NCBI GenBank assembly: GCA_014190215.1
Contig: BJGB01000001.1
Location: 1 to 59,545, forward strand
Source: Actinomycetes bacterium
GTDB taxonomy: Bacteria; Actinomycetota; Acidimicrobiia; Acidimicrobiales; Ilumatobacteraceae
Direction of reading: 5' to 3'
DNA: 59,545 nt
How positions within the stretch are numbered: position 1 is the first letter of the stretch; each line of letters opens with the position of its first letter. The notes beneath the pieces are model-generated. The model did no database searches. It saw only the letters and a program-made list of their open reading frames with translations, and was not told the origin of the DNA. Both the position numbers and the translations under genes were made by a program. This document shows positions 1 through 59,545 of this stretch, piece by piece.

Positions 1-2
1 CC

Positions 3-311
3 GCCTGCGGTGCTGATGGACCGACGGTAGTCAATACCTTGCCGGTGATGATTGCTGTGACGACGACAACAGTCCCGCCGACGAGCACTCTCGCCCCTGA
101 TACTGAATATCAGATGTATCTCGTTCAGTCGGGGGATTCGGTTTCTTATATTGCCAGCCAATTCAATGTCAGTGTGGACGACATTGTGGCGCTCAATGGT
201 TTAACTGATGCTGATGACATTCAGGCTGGCCAAAAACTGAAGATTCCTGCTGGGGCTGTTAGCCCAGGGTCGAGCGTGGCGAGTGGTCCAACCACTACAT
301 CAGCACCCTGA
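3..311 (+). CDS. LysM domain-containing protein, C-terminal part (5' end lies outside the window)
   Basis: The frame is open from the window edge. YLVQSGDSVSYIASQFNVSVDDIVALNGL...IQAGQKLKIP is a canonical LysM motif, flanked by Thr/Ser/Pro-rich linkers. Confidence 0.6.
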   Translation, partial: ACGADGPTVVNTLPVMIAVTTTTVPPTSTLAPDTEYQMYLVQSGDSVSYIASQFNVSVDDIVALNGLTDADDIQAGQKLKIPAGAVSPGSSVASGPTTTSAP

Positions 312-371
312 CCCCGCCAGTTGTGAGTGAGTGCCCTGCGGCGCCCGTGAGCGATTCGTAGACTGAGTTCT

Positions 372-1088
372 ATGACAACCCAAGGTGGATCAACATTCTG
401 GCCCAATCAAGAACATTGGTCGGTCAAGATTCCGCTGGTGACTGCGCACTATCGTCTGCCTGCTCTTGAGGAAAATGGTTTTGCGATTTTGACACCGATG
501 CCTGTCGTCGTGCCGAGCGTTGAATGGGAATGCCTGGAATACATGGATTGGAAGAGCGGTGGCGACACCAACTTCGCTCCCTTAGCTTCGGCCGATGGTG
601 AACTTGACTGTCGCGGGTTTTGGGATAAGGGGAAAACGGATAAGGATGCGTTGTGGACATCCAATGCTGATAAGGCGCCGACATTGAGAAAATATGTTGA
701 TGATGTCGGAGCGAACTTTGGTCGGGTTCGGATTATCAAACTTGAACCTCAGGATCGCGAAACTGCAATTCGTTCATTGCATCGCGATGACAACAATCGT
801 TTTAATCCCGAGTCAGAGGGCTGGGTTGTGCGCACGTGGTCAGAACTCACTCATCAGCCCAATAGTTATATGTTGCTGATGGATAATGGTCCCGACGGTT
901 TACCCGACCCCGCAACAGAACAAAGAATTCCGCTCACTCTCGGATCGCGATACATAGTTGACACGCAACGGTTGTGGCATGTCGTTGTGCATCTGGGGGA
1001 CGCACCTCGTTATGCGCTGATTACAAGTTTTGAAAGTGGTCCGACTCTCGAAAGTTGGGTTGCAGGCGAATCAGCAACTGAAGTCTAA
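372..1088 (+). CDS. hypothetical protein, possibly a cupin/2OG-oxygenase-like fold
   Basis: 238-aa ORF with coding-like composition. LHRDD (HxD) and a later WHVVVH motif hint at a metal-binding facial triad. No firm family assignment. Confidence 0.45.
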   Translation: MTTQGGSTFWPNQEHWSVKIPLVTAHYRLPALEENGFAILTPMPVVVPSVEWECLEYMDWKSGGDTNFAPLASADGELDCRGFWDKGKTDKDALWTSNADKAPTLRKYVDDVGANFGRVRIIKLEPQDRETAIRSLHRDDNNRFNPESEGWVVRTWSELTHQPNSYMLLMDNGPDGLPDPATEQRIPLTLGSRYIVDTQRLWHVVVHLGDAPRYALITSFESGPTLESWVAGESATEV

Positions 1089-1091
1089 AAA

Positions 1092-3056
1092 TTATTTGCG
1101 GTTGCGCGCTGCAATCTCTGCGATATCGCGCATGATCTGACTGAGTTTGAAGTCCTTAGGTGTGTACACCGCGGTGACACCGGAGGCCAAAAGAATTGGA
1201 CGATCTTCCTCAGGGATAATGCCCCCGACAACAACTGGAATCTCTACACCTTCTTTTTTCAATTCAGCCATCACCGCTGGCACTAATGCCATATGTGATC
1301 CCGACAAGATTGAGAGTCCAATGACATCTGGATCTTCGTCGCGAGCACTGGCGGCGATCTGCTCGGGTGTCAAACGGATGCCTGAATACACCACTTCCAT
1401 CCCTGCATCGCGTGCTGCAACTGCAATTTGCTCGGCGCCGTTGGAGTGACCGTCGAGACCCGGTTTGGCGACCAGCAACTTTGGTGGACCACCCGAGATT
1501 GTGCGCACGTATGCCGCAACTTGGGCTAATTCGCCAGGTCGTTTCCCGACCGCAGCCGAGACCCCAGTGGGAGCACGAAATTCGCCGAAGACTTTGCGTA
1601 ACACATTGGACCATTCGCCAGTTGTTCCACCAGCACGAGCAAGAGCGATTGAAGGCTCCATGATGTTGGTATTTGATTCGGCTGCCTCACGCAAATCATT
1701 CAATGCAGCCTGGACCGCTTTGTCATCGCGATGTGCCCGCCAATCTGTGACATCAGCAATCATCTCGCGCTCAACATCGGGATCGACCTTGACGATTTTT
1801 CCTTCACCACCGAGAGGGGATTCTTCAAACTCGGTATAACTGTTGACACCGACGACTACTTGATCGCCGCTTTCAATTCGTCGTGTGCGCTCGGCCATTG
1901 ATTTCACGAGACGACCCTTGAGGGTGTCAACTGACTCAAAGGCCCCACCCAAAGCAAGAATCTCTTCGTACTCACTCCAAGCCGCGTCACGAAGTTCGGC
2001 GGTTTTGCTTTCAATAACTTTTGAGCCATCAAAAATGTCCGCGTATTCAAGTAAATCAGTTTCAAAAGCAAGGACCTGTTGCATCCGCAGACTCCATTGT
2101 TGATCCCACGGACGCGGTAACCCAAGCGCTTCATTCCACGCTGGCAACTGGATTGATCGAGCACGAGCATTTTTGGACAGTGACACGGCCAGCATCTCGA
2201 GCACAATACGTTGCACATTGTTTTCCGGTTGGGCTTCGGTGAGACCGAGAGAGTTTACTTGCACGCCGTAGCGAAACCGGCGAGCTTTTTCATCAGTCAC
2301 GCCGTAACGCTCAAGACCGATGCGGTCCCATAATTCAGTGAAGGCACGCATTTTGCATATCTCTTCAATGAAACGAATGCCCGCGTTGACAAAGAAAGAC
2401 ATGCTGCCAAACACTTGACTGAATTGTTCGGGTGGAACCTGACCAGAATCCTTGACGGCATCAAGAATACCGACGGCATTGGCGAGTGAAAAAGCGATTT
2501 CTTGTACTGGCGTCGCGCCTGCTTCTTGCAAGTGATACGAGCAGACATTCATCGGGTTCCACTTGGGCGCATTGTTGGCACACCAAGCAACCATGTCAAC
2601 GATCAAGCGGCGCGAAGGGATGGGCGGAAAAATATAGGTTCCGCGCGAAAGGTATTCCTTGATGATGTCATTTTGCGTTGTGCCGCGTAACGCATCAGCG
2701 GGCACACCCTGTTCTTGCGCATTGGCAACATACAAGGCCAACATCCATGCTGCTGGAGCATTGATAGTCATTGATGTATTCATTTGCCCAGGGGGAATGC
2801 CGTCAAGCAAGGTGCGCATATGCCCGAGGTGAGCGACTGGAACGCCAACCTTGCCCACTTCACCGGCGGCCATCGCCGAGTCGGGGTCGTAACCAGTTTG
2901 TGTAGGAAGGTCAAAGGCGATTGACAGACCCGTTTGACCCTTAGCTAAGTTGGTGCGGTAGAGGTCATTAGAAGCGCGCGCGGTTGAGTGCCCTGAATAT
3001 GTGCGCATCAACCATGGGTCATCGCGTCGAACTGCTTTGTCGCCTGAGTCAGCCAT
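1092..3056 (-). CDS. meaA: B12-dependent acyl-CoA mutase, fused catalytic and cobalamin-binding domains (ethylmalonyl-CoA mutase/MeaA-like)
   Basis: PWLMRTYSGHSTARASNDLYRTNLAKGQTGLSIAFDLPTQTGYDPD matches my recollection of the MeaA/Ecm-type N-terminus (GHS rather than the GFG/GFS I remember in MCM/Icm). The C-terminal GLDGHSNGAEQ...GLSILSGSH is the B12-binding DxHxxG-type domain. Confidence 0.8.
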   Translation of the reverse strand: MADSGDKAVRRDDPWLMRTYSGHSTARASNDLYRTNLAKGQTGLSIAFDLPTQTGYDPDSAMAAGEVGKVGVPVAHLGHMRTLLDGIPPGQMNTSMTINAPAAWMLALYVANAQEQGVPADALRGTTQNDIIKEYLSRGTYIFPPIPSRRLIVDMVAWCANNAPKWNPMNVCSYHLQEAGATPVQEIAFSLANAVGILDAVKDSGQVPPEQFSQVFGSMSFFVNAGIRFIEEICKMRAFTELWDRIGLERYGVTDEKARRFRYGVQVNSLGLTEAQPENNVQRIVLEMLAVSLSKNARARSIQLPAWNEALGLPRPWDQQWSLRMQQVLAFETDLLEYADIFDGSKVIESKTAELRDAAWSEYEEILALGGAFESVDTLKGRLVKSMAERTRRIESGDQVVVGVNSYTEFEESPLGGEGKIVKVDPDVEREMIADVTDWRAHRDDKAVQAALNDLREAAESNTNIMEPSIALARAGGTTGEWSNVLRKVFGEFRAPTGVSAAVGKRPGELAQVAAYVRTISGGPPKLLVAKPGLDGHSNGAEQIAVAARDAGMEVVYSGIRLTPEQIAASARDEDPDVIGLSILSGSHMALVPAVMAELKKEGVEIPVVVGGIIPEEDRPILLASGVTAVYTPKDFKLSQIMRDIAEIAARNRK

Positions 3057-3777
3057 GTGTCTCAGTCTGTCGCAAGATTGGGCTTTTCTGCGCCTCTTTC
3101 AGCAATCTCAAGTAGCTATCTCGGGTGATATCCACAGCGCCCAGCGATTTCAAGTGTTCGGTCGTCCATTGCACATCAAACAAAACCACGCCGGCGGCGT
3201 CAAGTAGTGCCGCTAGGGCGACAAGGGCGGTCTTGGAGGCATCAGTGTGGGTATGGAACATACTTTCTCCGGCGAAAAGTCGTCCGATCCGCACACCGTA
3301 AATACCGCCGACAAGTTGTTCATCCAAAAATACTTCAACGCTGTTGGCCCATCCTGAGCGGTGTAGCAATGTGTAGGCGTCAATGAATTCATTGTTAATC
3401 CAGCCGTGTGGCCGGGTAGAACTTCCGCAGGCTTGCATCACGTCGGTAAAACAAGTATCAACGCGCACTGAAAATTGGGTCAGATTTTTTTGTAATGACC
3501 GCGAAATGTGTACAGCATCAAGGGGGATGATTCCACGAGTGACGGGGCTCCACCAACCCAATTTCTTTCGATCCATGGGCATCGGAAACAAGCCATGTCG
3601 ATATGCCTGAATCAAAGTACCCGGCTCAAGATCGGCACCGATGGCGATGAGATCATCATCTTGCATTGGTACCGAATCAAAGTTCCATTCAGTTTCGGGA
3701 TCTTCGCTTTGTGGGCGGTTGAAGGCGTTGATGTTCTCGGGGGTCAATACCCAAGGCATCACATCTCCGGCTCGCAC
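3049..3777 (-). CDS. aat: leucyl/phenylalanyl-tRNA--protein transferase
   Basis: Collinear with E. coli Aat: AYRHGLFPMP, WWSP, HISRSLQK, VGGIYGVRIGRLFAGESMFH, DASKTALVAL. The stop overlaps the mutase start by 8 nt. Confidence 0.9.
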   Translation of the reverse strand: MRAGDVMPWVLTPENINAFNRPQSEDPETEWNFDSVPMQDDDLIAIGADLEPGTLIQAYRHGLFPMPMDRKKLGWWSPVTRGIIPLDAVHISRSLQKNLTQFSVRVDTCFTDVMQACGSSTRPHGWINNEFIDAYTLLHRSGWANSVEVFLDEQLVGGIYGVRIGRLFAGESMFHTHTDASKTALVALAALLDAAGVVLFDVQWTTEHLKSLGAVDITRDSYLRLLKEAQKSPILRQTETHG

Positions 3778-3778
3778 C

Positions 3779-4627
3779 TCAGTAACTGTAGAAGCCAGCT
3801 TTGGTCTTGCGACCTAATTTGCCAGCGGCAACCATACGGCGCAGCGTGGGCATAGCGGCATAGTTCGGGTCACGGAACTCGTTGTACAGCGCATCCAAGA
3901 TGGCGAGCGAAGTATCAAGACCAACCAGATCGAGTAGTGCGAATGGTCCCATCGGGAAATTACAGCCACCCTTCATAGCGGTGTCAATGTCGGCCATATT
4001 TGCGGTGCCCTGTTCGAGCATGCGGATGGCGTTGTTGAGATAGGGGAATAACAGGGCATTGACGATGAAGCCAGCGCGGTCTAATACTTGCACCGGTTGT
4101 TTGGTACAAGTCTCGGCAAAGGCAGTGGCAATTTCAATGGTTGAGTCACTCGCTGACAACGGGCGCACGATTTCAACAAGGGGCATTGCAGTTGCCGGAT
4201 TGAAGAAGTGGATACCGCACACCAACTCAGGGCGAGAGGTACACATCGCCAATTCAATGACAGGCAAGGTAGAGGTATTGGTAGCGAGGATTGCTGTCGG
4301 CTTGACAATCACATCAAGTTCGGCGAATAAGGATTTCTTGGTCGCAAGATCTTCAACGACGCTCTCAATGACGAGGTCACAGTCAGCCAAAGCACTGAGT
4401 TCACTCACTGCAGTAATACGACCAAGAATCGCAGCCTTTTCTTCTTCGGTCAGTCGACCTTTTTCCACTTGCTTGGATAGGCCTTTGCCCACAGAGGCAA
4501 CCATCGCCTCTGCCGTTGCCTGACTACGTGAACGAACGATCACATTCATGCCACCGCGAGCGATGACCTCAGCGAGTCCCGATCCCATGATGCCCGAGCC
4601 GACGACTCCAACAGTCTTGATTGTCAT
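3779..4627 (-). CDS. hbd: 3-hydroxybutyryl-CoA (3-hydroxyacyl-CoA) dehydrogenase
   Basis: VGVVGSGIMGSGLAE Rossmann motif and HFFNPA motif. Start chosen at the ATG at 4627, preceded by AAGGAGA. The track ORF extends upstream to 4684. Confidence 0.9.
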   Translation of the reverse strand: MTIKTVGVVGSGIMGSGLAEVIARGGMNVIVRSRSQATAEAMVASVGKGLSKQVEKGRLTEEEKAAILGRITAVSELSALADCDLVIESVVEDLATKKSLFAELDVIVKPTAILATNTSTLPVIELAMCTSRPELVCGIHFFNPATAMPLVEIVRPLSASDSTIEIATAFAETCTKQPVQVLDRAGFIVNALLFPYLNNAIRMLEQGTANMADIDTAMKGGCNFPMGPFALLDLVGLDTSLAILDALYNEFRDPNYAAMPTLRRMVAAGKLGRKTKAGFYSY

Positions 4628-4671
4628 TTGCATTCTCCTTGAAAGGGGCCGTGCCCGATGTCCTGTGATGA

Positions 4672-4697
4672 GACTAGTTACCAATTAGTAACTAGTC
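4672..4697. promoter_or_regulatory. perfect 10-6-10 inverted repeat (candidate operator) in the hbd / phosphatase divergent intergenic region
   Basis: GACTAGTTAC-CAATTA-GTAACTAGTC. The arms are exact reverse complements. It lies 45 nt upstream of the hbd start. Confidence 0.45.
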
Positions 4698-4715
4698 CAA
4701 AGTCTGCTGTTTACC

Positions 4716-5528
4716 TTGGGGAAGTACTCTTTAGAGGTGCCGATTACTTCGAGTGACCTCGCTGACCTCGTGGAGCATCCCGACCGCCTGATCAATCTTT
4801 CAGCGGTCCATAATTTTCGAGATCTTGGTGGCTACCCAACTGCCGATGGCCGCCAGACCGTTTGGCGTAAAGTTTTCCGTGCCGATGGTTTGTATCGGTT
4901 GACCATTGAAGATGTTGCTGCGCTGCGCCCACTATCGCTGCAGACAGTGATTGATCTACGTACCCCCGATGAATTGAGTGAGAGCGGCACTTTCCCCCTT
5001 GATCAACACCCAGTGGATTTTCATCACCTGTCAATCATTGACCACACTTGGGATCTAGATGAGGCGCACCAATTTTCTGGCGACCAGTCAGCTTTTTTGC
5101 AATCGAAGTACCACTTAATGTTGCAACAAGGTGGTCAGCGTGTCGGCCAAGCGTTACGGATTTTGAGCGCACAAGAGAACTCACCCGTCGTTTTCCATTG
5201 TGCCGCCGGCAAAGACCGCACTGGCTTAGTCGCCGCCCTCTTGCTATCGGGGCTGGGCGTCGATGATGAAATCGTGAAGGCCGACTACGGGTTGAGTGAG
5301 ATTGCTGGCCAACGTATGCGTGAGTGGGCGACTCGTGTGGAACCTGGATTCGCGGAACGTTTTGCAGCGATGCCGGCGGTTTTTTTAGCGGCTCATCCCA
5401 ACTCGATTGGCGGACTCTTGTCCGATTTGCGCGAAACCCATGGAACTACACGTGATTACTGTTTGACCATTGGCGTGGAAAATTCGCATTGGCAATCCTT
5501 GGAAGACCTTTTACTAGAAACGCCCTAG
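4716..5528 (+). CDS. protein-tyrosine phosphatase family protein
   Basis: HCAAGKDRTG is the CX5R(S/T) P-loop of Cys-based phosphatases. The N-terminal NFRDLGG motif is typical of the bacterial tyrosine/serine phosphatase family. Confidence 0.8.
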   Translation: MGKYSLEVPITSSDLADLVEHPDRLINLSAVHNFRDLGGYPTADGRQTVWRKVFRADGLYRLTIEDVAALRPLSLQTVIDLRTPDELSESGTFPLDQHPVDFHHLSIIDHTWDLDEAHQFSGDQSAFLQSKYHLMLQQGGQRVGQALRILSAQENSPVVFHCAAGKDRTGLVAALLLSGLGVDDEIVKADYGLSEIAGQRMREWATRVEPGFAERFAAMPAVFLAAHPNSIGGLLSDLRETHGTTRDYCLTIGVENSHWQSLEDLLLETP

Positions 5529-5567
5529 AGCAGTCTGGGGGAGTGCTATGGGGCGTACGCTCAAAGC

Positions 5568-6194
5568 ATGACTGGAATTATCGCTCTGCAGGGTGGAGGC
5601 GCTTTTAGCCTTCATGATCAACTTGATGCACGTCTTCTTAAAGAAGTGAACGCCAAGCGTGTGGTGGTGTTGCCGACGGCAGATGCTTTTGAGAAGCCCG
5701 AGATTCTGGTAGCAGCGGCTAAGTCATGGGCGCAACGACTCGGTATTGAAGCCGAGGCATTGATGGTGATGCGTCGGACCGATGCGATGGAACAGAGCGC
5801 GGCCGATGTCGTTCGCAAGGCACAGGCGGTTTGGTTCGTTGGCGATAATCCGATTCATCTACGAAGTGTCATGAAGGGCACGCCTGTCTGGTCGGCGGTT
5901 GAATCTGTTTTCCAAGCGGGAGGACTGGTCGTCGGTGCTGGTGCCCCGGCTTCAGCATTATGTGATCCGATGATTGACCCACGTGGAGGTGCACTTGCCC
6001 TTGGTCTTGGATTGCTGAGTGGAATCGCTGTTGTCGCCCAAGCAGAGTTGGTCAGCCCTGACCGCCATACACGTACGAAGAAGTTGGCGAACGTACCGTT
6101 GGTGTTTCTGCCTTCATCGTCGGCATTGATTCGACGTGGACATGAATGGGAAGAAGTTGGGTCTCATGAAAAAGTCGGTCAACTACCGACCTGA
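5568..6194 (+). CDS. peptidase S51/cyanophycinase-like (type 1 glutamine amidotransferase-like) protein
   Basis: IALQGGGAF, VVVLPTA and VWFVGDNP resemble the S51 fold. The expected GxSAGA nucleophile box reads GAGAPAS. Confidence 0.4.
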   Translation: MTGIIALQGGGAFSLHDQLDARLLKEVNAKRVVVLPTADAFEKPEILVAAAKSWAQRLGIEAEALMVMRRTDAMEQSAADVVRKAQAVWFVGDNPIHLRSVMKGTPVWSAVESVFQAGGLVVGAGAPASALCDPMIDPRGGALALGLGLLSGIAVVAQAELVSPDRHTRTKKLANVPLVFLPSSSALIRRGHEWEEVGSHEKVGQLPT

Positions 6195-6728
6195 TCAACC
6201 GCCGACTGGTTCGGAAGTGAAGTTAGGGTCAAAAACCCATGCGCCTGGGACGAACCGCTCACCGAGTGAACTCAAGTCAGCAAGGAACATCACCGGTTCA
6301 GAGTCCGTCGGAATCTTGACCGAGAAGGTTCCCGTATAGACCTCTTTGGATTGAAGTGTGCGGGCACCGAATTGTTCAATACCAGGAGTGGTGTCTGAAA
6401 TGTATGACTTGCCATCAAGGGTGTAGACCCGAAACATCTCTGGTGTGATTGAAAACAGTTCAAGCGATCCACTTGTTACTGTCACATCGAATGAAAAAGT
6501 TTCATCTTCGCCAACATTAGGAATGCCGATGGATATTTCAGCGTTACCGAGAGCAACCCGCTCGTTGGGTTTATAGGGAATCTGATTGATGTCCATAGGC
6601 AATACCGGGTTGGGTTGACCAACCTGCACCTCAGGTGGTGACGTAGTCACCATTGGGTCATCACCGCTACAGGCAGAGCCGAGTAGCGGCAGGCATACGA
6701 CAAGTGCCGCGAGAATGGCTCGTCTCAT
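6195..6728 (-). CDS. lipoprotein of unknown function
   Basis: Signal peptide with lipobox LLGSAC. The body is beta-rich. The start overlaps the pstS stop (ATGA at 6725-6728). Confidence 0.6.
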   Translation of the reverse strand: MRRAILAALVVCLPLLGSACSGDDPMVTTSPPEVQVGQPNPVLPMDINQIPYKPNERVALGNAEISIGIPNVGEDETFSFDVTVTSGSLELFSITPEMFRVYTLDGKSYISDTTPGIEQFGARTLQSKEVYTGTFSVKIPTDSEPVMFLADLSSLGERFVPGAWVFDPNFTSEPVGG

Positions 6729-8272
6729 TTTTTCACCGAGGGGCGAAGGCGAGTGGCGACAAGAGGAGGAGCGAACATGATGAGGAGGATAATCATGGCG
6801 ATCAATAAATAAACGGTCGTTGAAGTTCCAGAGCCACTCTCTTCAATAATGACGCTTGTGGCCATAGCGATTCCTGGTGTTGGTATCCCCGAGGCATCGC
6901 CCTCGGTGCCTGTTCCGGTTCCGGTGTCTGTTCCGGTTCCGGTGTCTGTTCCGGTTCCGGTGTCTGTTCCGGGTGCGAATGTGGTATCTGTTCCGGTTCC
7001 GGTGTCTGTTCCGGTTCCGGTGTCTGTTCCGGTTCCGGTGTCTGTTCCGGGTGCGAGTGTGGTGCCTGTTCCCTTATCAACCAAAAAGTCCCCAGTGATT
7101 GTTGGATTTGAGCATTCCCTAATCGGTGGTGCTGCGATTGCACCTGGAATTTGTCTGATCGCGTCAAAACCAAATTCGACTAGGTTTTTTGGAAGTGGTG
7201 CGTAACCCAACTGTTCGGCTTTTTGCTGACCAGCACACAAAAAGTAGATGATGAACTTTGAGAGTGCTGCTCCCTTAGAGGCGTTAAAAGGTGCAGCTTC
7301 TGTGGTCGGCACGATCATGTACGAATAACTCGAAACTGGGTAAGCACGAGGATCGCTGTTGGTGTACACGCCACTAAGTACTTGGGTACCGTCGTCATTA
7401 ATGCGCGCGCCCTGTAGTGCAATGGTCACATTGACTGCCGCTGGTTGAGTGAACTTGCCAGCTTTATTTTTGACAGATGCCACCGGAAAGCCGCGCTCTT
7501 TGGCATATCCATATTCAACATAAGTAATCGCGCCTTCGTTGTAGGGAGCGGCGACATAGTTGGCAACGCCGTCGGAATACTGCTGGGCGGCAAACCCACT
7601 GGAGTCGTAATCTGGGTACAGCGATGTTGAGGGACAACCACTTCCAAGATTGGCGCGTTCGCAGAGGTAATTCCATTGGGTGGGCGCTTGACTTAACAAG
7701 TATGCAGTCATTTGCGCGGTACTTCCCGAACCGTCTGAGCGAATGACTGGCTTGATGCGAGTAGCGGGCATGACACGTTGTGGATTGTCGGCCACAATTG
7801 CTGGATCATTCCAAGTACTGATCTCTCCACTAAAGATCTTGCCCAAGGTGATCGGCGACAATTGCAAGTCAGTAATCTTTTGGCCGTTAGACTTGAGGTT
7901 ATACATGAAGGACGAACCACCAGCCACGATTGGCAGATACGCGTAAGGTCGTGAGGCTGCTGCTGCCGTTTCATCTGCCGCGATGTTGCCAGCGGCATCG
8001 CGCAGAGCTTTTTGAAATGGGATTTCAGAAACAGCAAAGTCAACTTGACCTTGATAGTAGGCGGCACGGCCGGCCGTTGAACCGACGCCTTGGTAGTTGA
8101 CTATTAATCCTTGGCGAGCGACATCGGCGCGCCACTGGTCGACCGCAATTTGACTCCAAGTTGAACCTGCACCATCAATCGGAGATTCCGCATGGACGAT
8201 TGACGGGGTGATGACGGTCAAGGTGGTCATCGCCGCTATCAACCCGAGAAGGATTTTTTTGGCGTAGTTCAT
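6725..8272 (-). CDS. pstS: phosphate ABC transporter substrate-binding protein PstS-family, with C-terminal (GTGTDT)n linker and transmembrane anchor
   Basis: Sec signal (VHA/ES). GAGSTWSQIAVDQW...VNYQGVGSTAGRAAYYQGQVDFAVSEIPF is the PBP-like-2/PstS signature. The C-terminus is repeat, hydrophobic helix, then RLRPSVKK. Confidence 0.85.
   Translation of the reverse strand: MNYAKKILLGLIAAMTTLTVITPSIVHAESPIDGAGSTWSQIAVDQWRADVARQGLIVNYQGVGSTAGRAAYYQGQVDFAVSEIPFQKALRDAAGNIAADETAAAASRPYAYLPIVAGGSSFMYNLKSNGQKITDLQLSPITLGKIFSGEISTWNDPAIVADNPQRVMPATRIKPVIRSDGSGSTAQMTAYLLSQAPTQWNYLCERANLGSGCPSTSLYPDYDSSGFAAQQYSDGVANYVAAPYNEGAITYVEYGYAKERGFPVASVKNKAGKFTQPAAVNVTIALQGARINDDGTQVLSGVYTNSDPRAYPVSSYSYMIVPTTEAAPFNASKGAALSKFIIYFLCAGQQKAEQLGYAPLPKNLVEFGFDAIRQIPGAIAAPPIRECSNPTITGDFLVDKGTGTTLAPGTDTGTGTDTGTGTDTGTGTDTTFAPGTDTGTGTDTGTGTDTGTGTGTEGDASGIPTPGIAMATSVIIEESGSGTSTTVYLLIAMIILLIMFAPPLVATRLRPSVKK
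6906..7072 (-). repeat. coding tandem repeat: 18-nt unit (GTGTDT) nested in two 78-nt super-repeats
   Basis: ggttccggtgtctgttcc is iterated. The landmark ccgggtgcga recurs at 6969 and 7047 (78-nt offset). It encodes APGTDTGTGTDTGTGTDTGTGTDTTF twice. Confidence 0.9.
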
Positions 8273-9123
8273 CAGCCAAATCTTCCGTTGACGTAGTCAT
8301 TCGTCCGTGGATCAACTGGGTTACTGAAAATTTCTCGAGTTGCGCCTTCTTCAATGATGCGTCCAGGCTCGTTTTCAGCAGCCAAGAAGAAAGCGCAACG
8401 ATGCGAAACGCGCTGCGCTTGTTGCATGTTGTGGGTGACGATGACGACCGTGACCGTTTCGCTGATTTCGCTGATTGTCTGCTCAATACGCCGTGTTGAG
8501 GTTGGGTCAAGAGCCGAACACGGTTCATCCATAAGGAGGACTTGGGGACTCACCGCAAGAGAGCGAGCGATACACAGACGCTGTTGCTGGCCTCCTGACA
8601 AAGCCCGACCTGGGTCACCGAGGCGATTTTTTACTTCGTTCCATAGTCCGGCTTTAGTGAGACAAGATTCAATGAGGTGATCTCGCTCAGCACGGGTGAC
8701 CTTCATCCCGGACAACTTCAGACCGGCCACAACATTTTCAGCGACCGTCATGGCGGGGAAAGGGTTTGGCTTTTGGAAAACCATGCCGATACGACGTCGA
8801 ACGTCGGTCACAGGAATTGCTCCACGATAGATGTCGACGCCGTCAATGAGAATTTCACCGGCAAGAGTTGCTGATGGAACAAGTTCGTGCATGCGGTTGA
8901 GGGTTCGTAAGAAAGTGCTCTTTCCGCAACCAGAAGGTCCGATGAGAGCGGTGACTTGGCCTGGTGCCATGTCAAGGTTGACACCTTCAAGAACTTTTTT
9001 TGTTCCAAACCAGCAGGAAACGTTTGTCGCTGTTAATCCAGCGGCCTTATGCCCTGGGTCAAGTAGTGCAATGTCGCTTGACATTTGCGACTCCCTAGTG
9101 TGGGTGATATCGATCGACGTCAT
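8272..9123 (-). CDS. pstB: phosphate ABC transporter ATP-binding protein PstB
   Basis: GPSGCGKST Walker A, LSGGQQQRLCIARS signature, LLMDEPCSALDP Walker B, MVFQKPNPFP. Start taken at the ATG at 9123, which overlaps the pstA stop (ATGA). The track ORF extends to 9252. Confidence 0.95.
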   Translation of the reverse strand: MTSIDITHTRESQMSSDIALLDPGHKAAGLTATNVSCWFGTKKVLEGVNLDMAPGQVTALIGPSGCGKSTFLRTLNRMHELVPSATLAGEILIDGVDIYRGAIPVTDVRRRIGMVFQKPNPFPAMTVAENVVAGLKLSGMKVTRAERDHLIESCLTKAGLWNEVKNRLGDPGRALSGGQQQRLCIARSLAVSPQVLLMDEPCSALDPTSTRRIEQTISEISETVTVVIVTHNMQQAQRVSHRCAFFLAAENEPGRIIEEGATREIFSNPVDPRTNDYVNGRFG

Positions 9124-10256
9124 GCCAATCCCTTTCGTTGTAGTCGTCGCTTTTTCGAACGACTGATGTGATCTGGACCTCGTCCACCTATAGCTCGGGC
9201 GATGATGAAGAGCACCAGCACCAAGATGACTAGTACGAATGCTCCGGTCCACGCCCTCTGAACTTGCGCCTCTTGTGGAAATCGAATTAATCGGAAAACG
9301 AAGTACGGAAGGGAATCTTGTTTCCCAGAAAATGGATTTGCGTTCATCACGAAAGCTCCACCAACGGTGAGAATCAGTGGAGCAGTTTCACCAATGACAC
9401 GTGCCACTCCCAAAATAACTGCGGTGACGAGACCAGATCGTGCCGTCGGAAGAACGACGCGAGAGGTTGTACGCCATTCAGTGCCACCAAGAGCGAGGGA
9501 CGCTTCACGAAGTCCACCTGGTACGAGTCGTAACACCACTTCAGATGTGCGGGTAACCGTTGGCAAGAACAAAACAGCAAGAGCGAGGGAACCTGCCAGC
9601 CCATTTTGTTGATTACCCAGAGCCAAGATCCAGGCCGCATAAATGAATAGGCCGGCGACGATTGATGGAACAGCACTCATGGCATCAATGATTATTCGTA
9701 AAGGCTTGGCAAGACGACCATTCACCTCATTGAGGTATACGGCGGTGGTGATTCCGAGAGGAACAGAAATCAAACTTGCGAGCCCGACCTGTTGAAGTGT
9801 TCCGATAATCGCGTGGGCACCACCACCTTCAGTGGAATCGCTCAGTGCTCCGACGAATTTCTGATCTTGGGTGAAAAATTGCGGACGAAGTGAGTGGTAT
9901 CCCTTGCCGATGACATAGACCAAGACCAAGATCAGCGGCACAACTGCGGCCATACCACCAGTCCAGATGAAGGTTCGCGCCAAATGATCTTTGGCTTTGA
10001 CTGCGCCACGTAGTTCCCAAACTGCCACTGTGGAAATAATGTTGAAAAATACATACCAACACACCAAAAATCCAAGTACACCAGAAACTGGCAGCAAGAT
10101 TTGGAAGAAGAAGTAACTCAGTGCCAATGCCGAAACAGCAGAGCCACTCATCACGATGACATCGACTATTTCGATATCGCGAATCTTGATACGTTCTTCG
10201 GTGTTGATCTTGTCTTCGCTACTGTCGTTCAGAGTCCTGTTCAGAGTCGTTGTCAT
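9120..10256 (-). CDS. pstA: phosphate ABC transporter permease PstA
   Basis: Polytopic membrane protein with IIDAMSAVPSIVAGLF and an EAA-like loop (EASLALGGTEW). Start at the ATG at 10256, 2 nt after the pstC stop. Confidence 0.9.
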   Translation of the reverse strand: MTTTLNRTLNDSSEDKINTEERIKIRDIEIVDVIVMSGSAVSALALSYFFFQILLPVSGVLGFLVCWYVFFNIISTVAVWELRGAVKAKDHLARTFIWTGGMAAVVPLILVLVYVIGKGYHSLRPQFFTQDQKFVGALSDSTEGGGAHAIIGTLQQVGLASLISVPLGITTAVYLNEVNGRLAKPLRIIIDAMSAVPSIVAGLFIYAAWILALGNQQNGLAGSLALAVLFLPTVTRTSEVVLRLVPGGLREASLALGGTEWRTTSRVVLPTARSGLVTAVILGVARVIGETAPLILTVGGAFVMNANPFSGKQDSLPYFVFRLIRFPQEAQVQRAWTGAFVLVILVLVLFIIARAIGGRGPDHISRSKKRRLQRKGLA

Positions 10257-10257
10257 G

Positions 10258-11277
10258 TCAGATCTCCGTTGACGCGCCGGATCGGGACTTACTGACGACA
10301 GTTGATGCTGCGGCATTCACAATCAGAGTGATGACAAAAAGCACAAGACCAGCAGCCATCAGAGCGCTGATCCCAAAAGTGCTGGACTCGCTGAACTTGA
10401 GAGCGATTAAGGCGGCAATGCTATTCGACCCTTGGTCAAGGATTGACCACTTGGCATCAAAGGAAGGCGAGATGATCAACGTCACGGCGATCGTTTCTCC
10501 CATCGCTCTGCCGAGGCCGAGCATTGAGCCACCGATGATTCCACCGCGCCCGAAGGGTAAAACCACATCGCGTACGACGCCCCAGCGTGTCCCTCCGAGG
10601 GCCATCGCTCCTTCGCGCTCACCAGCGGGGGCCTGTGAGAAGACTTCGCGCATAACGACTGTGCAGATTGGGATGACCATCAGTGAGACAACCACGCCAG
10701 CCACGAAGGTTGAAGAAGGGAAGAGACCAAGCGACGTTCCGTACTGGTCGTCAACGGTGAAGAAGGGCACCCAACCGAGGTGATCAGCCATCCACTTTGA
10801 CAAGGTGATTAATCTTGGTTGCAAATAGAAGAGTCCCCAGAGGCCATAAATAAGGCTGGGAACAGCTGCCAACAGATCGATCATTGCCGTGAGTATCCGA
10901 CGCAGTTTTCGTGGGGCGTACTCGGTGATAAAGAGAGCGGTGCACAAAGCAACGGGTACCGCAATGACCAGTGCCACTAAAGCAATTTGGACGGTGTAGG
11001 GGAGCATTGCGGCGACACCGAAGGCACCACCTTGGTCTGGGGCCCAAGCTGATTCGGTAAGAAAACTCCAACCAGCGACACGAAGAGCGTCATACCCTTT
11101 CACCAGTAAAAAGGTTCCGATGAGACCCATTAAAATGAAGGTCGTCACACTTGCAGTAGTTGCAATTCCTCGAAAGATTTGGTCTGCGCGAGAGCGGCGA
11201 ACTACTGGGGTGAGAACGTCACTTGTGGAGGTCACCGGAGTGCCTTCAGACAAGATATTCTCGCTCATTGTTGCCAC
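10258..11277 (-). CDS. pstC: phosphate ABC transporter permease PstC
   Basis: ITEYAPRKLRRILTAMIDLLAAVPSLIYGLWG and REGAMALGGTRW are typical PstC motifs. Confidence 0.9.
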   Translation of the reverse strand: MATMSENILSEGTPVTSTSDVLTPVVRRSRADQIFRGIATTASVTTFILMGLIGTFLLVKGYDALRVAGWSFLTESAWAPDQGGAFGVAAMLPYTVQIALVALVIAVPVALCTALFITEYAPRKLRRILTAMIDLLAAVPSLIYGLWGLFYLQPRLITLSKWMADHLGWVPFFTVDDQYGTSLGLFPSSTFVAGVVVSLMVIPICTVVMREVFSQAPAGEREGAMALGGTRWGVVRDVVLPFGRGGIIGGSMLGLGRAMGETIAVTLIISPSFDAKWSILDQGSNSIAALIALKFSESSTFGISALMAAGLVLFVITLIVNAAASTVVSKSRSGASTEI

Positions 11278-11391
11278 AGAACAGTTCTACGACCGTTGCC
11301 TGAAATACAGTTAGCCGTTTTCTGAACAACAGGTTAATTCCACAAGAACGAACACCAAGTCTCTTCAGGACTGGAGGGTCCTCGTTCTAGC

Positions 11392-13353
11392 GTGTCGCAT
11401 GTGAACGGTCGGACAAAAATCTCAAGACCAGCGAGCAGGGTTGTGTTACGACAGCGCTTTGCTTTGATCCTGGGACTTTTGTCTGTTGGGATGATTAGCG
11501 TTTCTTTAGGTGGGCACCGGGTCAGCGCTGAGCCACCTGCCAGGGTCGACGCAGTCGGCGTAGGCACCGGTGGGCGAAGCGGTGTTGCGAGTCCTGGGAC
11601 TTTGTTGACGAACGAGGTGATAACGGTTTCTTGGAGTGGGTTTAATCCAACCCAACAGAATGGTAATTACGGTGTATTGATTGTCCAATGTAAGTCCAAC
11701 CCACTGTCAATGGCGGACTGCTTCACGGCCTTGCCTTATCCTGACTTGGCAAATGGAACGCGCGTCCTGAGCACCACAAACGGTGATGGGACTGGTGCCG
11801 CGCGAATCGAAATTCGAGCTACGAATTACCTTCCCTCACTTGCTTGTTCTTCAACTAATCCATGCTCAGTCATGGTTTATGAAAATGATGGTGTGCCAAT
11901 CTCTGCGGATGGTCTTCCAGCGAATCGGAACATTATTGACTTGACATTTGCTCAATCGCAAGCAGATTGTCCTGCCATTAGCGACTTCGATGTTCGCGCT
12001 GATGGGTCAGCAACCTCTGCGGAGCTGTTCTATGATTGGGCTGCCCGATTGTGCACTGGGAATAATTCTGTGGTCCTGGATTACACAGAGAATTCAAGTT
12101 CATCGGGTCGAGAAAATTTCTTAAATGGATTGACGGACTTTGGTGTCTCGGCTTTGCCTGCCACTGCCGAAGAGCTTGCTGCGCACCCTGAGTATCGCGA
12201 CTTCACTTATGTCCCACTCATGGCCAGCGCCGTTGTTATCGCCTACAACTTTGTTGATCCCTATACAGGAACTCAGTTGGACAATGTCGTGCTATCACCG
12301 CGATTAGTGGCCCGTATCATTACGAATAGCTCGTTAGAAACATTCTTTTTAGATCGCGAACTTTTGAGATTGAATCCAGGTGTTCGCTTTCCGACAGGGA
12401 CTCTTGCTAGACCACTTCTTCGAGCTGAACGAAATGCGGACACCCGAATTCTCACATCGTGGTTTTCATCTGACGCGGGTGCAAAATTATTTTTGGCGGG
12501 CGCCGATACATATCGAATTCCTGTCAATCTCGCCTATGCGGGGTACCCCTATCCACAGGATCTCTTCGAAACAGTGTCGTTAGACAGCGAATATTTTCCA
12601 CGACAAGGTCAACGCGCCAATGCGCTTCGTCTCTTTTATGGTGTGACCTCAAGAGGCATCTTTAAAGAAAATACAAGTTTGACCGGACTAGTCAGTATTT
12701 TAGATCTTCCCACGGCGAGACGATTTGGTTTAAAGGTTGCCAAATTGGCACAGAGCGATGGAACATCCTTGGCTCCTAGCGATGAGGCAATCCTCGCGGG
12801 TATTGACGACATGGATAGCTCTGCCGAGGGTGTCTTAGTGAGCGACCCAACACCCGAGGACCTCACTGCTTACCCATTAGTGAAAATTGATTACGCATTA
12901 GTCCCAAAAACAATAGGTGAACAGATCAAGTTAGAAAAAATAAAACGCGTCCTTAAATTTGCCCTGAACGATGGTCAGACCGGTCTACCGAGTGGCTACG
13001 TGGCCTTACCAGAGGCGATCAGGTTGGAAGGCATCAGTGCATTGAAAGAAGTATCTGGGACCACGACAACCGTGACGCCGACCACGGTGAAACCGTATCG
13101 TCCTCCCACGAACACTGTGGCGTCAGATACGTCTATGACGAGTACTACCGCGATACCAACCACGACAAGCACCACCACGACAAGCACCACCACGACAAGC
13201 ACACTGTCTCCGATAACGGTGCCCGTAGCAGTTGGTGGTTTGCCGAGTTCTGGTACATCTAAATCTGGGATTTTATTTGCAGGCTTGATTGGTTTATCTG
13301 GGGCAACACTGCTGGGAACCATCAGACCCCGTCAGAAAGCAAGACGTCGATGA
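11392..13353 (+). CDS. PstS-family (PBP-like-2) secreted protein with C-terminal LPSSG sorting-signal-like tail
   Basis: N-terminal signal/anchor. ADGSATSAELFYDW...LDYTENSSSSGRENFLNGLTDFGVSALP parallels the PstS signature. Thr-rich linker, then LPSSG (13240-13254), a hydrophobic stretch and RPRQKARRR. Confidence 0.7.
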   Translation: MSHVNGRTKISRPASRVVLRQRFALILGLLSVGMISVSLGGHRVSAEPPARVDAVGVGTGGRSGVASPGTLLTNEVITVSWSGFNPTQQNGNYGVLIVQCKSNPLSMADCFTALPYPDLANGTRVLSTTNGDGTGAARIEIRATNYLPSLACSSTNPCSVMVYENDGVPISADGLPANRNIIDLTFAQSQADCPAISDFDVRADGSATSAELFYDWAARLCTGNNSVVLDYTENSSSSGRENFLNGLTDFGVSALPATAEELAAHPEYRDFTYVPLMASAVVIAYNFVDPYTGTQLDNVVLSPRLVARIITNSSLETFFLDRELLRLNPGVRFPTGTLARPLLRAERNADTRILTSWFSSDAGAKLFLAGADTYRIPVNLAYAGYPYPQDLFETVSLDSEYFPRQGQRANALRLFYGVTSRGIFKENTSLTGLVSILDLPTARRFGLKVAKLAQSDGTSLAPSDEAILAGIDDMDSSAEGVLVSDPTPEDLTAYPLVKIDYALVPKTIGEQIKLEKIKRVLKFALNDGQTGLPSGYVALPEAIRLEGISALKEVSGTTTTVTPTTVKPYRPPTNTVASDTSMTSTTAIPTTTSTTTTSTTTTSTLSPITVPVAVGGLPSSGTSKSGILFAGLIGLSGATLLGTIRPRQKARRR

Positions 13354-14192
13354 TTACTCATCTCAAAGATGGCAATCGACGCGCCCGACTGCGTTGGGTG
13401 GGGAGCATTGTTTTGTGTGGCGTTCTTGGGTTATTCATCTACAACAAGGCGATGACGCCTCTGTCGCAAGATCGTGCCCAAGAACTCATGGAGAAAGATT
13501 TTGTTCCAGCACTGCTGAATGGTGAAGTTCCAGTCGGTTATCCCATCAGTAGGGGGACGGCAGTCGCGTTACTGGAAGTTGATGAGTTAGATCTTCGGGC
13601 TGTTGTTGTTGAAGGCACTCAAAGCGAAGACTTGGCAAAGGGTCCTGGGCACCTCGTCGGCTCAGCATTGCCGGGTCAGCCTGGCACCTCAGCGATTCTG
13701 GCTCACTCGAACACATACGGTTCGACGTTTGCTCGACTTAATGAATTGCGGCCTGGCAGTGATATTTCAGTGACCACGGGTCAAGGCAAGCACACCTACA
13801 AAGTCGTGGATTCAACTGTTCGTTCTGCGAGTGATTCAGCAGCTTTCCTTGGTGAACGCAATATGTTGTTGCTCATCACTGGCGCTGGGGGCACATCACC
13901 CAACCAAAGACTTGTTGTGCGCGCCGAGTTAACGTCTCCGGTTTTCCCCTCGGGTCTTGCTGACGAAAATGCGAACACTTCAACCAGCGAACTAGGACTT
14001 GAGGGTTCTTCACAAGCCCCAGGGCAAGTAGTTCTTTGGCTTCTATTTTTGCTTGTCTTACTATTGATTTCAACCCCGATCATTGACTTTGTCGGTTCGC
14101 GAGTGGGTTGGCTTCTTTGTGCTCCGGTGCTTCTCGTTGTCGCTCTTCAGATTTGGCGAAATGCGAGTTTGATGTTCCCCGCTATCGGTTAG
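13350..14192 (+). CDS. sortase (class E-like) homolog lacking the catalytic cysteine
   Basis: GPGH, ALPGQPG, AILAHSNTYGSTF, LRPGSDISV and LLLITGAGGTSPNQRLVVRAEL are collinear with the sortase E core. The TLxTC Cys position is GGC (Gly) at 13881-13883. The ATGA overlap with the upstream gene indicates coupling. Confidence 0.7.
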   Translation: MITHLKDGNRRARLRWVGSIVLCGVLGLFIYNKAMTPLSQDRAQELMEKDFVPALLNGEVPVGYPISRGTAVALLEVDELDLRAVVVEGTQSEDLAKGPGHLVGSALPGQPGTSAILAHSNTYGSTFARLNELRPGSDISVTTGQGKHTYKVVDSTVRSASDSAAFLGERNMLLLITGAGGTSPNQRLVVRAELTSPVFPSGLADENANTSTSELGLEGSSQAPGQVVLWLLFLLVLLLISTPIIDFVGSRVGWLLCAPVLLVVALQIWRNASLMFPAIG

Positions 14193-14308
14193 TTCGGAAC
14201 CAATTCGTCAGCCACTGTTTACCTTGCTGTTGCTTAGTGCTGACTTGGCATTCACTTACTGATGCCACGCTTTGCTCTGCTTATTCATAATCAACAAAGG
14301 AGAACCTT

Positions 14309-15937
14309 GTGAATTTCAAGAAGTTGTCAATGATGGCATTGTCCATCGCCTCACTCGCTGGGATGCTGGCCATTCCAAGCCAAGTCCACGCAGGAGCAGA
14401 TTCCTCGACCGGCGACATTTTGGGCGTGGCTGGATCCGATACCACCTACTATGTGATGAACGCTCTTGTGGATGCCCACAACCTGAGCACGCGGTATAAC
14501 CCGAATAAAGACAAGGCTGTCAACATTCCACCGTTGGTGAGTGCAAATGCCAACGTTGAAGTTGGTGAAGCCTCACTGGCAACTACCTCATGGCTTAAAG
14601 ATGCACGTTTGGCATGGCCAGGTGGAGCAGTACTCCCTGCCGATGCAAACTGCACGACGCAGTATGTATTTGGCGGCGCAGGATCTGTGGACACGCTTGG
14701 AGACGGAGACGTGTCTGGTACTTCTGCACCTGACATCGATGTCCCATTCACGCCAGTCACGTCGGTTCCTGGTGGACCATCAGGCAGTACCTACACCGTA
14801 AGACTTGGTGTGCAACCTCCGAACGGTTCAGGTGATGGACGTAACGCACTCAAAGGCTCGGCCGTCAAGGGTGTTACCTACAACACAATTACCAACGATT
14901 TTGCTTGCCTCGATATTGCTCGCTCATCGTCTTATCCAACGTCAAGCGATGTGCCGTCAAACCTCGAGGCCTGGGCCTTTGCGCTGGATGCCATTGGTTG
15001 GACATATTTTCCAGGAAACACCCACTCGTCGTCAATTGCTGCTGGTCTCACGACAACACAATTGAACAACATCTATCAGTGTGCAACCGCCAGCGTTGAC
15101 AACAGCACTCCGCCTGATGGTGATTACACCGATGTCGGCGATCAAAAAAATGGTTATCCGAAGTGGCGTTATTGGGGCGACATTAGTGGTGATAAAACCG
15201 ATACGACAGCCATCGCCGCGTATCGAGTTCAGGCAGGTTCTGGTACTGGAAAAGACATTGCACAAACGTTCATGGGACGCACCGACGGCATTGACTCAGA
15301 AGTGCTGAAGAACTGCGACAGTTCCACAAACAATACAGATTCGGATACGGCTACAACTTGGACTTTCCCCATTGTTCAAGAGCACGATTGCCGCAACGTC
15401 TCTGATGCCAATAAGCCCCATGCCATTTGCTGGTACGGATATAGCCGTTGGGTGCTTCAGTCCCGTTCGCTCGAAACAGATAAGCGTAATGGCGCGATCT
15501 TTGGCAAGTATGGAACTTCCACAACTGACATGAAGCGTCCTTCGTTCAGTTCAATCAACGACACTGCGAATCGTTACATGGGAACTCGTTGGATCTACAA
15601 CGTCATTCCACAGAATGCCAGTGCTGATGTTGGCCGCTCAGGGGACGCTCGTCGATTTGTTGGTGTCTCAAAGCAGTCTGCTGCTTGTGTCGCAGCGGCT
15701 GTAGCAAGTGTGATCAACGAGACAACGATGACACCAGCAACCGATTGCAACTTTGACGGTGACGTCACCGACACCAGTGTCGCTCTTGGCGGCGTACCTG
15801 GCTACATCTGTGGTGATGCTGTAGCTCGCCGGATCATCGCATCATTTGGCTTCAAGCCACTTGCAATGGGTACCACCGATTTGGCTAGTGCTGATTATGG
15901 CCAGTCCTACTGCCGTCGCAACAAGTCCGCATTCTGA
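14309..15937 (+). CDS. secreted PBP-like-2 (PstS-related) domain protein, Cys-rich
   Basis: GTG start after AAAGGAGA. Signal peptide ends in VHA. GVAGSDTTYYV and NGSGDGRNALKG...LDIARSSS resemble a divergent PstS-like signature. Confidence 0.55.
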   Translation: MNFKKLSMMALSIASLAGMLAIPSQVHAGADSSTGDILGVAGSDTTYYVMNALVDAHNLSTRYNPNKDKAVNIPPLVSANANVEVGEASLATTSWLKDARLAWPGGAVLPADANCTTQYVFGGAGSVDTLGDGDVSGTSAPDIDVPFTPVTSVPGGPSGSTYTVRLGVQPPNGSGDGRNALKGSAVKGVTYNTITNDFACLDIARSSSYPTSSDVPSNLEAWAFALDAIGWTYFPGNTHSSSIAAGLTTTQLNNIYQCATASVDNSTPPDGDYTDVGDQKNGYPKWRYWGDISGDKTDTTAIAAYRVQAGSGTGKDIAQTFMGRTDGIDSEVLKNCDSSTNNTDSDTATTWTFPIVQEHDCRNVSDANKPHAICWYGYSRWVLQSRSLETDKRNGAIFGKYGTSTTDMKRPSFSSINDTANRYMGTRWIYNVIPQNASADVGRSGDARRFVGVSKQSAACVAAAVASVINETTMTPATDCNFDGDVTDTSVALGGVPGYICGDAVARRIIASFGFKPLAMGTTDLASADYGQSYCRRNKSAF

Positions 15938-15969
15938 TCACTAACGCTACAAAGGAACAAGGAGACAAC

Positions 15970-17985
15970 ATGAAGAAGTTTTCATTATGCGCTTTGTCGG
16001 CGTTGGTGGGTTCTGGATTGGTTATGGGGTTCGCGCCACAGACACCAGTCTTGGCCGCTACGTTGACAAGCGCGACATTGCTAGTACCAACAGCAAATGG
16101 TGCCGTGGGTGATGCTGGATTGGGCGAAGCCTGGGGCGTGGATACAACGCTCGTCGGGACGACCCGCTGGACGGTATTTGAGTCCGGAGCAAGCAACGTC
16201 ATCACCAGCGATACCAATATCGCGTCCGATATTTTTGTGACTAATGGAACCACGGTGACTCGTTTGTCCGTCGCCGCCAATGGAACCGAGGGATCAAACC
16301 TTGCTGCAAGTTATGACCCGAGCATTTGTGCTAGTGGACGCAAAGTCGTCTTCACCACAGACAATGAATGGGACACTACCGATGCCAACGGTTCTCCCGA
16401 CGTGTACGTCATTGACAGAGATGCCGACGAAGACGGCATTATGGACGAATTCAGCCAAGCCAATGCTGTCACACAAACGTTGGTCGGCTCGTCCTACAAC
16501 TCAACGACCGGCGAATACAACATTGCTTTCACCGGCACATCATCTGGAGTCATCAGCGATGATTGCACCAAGGTGGCTTTCGTGACAGACATGGATTTCG
16601 ATTCCGAAGATTTCAACTTCGGTCCCGATGTGTTCGTGCGAGATCTGACATCTCTTGCCACACCGGTTTCCTGGGTAAGCAAGTTTGCAACCAACGGATC
16701 TGTTGGTGGCGGCTTTGTGCCTGCTATCAACTCTGATGGAACGCTTGTTGTGCTGGCCACCGAAGCGACTGATCTTGTAAGTGATACCGGGACTAACGGT
16801 GGTTTGGTGCGCCGTGTCATAGCCTCAAGCGTGAGTTCATACTTGACAAGTAAGCCAAGCGGAGTCTCATCAACAACAGCGCTTGCTGACGGCGAACGTC
16901 CAGCAGCGATGACCCCTGATGGCAAGTGCGTCGCTTTCAAGGCAGACCGCGGGTATGACCTCTTAGCTGGTGCTAGCGGTCCCGCACAGGGAATTTTCCT
17001 GTGGGATAACCGTACTGGAACCGCCGTAATTTCCTTGGTGAGTAAAGACTCACTTGGTATCGCCGCGAGCTCGGCATCGAACCCACGCATTTCGGATGAC
17101 TGTCGTTTCGTGGCTTACGACTCAAACGATGAATTTCTGTCAAGCGAAGACACCAACGGAAAAACCGACGTGTTTTTGCATGATACTTTAGTTGCGACAA
17201 CTGACTTGGTGTCGACTCTGGCCAATGGCAATAGTGCTGACGGCAATAGCAGTGTTGCTGCTCTTGATTGGAATCCGACGACTCGATCTGGAGTCGTACT
17301 CATTACCTCCAACGCCTCAAATATCGGTGGAGCCAGTGGTGCAGGAAGCATCAACCTTTTTTCGGTTCCGTTCTCTGTGGCTGCTGTTGCTGGTGCGCCG
17401 ACGATTGGTACTGTGACTGCGAGTGCCGGCAAATTGACGGTGGCTTTTACGGTACCGTCATCTGATGGTGGTGCGTCGATCACTAACTATGAGTACTCGA
17501 CGAATAATGGTACGACGTGGAAAGCGTTCAGCCCTGCTGTCACGTCATCTCCGTTGGAGATCACCAAGCTTTCAACTAGTACTGCTTCGCTGGTTAATGG
17601 CACCACGTATCAAGTGAAGATTCGTGCTGTGAACTCTGCTGGTAGCGGTGCAGCGAGTGCAGCGAAGTCTGGTAAACCGTTCACGGTTGCTGGTGCGCCG
17701 ACGATTGGTAGCGTGACTGCGAGTACAGGCAAGTTGACTGTGGCTTTTACTGCTCCGTCATCTAATGGTGGTGCGACGATCACTAACTATGAGTACTCGA
17801 CGAATAATGGTACGACGTGGAAAGCGTTCAGCCCTGCTGTCAAGTCAACTCCGTTGGTGATCACCAAGTTGTCAAACAGCACCCAGAAATTGGTGAAGGA
17901 CACCACATATAAAGTCAAGATTCGTGCCGTGAACTCTGCCGGTGGCGGAGCAGCGAGTGCAGTAAAGAGCATTAAAGCTAAGTGA
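15970..17985 (+). CDS. secreted PD40/TolB-like beta-propeller protein with two C-terminal fibronectin type III domains
   Basis: Signal peptide. Repeated S.DG..vaF......g..DVyv.D motifs (PDVYVIDRD, PDVFVRDL, TDVFLHDT). Two FN3-like modules of about 100 aa (ITNYEYSTNNGTTWKAF...YQVKIRAVNSAG). Confidence 0.7.
   Translation: MKKFSLCALSALVGSGLVMGFAPQTPVLAATLTSATLLVPTANGAVGDAGLGEAWGVDTTLVGTTRWTVFESGASNVITSDTNIASDIFVTNGTTVTRLSVAANGTEGSNLAASYDPSICASGRKVVFTTDNEWDTTDANGSPDVYVIDRDADEDGIMDEFSQANAVTQTLVGSSYNSTTGEYNIAFTGTSSGVISDDCTKVAFVTDMDFDSEDFNFGPDVFVRDLTSLATPVSWVSKFATNGSVGGGFVPAINSDGTLVVLATEATDLVSDTGTNGGLVRRVIASSVSSYLTSKPSGVSSTTALADGERPAAMTPDGKCVAFKADRGYDLLAGASGPAQGIFLWDNRTGTAVISLVSKDSLGIAASSASNPRISDDCRFVAYDSNDEFLSSEDTNGKTDVFLHDTLVATTDLVSTLANGNSADGNSSVAALDWNPTTRSGVVLITSNASNIGGASGAGSINLFSVPFSVAAVAGAPTIGTVTASAGKLTVAFTVPSSDGGASITNYEYSTNNGTTWKAFSPAVTSSPLEITKLSTSTASLVNGTTYQVKIRAVNSAGSGAASAAKSGKPFTVAGAPTIGSVTASTGKLTVAFTAPSSNGGATITNYEYSTNNGTTWKAFSPAVKSTPLVITKLSNSTQKLVKDTTYKVKIRAVNSAGGGAASAVKSIKAK
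17386..17985 (+). repeat. tandem 300-nt duplication encoding the two FN3 modules
   Basis: gttgctggtgcgccgacgattggt recurs at 17386 and 17686. Long runs of identical nucleotides (e.g. atcactaactatgagtactcgacgaataatggtacgacgtggaaagcgttcagccctgctgtc) occur in both copies. Confidence 0.9.
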
Positions 17986-18018
17986 GTTAACGAATTCTCA
18001 TAGTTGAGCCATGTAACG

Positions 18019-18062
18019 ATGGGCTGGGTGTCGAGTGAAAGCTTGATACTCAGCCCATTTTG
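18019..18062 (+). terminator. candidate rho-independent terminator after the FN3 gene
   Basis: ATGGGCTG (18019-18026) pairs with CAGCCCAT (18051-18058) and is followed by TTT-GG-TT. The loop is long (24 nt), so this is only moderately convincing. Confidence 0.4.
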
Positions 18063-18094
18063 GTTCTGATGATCAACGCAGGTAGCGAGTAGCG

Positions 18095-19192
18095 TTGACT
18101 GGCGTGAGGGAACTACGTATCGGTGTCGTTGGTACGGGGTTGATGGGTTGCGAGCATATTCGCAATGTTCTGGCACTAGATGGGGCTCAGATCACCGCCG
18201 TCAGTGATCCTCATGAGACATCATTGGTGTGGGCTCAAAAGAATCTCGGTGAGAGTGCTTGCGATGTGGGTATGTTTGGCGATCATCGCGATCTGCTCGC
18301 CTCAGGTCTGATTGATGCGGTGATCGTGGCCTCACCTAATTTCACCCACGTTGATGTCCTGCGTGATGTCCTGGCGACTGAGATTCCCGTCTTAGTCGAG
18401 AAACCCATGTGCACGTCCATTAGGGACTGTCAGGCAATCGTTGTGGCGGCAGAGAATCGCTCAGCGATCACATGGGTTGGACTCGAATATCGTTACATGG
18501 CTCCCATAGCGAAACTTTTAGAGGTGATTCGTTCGGGGGAACTTGGTGAGTTGAAAATGCTTGCAATTCGCGAGCACCGATTTCCTTTTTTAGTCAAGGT
18601 TGATAACTGGAATCGTTTCTCTCGAAATACGGGTGGGACTCTCGTCGAGAAGTGCTGCCATTTTTTTGATCTGATGAATCTGGCAATTGGAGCCCGACCC
18701 CTGCGGGTGTATGCCAGTGGGGGACAAGATGTCAATCATCTCGATGAGATCTACGAAAATGAACGTGCGGATATTCTCGACAATGCTTTTGTGATTGTTG
18801 ATTACGCCAATGGGGTGCGTGCCAGTTTGGATTTATGTATGTTCGCCGAGGCTGGGCGCAATGAACAAGAGATCGTCGCTGTGGGCTCGCTGGGTAAGGC
18901 TGAGACATCTCTACCGGGAGATGGACAGGTATATGTCGGTCATCGCTCAGATCGAGTCGTGACACCGCATCTGGCCACCATGGATGCAAGTGTCGCTCAT
19001 GCTGGGTTTCACTTTGGAGCCAGTTTCATTGAAGTAGCGAAGTTTTGCGAAGCCGTACGTGATGGGCGGCCACCTGAGGTCGGCGTGCGTGACGGATTAT
19101 GGTCGGTAGTCATTGGGGCGGCGGCCCATCGCTCAATCGACGAACAGCGATCAGTCTTGATCAGCGAATACAACCTTGATCGAAATGATTAG
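18095..19192 (+). CDS. Gfo/Idh/MocA family oxidoreductase
   Basis: RIGVVGTGLMGCEHIRN Rossmann start, the EKP motif (VLVEKPM), and a C-terminal alpha/beta domain typical of the family. Confidence 0.85.
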   Translation: MTGVRELRIGVVGTGLMGCEHIRNVLALDGAQITAVSDPHETSLVWAQKNLGESACDVGMFGDHRDLLASGLIDAVIVASPNFTHVDVLRDVLATEIPVLVEKPMCTSIRDCQAIVVAAENRSAITWVGLEYRYMAPIAKLLEVIRSGELGELKMLAIREHRFPFLVKVDNWNRFSRNTGGTLVEKCCHFFDLMNLAIGARPLRVYASGGQDVNHLDEIYENERADILDNAFVIVDYANGVRASLDLCMFAEAGRNEQEIVAVGSLGKAETSLPGDGQVYVGHRSDRVVTPHLATMDASVAHAGFHFGASFIEVAKFCEAVRDGRPPEVGVRDGLWSVVIGAAAHRSIDEQRSVLISEYNLDRND

Positions 19193-20010
19193 CTTTCGTT
19201 GATTCTGATCGATTCAATCTTGATTTCTTGAAGCGGTGGTGTGCCATTGGCACCCGGGTCAGGGTTGCCAGCTGCATCAAGAGCGACGACCGTCGTATCA
19301 AGACCATCAGTGACTTGACCGAACAAGGTGTAATTCGGCGGCAACGAAACACCCTGATCGCCACTGATCACAAAAAACTGACTTCCGTTGGTATCTGCAC
19401 CAGAGTTAGCCATGGCCAGAGAGCCAATCTTGTATTCGCCAGCGGCCGGCAATTCATCCGCGAACTTGTAACCAGGTCCACCTGAACCAGTTGCAGTGGG
19501 GTCACCACACTGAATCATGAAGCCAGGAATGGCACGGTGACACGTGGTGCCATCGAAGTACTGATGTCGTGCCAAGTTGACAAAGTTGTTGACGGTGCCG
19601 GGGGCTTTCACGGGGTCAAGAATCGCGGTGTACTCACCCATATTGGTGATCACCGTTGCTGTGTAAGTTTTGCTGGGATCAATGCACAGTGCGAATGCGT
19701 CGGCGAACTCTTGAGTCTGAGTTGTGGCACCCTCAAGCGGGGCGCACTCGGTTGTCCCATAGGCAAATTCGCCGGGAGCCGTTGTGTCGTCAGGTGTGGT
19801 GTCGACTGGTGTTGAGGTGTCGCTGGGAATTGTGGTGTCTACTGCCTCAGTTGTTGCTGGAGCAGAGTCGTCGTCTTTAGTGGACAAAGCAATGGCAAAG
19901 AAACCTGCCACAAGGACGGCCACAACAAGCACGATGCGTATCGTTTTTTTGGTCATTTTCTTGCGTTTGACAGCCCGCATTTCCGCTTCACGGCCCATAT
20001 GACGATTCAT
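19189..20010 (-). CDS. membrane-anchored cyclophilin-type peptidyl-prolyl cis-trans isomerase
   Basis: FHRAIPGFMIQCGDP-type motif (CHRAIPGFMIQCGDPTATGSGGPGYKF) and LAMANSGADTNGSQFFV. N-terminal TM helix. The start is ambiguous (ATGs between 19956 and 20070). Confidence 0.85.
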   Translation of the reverse strand: MNRHMGREAEMRAVKRKKMTKKTIRIVLVVAVLVAGFFAIALSTKDDDSAPATTEAVDTTIPSDTSTPVDTTPDDTTAPGEFAYGTTECAPLEGATTQTQEFADAFALCIDPSKTYTATVITNMGEYTAILDPVKAPGTVNNFVNLARHQYFDGTTCHRAIPGFMIQCGDPTATGSGGPGYKFADELPAAGEYKIGSLAMANSGADTNGSQFFVISGDQGVSLPPNYTLFGQVTDGLDTTVVALDAAGNPDPGANGTPPLQEIKIESIRINES

Positions 20011-20140
20011 CTTTTTACGCTCACGTTTTGCTGTTCCCACGACTATCAAGGTTAGCGGGATCCACCTCAATCGCCTAGTCCGCTGCCACGCGGTAAAACA
20101 ACACTGTCTGAGGGCAACGGACGGGTAACCTCAATGAGTT

Positions 20141-21391
20141 GTGGCGCTAATTGTTCAAAAATACGGAGGTACGTCGGTCGCTGACCCGGATCGTATTCGG
20201 GCTGTAGCCGAACATGTGGCGTTCACCAAGCGCCACGGAAACGATGTCGTGGTAGTTGTCTCGGCGATGGGCAAGTCCACAGACAATCTCATCAAACTGG
20301 CTAATGATGTCTCGGGAGTTCAGCCCTCACGTGAACTCGACATGCTGTTGAGCACTGGTGAGCGGATCTCGATGACTTTGGTGTGTATGGCGCTTGCCGG
20401 AGTCGGCATTGATGCCATTAGTTTCACGGGCAGTCAGGTGGGAATCATCACGGACACTGTGCACACCAAGGCAAAAATTTTGGAGATTAAAGGTGATCGC
20501 GTGCGCGAAGCTTTGGCACAAGGCAAGGTCTGTGTCGTGGCTGGTTTTCAAGGCGTGAGCACTGAAAAAGAAATCACCACACTTGGTCGTGGTGGTTCAG
20601 ACACCACCGCAGTGGCCTTGGCTGCCGCTTTAGGCGCCGACAGTTGTGAGATCTATACCGATGTCACGGGTGTTTTTAGCGCTGACCCGCGCATAGTTCC
20701 GCAAGCGCGCAAATTGCAGTCAATCAACTTTGAAGAAATGCTGGAAATGGCTGGGGCAGGGAGCAAAGTTTTAGCTCTGCGATCAGTTGAGTTTGCCCGT
20801 AACCACAATGTCCCGATCCAAGTTCGTTCCAGTTTCACATGGGAGCCTGGAACATGGATCACGAGTCAGGAGCCCTCGATGGAAGATCCCATCATCTCGA
20901 GCGTCGTCACAGATGTCAGTGAAGCCAAGGTCACGGTTCGCAAGGTCCCCGACCGACCCGGTATTTCGGCATCGTTATTCGAACCATTAGCGCAAGCCAA
21001 TGTCAACGTGGACATGATTGTTCAAAACACATCTACCGATGGGACGACCGACATCAGTTTCACTGTGCCCAAGGCAGATATGAAGGTGGCAATTGGGATT
21101 GTTGAGTCAGTGGCTAAACAGATTGGTGCTGCCGGCATTGCTCAAGATGATGCCATCGCAAAAATTTCACTCGTTGGTGCTGGGATGAAGACGAGTCCGG
21201 GTATCGCTGCCAAAATGTTCCGCGTTCTTGCCGACAGTGATGTGAACATCGAGATGATTTCCACTTCCACGATTCGTATTTCTGTTGTTGTGGCTGCCGC
21301 CGATCTCGAAAAGGCTGCTCGCTCACTGCATTCGGCTTTCGGGCTTGATAGTGGGCAGTCCTACAGCGCGCCACTACCTGAGCGCAAATAA
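20141..21391 (+). CDS. ask: aspartate kinase (alpha subunit)
   Basis: GTG start. ALIVQKYGGTSV, VVVVSAMG, two C-terminal ACT domains. Confidence 0.95.
   Translation: MALIVQKYGGTSVADPDRIRAVAEHVAFTKRHGNDVVVVVSAMGKSTDNLIKLANDVSGVQPSRELDMLLSTGERISMTLVCMALAGVGIDAISFTGSQVGIITDTVHTKAKILEIKGDRVREALAQGKVCVVAGFQGVSTEKEITTLGRGGSDTTAVALAAALGADSCEIYTDVTGVFSADPRIVPQARKLQSINFEEMLEMAGAGSKVLALRSVEFARNHNVPIQVRSSFTWEPGTWITSQEPSMEDPIISSVVTDVSEAKVTVRKVPDRPGISASLFEPLAQANVNVDMIVQNTSTDGTTDISFTVPKADMKVAIGIVESVAKQIGAAGIAQDDAIAKISLVGAGMKTSPGIAAKMFRVLADSDVNIEMISTSTIRISVVVAAADLEKAARSLHSAFGLDSGQSYSAPLPERK
20879..21391 (+). CDS. ask: aspartate kinase beta subunit (candidate internal in-frame start)
   Basis: The in-frame ATG at 20879 is preceded by AGGAG (7-nt spacer). 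The product begins MEDPIISSVVTDVSEAKVTV, mirroring the known LysC-beta start of Corynebacterium and Mycobacterium. Confidence 0.45.
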   Translation: MEDPIISSVVTDVSEAKVTVRKVPDRPGISASLFEPLAQANVNVDMIVQNTSTDGTTDISFTVPKADMKVAIGIVESVAKQIGAAGIAQDDAIAKISLVGAGMKTSPGIAAKMFRVLADSDVNIEMISTSTIRISVVVAAADLEKAARSLHSAFGLDSGQSYSAPLPERK

Positions 21392-21428
21392 ATTTTCGGC
21401 TTTCAGCCGCGACAAGACATCTAATTAA

Positions 21429-22487
<1,059 letters not shown>

Positions 22488-22494
22488 AAATCAG

Positions 22495-22773
22495 TCAGCA
22501 GGTGCAGGGGAGTGCCGAACATGTGGGGCATCCGTTGGCGTAGCGCGCAACACACTTCTCAAGGTCGACGCCCATCTGATTAGCCAACGTCGCAACCCAC
22601 GCCAAGACATCGCCGAACTCATGCTCTTGTTGCGCCAAATTTCCCTTGCGCACTGCTTGGGCTAACTCGCCCACTTCTTCGGCCAACCAAGCCACCGTTG
22701 ACGGCACCCCGCGGGCTCGATCGCGTTCGCCGTATGTACGTTCGATGATGTCTTGAAGTTGAGAGATGTTCAC
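22495..22773 (-). CDS. MazG-like nucleotide pyrophosphohydrolase domain protein
   Basis: LAEEVGELAQAV...EFGDVLAWVATLANQMGVDLE is the EExxE/ExxD helix pair of the MazG fold. Cys-rich tail CPTCSALPCTC. Confidence 0.75.
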   Translation of the reverse strand: MNISQLQDIIERTYGERDRARGVPSTVAWLAEEVGELAQAVRKGNLAQQEHEFGDVLAWVATLANQMGVDLEKCVARYANGCPTCSALPCTC

Positions 22774-22837
22774 ACCTTCACCGTAGAGCGAAATGAGCCA
22801 GTAAACGACACATCCCCACGCCGAAGCAACGGGTTAT

Positions 22838-22915
22838 TGGTCGGGGTGAGAGGATTTGAACCTCCGGCCTCCACGTCCCGAACGTGGCGCGCTAGCCAAG
22901 CTGCGCTACACCCCG
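22838..22915 (-). tRNA. tRNA-Pro (anticodon CGG), CCA encoded
   Basis: The reverse complement CGGGGTGTAGCGCAGCTTGGCTAGCGCGCCACGTTCGGGACGTGGAGGCCGGAGGTTCAAATCCTCTCACCCCGACCA folds as a cloverleaf. The anticodon loop is TTCGGGA. Confidence 0.9.
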
Positions 22916-22932
22916 CGGTGTAGATCGTGAGA

Positions 22933-23385
22933 CTATCCCGCGGTTGCGGGCTCAGCCTCGGGTACTTCGGTGTTCTCAGATACTGGCTCATCCACTGTCG
23001 GCAATCCTTCAGCGAAACAACCACCGCCAGCGATGGCCTTGCTGGCCCGTCGCAAACGTAAAGGATCAAGTGGTTTAATCAGCCAGCCATCAGCTCCACT
23101 GCGACGCGCCATGTGAATATCAGCAGCGCGATCAAGCAACATCAAAATCGGAACATGAGGCAAAGTGCCGCCACTCTCATCGAGGCGTAGATCCATAGTC
23201 ACTGCCACACCACCCATGGTGCCACTCTGTAGATCGAGAATCACTAAGTCGGGAGTACGGGCCTTGACGACACCAACGACAGACCGACCGTCGCGACAAT
23301 GGGTGAAAGTTGTTTCAGGTCCGCCGAGGGCAGCGACGACATCGTCGACCAACCAGTCAGCATCAGTAGCCAGGATCACATGCAC
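22933..23385 (-). CDS. stand-alone response regulator receiver domain protein
   Basis: Acidic pocket (ATDAD), phospho-acceptor context DLVILDL, conserved GADGWLIKP. No output domain. Confidence 0.8.
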   Translation of the reverse strand: MHVILATDADWLVDDVVAALGGPETTFTHCRDGRSVVGVVKARTPDLVILDLQSGTMGGVAVTMDLRLDESGGTLPHVPILMLLDRAADIHMARRSGADGWLIKPLDPLRLRRASKAIAGGGCFAEGLPTVDEPVSENTEVPEAEPATAG

Positions 23386-23395
23386 GATTTAAACG

Positions 23396-24511
23396 CTACC
23401 TCGTGGTCGTGGTCGCCACGAGATCGCGTCCCAGTTCGGCTATCGCCTCGAGGTCATGGACATCCTCGGCTCGTTGGTATAGGCGCACAACGACGGCCCC
23501 CGAGGAGCGTTCGAGAAGGGGTTTGAGGGCGTTTTCCTGAGCTTCGGCGAGGCCTCGCAGGTGGGCCAAGTTGCGATACAGGACCGCCACCGCTGAGTCA
23601 CCGGTTTTGTCGGCCTTTCGGGCCGCGGTCAGAGAGGCGGCTGAGGATCCTTTGCCGAATGGGGGTTGCAATCGATTGAGAATGACTCCCGTGATATTGA
23701 TATTCGCCTCGGCCAACTGCTCGGTGAAATAGATCGCCTCTTGGATGGTGTCGTTGTGAGCACAAGCCACGACGATGTATGTACTACTTGAGGATTTCAG
23801 TAATTCTTGGACGGCGACACTGCGCTGGCGAAAGCCCTCTTCGATTCCTTCAAAGGCCTGAAAGAAATTGACTGCATCAGCGAGGACATCGGCACCAATG
23901 ACTCGACCGATTGTTTTTAAGATTGGTTGGGCAGCAAAGTTAAGCAATCGCAATCCACCGCGCGCTGGCATGACAAGCCAGCGATACACACGGTGATCAA
24001 GAAAGTTCATCAACTTTTGCGGGGCGTCCAAAAAATCAAGAGCCTCACGTGAAGGTGGCGTGTCAACGACCACGAGATCAAAACGTTCATCGTTAGACAA
24101 TTCATACAACTTTTCGGCTGCCATATATTCTTGGCTCCCCGACAGGCGACTGGCGATATTGCTGTAAAAAGGATTTTCCAGAATTGCTTGCTGTTGCTCA
24201 AGATCGCGTGACTCGCGACGAATCACATCGTCAAAAGTTGATCGAGCGTCCAACATCATTGCCCACAGTTCGCCCGAGCATGCAAGATCAACACGACTTG
24301 GGTCGTTACTTAAACCGTCGAGACCAAGAGCGTCGGCCAAACGCTTAGCGGGGTCAATAGTGATCAACACAACGCGCCGACCAGTATGCGCAGCCTGAAC
24401 AGCAAGGGCAGCAGCAGTGGTCGTTTTGCCAACGCCACCCGAACCACAGCAGACGATAATTCGCGAGGTCGTGATGATGTCACTGAAACTTTGAATCTTC
24501 TTTGGACTCAT
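23396..24511 (-). CDS. ArsA/Get3-like P-loop ATPase
   Basis: CCGSGGVGKTTTAAALA deviant Walker A, DTPPS switch region. Overlaps the upstream paralog by 4 nt. Confidence 0.85.
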   Translation of the reverse strand: MSPKKIQSFSDIITTSRIIVCCGSGGVGKTTTAAALAVQAAHTGRRVVLITIDPAKRLADALGLDGLSNDPSRVDLACSGELWAMMLDARSTFDDVIRRESRDLEQQQAILENPFYSNIASRLSGSQEYMAAEKLYELSNDERFDLVVVDTPPSREALDFLDAPQKLMNFLDHRVYRWLVMPARGGLRLLNFAAQPILKTIGRVIGADVLADAVNFFQAFEGIEEGFRQRSVAVQELLKSSSSTYIVVACAHNDTIQEAIYFTEQLAEANINITGVILNRLQPPFGKGSSAASLTAARKADKTGDSAVAVLYRNLAHLRGLAEAQENALKPLLERSSGAVVVRLYQRAEDVHDLEAIAELGRDLVATTTTR

Positions 24512-25473
24512 GCTGGTTCACCGACGGCTTTTCGCATGATGTCGGCCAAGACCACCACATCGTGTGCCTGAAGCGACGCAGTCGCGATGTGGGGAAGTGC
24601 AAAAGAACCAACAGCCATGTGTCCGTGGACTCTGTCGATTGCCTGGAGGTGCAAAGCAGAGCGAGTGGCGCGATATCTCATTGCATCGCCAAGAACACCG
24701 TCGGGTATTTCACCGTTTGCTACCAGCGAAGAAACTTCTAAAGAAATATCAACTCCATTGACGATCACGGGAGCGAAAGCCACGCCAACTGACTGCGTAA
24801 GTTTTTCAGTGGTCTCAATGAGTTCATTGACGGGTGTGGTCTCCGGAGTTGTCACCATCACAACGCGACATTTCTTCGGGTCCTGCAACATTGAGCGAAC
24901 TTCGATGGCTTGGGAACGCAGTGGTCCACCAGAGATTGTTTGCGCCATGGCCGCAGGGGCCTGTAAAAATGAGATGGCGTGACCGGCGGCTGGACCATCC
25001 ACAATGATGAGATCGTGGTCGCCATCTGGGCCAGTGAGGCCGACCAGATGTTTAAGTTTGCCTAACACCAAGAGGTCGTCAATTCCAGGAGCAGCACTCG
25101 CCACGACTCCGACGACGCCACTCGACACCAAGCGTTTAGCTAACAGAGCCAGACCTTGGGTTGCTAAGTAATCCTGCAGAGCTTCGCCGGCGGTGACAGT
25201 GCGCATCTGGATTGAGCCAGTTTTTCTGGCACCGAGGTGAGTGTGGATCATGGTCCCGTCGTAATCCGCCCCATCCGAGGAGGATCCACCCAGCAATTCG
25301 GCCAACCCTGGGCGAGAGTCAAGGGTCACAACGAGTACCCGAAGTCCGGCGTCGGCTGAGGCTCGCGCTATCACAGCAGTTACGGTTGTCTTGCCGACAC
25401 CACCCTTGCCGGCCACCACGAGCAACCGCGACATGGTGAACATGTGATCTATTTTCTTATTCATCGGAGGCAC
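24508..25473 (-). CDS. ArsA/Get3-like P-loop ATPase (paralogous partner)
   Basis: AGKGGVGKTTVTAVIA Walker A and IIVDGPAAGH. Matches the partner of the paired actinobacterial ATPases (Rv3679/Rv3680 type). Confidence 0.8.
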   Translation of the reverse strand: MPPMNKKIDHMFTMSRLLVVAGKGGVGKTTVTAVIARASADAGLRVLVVTLDSRPGLAELLGGSSSDGADYDGTMIHTHLGARKTGSIQMRTVTAGEALQDYLATQGLALLAKRLVSSGVVGVVASAAPGIDDLLVLGKLKHLVGLTGPDGDHDLIIVDGPAAGHAISFLQAPAAMAQTISGGPLRSQAIEVRSMLQDPKKCRVVMVTTPETTPVNELIETTEKLTQSVGVAFAPVIVNGVDISLEVSSLVANGEIPDGVLGDAMRYRATRSALHLQAIDRVHGHMAVGSFALPHIATASLQAHDVVVLADIMRKAVGEPA

Positions 25474-25475
25474 TC

Positions 25476-26858
25476 GTGCGCAGACTAGCCATCGTCTTCA
25501 TTGCAGTCGGCTTCGTGCTCGGTTTTGTTGATGTGGCACATGCTTCATCGGGCAGTGAACCACCCCAAGAGCCAGCAGTTTTGATGAGTACAAACCCCAC
25601 GGCACAAAGTCTTGCACCCGTTGATGTCTTCCAGGTTTCAGGACTCATCGACAACATCGTCGTTGACGCTATTGAGCGGGCAATCACCGACGCTGAGAGC
25701 AACGGGGCCCAGGCATTGGTCCTGCAGATTAACTCCAAGGCGTCCTTAGTGGGTCGTGACAAAATGCGTGATTTGTATCTGCGTATTGAGAATGCAAGCG
25801 TGCCGATAGCAATTTGGGTTGGTCCGTCTGGATCAAAAGCCACTGGTTTAGGTATGCAACTTTTGTCGGCGGCTGATGTGACGGGAATGGCCCCTGGAAC
25901 CAAGATCGGAAAATCAGGTACGGCATTGGTTGACGGAGTGGAGTTTGGCGAAGCCACCGAAATTTTGCGGACCCAGACTTTGGGATTCCAAGACGCCCGC
26001 CGTGCAGGAGCACTCAAACTAGAGATCAGTGATGAAGGTGCGCCAACCATTCGCAATATGGTCTACGCCCTTGACGGTTTGCAAATTGATGGGGTCGTGC
26101 TTGACACTGCGATTGAAACTTTGAATGACGATGGCACAGTATCCAACGACATCACCACTGTGCGTTTTCACAAACTTGGTCTGTGGGCGCAGATGCTGCA
26201 TACTTCGGCAAGTCCTCCAGTTGCTTATCTCTTTTTGTTGATCGGTTTGGCACTCTTGATTTTTGAATTCTTCACCGCTGGTATCGGTGTTGCGGGAGTT
26301 GTTGGAGCTGTTCTTCTTCTGCTCTCGTTCTATGGTCTTGGAGAATTACCGGCACGGAATTGGGCACTGGCCTTGATTTTCTTTTCAATGTTTGCCTTTG
26401 CCATTGATGTTCAGGTGGGAGTCCCACGTCTTTGGACGGGAGTTGGGATCGCAACTTTTGCTGTGGCTTCGTGGTTTTTGTTCCCCGTCGTCGATCAACA
26501 CTCATTGCGTGTTTCTTGGCTGAGTTTGCTTGTTGGCATTGGAGGTATCGCTCTCACTTTCATTTCGGGTATGCCGAGTATGACCCGAACTCGTTTTGCC
26601 ACACCGACAATTGGTCGTGAACGTTTGATTGGTGAGATCGGCAAAGCAATCTCAGATATCAGTCCCGATGGGGCAGTACAGATCGGTGCAGCTCGTTGGA
26701 AAGCCCGCACTAATCGCGCCACGCCAGTGAAGGCCGGCGAGATGGCGCGCGTGGTGGCCATTGATGGCATTGTTTTGCAAGTAGAACCCGAGGCTGGTGG
26801 AGCGCGGGATTATCGCGAACGCGGTTCAAAGAAGGACGAAGTTCTCGAAGAGAAATAG
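25476..26858 (+). CDS. NfeD-family membrane-bound ClpP-class serine protease
   Basis: GTG start. Signal peptide, ClpP-like domain (IDAIERAITDAESNGAQALVLQINS), four or five TM helices, and a C-terminal NfeD OB-fold (GAARWKARTN...VVAIDGIVLQVE). Confidence 0.8.
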   Translation: MRRLAIVFIAVGFVLGFVDVAHASSGSEPPQEPAVLMSTNPTAQSLAPVDVFQVSGLIDNIVVDAIERAITDAESNGAQALVLQINSKASLVGRDKMRDLYLRIENASVPIAIWVGPSGSKATGLGMQLLSAADVTGMAPGTKIGKSGTALVDGVEFGEATEILRTQTLGFQDARRAGALKLEISDEGAPTIRNMVYALDGLQIDGVVLDTAIETLNDDGTVSNDITTVRFHKLGLWAQMLHTSASPPVAYLFLLIGLALLIFEFFTAGIGVAGVVGAVLLLLSFYGLGELPARNWALALIFFSMFAFAIDVQVGVPRLWTGVGIATFAVASWFLFPVVDQHSLRVSWLSLLVGIGGIALTFISGMPSMTRTRFATPTIGRERLIGEIGKAISDISPDGAVQIGAARWKARTNRATPVKAGEMARVVAIDGIVLQVEPEAGGARDYRERGSKKDEVLEEK

Positions 26859-26871
26859 TCGAGGTGGCGCA

Positions 26872-27477
26872 ATGACTCTTTTCGAAGAAGATTTCAGCAC
26901 GCCTCGTCAGATACTTCCTCGTGATGGGGAGGCTGTGTATTTTCAGACCGCCTTCAGCAACGAACAAAGTGCGCGATATCTGAGGACGCTTACTGATGAA
27001 ACACCGTGGGAAGCGCGCAATATTATTTTGTTTGGCAAAGAAGTTCCTCAACCACGACTGGCTTGTTGGTATGGCGACTTGGGATATTCCTACTCGGGTA
27101 TCACCCTCGAGCCGCGACAGATGACTCCGACACTTGTAGAAATTCAGCAGCAATGCGAGTTGTTAGCAAACGCAAAGTTCAACTCCGTTTTGGTCAATCT
27201 CTATCGTGACGGACAAGACTCCATGGGTCTGCATGCCGATGATGAGCGTGAACTTGGAGTTGAGCCAGTGATCGCTTCAGTGAGTATTGGCGGTGAACGC
27301 AATTTTCGCTTGCGTCATCGTGAATCTAAACAACTAGTGCAGATAACCCTCGGCTCTGGTTCCCTGCTGGTGATGAGTGGCCTATCACAACAATGTTGGA
27401 TGCATGATGTACCCAAGACGAAGCGCCACGTTGAGCCACGAATTAATCTGACCTTCAGGTTGATTCATAATATTTAG
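26872..27477 (+). CDS. alkB: alpha-ketoglutarate-dependent dioxygenase AlkB family (DNA/RNA oxidative demethylase)
   Basis: LVNLYRDGQDSMGLHADDE (HxD), GSLLVMSG, WMHDVPK (distal His), RINLTFR. Start at the ATG at 26872 after GAGGTGG. Confidence 0.85.
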   Translation: MTLFEEDFSTPRQILPRDGEAVYFQTAFSNEQSARYLRTLTDETPWEARNIILFGKEVPQPRLACWYGDLGYSYSGITLEPRQMTPTLVEIQQQCELLANAKFNSVLVNLYRDGQDSMGLHADDERELGVEPVIASVSIGGERNFRLRHRESKQLVQITLGSGSLLVMSGLSQQCWMHDVPKTKRHVEPRINLTFRLIHNI

Positions 27478-27489
27478 AGTTACGGATAT

Positions 27490-29199
27490 TTAGAGTTTTG
27501 GACCAGCGATACGCAGATCGCCGCGGCGTCGTGTCATGCCCCGAGCATCAAGTTCGCTGGCCAGCGGAACGGCATGTTTACGGGTGACGCCGAGGGCCTC
27601 ACGAAACTGTGACATCGTAAAACCTTCGGCACTAACGGCGAGCAACTCTCGCGCTGTTTGTTGTGCTGTCTCTAATGCGGTGATGTGAAACCATTCTCCT
27701 TCGCGTTCGAACAACAAACCAGCCTTGGCGAGGCGGCGAAGTTCTGGTGGAGAAATATCAGTGGGCAGGTTCGGGGCGCAGGCTTCGCGGGCTAATCGTT
27801 CAATGATTGGATGTTCAAGTAACGCATCATGGACTCCTGCGACGCGTACACGTCCATCGGTGATGGAGAGAGTCGTCAGAGTCGATATGACAGCCCTGTG
27901 TTGTTCGGTGAATGACGCTAGGTCAACTCCATTCGGGTTTTTTGTCGCCATGACAGATTCGATGTGAGCGATAGTTTTGTCAAGTTCCTGTGGTGAGACG
28001 ATCCAGTTATTGAACATGGGTTCAACGTTGATTCCCGTCAGCAGTTGCAGGTCGGCACTTGTGACCCATCCGCGTTCATTGATGACCCGTTGGACATCGC
28101 GATTTGGGGTGGCGCGAGAGGCGGGGAGCTTAGGATTGATATCAAGAATTTCTCCACCTCCCACAGTTTCTGAGCGCCCACTTTCGCGCAAGACATAGCG
28201 ATCACCAGGAAGTAACGGGATAGGGCGTGATAAATGAATGCGAATGAGCCCATGCTCACCCGGAGCGATTGACTCGGGGCCGAGGACGCGCACTCGTGCA
28301 GGAATCTCATCTGAGCCGATGTGTACCGTGAAAGCACCGCGGCGCGAGACGACATGTTTGAGCGACTTCAAAACACTCAGCGAAGCATCAACTCTTGGGC
28401 TGCAGAACCATTGACCTTCTTGGATGACGACATCCCCACGCGCTAATTGCCCGTGCTCAACCCCCGCCAAATTGAGCGCAACTCGATGGCCGGGTTGCGC
28501 TTGGTTGATTGCCTGACCGAGAGTTTGGATGGCACGAATTCTCCCTTCGAGCATGAGTGGGGCGATGAGAATCGGGTCACCAACTTTCAAGCCACCGTCA
28601 GTCAAAGTTCCTGTGACGACCGTGCCACTGCCTTTGGCGGCAAACACACGGTCAATAAACAACCGTGGGCGATCATGATCGACAGATTCATCGCAACGCT
28701 CAGCCAGTTCTTCTAGGGCACGGATAAGTTGCGGGATTCCATCGCCTGTTGGAGCGCTGATTCCGATAACGGGCGCATTGTCGAGAAATGTTCCAGAGAC
28801 ATGGTCAGCGATATCTAGTCGGGCTAATTCAAGATCGTCAGAGTCGCAGAGATCTATTTTCGTCAGGGCGATGAGACCTTGCGTCACGCCGACCATATGC
28901 AGAATGCGGAGATGCTCTTCGGTTTGTGGTTTCCAACCTTCACGAGCGTCAACAACTAAGAGGCATCCATGAATGCCTCGCACGCCCGCCAACATGTTGG
29001 AAATAAAACGTACATGACCAGGAACATCAATAAATGACACGGTTTGGCCATTCGGTAGTTGCAGATGTGCGAAACCAAGATCAATCGTCAGACCGCGCTC
29101 TTGTTCTTCAACCCAACGATCTGGGTTGATACCCGTCAGGGTGCGGATCAGAGTTGATTTGCCGTGGTCGACGTGGCCAGCAGTAGCGATGATACGCAT
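27490..29199 (-). CDS. selB: selenocysteine-specific translation elongation factor SelB
   Basis: IIATAGHVDHGKSTLIRTLTGINPDRWVEEQERGLTIDLGFA is the SelB-type G domain. Long C-terminal winged-helix extension (569 aa total). Confidence 0.9.
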   Translation of the reverse strand: MRIIATAGHVDHGKSTLIRTLTGINPDRWVEEQERGLTIDLGFAHLQLPNGQTVSFIDVPGHVRFISNMLAGVRGIHGCLLVVDAREGWKPQTEEHLRILHMVGVTQGLIALTKIDLCDSDDLELARLDIADHVSGTFLDNAPVIGISAPTGDGIPQLIRALEELAERCDESVDHDRPRLFIDRVFAAKGSGTVVTGTLTDGGLKVGDPILIAPLMLEGRIRAIQTLGQAINQAQPGHRVALNLAGVEHGQLARGDVVIQEGQWFCSPRVDASLSVLKSLKHVVSRRGAFTVHIGSDEIPARVRVLGPESIAPGEHGLIRIHLSRPIPLLPGDRYVLRESGRSETVGGGEILDINPKLPASRATPNRDVQRVINERGWVTSADLQLLTGINVEPMFNNWIVSPQELDKTIAHIESVMATKNPNGVDLASFTEQHRAVISTLTTLSITDGRVRVAGVHDALLEHPIIERLAREACAPNLPTDISPPELRRLAKAGLLFEREGEWFHITALETAQQTARELLAVSAEGFTMSQFREALGVTRKHAVPLASELDARGMTRRRGDLRIAGPKL

Positions 29200-29200
29200 C

Positions 29201-30469
29201 TCAAAGAATTTTCTTGAAAGCCTCAGCCACTAATGCATCATCACTTGGATCAATAGTCCGCAAGTCAATGATCGTGGAGTTGTCTTTGACTCGCGCAATG
29301 ATCGCTGGATTACAGTTACGCAACATCGTCAGATGATCGCCGTCAAGAGTGATGCCGATGGACTTTATGGAGATGCCGGGGGCACTGCCGGCACCTGGAA
29401 GCGAATCACAGTTGATGATGCGACCGCGTCCACACGATTGGATAATCGCTTCAGCACGTTTACCCAGTGCATCAATGCTGATGCTGGCCATACGCCAAAA
29501 AGGGATCTCACTCTGCGCTGTCCGTGCGAGGTAGGACATCATGGTGTTGTGTAATGAAGCCAACACCAGTCCACCTGGTCGCAGAGCGCGAGCCAAAGGA
29601 TGTTCACTACAAGTCTTGATGAGGTCGCTACGCCCGACAATGAAACCTGATTGTGGGCCACCCAACAACTTGTCCCCACTAAATGTCACGAGGTCAGCCC
29701 CCGCCGCCAATGTTTGTCTCGCTGCGGGCTCGCCGTTCAACCAAGCCGGTGGACCATCGCTCAGCCACGGACAGGCAGCATCTAACAAACCCGAACCAAT
29801 ATCAGACACGACAGGTACACCCAAGGTCGCTAGTTGATCGACGGGAGTCTCTTCGACAAATCCTTCGACGCGGTAATTAGAAGGATGCACTTTAAGAATC
29901 AGGGCAACGTCGTTACTCTTGCGCTCAATGGCTTTGCGATAATCACCGAGACGAGTGCGATTGGTGGTCCCGACATCAACAAGACGTGCGCCTGATTGCT
30001 CCATCACTTCGGGCACTCGAAAGCCACCACCAATTTCTACGCTCTCACCGCGACTAACAACAACATCACGATCATGCGCCAACGCAGCTAAGACAAGCAT
30101 CACGGCGGCCGCATTGTTGTTGACCACAAGGGCGGCTTGAGCGCCACAGGCGCGCGCAATGAGTTGACCGATTCCGCTTTGCCGACTTCCACGTTGTCCA
30201 GTGGAAAGATCAAACTCCAAATTTTGTGCTCGCGCAGTTTGCGTGTGTGCAACGGGAGAGCGACCGAGATTCGTATGGGCGATGACACCAGTGCCATTGA
30301 TGACTGGTACCAATAGGCACTGGGCAATTCCACGGGCGATGTCCTGGGCACGTTCTGGATTTCCCTCGGCTATTGCCTGACGGGCAGCGTCAACTAAGAG
30401 CGGATGGGGTAGACCGACATGTTCGATTGATCGGGCCAGCGAATCGACGCTAGGTGGATGCTTACTCAT
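29201..30469 (-). CDS. selA: L-seryl-tRNA(Sec) selenium transferase SelA
   Basis: VINGTGVIAHTNLGRSP, FSGDKLLGGPQSGFIVG (PLP-Lys context). The stop lies 1 nt upstream of the selB start. Confidence 0.9.
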   Translation of the reverse strand: MSKHPPSVDSLARSIEHVGLPHPLLVDAARQAIAEGNPERAQDIARGIAQCLLVPVINGTGVIAHTNLGRSPVAHTQTARAQNLEFDLSTGQRGSRQSGIGQLIARACGAQAALVVNNNAAAVMLVLAALAHDRDVVVSRGESVEIGGGFRVPEVMEQSGARLVDVGTTNRTRLGDYRKAIERKSNDVALILKVHPSNYRVEGFVEETPVDQLATLGVPVVSDIGSGLLDAACPWLSDGPPAWLNGEPAARQTLAAGADLVTFSGDKLLGGPQSGFIVGRSDLIKTCSEHPLARALRPGGLVLASLHNTMMSYLARTAQSEIPFWRMASISIDALGKRAEAIIQSCGRGRIINCDSLPGAGSAPGISIKSIGITLDGDHLTMLRNCNPAIIARVKDNSTIIDLRTIDPSDDALVAEAFKKIL

Positions 30470-30540
30470 CGTCTGTGACGCTACCTTTCGCTAGCCTCGG
30501 TGGACTGAGCGGGCGAGAAATCGTTGGCTAAGATTGCAGC

Positions 30541-30996
30541 GTGATTTTGTTCTTACTCTTCATCGTCGGCCCATTATGCGAGTTGTACACGATTGTCAAA
30601 ATGAGCGCCGCTATCGGCTTTTTCAACACTCTGGGCGTGATGATCGTTATCGGAGCCATCGGTAGTTGGCTCGTCAAGCGCGAGGGTATGCGGGTCTGGC
30701 AAAAGTTCAATACCGCAGTTGGTCAAGGAAAAGTTCCGACAAAGGAAATCATTGACGGAGTTTTGATTTTGGGCGCTGGGGCTTTGTTGCTGACTCCTGG
30801 CTTTTTGTCAGACATCTTTGGTCTGCTGATGCTATTTCCGCCCACACGGGTGATCTTTCGTGGGTTCCTTTTGCGCCGGACTGGCAAGAAGGTTCGATTT
30901 GCGTCTCAGATTTTCCATGAATCAAGCAACGGCCCTCAGGGTTCCGGAGATTTCATTGATGGTGATGCCACGGAAATCCAAGGTGAACTGGATTAA
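30541..30996 (+). CDS. fxsA: FxsA family membrane protein
   Basis: LLLTPGFLSDIFGLLMLFPPTR is the hallmark FxsA motif. Two N-terminal TM helices. Confidence 0.8.
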   Translation: MILFLLFIVGPLCELYTIVKMSAAIGFFNTLGVMIVIGAIGSWLVKREGMRVWQKFNTAVGQGKVPTKEIIDGVLILGAGALLLTPGFLSDIFGLLMLFPPTRVIFRGFLLRRTGKKVRFASQIFHESSNGPQGSGDFIDGDATEIQGELD

Positions 30997-31799
30997 TCGC
31001 CACGTTCATCTTGCTGTGCTTCTTTGAGAAGAATTTTACGAGCCTTAGTGATCACGCGCTCGCGTCGGTTGCGCGCAGTGCGCGGTGCAATATTGAGTAC
31101 GGGCGCGATTTCAACTGAATTGAAATTCAAACTAATAGCTCGCAACATGTGAATCTCGCGTGGGAGTAGACCTGCGGAGGCGAGTTCATGAAGCAATATT
31201 TCAATACCTGCACTTTCACTCACTGGATCGCTTTCCATATCCCCTTGTCGAAAGAGTCCAAACTCGAGGCCCAACATGGCGCTCGGGGAGCGATGGTCTT
31301 CTGAGCGGTGCATCTTGAGGCGGGAATCACGTACGAAGGCTTGATACTCGATGTCCATCAACAGATTGGCGGCCACGCGATGTGGGCGTCGCTCAATCGG
31401 GAAACAGCGAATCGTCACCCAGGCTGCAGAAACAATGCTGTCAAAGGCCCCCACAAGACCAGTGGGAATAGTTGGTGAGCGCCGCACTGCTGTAGCTATC
31501 AAGCCAGGAAGAATTCGTTGGAAAACGATTCTCGTGGCTAAGTCATCGGTCTGAGCAACAACGACAAGACGCGACAAGTAATCATCAAAATGTTGATCAT
31601 CTCCAGTTCTGTCAAAACCACAGCGTGTCAAAATTTGGTTGAGATGTGTCACCTCGGGGCCTTCAAGATTCCATGCATTCGCCCGACGAATATTGTGTGT
31701 TTGACGAGCCATACGTTGCCATTCGGTGGCGAGTCGCGTGGCCATGGCCAAACGACCACTGCCAGCGCTATATGTGTGTGCTGTGTAGTGATGAGTCAT
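30993..31799 (-). CDS. sigma-70 family (ECF-like) protein, divergent
   Basis: Region-2-like helices (DDLATRIVFQRILPGLI...AAWVTIRCF...LLMDIEYQAF) and a region-4-like HTH (LPREIHMLRAISLNFNSVEIAPVLNIAPRTARNRRERV). The assignment is tentative. Confidence 0.5.
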   Translation of the reverse strand: MTHHYTAHTYSAGSGRLAMATRLATEWQRMARQTHNIRRANAWNLEGPEVTHLNQILTRCGFDRTGDDQHFDDYLSRLVVVAQTDDLATRIVFQRILPGLIATAVRRSPTIPTGLVGAFDSIVSAAWVTIRCFPIERRPHRVAANLLMDIEYQAFVRDSRLKMHRSEDHRSPSAMLGLEFGLFRQGDMESDPVSESAGIEILLHELASAGLLPREIHMLRAISLNFNSVEIAPVLNIAPRTARNRRERVITKARKILLKEAQQDERGD

Positions 31800-31814
31800 G
31801 GTGGCTAGAGGACA

Positions 31815-34800
31815 ATGTCTCCTTCACCGCTGACCTCACTTGCTGCTGTTGTGCAACCCGCGGTGAGAGTTGCGGTGAGAGCCAAGAGTCAGATGGCTGG
31901 CATGGAATCTCATGAACTGGTCGTGATGAGCGGTCCCGACAGTGGGGCGGTTCACGGCTTGCATCTTGGTCGTCAATCGCTGGGTCGATCCCAAGCCGCT
32001 GGGATATGCATCGACGATCCAATGATCGAGACTCACCACGCAATTATCAGTTGGGACCCACCTGAACTTCAGGTCAGTCGTCTTGGCGGAGATGTGCAGG
32101 CCTGGGATAAAAGTTTGCGTGCTGGAAACTCGCTCTGCAAAATTCGTTTGACAGTTACTATCGTTGAGGGAGCGCCTCGTATTTTTCATCGCCCGCCACC
32201 CATCGCTGAAGCAGAGGTTCATCCGCCTCATCTTGGGATTGCGCCAACCGCCCCATCTCCCGTGAGGACGCCACCTCTGAGCGCGGTGATGACGGGCTTG
32301 GTGATTGGTGTTTTGTTAGCTGTTCTCACCAAACAGATGTTGTTTGGATTATTCGCCGTCGTGACTGCCGTCGTTGCGGGGTTGACGTGGGTCTTTAGCC
32401 TTGGCACCCACCACCGTGCCATGAAGCGTTGGCAAAAAGATACGGATGATCTTCAGCAACGCTTCAACGAAGAGTGTCGCGAGTTTTTGTACTTGGGAGT
32501 GATCCGTCAGCAACGTCGACATCGGCTTTTGGGGGACTTGCTGGGTGTCGCGCAAACTGGATCCGCACAATTGTGGGAATATAAAAAAATTGATGAGGTG
32601 TGTATTGGCCGCGGTTCACGCACAATGCGCGTGACAACAGATTCCGCCCCAGTTGAGATCCACGATGTACCGATCACCACATCCCTGCGGCCTGGCGAGA
32701 TTGTCGGGATATTCGGTGCTGCTGCGCAGCGTCTAGCAATCGCGATCATCATCCGACTAGCCGTTGAGGTGGGTCCATCGGACTGGGAACTCATTGCTGT
32801 TGAACCGCTGAGCGATGAGTGGGCCATGATCTCCTCTTTGGCTCATGTGCGAAAGACACCATTGGATAAACAGGATGTAGATCATGTGAGTTCGGCTAGC
32901 AAACATCGGATTTTGTTAGTCACTAACGCCGCGGTCATCGCCAGTCGCACGTGCATCGCACGCAGAATCTTGGCATTGGGTGAGACATCAATTTTAGTTG
33001 TTGCTGGCGAACGTGCTGGTTTGCCGAACATATGCACGCAAATCATTGATGCCGACATGCCAAATCTTGATGGCATGACAGCGCGAGGAGCGGCTAATGT
33101 CTCGCATGCTCTGGGAAGTTGGATTGATCCTGATTGTGATGGGAGCATGCTGCTTGAAAAAATAGACTTTGAAACTTTGCTATGCAATGGTCAGGTGACA
33201 GCAGTGGCCATTAGTCGGCGTTGGAGGGATTACGAAGCGCGCTCGATGATCGCTGTGATCGGTGCATCATCTGATGGAACAATTGCCATTGATTTTGATA
33301 GTGACGGGCCACACGCAGTAGTGGTGGGCACAACAGGATCGGGGAAGAGCGAGTTCTTACGGACCTTGATTCTTGCCCTGGCGGTTAGATCTTCACCATC
33401 TGAGTTGAATTTTGTTCTCATTGACTACAAAGGTGGAGCCGCCTTTGACGCTTGCACACATTTGCCGCATGTTGTGGGGGTGATCACCGATCTTGACACT
33501 GGTTTGGCTGAGCGAGTGTTAACAAGTCTGGAGGCTGAACTTCGTTACCGTGAGCGAAAGTTGAGGGACTTTGATAAGACGCTGCCGCGTTTGGTCGTAA
33601 TCGTTGACGAATTAGCAGCGCTCGCAGTTGATGTGCCTGAGTTCATTGGATCCTTAGTGTCCATTGCGCAACGTGGTCGCAGCCTCGGCGTTCATTTGAT
33701 CGTGGCCACCCAGCGACCGGGAGCGGTGTTATCGGCTGACGTCCTGGCAAACGCGAATATTCGTGTGGCCCTGCGCGTACAGTCAGTTCACGATTCGCAG
33801 GAGATTGTTGGGTCGGGTGTAGCGGCGGGTTTTACGCGAGATGTTCCGGGTAGAGCGGCGATGCGACTGGGTCCCAACGATTTATATATTTTTCAGACAG
33901 CGATGATTGCTGGGAATATCGCCGACATTGTGGAAGTCATCGTCGAGGCGAGCGAATTAACTAAGAGCGAGAAACCTCGCCGTCCATGGCTTGACCCACT
34001 TCCAGTAGTTCTGATGCGGGCAAACGTTTGCGAGAATGCTGATGAACCTAATTTTTCCCAGTTGCACATTGGCATGCTTGATGATCCGAGTTGTCAACGC
34101 CAAGTCAATTTGACTCTTGATCTCAGCCAGCATGTATTAGTCACGGGAAATTCGCGCAGCGGTAAATCATCTTGCCTGAAATTGATACGTGAGATCATTG
34201 GGACATCAGCAATGGTGTACACAATCGCCGGTACGGGTAACTCAGATTACTCAAAAAATGAAATTGATTTAGCTGACCGTGAATTGGTTCAGCGATTACT
34301 TGATCTCTGCCTCAGAAGGATTGTTGATGGTGAGAGCCACCAGCCGTCATCTACTCGAATAGCTCTATTGATTGATGATATTGATGTCTGGAGGAATCAT
34401 TTCCTTGAAGACCGTCTCGGCTTGTCATTGTGGGCGATGATGCAACGAGTGATCATTGAAGGTCCCGCTCACGGCATTACTTGTGTTTTGACTATGGCGA
34501 GTGGGCAGGCATTGCCGGCGATTTTGAGTTCGCGAATTCGTCAAAAGTGGCAACTTGACGATCACCCTGGTGGGGTCATCGGCGAATACGAGGGTCGTTT
34601 GCTTCGTGGTCAGTTGTTTTTCCACACAGAAGTTGAGGCCTCTGACCAAACGTTGCGATCGCGAAAATCAAGCCTTGTGAGACATCTTGGCTCTCGCATT
34701 GCAACTGCCGAACTTCGCCAGCGCGGGGCATGGGGAGTTTTTGCCAAAGACTTCGAAGAGGTGTGTCTGCGACCATCGGCTGATCTGGCGATGTGTGTGG

Positions 34801-42045: not shown

Positions 42046-43500
42046 TTAGGCCGGGAGAAGTTCTAAGAACTCGCGGCGAAGTTTTGGTCCGATAGAAACT
42101 TCTGCTGGACGATTTGCGCGGTCTTGCCAGATCGCCAGAACTCGATTCATGACCTCGGTATCTTTCATCATCGCGTCAGGTGCAGTGAGAAGATTGAAGT
42201 TGCGGATGAAGGCGCGAAAAACAACTGGGTCGTAACGCAATGCTGGCAACAGTCCTTCGCGCAATACCGAACGCATAAATGTTTTTGCATCGTCAGCTTC
42301 AACGTCTGGATCTTCACCATTCAACAGAGATGCTGAGACGCGTCGTGCTTCGGCATCTTGTTCAACAGTTGATCGATACCACGGGATGATTTCTCGTTGC
42401 AGCACTGCGTCATACTCAACTGCCAAGTCAAAGAGATTGTCGCTGTGTGCGGCGATGGCTTGAGTCATCAGATGTGCGCCCCAGTAACCAGTTGAGCATC
42501 CCCGTCCGTAGAGCGGGTTGGTGCAGATCACGGCATCTCCCACAGGCAACATCCCCAACACCAGTGGCATGCCGTCGACGACATAATGGCGTTGACGATT
42601 CAACAAGCCGGCCATGGTGTACACCTCATCAGATAACGCCGTGGCGCGACCATCGAGATACGGAGCAGTGGCCACAAGTTTGCGGGCCGCTTCGTCAAAG
42701 ACTGAAGGATCAGACAATTTCGAGCGCAACTCGTTATCGGCGGTGGGTGTCGCAAGTGTGATGGAAAAAGTGTTGTTATCTCCGACGAACACTCCGTATT
42801 TGATATAGCCGAGATCTCCACCGATCGGACCACTGCGTGGGGGATACACGGCATCTGGATTCAAGCGATAAAAACGCGAGGCGTAAACGATGCCCGTTTC
42901 TTCAACTTCTTCTAGAACGGGTCCCGCTCCGATGTCGTTCAGCCAATCGGGTAGAGACGAACGGCGACCACCGGCTACGACCACAAGATCGCCAGCGAGA
43001 GTGGTGCCGTTTTCCAAAGTGACGCCAGTGATTTGTTTGCGGCCTGAAACATCATCGATCATGTGGGTGAAACCATTGACCCCAACACCAGTCTTGAAGA
43101 TGACGCGACCTTCATCAAGCACGACGCGGCGCAGGACCCACTCAAAGGTTGTGCGTCGGCATGTGAGCATGCTCAATTCGGCATCCTCGGCTTCAGGCAC
43201 AAAGCCAACCATCGTTGAGGGGAGATCCTCACCAAACTTGATTTCGGTTGCTCCCGCCTCAAACAATTTCTCGAGAACATCGGGTTCGTTCTGTCGGAGC
43301 AGAGAAACCAGACGGGCTAAAAAGGCGTGGCTATGGCGAACCTGTGGTGCCCCACGCCTATCCCAATCGAAGGCATCGTCAGCATTCTCAGGCATCGGAG
43401 TGTCGTCTCGCTCCAAAACCGTGACTTGATGGCCTACTCGGCTCAATTTGAGGGCTGTGGATAAACCAGCAACCCCACCTCCGACGACGACAACATGCAT
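42046..43500 (-). CDS. FAD-dependent oxidoreductase
   Basis: MHVVVVGGGVAGLSTAL...VTVLERD dinucleotide-binding motif. The second GD motif (LPVGDAV) is typical of flavin monooxygenase/reductase folds. Confidence 0.75.
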   Translation of the reverse strand: MHVVVVGGGVAGLSTALKLSRVGHQVTVLERDDTPMPENADDAFDWDRRGAPQVRHSHAFLARLVSLLRQNEPDVLEKLFEAGATEIKFGEDLPSTMVGFVPEAEDAELSMLTCRRTTFEWVLRRVVLDEGRVIFKTGVGVNGFTHMIDDVSGRKQITGVTLENGTTLAGDLVVVAGGRRSSLPDWLNDIGAGPVLEEVEETGIVYASRFYRLNPDAVYPPRSGPIGGDLGYIKYGVFVGDNNTFSITLATPTADNELRSKLSDPSVFDEAARKLVATAPYLDGRATALSDEVYTMAGLLNRQRHYVVDGMPLVLGMLPVGDAVICTNPLYGRGCSTGYWGAHLMTQAIAAHSDNLFDLAVEYDAVLQREIIPWYRSTVEQDAEARRVSASLLNGEDPDVEADDAKTFMRSVLREGLLPALRYDPVVFRAFIRNFNLLTAPDAMMKDTEVMNRVLAIWQDRANRPAEVSIGPKLRREFLELLPA

Positions 43501-43602
43501 ACCGCAGGATAAACCGAGGAAGCGTTTGATACCTCACCAGCCACGGATTACCTGAGCGGAAGAGCAATTTAAGGGGTCAAAGTCGGGTGTTCGGTTGTCG
43601 CA

Positions 43603-43629
43603 TTAGCACTCACCCCCGTAGAGTGCTAG
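43603..43629 (+). promoter_or_regulatory. CIRCE operator (HrcA binding site) upstream of groEL
   Basis: TTAGCACTC-ACCCCCGTA-GAGTGCTAG versus the consensus TTAGCACTC-N9-GAGTGCTAA (one mismatch). It lies 74 nt upstream of the groEL ATG. Confidence 0.85.
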
Positions 43630-43645
43630 CACTTGTTCGGAGTGA

Positions 43646-45322
<1,677 letters not shown>

Positions 45323-45344
45323 TCCATCCCAAAAAGTAAATCAA

Positions 45345-46271
45345 ATGAATCAAGTAGTTGCTCAGAGCCCCAAGGAAACTTGGGGCTCTGTCGCGCTCGT
45401 GACATGTACCGAGGCACTTGGTTTTGATTATGACATGCAACTACTGCTCGAGGCTGTCACCGCTCAAGGTCTTTTGGTTCGCGAAGTGTCTTGGGATGAC
45501 GGGACGATTGATTGGTCGTCATTTGATCTTGTTGTGATTCGTAGTACCTGGGATTATCACCGTCGCTATGAGCAGTTCATGAAATGGGTGAGTGATGTTT
45601 CTTCAGTGACTACATTGCGTAACGCGCAAGAAGTGATTCGTTGGAATACAGACAAGCACTACTTGAGCGAGATTGAAAAATCTGGCTTGCCCGTCGTACC
45701 GACTGCTTTTGCCACCTCAACTACTGACAATTGGTTGGCTGAGTTGGCGAGGCTGATACTTCTTGGTGATGTCGTCGTCAAACCGACGATCAGTGCGGGG
45801 AGCAATGACACTGAACGACATTCTTCAATTGAATCTGCCTCAGTTCACATTTCTAGTTTGCTGAGCGCCGGGCGAGCCGTGATGTTGCAGCCTTACCTGA
45901 TTGGTATTGAGAGCGAAGATGAAACTGGTCTGGTTTTTCTTGATGGCGTCTATTCGCACGCATTTGCCAAGGGAGCGTTGCTGGCCGCAGAAAAAAATAT
46001 GTCCGGTGGCCTCTACGCCGAAGAGCGTATTGCCTCGCGTGAAGCCACAAGCGAGCAACTACTCATTGGGGAAAGAACAATCAACTGGTTGACTCAGCGC
46101 TTCGGAAAATTGTTGTATGCCCGTGTTGATCTTGTTCCAGGTTCTGCTGGGCCGACGATTATGGAAATTGAACTCACCGAACCGTCGCTGTATTTGGCGT
46201 TGCATCCAGCTGCAGCCGAACAATTAGCAAAGAACATATCCCGCGAGATGTCCACGGGCCATCGTTCGTAA
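45345..46271 (+). CDS. ATP-grasp domain-containing protein (RimK/glutathione synthetase-like)
   Basis: Pre-ATP-grasp pattern (FDLVVIRSTWDY, VIRWNTDKHYL, GLPVVPT) followed by VVKPTISAGS and a C-terminal ARVDLV...MEIELTEP. The substrate is unknown. Confidence 0.55.
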   Translation: MNQVVAQSPKETWGSVALVTCTEALGFDYDMQLLLEAVTAQGLLVREVSWDDGTIDWSSFDLVVIRSTWDYHRRYEQFMKWVSDVSSVTTLRNAQEVIRWNTDKHYLSEIEKSGLPVVPTAFATSTTDNWLAELARLILLGDVVVKPTISAGSNDTERHSSIESASVHISSLLSAGRAVMLQPYLIGIESEDETGLVFLDGVYSHAFAKGALLAAEKNMSGGLYAEERIASREATSEQLLIGERTINWLTQRFGKLLYARVDLVPGSAGPTIMEIELTEPSLYLALHPAAAEQLAKNISREMSTGHRS

Positions 46272-46309
46272 AGAAAAGTCCTCGAGGCATTGGAGATCGC
46301 CTGCCTTGC

Positions 46310-47146
46310 GTGCGCCGATCAGTTGCTACGAACCGTAGTCTTTGCCCTGTGGCTCGCAAACGCACTGACCAAATACTTGTCGTCAAGATTGGTAAAGATG
46401 CACAGCGTCGCGCTCCTGATGATTTAGTCGTTGAAGAGCCGATGTCCATTCAGTTAGATGGCCATTTAGTGGCGACCACGATGCGCACGCCTGGTCACGA
46501 TTATGAATTAGCCGTTGGATTTTGCCACGCCGACGGTCTGTTGGCGGGGGCACCAATACTCACCGTGCGTTACTGCGCTAACGGGTCGGCCGTTGAGAGC
46601 GAGTTCAACATCGTGACTGTGGAGACTGGTGGTTTGGCACCTGTCCCAACACCACGATTGGGAACGACATCATCAAGTTGTGGTCTATGTGGTTCACAAT
46701 CGCTCGATGAATTGACTGATCGCTTGTCTCCATTGACGGGCGACTCATTGGTTGTCTTTGAACCAGAATTGATTTTGCAAATTCCACAGCGTGTGCAATC
46801 TGCACAGCAATTATTTGCGTTGACTGGGGCCGTGCATGCCGCTGCGACTTTTGACAGTGAGGGAAATGTTCTTCTCGTTCGAGAGGATGTTGGGCGCCAT
46901 AACGCGGTGGACAAGGTGGTCGGCAAACTTTTGCTTGATGGCCAGATTCCCGCTCACTCGCTTGGGCTTTTTGTTTCCGGCCGAGCCAGTTTTGAGATGG
47001 TTCAGAAAGCATGGGCGGCTGGCTTTGGAACCTTGGTCTCGGTGAGTGCGCCGACCTCGCTCGCCGTGCAGACCGCTCGTCGTGCCGGCATCTCGTTATA
47101 TGGCTTTGTGCGAGATGGCTCAGCTGTCCGCTATAGCCCCGCCTGA
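46310..47146 (+). CDS. fdhD: formate dehydrogenase accessory sulfurtransferase FdhD
   Basis: VEEPMSIQLDG, MRTPGHDYELAVGF, SSCGLCG, EDVGRHNAVDKVVG, SGRASFEMVQKA. Confidence 0.9.
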   Translation: MRRSVATNRSLCPVARKRTDQILVVKIGKDAQRRAPDDLVVEEPMSIQLDGHLVATTMRTPGHDYELAVGFCHADGLLAGAPILTVRYCANGSAVESEFNIVTVETGGLAPVPTPRLGTTSSSCGLCGSQSLDELTDRLSPLTGDSLVVFEPELILQIPQRVQSAQQLFALTGAVHAAATFDSEGNVLLVREDVGRHNAVDKVVGKLLLDGQIPAHSLGLFVSGRASFEMVQKAWAAGFGTLVSVSAPTSLAVQTARRAGISLYGFVRDGSAVRYSPA

Positions 47147-47168
47147 CATCGCAGGTAGGGTTTTGTCT

Positions 47169-47882
47169 ATGAGTGATCACGCCCAAGCCCCCGTACCCGG
47201 CCCCGCCGAAGATGGCTCCATGAGCCCCAGTGTTGGATTGTGCGTGATCCACCTTTTCGTGAAGCCGACACCAATGTTTGACGCCGAGGATTTAATTGCC
47301 GCGGTGAAGCAAGCGCAGGCGGATGGTCTGCAGGTCATCTGTGTCTCAATGCTCGGCCATAAAGCCGATGCGGCGATCATGGCCTTGACTAAGGATTGGC
47401 GTTTACTGCGCAAGTTGCAAACGGCCGTCCAAAATGCGGGACTTGATGTCGTTGATAGTTATGTGTCGATGACTGAAGTGAGTGAATACGCCGCGGGTAT
47501 GCCGGAGGCGATGCTGGCTCCACGCCTCTACCCGCAACTTCCGCCCGAAGGAAAATTGGCTTGGTGTTTTTACCCAATGAGCAAGAGTCGCGTTCAGGAT
47601 GCGAACTGGTTTACTTTGCCCTTTGAGCGTCGCAAGGAATTGATGCACGAACATGGCACGAGTGGACGAAAGTTCGCAGGACGCATTGTCCAATTGATTA
47701 CGGGTTCGGCGGGTGTGGACGATTTTGAATGGGGCGTGACTTTATTTGCCAATCGGCCCGATGATCTCAAAGAAGTTGTCTACACAATGCGCTTTGATGA
47801 GGCATCGGCTGTTTATGCCGAATTCGGAACCTTCTATGTCGGGACCGTGACTGAGGTCGACGAATTAGCCAGCCTTTTATAG
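47169..47882 (+). CDS. hemQ: coproheme decarboxylase (HemQ/ChdC, chlorite dismutase family)
   Basis: CFYPMSKSR, NWFTLPFERRKELMHEHG, FEWGVTLFANRPDDLKEVVYTMRFDEASA. Start at the ATG at 47169 (the track extension overlaps fdhD). Confidence 0.85.
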   Translation: MSDHAQAPVPGPAEDGSMSPSVGLCVIHLFVKPTPMFDAEDLIAAVKQAQADGLQVICVSMLGHKADAAIMALTKDWRLLRKLQTAVQNAGLDVVDSYVSMTEVSEYAAGMPEAMLAPRLYPQLPPEGKLAWCFYPMSKSRVQDANWFTLPFERRKELMHEHGTSGRKFAGRIVQLITGSAGVDDFEWGVTLFANRPDDLKEVVYTMRFDEASAVYAEFGTFYVGTVTEVDELASLL

Positions 47883-47894
47883 ATCAGCGCTTCG

Positions 47895-49154
47895 TTACGG
47901 AGCACTCATGACGTCGAGCGGACCTTTGTAGGCGCTGAGACCATTGTTGCCAAAACTAAATGTGAGAAATGACGCCCGTGAAGGATCGCCATTTGGATCA
48001 AGATCAAGTTGCCCAGTTGATCCGTTGTAGTCAATGTTGAGTTTGGCTTTGAGGAGAGCGAGACATGTGGGGAAATCTCCGCACCCTGACCCTCCACGAC
48101 TCGTGACGATGACCTGGGACATGATCGCGATGGCGTTGTCGCTTCCTGCAGCAATTGATCCCAGAGTCAAGAGATTGACGCAATCAACAATTGCTGCTGA
48201 GAATGCGATGTGTTCTGCTGAAGTTTCTCCCGCACCCGCAAAGGCATTAGCCGCCACGCCAATGATGTTGCGGCGAATTGATGAATTGAGATTCTCGTTT
48301 GTCGAGAGATCGGCAGCGGAGAGAGGATCATTGACGACGATCTGATGTGTTGAATTGGCCATCACCAAGCTGTTGAGGAAGCGTGCTCCACTTTCGCTAT
48401 CACCTATCAAGGTGATGACTCCCTTGGATTGAGCAGAGAGTTCTTCAGCCAAAGATGAGTAGTCACTGTCAGCAGGAGCAAACGCCGATTCAAGGGTCAC
48501 TGAAATACCTTGAACGAGCAGTGCTCGGCGAAGTTCAACAACAAAGTCACGACCATATGAGTCATCGGGGTAGGCAATGCTTGTTTCATTGATTCCGGTC
48601 TGTGCGACTAACTGTGCCATGGCCTGAGTGAGAAGGCCTTCAGAGGGAGTCGTGCGGATAAATAGGCCTTCATCGGGAAATGAAGCCAGAGAAATAGCCG
48701 TAGCGCTAGGTGAGCAGGTGCCGATCTTGCTCTCCATCAGTCGCGGTAAAACGGAAAGCGTTGTTGGGGAAGAAAATGGTCCAATCAAGACATCGATACC
48801 GTCATTGGCGAGAAAGTTATCGATAGAAGTCAGCGCTGAGGCGGCATCTGCGCCTTCATCTCGCACGATTATTTCGACATCCTGTCCCATCACGCCCCCG
48901 TTGGCATTGACAAGATCAATCGCTGCTTGAGCAATGGCAATCAGCGGTTCACCAATCGTTGCTCCTGGGCCAGACTGCGGTATGAGTAAACCAATGCGCA
49001 GAATCCCATCTGAAGTTTGGGGAGCAACCGAGGTCGCTAGATCAGGAACACTGTCTGGGGCGGGAACAGATGATGATCCACTGCACGCAGCGACCAGAAG
49101 CATGATGCCAGTCAATGTCACGGCGGTCAGAGAACGTGGTGCCAATAAAGCCAT
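47895..49154 (-). CDS. ABC transporter substrate-binding lipoprotein (type I PBP, branched-chain amino acid/LivJ-like)
   Basis: Lipobox LLVAACSGS. ILRIGLLIPQSGPGATIGEP and VNANGGVMGQDVEIIVRDEG are typical of the Peripla_BP_6 family. Confidence 0.8.
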   Translation of the reverse strand: MALLAPRSLTAVTLTGIMLLVAACSGSSSVPAPDSVPDLATSVAPQTSDGILRIGLLIPQSGPGATIGEPLIAIAQAAIDLVNANGGVMGQDVEIIVRDEGADAASALTSIDNFLANDGIDVLIGPFSSPTTLSVLPRLMESKIGTCSPSATAISLASFPDEGLFIRTTPSEGLLTQAMAQLVAQTGINETSIAYPDDSYGRDFVVELRRALLVQGISVTLESAFAPADSDYSSLAEELSAQSKGVITLIGDSESGARFLNSLVMANSTHQIVVNDPLSAADLSTNENLNSSIRRNIIGVAANAFAGAGETSAEHIAFSAAIVDCVNLLTLGSIAAGSDNAIAIMSQVIVTSRGGSGCGDFPTCLALLKAKLNIDYNGSTGQLDLDPNGDPSRASFLTFSFGNNGLSAYKGPLDVMSAP

Positions 49155-49203
49155 ACTCAGAACTCTACGACTCGGTCAGGGTTGATAGAGGTTGCCTGGA
49201 CGT

Positions 49204-49893
49204 TCAGGGAGGCGGTGGTGAGGTGGGCAACTCGCTGGCATGTTGGACCTGTTCGGCCATCAGTTCTTGTTCGTAGCGTTCAAGTGTCCCAAGGGCGATA
49301 GCCGAAGCGAGTTCGATACGAAATTGCACTTCTGAAGCCGGCCCATCGCCGTAGCCGAGACCGGCTGGCTTACCGCTCGTTGTCATTGCAAAAATCGTGA
49401 TGCCTCCCGGTAAATGTGAGCAGCCCATCATTTTGTCAAAACGCCACTCATGGGCACGTTTACTGCCAGCGAACATGATGCGTGTATTCGTGATCAAAGC
49501 GTGGCCATCATCAGTTCGGTTGATCGATTCTGCGCCTTGAGTGATTTTTCCAGCGGAGCGTCCCGTATTCAAGCGCACTCGTCCGAAAATCGGAAATGAG
49601 ACACCCCCGTATCCACCGCTGTATTGCGTGGGGGCTTTGACATTTTCTAAATATGCAACGCCCTGCAGATAGGCGATCGGGAACTCCCCGCTTTTAAGCA
49701 TGAAACCGTAGTCATTGGTGTCCACAAACTGCTCGTGAATTCTGCCATGACGACAGTCGTCAACGACCTTCAGCATCACTTCTAGGGCATCCGAATTCTT
49801 CTGCCATTCGGCCAGTGCTGCGGCTGACTTGGTCGCAGCAGCCTGAGCAACCTTGAGTTGAGCTTTTTTCTTCCGTTCAGCAAAGAATCCCAT
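49204..49893 (-). CDS. hypothetical protein
   Basis: Coding-like ORF. Start chosen at the ATG at 49893 after GGTGAGA. N-terminal helix, beta-rich core, PPPP tail. No recognisable family. Confidence 0.5.
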   Translation of the reverse strand: MGFFAERKKKAQLKVAQAAATKSAAALAEWQKNSDALEVMLKVVDDCRHGRIHEQFVDTNDYGFMLKSGEFPIAYLQGVAYLENVKAPTQYSGGYGGVSFPIFGRVRLNTGRSAGKITQGAESINRTDDGHALITNTRIMFAGSKRAHEWRFDKMMGCSHLPGGITIFAMTTSGKPAGLGYGDGPASEVQFRIELASAIALGTLERYEQELMAEQVQHASELPTSPPPP

Positions 49894-49972
49894 ACATCTC
49901 ACCATAGACCCACGGTGTGACAACCTGTATCCGCTTGGTGGGAAGTGCTGAAAACCCTGCTTACATAAGGGT

Positions 49973-50413
49973 GTGGACGATTATTCAGCGCGGCTGTTGC
50001 AGGTCACAAAAGAAGTCGTGGATAATTGGACCCTGCGCCTTTTACAAGGCACGGTGATCGCTCGAGGTTCAGCACGGCCATTGACATCTGAGATGTGTGA
50101 TGAAGTGACGACCTCGGTACGACAGGACGTGACAGTGAGTTTGAGTGAGTTACTGAAAACGGATGTTCTTGCGCAGCGAGTCAATCCATTGACTATCTTT
50201 CGTTCTGCCACGCAACCAATAACCGATGCCCTGTTGGCGATCGGTGTGCCATCAGTTCAACGAGATGAATTTAACGTGCGCTCATTTCCACTTGACGTGT
50301 TTGCTCTATGCCCAGCGACTTGGGGCGATATAGATGAGCGATTGATTGAGCCTGGCCTTGAGTGGGGCGCCTTCAAGGCTGCCAGCGTGATCACGCATCA
50401 CAAAACTGTGTGA
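49973..50413 (+). CDS. hypothetical protein
   Basis: 146-aa ORF with a GTG start, transcribed divergently from the previous gene. No recognisable motifs. Confidence 0.45.
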   Translation: MDDYSARLLQVTKEVVDNWTLRLLQGTVIARGSARPLTSEMCDEVTTSVRQDVTVSLSELLKTDVLAQRVNPLTIFRSATQPITDALLAIGVPSVQRDEFNVRSFPLDVFALCPATWGDIDERLIEPGLEWGAFKAASVITHHKTV

Positions 50414-50476
50414 CCAGCGACTCAAACCTGTGCCCAATGTGTTACGGAGTGACAAGACATTTGGCCGAGGATCAGG

Positions 50477-51469
50477 TTGAGTGAGAGTGTGCGAAGTGAT
50501 CAGCGGCAGTCATGGAGAAAAGTAGCCACGGTGCTTTCCGTGGTTTTATTTCTGAGCGTCGTTGCATCATGTCAGATCACTAATCCAAAGTCGTTTGAAC
50601 GGCTGCAACTGTCGCAGATACCCACATCTCAGCCGTCATTTTCTTTGTCCTATGGAACAGATAGGCAGCAGAGTCTTGACGTCTATACGCCTTACGGTTG
50701 GAACAAAAATGACTCGCGTCCCGTGATTGTTCATGTCCACGGTGGCGGTTGGAATGGCGGTCAGCGGGCGGATGTTTCGGCGTCAATGAAAACTCAACTA
50801 CTACGGGGTTGGGTAGTCATTTCGGTGGATTACCGCTTGGCCCCGAGGGTGAGTTTTCCCGAACCGATTCGTGATATCGACCGAGCAATTCGTTTCGTGA
50901 GATCGCAGGCTGCAAACTTGGGCATTGATCCCAAGCAGTTGATCCTCAGCGGGCATTCTGCAGGTGGGCACTTGGCGATGATGCAAGCCATGGGTAATGC
51001 GCAAGCAGTTTTTGTTTCACCTAACCTTCCGCCAGAGTTAGCCGCACAATCCAGTCGTCCGAGCGGAGTTGTGGCTCTTGGCGCTCCTATGGATCTCAAC
51101 GCTTGGGCCATGGATGGCTGGGAAGCGATTCCCAATCTGCTCAATCTTTTTCTCAATTGCCCATCAAAGAAAACCACGACGATGAACTGTTCAAGCGAGC
51201 GTTTAGCGACCGGATCGGTGAATGATCTCATTGACCCAAGTGACCCACCCATGTATTTGGGTCATGGTGTTGACGACCCAATTGTCGGTGTCGAACAGGT
51301 CTTTATCATCTCCAACCTCGCCATTGACCAAGATATGGCGAGCAAAGTAAAGGTTGATGTTGTGGACTCGGGACCCAAAGATGCCCGCCAGCATTTCCCA
51401 GATATGGGGCTCAATCTGAATGCCCTGAACAGCTTTTTGGACTTAGCAATCACTGGACAGATGGGCTAA
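50477..51469 (+). CDS. alpha/beta hydrolase (esterase/lipase, HGGG type), secreted or lipid-anchored
   Basis: VHVHGGGWNGG oxyanion motif and the GHSAGGH nucleophile elbow. The N-terminal hydrophobic segment ends in VVASC. Confidence 0.8.
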   Translation: MSESVRSDQRQSWRKVATVLSVVLFLSVVASCQITNPKSFERLQLSQIPTSQPSFSLSYGTDRQQSLDVYTPYGWNKNDSRPVIVHVHGGGWNGGQRADVSASMKTQLLRGWVVISVDYRLAPRVSFPEPIRDIDRAIRFVRSQAANLGIDPKQLILSGHSAGGHLAMMQAMGNAQAVFVSPNLPPELAAQSSRPSGVVALGAPMDLNAWAMDGWEAIPNLLNLFLNCPSKKTTTMNCSSERLATGSVNDLIDPSDPPMYLGHGVDDPIVGVEQVFIISNLAIDQDMASKVKVDVVDSGPKDARQHFPDMGLNLNALNSFLDLAITGQMG

Positions 51470-51497
51470 CTGCTCCTGCGTCAGACAGAATGTAGGT

Positions 51498-53780
51498 ATG
51501 CAGCGCCGTCAGCAAATACTCGCCGACTCGAATTTGCGTGGAGTTCGACTGACTCGGTCTCTCTGTCAAGCCACCGATGAGTGGTTGCAATCGGTTTGGC
51601 AGTCGGCCAACGAAGCGGTGACAATTTCCAAGCGAGCGGCCTTAGTCGCCGTTGGTGGTTACGGCCGGGGGGAACTGGCCCCGTTTAGCGATCTTGATGT
51701 GATGTTGATTCACGACGGCGCGAAAAATATTGATGACTTGGCAGCCATGATTTGGTATCCGATCTGGGACTCAGGAATCAAATTGGGACACTCCGTGTGC
51801 ACGGTCAAGCAAGCAGTCGAATTAGCCAAGTCTGAACTTGATGCGGCGACTGCGCTACTGAGTGTTCGTTGTCTAGCTGGCGACTCAACCCTTGCTGATG
51901 AACTTAGCGCTGAGGGTATCAAAGCATGGAAAGCAAGTTCATCGGTGCGACTTCCAGAGTTAATGCGGCGCGTGCGCGAACGGCAACTCGAACATGGCGA
52001 GGTCGCTTTCTTGTTAGAGCCAAATCTTAAAGAAGGGTACGGAGGGTTACGCGATATCCACGCCCTCACATGGGCGCAAGCAGCGGGCGTCTCAATCACA
52101 CCTGCAGATCGTGACACGCTTGACGCGGGTCGTGATGTCTTGATGGCCGTACGCGTGGCATTGCATCGTCAGATGGGACGCGCAGTGGAAGTGATGCATC
52201 TCGAAGACCAAGACGCGGTGGCACCATTATGCGGATATCGCAATGCGGATGATCTCGTGGCAGCATTATCAAACGCAGCTCGTGCTGTTGCATGGGTGGG
52301 TGATGAAGTATGGGCCCGCATAGCTTCTGCTAAAGCAAAGTCAATCCCCGATCAACACCTTGCGCCAGGTGTCATTTTGCATGATGGAGAGATTCACCTC
52401 GATGAAACCGTGGACCCCTCAAGCGATCCGACACTTCTATTACGTGTAGCTGCTGCAGCAGCGAGACACAAAACGCGCATTGATCGACCGACTTTGGATC
52501 GTCTTGCAGAGTTTTCGGCGCCTATGCCATCTCCATGGCCCGTTGGGGCGATTGATGACTTTGTTGGGCTTTTATTGACTGGTCACGATGCGATTCCAGT
52601 TTTGGAAGCCCTTGATCAACGTGGGCTGTGGGTCAAAGTACTTCCCGAGTGGGCACCTAACCGGAGTAAACCGCAACGCAACGCATATCACCGCTTCACT
52701 GTTGATCGCCATTTGTGGGAGGCCACTGCCAATGCTGCTAGTTGGGCTGATCGTGTGGCGCGGCCCGACTTGTTAGTACTCGGCGCTCTCTTTCACGACA
52801 TCGGCAAGGGATACCCTGGCGATCACACTGAAGTTGGTGTCGTGATGGTTGAGCGAATGGGTCCGCGTCTTGGGTTGAACAGTGATGACACGGAGATTTT
52901 GTGTTCAATGGTAAAAAATCATTTGTTGTTACCTGATGTCGCAACACGTCGTGATCTTGCTGACAGCGCCACGATCATGATGGTCGCCGAGGAAGTGAAA
53001 ACTTCATTGGTGCTTGACTTGCTTCATGGTTTGACCGAAGCCGACAGTCTGGCGACAGGAACTTCGGCGTGGGGATCTTGGAAAGCTGAACTAGTCAATG
53101 ATTTAGTGCGACGCGTACACCTGGTACTTGGTGGTGCTGGTGTTGAAGATGCGCAATGGCGTTTATTCCCCGATGCAGAAGTTCTTGAAATGATGGCTGG
53201 TGGTGTTGTGACCTTCGGTGTCTCTGATGATTCGGTGACGGTTGTCAGTCCTGACCGTCCCGGAACATTTAGTCGAGTGGCTGGAGTTTTGGCACTTCAT
53301 GGTCTCAGCGTTTTGGGTGCACAGGCACATTCTGATGAACAAGGTATGGCTGCTTCGCAATTTCGAGTTGTTGTGCCGGCGCACGGCCCCATTGAGTGGG
53401 CGCCAGTGATCACAAATCTCACGCGAGCCTTGAATGGTGAATTGGCTCTTGAGTCGCGTCTTGCCGAACGTGCCAAAACATATCGGCGAAAACGTCGTTC
53501 TGCGGGAGAATTGGCTCCAGCACGGGTCACATTTTTTGATGAAGCTTCCTCTAATGCAACCGTCATTGAGGTACGTGCTCCCGACCAGCACGGTATTTTG
53601 CATCGTGTCACTAAAGCCATGGCCGATGTCGGTCTAGATATTCGACATGCCACCGTGCAGACTATTGGTGACGAAGTAGTTGATGCTTTTTATGTGCGGA
53701 CTGCTTCGGGCGCAAAACTCACTGATCAATTTCATCGTCAAGAAGTTGAACGAGCAATTCTTTTCACTTTGTCAGTTTGA
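51498..53780 (+). CDS. glnD: [protein-PII] uridylyltransferase/uridylyl-removing enzyme GlnD
   Basis: Nucleotidyltransferase motif (AVGGYGRGELAPFSDLDV), HD domain (HRFTVDRH...LFHDIGKG), two C-terminal ACT domains. Confidence 0.9.
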   Translation: MQRRQQILADSNLRGVRLTRSLCQATDEWLQSVWQSANEAVTISKRAALVAVGGYGRGELAPFSDLDVMLIHDGAKNIDDLAAMIWYPIWDSGIKLGHSVCTVKQAVELAKSELDAATALLSVRCLAGDSTLADELSAEGIKAWKASSSVRLPELMRRVRERQLEHGEVAFLLEPNLKEGYGGLRDIHALTWAQAAGVSITPADRDTLDAGRDVLMAVRVALHRQMGRAVEVMHLEDQDAVAPLCGYRNADDLVAALSNAARAVAWVGDEVWARIASAKAKSIPDQHLAPGVILHDGEIHLDETVDPSSDPTLLLRVAAAAARHKTRIDRPTLDRLAEFSAPMPSPWPVGAIDDFVGLLLTGHDAIPVLEALDQRGLWVKVLPEWAPNRSKPQRNAYHRFTVDRHLWEATANAASWADRVARPDLLVLGALFHDIGKGYPGDHTEVGVVMVERMGPRLGLNSDDTEILCSMVKNHLLLPDVATRRDLADSATIMMVAEEVKTSLVLDLLHGLTEADSLATGTSAWGSWKAELVNDLVRRVHLVLGGAGVEDAQWRLFPDAEVLEMMAGGVVTFGVSDDSVTVVSPDRPGTFSRVAGVLALHGLSVLGAQAHSDEQGMAASQFRVVVPAHGPIEWAPVITNLTRALNGELALESRLAERAKTYRRKRRSAGELAPARVTFFDEASSNATVIEVRAPDQHGILHRVTKAMADVGLDIRHATVQTIGDEVVDAFYVRTASGAKLTDQFHRQEVERAILFTLSV

Positions 53781-53797
53781 TGCGATAGTTTCTTGAC

Positions 53798-59545: not shown

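Follow-up and report, generated by a model that had tools for sequence, protein, structure and literature searches.

The window analysed here, a stretch of 59,545 nucleotides (59.5 kb) from a member of the Ilumatobacteraceae, carries a gene for a sortase-fold membrane protein that lacks the catalytic cysteine. The protein almost certainly represents a conserved family of dead sortases linked to the genes of the Pst phosphate transporter. Apparently this family is undescribed so far: the literature and the curated models gave no description of a sortase family without Cys or of a sortase linked to Pst, in agreement with a preliminary description of this DNA, which was aware of no such class. 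As an overall explanation we favour, with slightly more conviction than doubt, a catalytically inactive sortase acting as a receptor or tether in the Pst locus. The features of the gene are as follows.

13350..14192, plus strand: Cys-less sortase-fold membrane protein (pseudo-sortase) of 280 aa (open reading frame list, Pfam, AlphaFold, Foldseek, dN/dS)
13350..13353, plus strand: ATGA, in which the stop of the upstream gene and the start of the pseudo-sortase gene overlap (translational coupling)
13398..13463, plus strand: N-terminal transmembrane (TM) helix, about aa 17-38, after the basic cytoplasmic segment KDGNRRARLRW (hydropathy)
13560..13931, plus strand: extracytoplasmic sortase beta-barrel, about aa 71-194 (Pfam, strands E71-77 to E186-194, Foldseek)
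13653..13655, plus strand: Leu102, where class E has the Tyr of substrate recognition (GHY to GHL; mapped via 5cuw)
13704..13706, plus strand: His119 (CAC) in the catalytic His column (sequence alignment)
13881..13883, plus strand: Gly178 (GGC) in the column of the catalytic Cys (LLLITG where active sortases have TLxTC)
13908..13910, plus strand: Arg187, equivalent of the catalytic Arg (Cys+9; R329 of SrtE1)
14016..14168, plus strand: TM hairpin of two helices at the C-terminus, aa 223-273; it sets the architecture of the family apart (model)
14172..14189, plus strand: extreme C-terminal motif MFPAIG-COOH, predicted to be extracytoplasmic (hydropathy and model)

The translation of the open reading frame contains all of the peptides that had been quoted for it (LAKGPGH, ALPGQPG, AILAHSNTYGSTF, LRPGSDISV, HTYKV and NMLLLITGAGGTSPNQRLVVRAEL). 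The Pfam model Sortase (PF04203) matched residues 75-194 over model positions 1-124/125 with E = 1.6e-22 and 80 bits (cut-off 26.6), and TIGR01076 (sortase_fam) scored 42.5 bits, above its cut-off of 39.35. AlphaFold modelling on an alignment of 135 sequences reached a pLDDT of 88 and a pTM of 0.83; a run on a shallow alignment of 26 sequences (pLDDT 64, catalytic strands unresolved) was discarded in its favour. The top 50 PDB matches found by Foldseek were all sortases, with TMt values between 0.78 and 0.82 for classes D and E (0.82 to 4d70; 0.78 to SrtE, 5go5, with an rmsd of 1.9 Å). According to the model the eight-stranded sortase barrel is kept, and three helices, one at the N-terminus and two at the C-terminus, are predicted to attach the protein to the membrane. 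The N-terminal helix is long (residues 2-56), while the hairpin comprises helices 223-248 and 250-273 (pLDDT 93-95). In the loci compared, this C-terminal TM module was present on the Cys-less open reading frames and absent from ordinary sortases. The extreme C-terminus follows the pattern [LYF]-P-x-x-x-COOH, with Pro at position -4 in 363 of 367 family members.

That a glycine stands at the nucleophile position, as had been read from the box LITG, was borne out in two ways. In a HMMER alignment to solved sortases LLLITG lies opposite LVTLITC of 2xwg, and mapping via SrtE1 (5cuw) equates G178 with Cys320, R187 with Arg329 and L102 with Tyr229. A transpeptidase of MEROPS type C60 requires the Cys of TLxTC, and the window protein lacks it. 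The Tyr of GHY is found 91 residues ahead of the Cys, consistent with the spacing of Y229 and C320 in the 5cuw mapping. The only two cysteines of the protein, C23 and C256, both lie in predicted TM helices. The catalytic His had been described as retained, which holds for the window protein and not for the family, where Arg occupies this column in 89% of members (234 Arg, 18 His and 8 Lys among 264; loci L060-L139, from a metagenome scan seeded with 14 sequences, were set aside from these counts because one pattern of that scan contained GRR, a source of bias). The family consensus at this stretch is G-R-R or G-R-S, and the window protein reads His-Ser where the family has Arg-Arg/Ser. Among the close orthologs two proteins only have His, that of the window and its 83% relative; the others have Arg, encoded by CGC, CGG or CGA. 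As CAC is one transition from the CGC of close relatives, His119 is a derived state, a reversion. Arg187 is invariant in the Ilumatobacteraceae clade, and in the wider family only about half of the members have Arg here.

The absence of the nucleophile is not peculiar to the window. In the Cys column of 264 family members we counted 139 Ser, 91 Ala, 12 Thr, 9 Gly, 5 Val, 2 Met, 2 Leu, 1 Asp and 3 gaps, and no Cys. Cys was equally absent from the column in the 120 closest homologs (91 Gly, 27 Val, 1 Ala) and in 148 representatives of clusters at 50% identity; its loss is common to at least 148 such clusters over several actinobacterial orders. The preceding residue, Thr177, is invariant. The window gene is under strong purifying selection, with dN/dS of 0.06-0.15 overall and 0.06-0.10 in the barrel. 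The reading frame is intact and collinear over 280 codons in 11 orthologs, with no decay by frameshifts or stops; together with the dN/dS values this rules out a pseudogene or decaying gene. An alignment of orthologs had been proposed at the outset, and it shows Gly kept in an intact frame at dN/dS below 1. Of the three readings first offered for the gene, it is the non-catalytic sortase-fold protein for which the family-wide loss of Cys and the purifying selection argue strongly.

Reviews define sortases by a His-Cys-Arg triad. In public databases the members of the family are nevertheless always annotated as 'sortase', 'sortase A' or 'class E/D sortase'. Such labels lead to false predictions of cell-wall anchoring in many Actinomycetota, abundant Acidimicrobiia of fresh water among them. 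The likeness to class E noted in the preliminary description is real as far as kinship goes: class E is the nearest relative of the window protein, which itself falls outside the class. The best NCBIfam match was the class E model NF033747, at 74.1 bits against a cut-off of 160 and over model positions 63-159 only (74-82 bits for distant family members). In class E, a Tyr of the beta3/beta4 loop (Y229 of SrtE1) reads the Ala at P3 of the LAxTG signal. This Tyr is Leu in the window protein and Leu or Arg throughout the Cys-less family, and it is this loss, with the score of 74 versus 160 bits, that argues against membership. Nor does the putative substrate agree with LAxTG, the window partner having LPSSG. 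The barrel is common to both, as seen with SrtE1 of Streptomyces coelicolor (5cuw), SrtE of S. avermitilis (5go5) and SrtF of C. diphtheriae (5uus), which gave TMt values of 0.72-0.78 and rmsd values of 1.8-2.1 Å at 24-29% identity. Shared too are the N-terminal TM anchor, the GPGH and PGQxG motifs and the actinobacterial distribution. In contrast to class E, the window family has no Cys nucleophile (the window protein has Gly178) and shows Arg in place of the catalytic His, and it adds the C-terminal TM hairpin and the C-terminal Pro motif; its gene lies inside a pst operon rather than beside chaplin-type or other LAxTG substrates (PMC5148588 for the features of class E).

The origin of this arrangement may be reflected in a sortase from locus L128, which has intact GHY, GHR, TLTTC and Arg and a C-terminal module as in the Cys-less family. 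Its best match is SrtF/SrtE, and its gene directly follows pstC-pstA-pstS-like-pstB. The C-terminal Pro motif is present already in the active-looking proteins of L128 and L118, which places its origin before the catalytic loss. The Cys-less family is best explained as a large and ancient one of the Actinomycetota which descended from a class E-like sortase dedicated to the Pst locus.

A conserved cluster of Pst phosphate-transporter genes, which the preliminary description had overlooked, surrounds the pseudo-sortase gene in the window:

6195..6728, minus strand: conserved 177-aa protein encoded last in the pst operon; its signal peptide ends in Cys, and it matched no family
6725..8272, minus strand: PstS, 515 aa, without lipobox, with (GTDT)n stalk, C-terminal TM helix and basic tail
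8272..9252, minus strand: PstB ATPase (TIGR00972, 333.6 bits, just under the cut-off of 343.2)
9120..10316, minus strand: PstA permease (TIGR00974, 250.6 bits, above the cut-off of 193)
10258..11277, minus strand: PstC permease (TIGR02138, 264 bits, above the cut-off of 196)
11392..13353, plus strand: PstS-like partner, 653 aa, with signal peptide, divergent PBP_like_2 domain, Thr-rich stalk and PITVP
13240-13254 and 13264-13326, plus strand: LPSSG and TM helix at the C-terminus of the partner, with the basic tail RPRQKARRR
14309..15937, plus strand: third, unanchored PstS-like paralog, secreted, 542 aa (assigned from motif and position; no Pfam match)
15970..17985, plus strand: secreted protein of 671 aa, two FN3 repeats; the conserved part of the plus-strand operon ends with this gene

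In monoderm bacteria the PstS of PstSCAB importers is a lipoprotein, a lipid anchor being usual for binding proteins. Measured against the canonical importer, PstC and PstA of the window exceed the equivalog cut-offs, while PstB and PstS are borderline. The listed PstB frame is probably over-extended at its N-terminus, because the match begins at aa 74 and the orthologs have 283 aa; PstS scored 203.9 bits with TIGR00975, just under the cut-off of 205 (PBP_like_2, E = 5e-36). In place of a lipobox this PstS has a C-terminal TM helix, following a repeat stalk, which would hold it in the membrane, and the cluster adds two PstS-like paralogs, the FN3 protein and the pseudo-sortase. One of the paralogs, the 542-aa protein, shows a GSDTT motif at the N-terminus and GF-x-PL at the C-terminus, as do PBP_like_2 proteins encoded downstream of the pseudo-sortase elsewhere. 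The linkage is general. Where a Cys-less locus had 3 kb or more of flank, Pst permease or ATPase genes were present without exception (29 of 29), compared with 1 of 20 loci of active sortases. Two clades of Ilumatobacteraceae show an identical gene order, and the linkage extends to other Acidimicrobiia, Phytohabitans and Cellulomonas.

Usually the gene directly 5' of the Cys-less one encodes a large secreted protein, often PstS-like, that has a TM anchor at its C-terminus. In the window the two overlap by ATGA, as had been noted, and this overlap is kept in all 10-11 orthologous loci checked (4 nt in L001-L006, L058 and L059). The upstream protein had been called an LPSSG-tailed PstS paralog; PBP_like_2 (E = 3e-10) and TIGR00975 (75 bits, cut-off 205) identify it as a distant one, and its tail is indeed of the LPSSG-TM-basic type. 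In LPSSG a Ser replaces the scissile Thr of LPxTG-type signals. As a substrate motif it is kept, in the form LP[GSD]SG, in the closest clade only; the sister clade has EDFSG and SAMGA, and family-wide the motif ranges from canonical LASTG, LPSTG and LPLTG down to none. The tails themselves always comprise a TM helix and a basic end, with the proviso that tails were accepted only if both were evident or gene calls were available. This filter was applied because the detection of upstream frames in high-GC loci often took spurious overlapping ones. Within the window, sorting-signal-like C-termini are restricted to two PstS paralogs. A fusion of PBP_like_2 and sortase domains (P0194) was considered as Rosetta-stone evidence and downgraded as a single case in a long-read MAG; possibly it is an artefact, because a 1-nt indel at the 4-nt gene overlap would give the same fusion.

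How might a dead sortase serve a phosphate transporter? Unable to cleave, the pseudo-sortase could serve the membrane-anchored PstS paralog as a receptor or tether without catalysis, a mechanism to which we give not quite an even chance. The barrel would recognise the juxtamembrane segment and TM helix of the partner in the manner of a sorting signal, and the C-terminally anchored binding protein would be kept in the membrane, probably beside the PstCA permease, instead of being passed to the cell wall. Such a tether would replace the usual lipid anchor. Any peptide recognised would not be a fixed pentapeptide, because the partner motif is poorly conserved family-wide. A parallel may be seen in iRhoms, rhomboid pseudoproteases under purifying selection which are thought to bind client TM proteins without catalysis. 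They resemble the family in having a membrane protease fold that has lost catalytic residues and is retained by purifying selection. They differ in fold and kingdom, and client binding by the sortase-like family is putative. A mention of iRhoms is found in PMC7065720. More tentatively, the dead barrel may be an unrecognised integral accessory of actinobacterial phosphate ABC importers which grips either a PstS-type anchor or its own LPxTL-like C-terminus in an Arg-rich pocket; an ancestral wall-anchoring pathway would then have been turned into a means of membrane tethering or assembly in nutrient uptake.

Some observations sit uneasily with a tether. The invariant [LYF]-P-x-x-x-COOH tail might fill the groove in place of the partner. 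Fusions to PASTA or GT2 domains occur in some members of the Cys-less family and may point to functions related to the cell wall or to glycans in addition to the tethering of binding proteins. Finally, the Phytohabitans partner has a perfect LASTG, a motif otherwise found in one metagenomic partner only, and may be processed there by a separate active SrtE.

The tail is central to a different and rather unlikely explanation, in which the protein is a structural or regulatory Pst subunit that does not bind the partner. Its own C-terminus would dock in cis or trans in the old groove, and the Arg-rich pocket would bind the carboxylate of that tail or an anionic or phosphorylated ligand. The near-universal Pro at -4 (363/367) and the prediction that tail and barrel lie on one side of the membrane (pLDDT 86) are consistent with this, as are the Arg that replaces the catalytic His, within a GRR motif, in 89% of members and the several loci in which the gene lies between the binding-protein genes and pstB. 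The window protein, however, has His-Ser and not Arg-Arg/Ser, and the Pro motif of L128 and L118 is older than the loss of catalysis. Class C (pilus) sortases offer a precedent for a tail acting in cis: their groove can be filled by a self-peptide, and, as in the window protein, the barrel is flanked by membrane segments at both ends (2xwg, 3rbj and 7d6t were among the Foldseek matches). A lid occupying the active site has been described for class C (PMC11231552). That lid is an N-terminal segment, whereas the possible lid of the window family is the extreme C-terminus; class C enzymes are, moreover, active His-Cys-Arg transpeptidases polymerising pilins, and the window locus has no pilin genes.

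Somewhat less probable still is a partnership with a separate, active housekeeping sortase. The pseudo-sortase would then be a presentation or specificity factor, or a decoy shielding the partner, and LPxSG or LAxTG signals would be processed or spared by an enzyme encoded elsewhere. The conservation of LP[GSD]SG in the closest clade despite the Cys-less neighbour can be understood in this way, and so can the canonical LASTG, LPSTG or LPLTG of the Phytohabitans partner and three metagenomic partners; active sortases do exist in Acidimicrobiia (L048). Against this, the pseudo-sortase is equally constrained in the sister clade and in many distant members without an LPxTG-like motif, and there is no second sortase in the 59.5-kb window.

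It is very improbable that the protein is still an enzyme with another nucleophile. In 151 of 264 members the Cys column contains Ser or Thr, which could be proposed for this role, as could the invariant Thr177. But at the Cys position Gly is found in the window protein and Ala in 34% of the family; 89% have Arg for the acid/base His, and the catalytic Arg varies across the family. The conservation of Thr177 is not specific to the family, because the Thr of TLxTC is equally conserved in ordinary sortases. The two other readings first offered, a sequencing or assembly error and a very recent inactivation, had in their favour that GGC is one transversion from TGC and are excluded for practical purposes: independent contigs encode a near-identical protein (P0001: 4 sequences, 2 contigs), Gly is found in 91 homologs and is encoded by GGC, GGA or GGT depending on the ortholog, hundreds of homologs in independent assemblies lack the Cys (none among 264 relatives has it), and the loss spans at least 148 clusters and several orders with intact frames and dN/dS of about 0.1 (0.06-0.15).

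In this family the sortase fold has been taken over for a non-catalytic task, which extends the pseudoenzyme concept by a case from the bacterial cell surface. Phosphate-uptake loci of these bacteria have unrecognised parts, namely C-terminally anchored PstS, extra PstS paralogs and a pseudo-sortase, and these may be relevant to how phosphate is scavenged in oligotrophic waters. Five sortase candidates of class E or F have been reported from Actinoplanes missouriensis (792, 273, 184, 240 and 247 aa; PMC13251363); judged by length alone, none fits the family. Cultured carriers of the Cys-less family are Cellulomonas soli, Phytohabitans suffuscus, Actinokineospora alba and Actinotalea, so the tether hypothesis is directly testable.

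The open reading frame at 13350-14192 (+) encodes 280 aa, and its translation contains all the peptides quoted in the preliminary description. Its start overlaps the stop codon of the upstream gene, as proposed there (ATGA, 13350-13353). Residues 75-194 matched positions 1-124 of the 125 positions of the Pfam Sortase model (E = 1.6e-22; score 80 bits, cut-off 26.6). Among the NCBIfam models class E sortase gave the best score, but this was 74 bits with a cut-off of 160, and the generic sortase_fam was the only model whose cut-off was passed. In HMMER alignments to solved sortases LLLITG was aligned with LVTLITC of Actinomyces SrtC-1. Individual residues were mapped by counting along the SrtE1 chain (5cuw), with a relative possessing an intact active site as a bridge. 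In 5cuw the GHY Tyr precedes the Cys by 91 residues, and an Arg follows the Cys by 9. The SrtE1 paper gives the same spacing for Y229, C320 and R329; the following residues are therefore the equivalent sites.

Active-site positions of the window protein (mapping via 5cuw)
Leu102: class E Tyr position
His119: catalytic His position
Gly178 (GGC, 13881-13883): catalytic Cys position
Arg187: catalytic Arg position

Thus the placing of the GGC-encoded Gly in the catalytic Cys column is confirmed both by the alignments to solved sortases and by the SrtE1 mapping. The only two Cys residues of the protein (C23 and C256) do lie within predicted transmembrane (TM) helices. By its fold the protein is a member of the sortase superfamily. 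It does not qualify as a sortase enzyme, being without the Cys, nor as a member of class E, given a score of half the cut-off, no Tyr and a partner protein without LAxTG.

The fold was also recovered in an AlphaFold model (pLDDT 88, pTM 0.83; alignment of 135 sequences), whose top Foldseek matches in the PDB were exclusively sortases (4d70, TMt 0.82; SrtE 5go5/5go6, TMt 0.78, rmsd 1.8-1.9 Å).

Predicted architecture (AlphaFold model) and C-terminal tail
aa 2-56: long N-terminal helix including a TM segment
aa 71-194: beta-barrel
between barrel and hairpin: low-confidence linker
aa 223-248 and 250-273: TM helical hairpin
aa 275-280 (14172-14189, + strand): C-terminal tail MFPAIG*

The C-terminal hairpin largely separates the Cys-less proteins from ordinary sortases. 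In the collected loci 90 of the 92 open reading frames whose match extends into the hairpin were Cys-less, and those lacking it were ordinary His/Cys sortases. Of 367 family members, 363 have Pro at position -4 relative to the C-terminus, within the consensus [LM]-[LYF]-P-[SNA]-[TIL]-[LG]-COOH. The basic N-terminus and the helix hairpin would make this LPxTG-like tail extracytoplasmic, like the barrel. The tail may serve as a pseudo-substrate or latch in cis.

Absence of the nucleophile is not a peculiarity of the window protein. A protein collection yielded 650 homologs, and in the best 120 of them the Cys column held Gly (91), Val (27) or Ala (1) and never Cys; the 19 species-level genomes that came from freshwater Acidimicrobiia (Ilumatobacteraceae and their relatives) had G, V, M or L in this column. 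When 1.84 billion cluster representatives were searched with a profile, 240 clusters were obtained at E <= 1e-30. The best 150 included 148 new representatives, all lacking Cys. A second profile search brought the tally to 264 members, with S139, A91, T12, G9, V5, M2, L2 and D1 in the Cys column and no Cys. The His column held R234, H18 and K8, and the catalytic Arg was present in only about half of the members. A pattern used in one metagenome scan (loci L060-L139) was selective for Arg in the His column; the present tally rests on the profile searches instead.

The orthologous genes are collinear over 280 codons, with dN/dS of 0.06-0.15 overall and 0.06-0.10 in the barrel, and the Gly codon is GGC, GGA or GGT depending on the lineage. 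The check on orthologs suggested in the preliminary description thus showed an intact reading frame, dN/dS well below 1 and prevalent Gly. Cys-less homologs, low dN/dS and synonymous Gly codons together exclude two of the three explanations originally considered, a sequencing error and a recently inactivated sortase. The third, a non-catalytic sortase-fold protein, is borne out by the loss of Cys throughout the 264 members and by the dN/dS values. On this evidence the group is a pseudoenzyme family kept by purifying selection. The earlier statement that the His is retained is correct for the window protein (His119) but does not hold for its relatives, since Arg occurs in nearly all close orthologs and in 89% of the wider family. 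Ala-His (GCT-CAC) is confined to the window protein and its 83% relative, and all other close orthologs have Gly-Arg (GGY-CGN). By parsimony His119 would be a secondary change from Arg (CGC to CAC).

According to reviews, His-Cys-Arg is present in every sortase (PMC8225981), and the active site is described within TLXTC (PMC11231552). Full-text searches of mainly open-access literature brought up neither a Cys-less sortase family nor a Pst-linked sortase. NCBIfam has no dedicated model for the family, whose members bear the public names 'sortase', 'sortase A', 'class E sortase' or 'class D sortase'. In our assessment the family forms a pseudoenzyme branch of the sortase fold whose architecture is distinctive and whose genomic role is both conserved and unexpected.

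The genes lie in phosphate transport loci. In both Ilumatobacteraceae clades carrying the locus the gene order is identical. The minus strand bears pstC, pstA, pstB and the genes of a ~515-aa PstS and a ~175-aa protein. The plus strand bears the genes of a ~690-aa PstS-like protein, the pseudo-sortase (4-nt overlap), a ~550-aa protein and a ~670-780-aa FN3 protein. Of the window's transporter proteins, PstC (264 bits) and PstA (250.6 bits) exceeded the NCBI equivalog cut-offs, and PstB (333.6 versus 343.2 bits) and PstS (203.9 versus 205 bits) were borderline. The association with Pst genes also reaches far outside this lineage. An Acidimicrobiia MAG shows the same layout. The order is permease, PBP_like_2, three large proteins, pseudo-sortase and pstB-like ATPase in Phytohabitans suffuscus, and permeases, PBP_like_2, an 864-aa protein, pseudo-sortase and PBP_like_2 in Cellulomonas soli. 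The gene of another homolog, P0133, is flanked by binding-protein-sized genes and an ATPase. Among loci flanked on either side by 3 kb or more, and counting a Pst-type permease of at least 200 bits or a PstB of at least 300 bits, Pst genes were present in 29 of 29 Cys-less loci (12 of 12 after removal of close relatives) and in 1 of 20 active-sortase loci (Fisher p ~6e-8, the loci not being phylogenetically independent).

On a 3.15-Mb contig (L056:8001-10943, protein P0194) PBP_like_2 and sortase domains are joined in one 980-aa open reading frame within a pst/phoU/response-regulator locus. This fusion may be an assembly artefact caused by an indel at the 4-nt gene overlap. It also includes a neocarzinostatin-like Ig domain. 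Elsewhere the Cys-less module is fused to a GT2 glycosyltransferase once (P0246) and to PASTA twice (P0236, P0253).

The product of the gene upstream of the pseudo-sortase is a distant paralog of PstS whose C-terminus consists of LPSSG, a TM helix and RPRQKARRR. Partners in this position always terminate in a stalk of low complexity followed by a hydrophobic helix and a basic tail, and the pentapeptide is variable. The window's clade has LP[GSD]SG, with one LPGPS; the sister clade has EDFSG, SAMGA or QSMGA at the corresponding position; Phytohabitans and a single metagenomic locus show canonical LASTG; and two other loci show LPSTG and LPLTG. Many distant partners have only [HR]-L-[VIL]-[LF]-P at the start of the helix. 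In the near-canonical 515-aa PstS (6725-8272 (-)) a lipobox is absent. A stalk of (GTDT)n repeats leads to the C-terminal TM helix and basic tail (...EESGSGTSTTVYLLIAMIILLIMFAPPLVATRLRPSVKK) that anchor the protein, an unusual tethering of a binding protein in a monoderm bacterium. No window ORF other than these two PstS paralogs ends in this way. The PBP proteins of three further loci (L056, L057 and L059) are anchored in the same style.

The active ancestral state may be represented by a sortase gene located immediately after pstC-pstA-pstS-like-pstB (L128:7110-8687 (+)). Its product has GHY, AGHR, TLTTC and Arg, hence an intact class E-like active site, together with the C-terminal hairpin of the family, and ends in ...FLPASI-COOH. 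The product of L118:2-652 (+) is similar, with intact GHY/GHR/TLTTC/Arg, the C-terminal two-helix module and a Pro(-4) tail. In the simplest history the ancestor would have been a class E-like sortase dedicated to a surface protein of the Pst locus, which first lost its chemistry; the canonical substrate motif would have been lost later in many lineages, the two genes staying coupled throughout.

What is maintained by selection is a sortase barrel without a nucleophile, embedded in the membrane at both ends and coupled genetically and translationally to C-terminally anchored PstS-type proteins in Pst clusters. From this anatomy and context we prefer a model in which the pseudo-sortase is a receptor or tether. 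The partner's juxtamembrane segment and helix would continue to be recognised by the barrel and TM helices, in the manner of a sortase and its sorting signal. Cleavage being absent, the pseudo-sortase would keep the binding protein at the membrane and hold it in position there, probably at PstCA. Alternatively, the pseudo-sortase could cooperate with a separate active sortase or protect the partner from such an enzyme. No second sortase was found in the 59,545-nt window. The partners at L057:6310-8001 (P. suffuscus), L075, L094 and L101 still bear textbook sorting signals: (DG)n-GGGGGS-LASTG, LPSTG or LPLTG precedes a TM helix and RRRR in each case. In these organisms a housekeeping SrtE might process the partner. 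It is also conceivable that the protein is a self-latching subunit, its own C-terminal tail or an anionic ligand filling the Arg-rich former active site. Residual catalysis is unlikely because Gly, Ala or Val occupies the nucleophile column in ~40% of members and the His column is mostly Arg.

Several neighbouring genes deserve comment. The listed PstB ORF (8272-9252 (-), 326 aa) overlaps pstA (9120-10316 (-)) by ~130 nt and matches PstB from aa 74; its true start probably lies further downstream, since the orthologs have 283 aa. The last gene of the pst operon in all Ilumatobacteraceae loci encodes a conserved 174-179-aa protein (window 6195-6728 (-)) whose signal peptide ends in Cys (...LLGSAC) and for which the family searches gave no assignment. 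The 542-aa secreted protein (14309-15937 (+)) had no match in Pfam or NCBIfam. It shares an N-terminal GSDTT and a C-terminal GF-x-PL...C with PBP_like_2 proteins whose genes closely follow that of the pseudo-sortase in loci of Cellulomonas and Acidimicrobiia, and is likely a third, unanchored PstS-like paralog. The 671-aa secreted protein at 15970-17985 (+), conserved at the operon end, carries two nearly identical tandem FN3 repeats at its C-terminus (aa ~475-670; AGAPTIG(T/S)VTAS.GKLTVAFT.PSS.GGA.ITNYEYSTNNGTTWKAFSPAV...).

Four lake-metagenome MAGs carrying this Acidimicrobiia-type locus (L009, L010, L011 and L017; CAMAYS01, CAMDCI01, CALPPJ02 and CAMDER01) are titled 'Bifidobacterium breve', names that look wrong. 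Rfam and ARAGORN scans of the window gave no match besides tRNA-Pro(CGG) at 22838-22915 (-) and tRNA-Thr(TGT) at 38983-39057 (+). The G+C content of the window is 52.4%.
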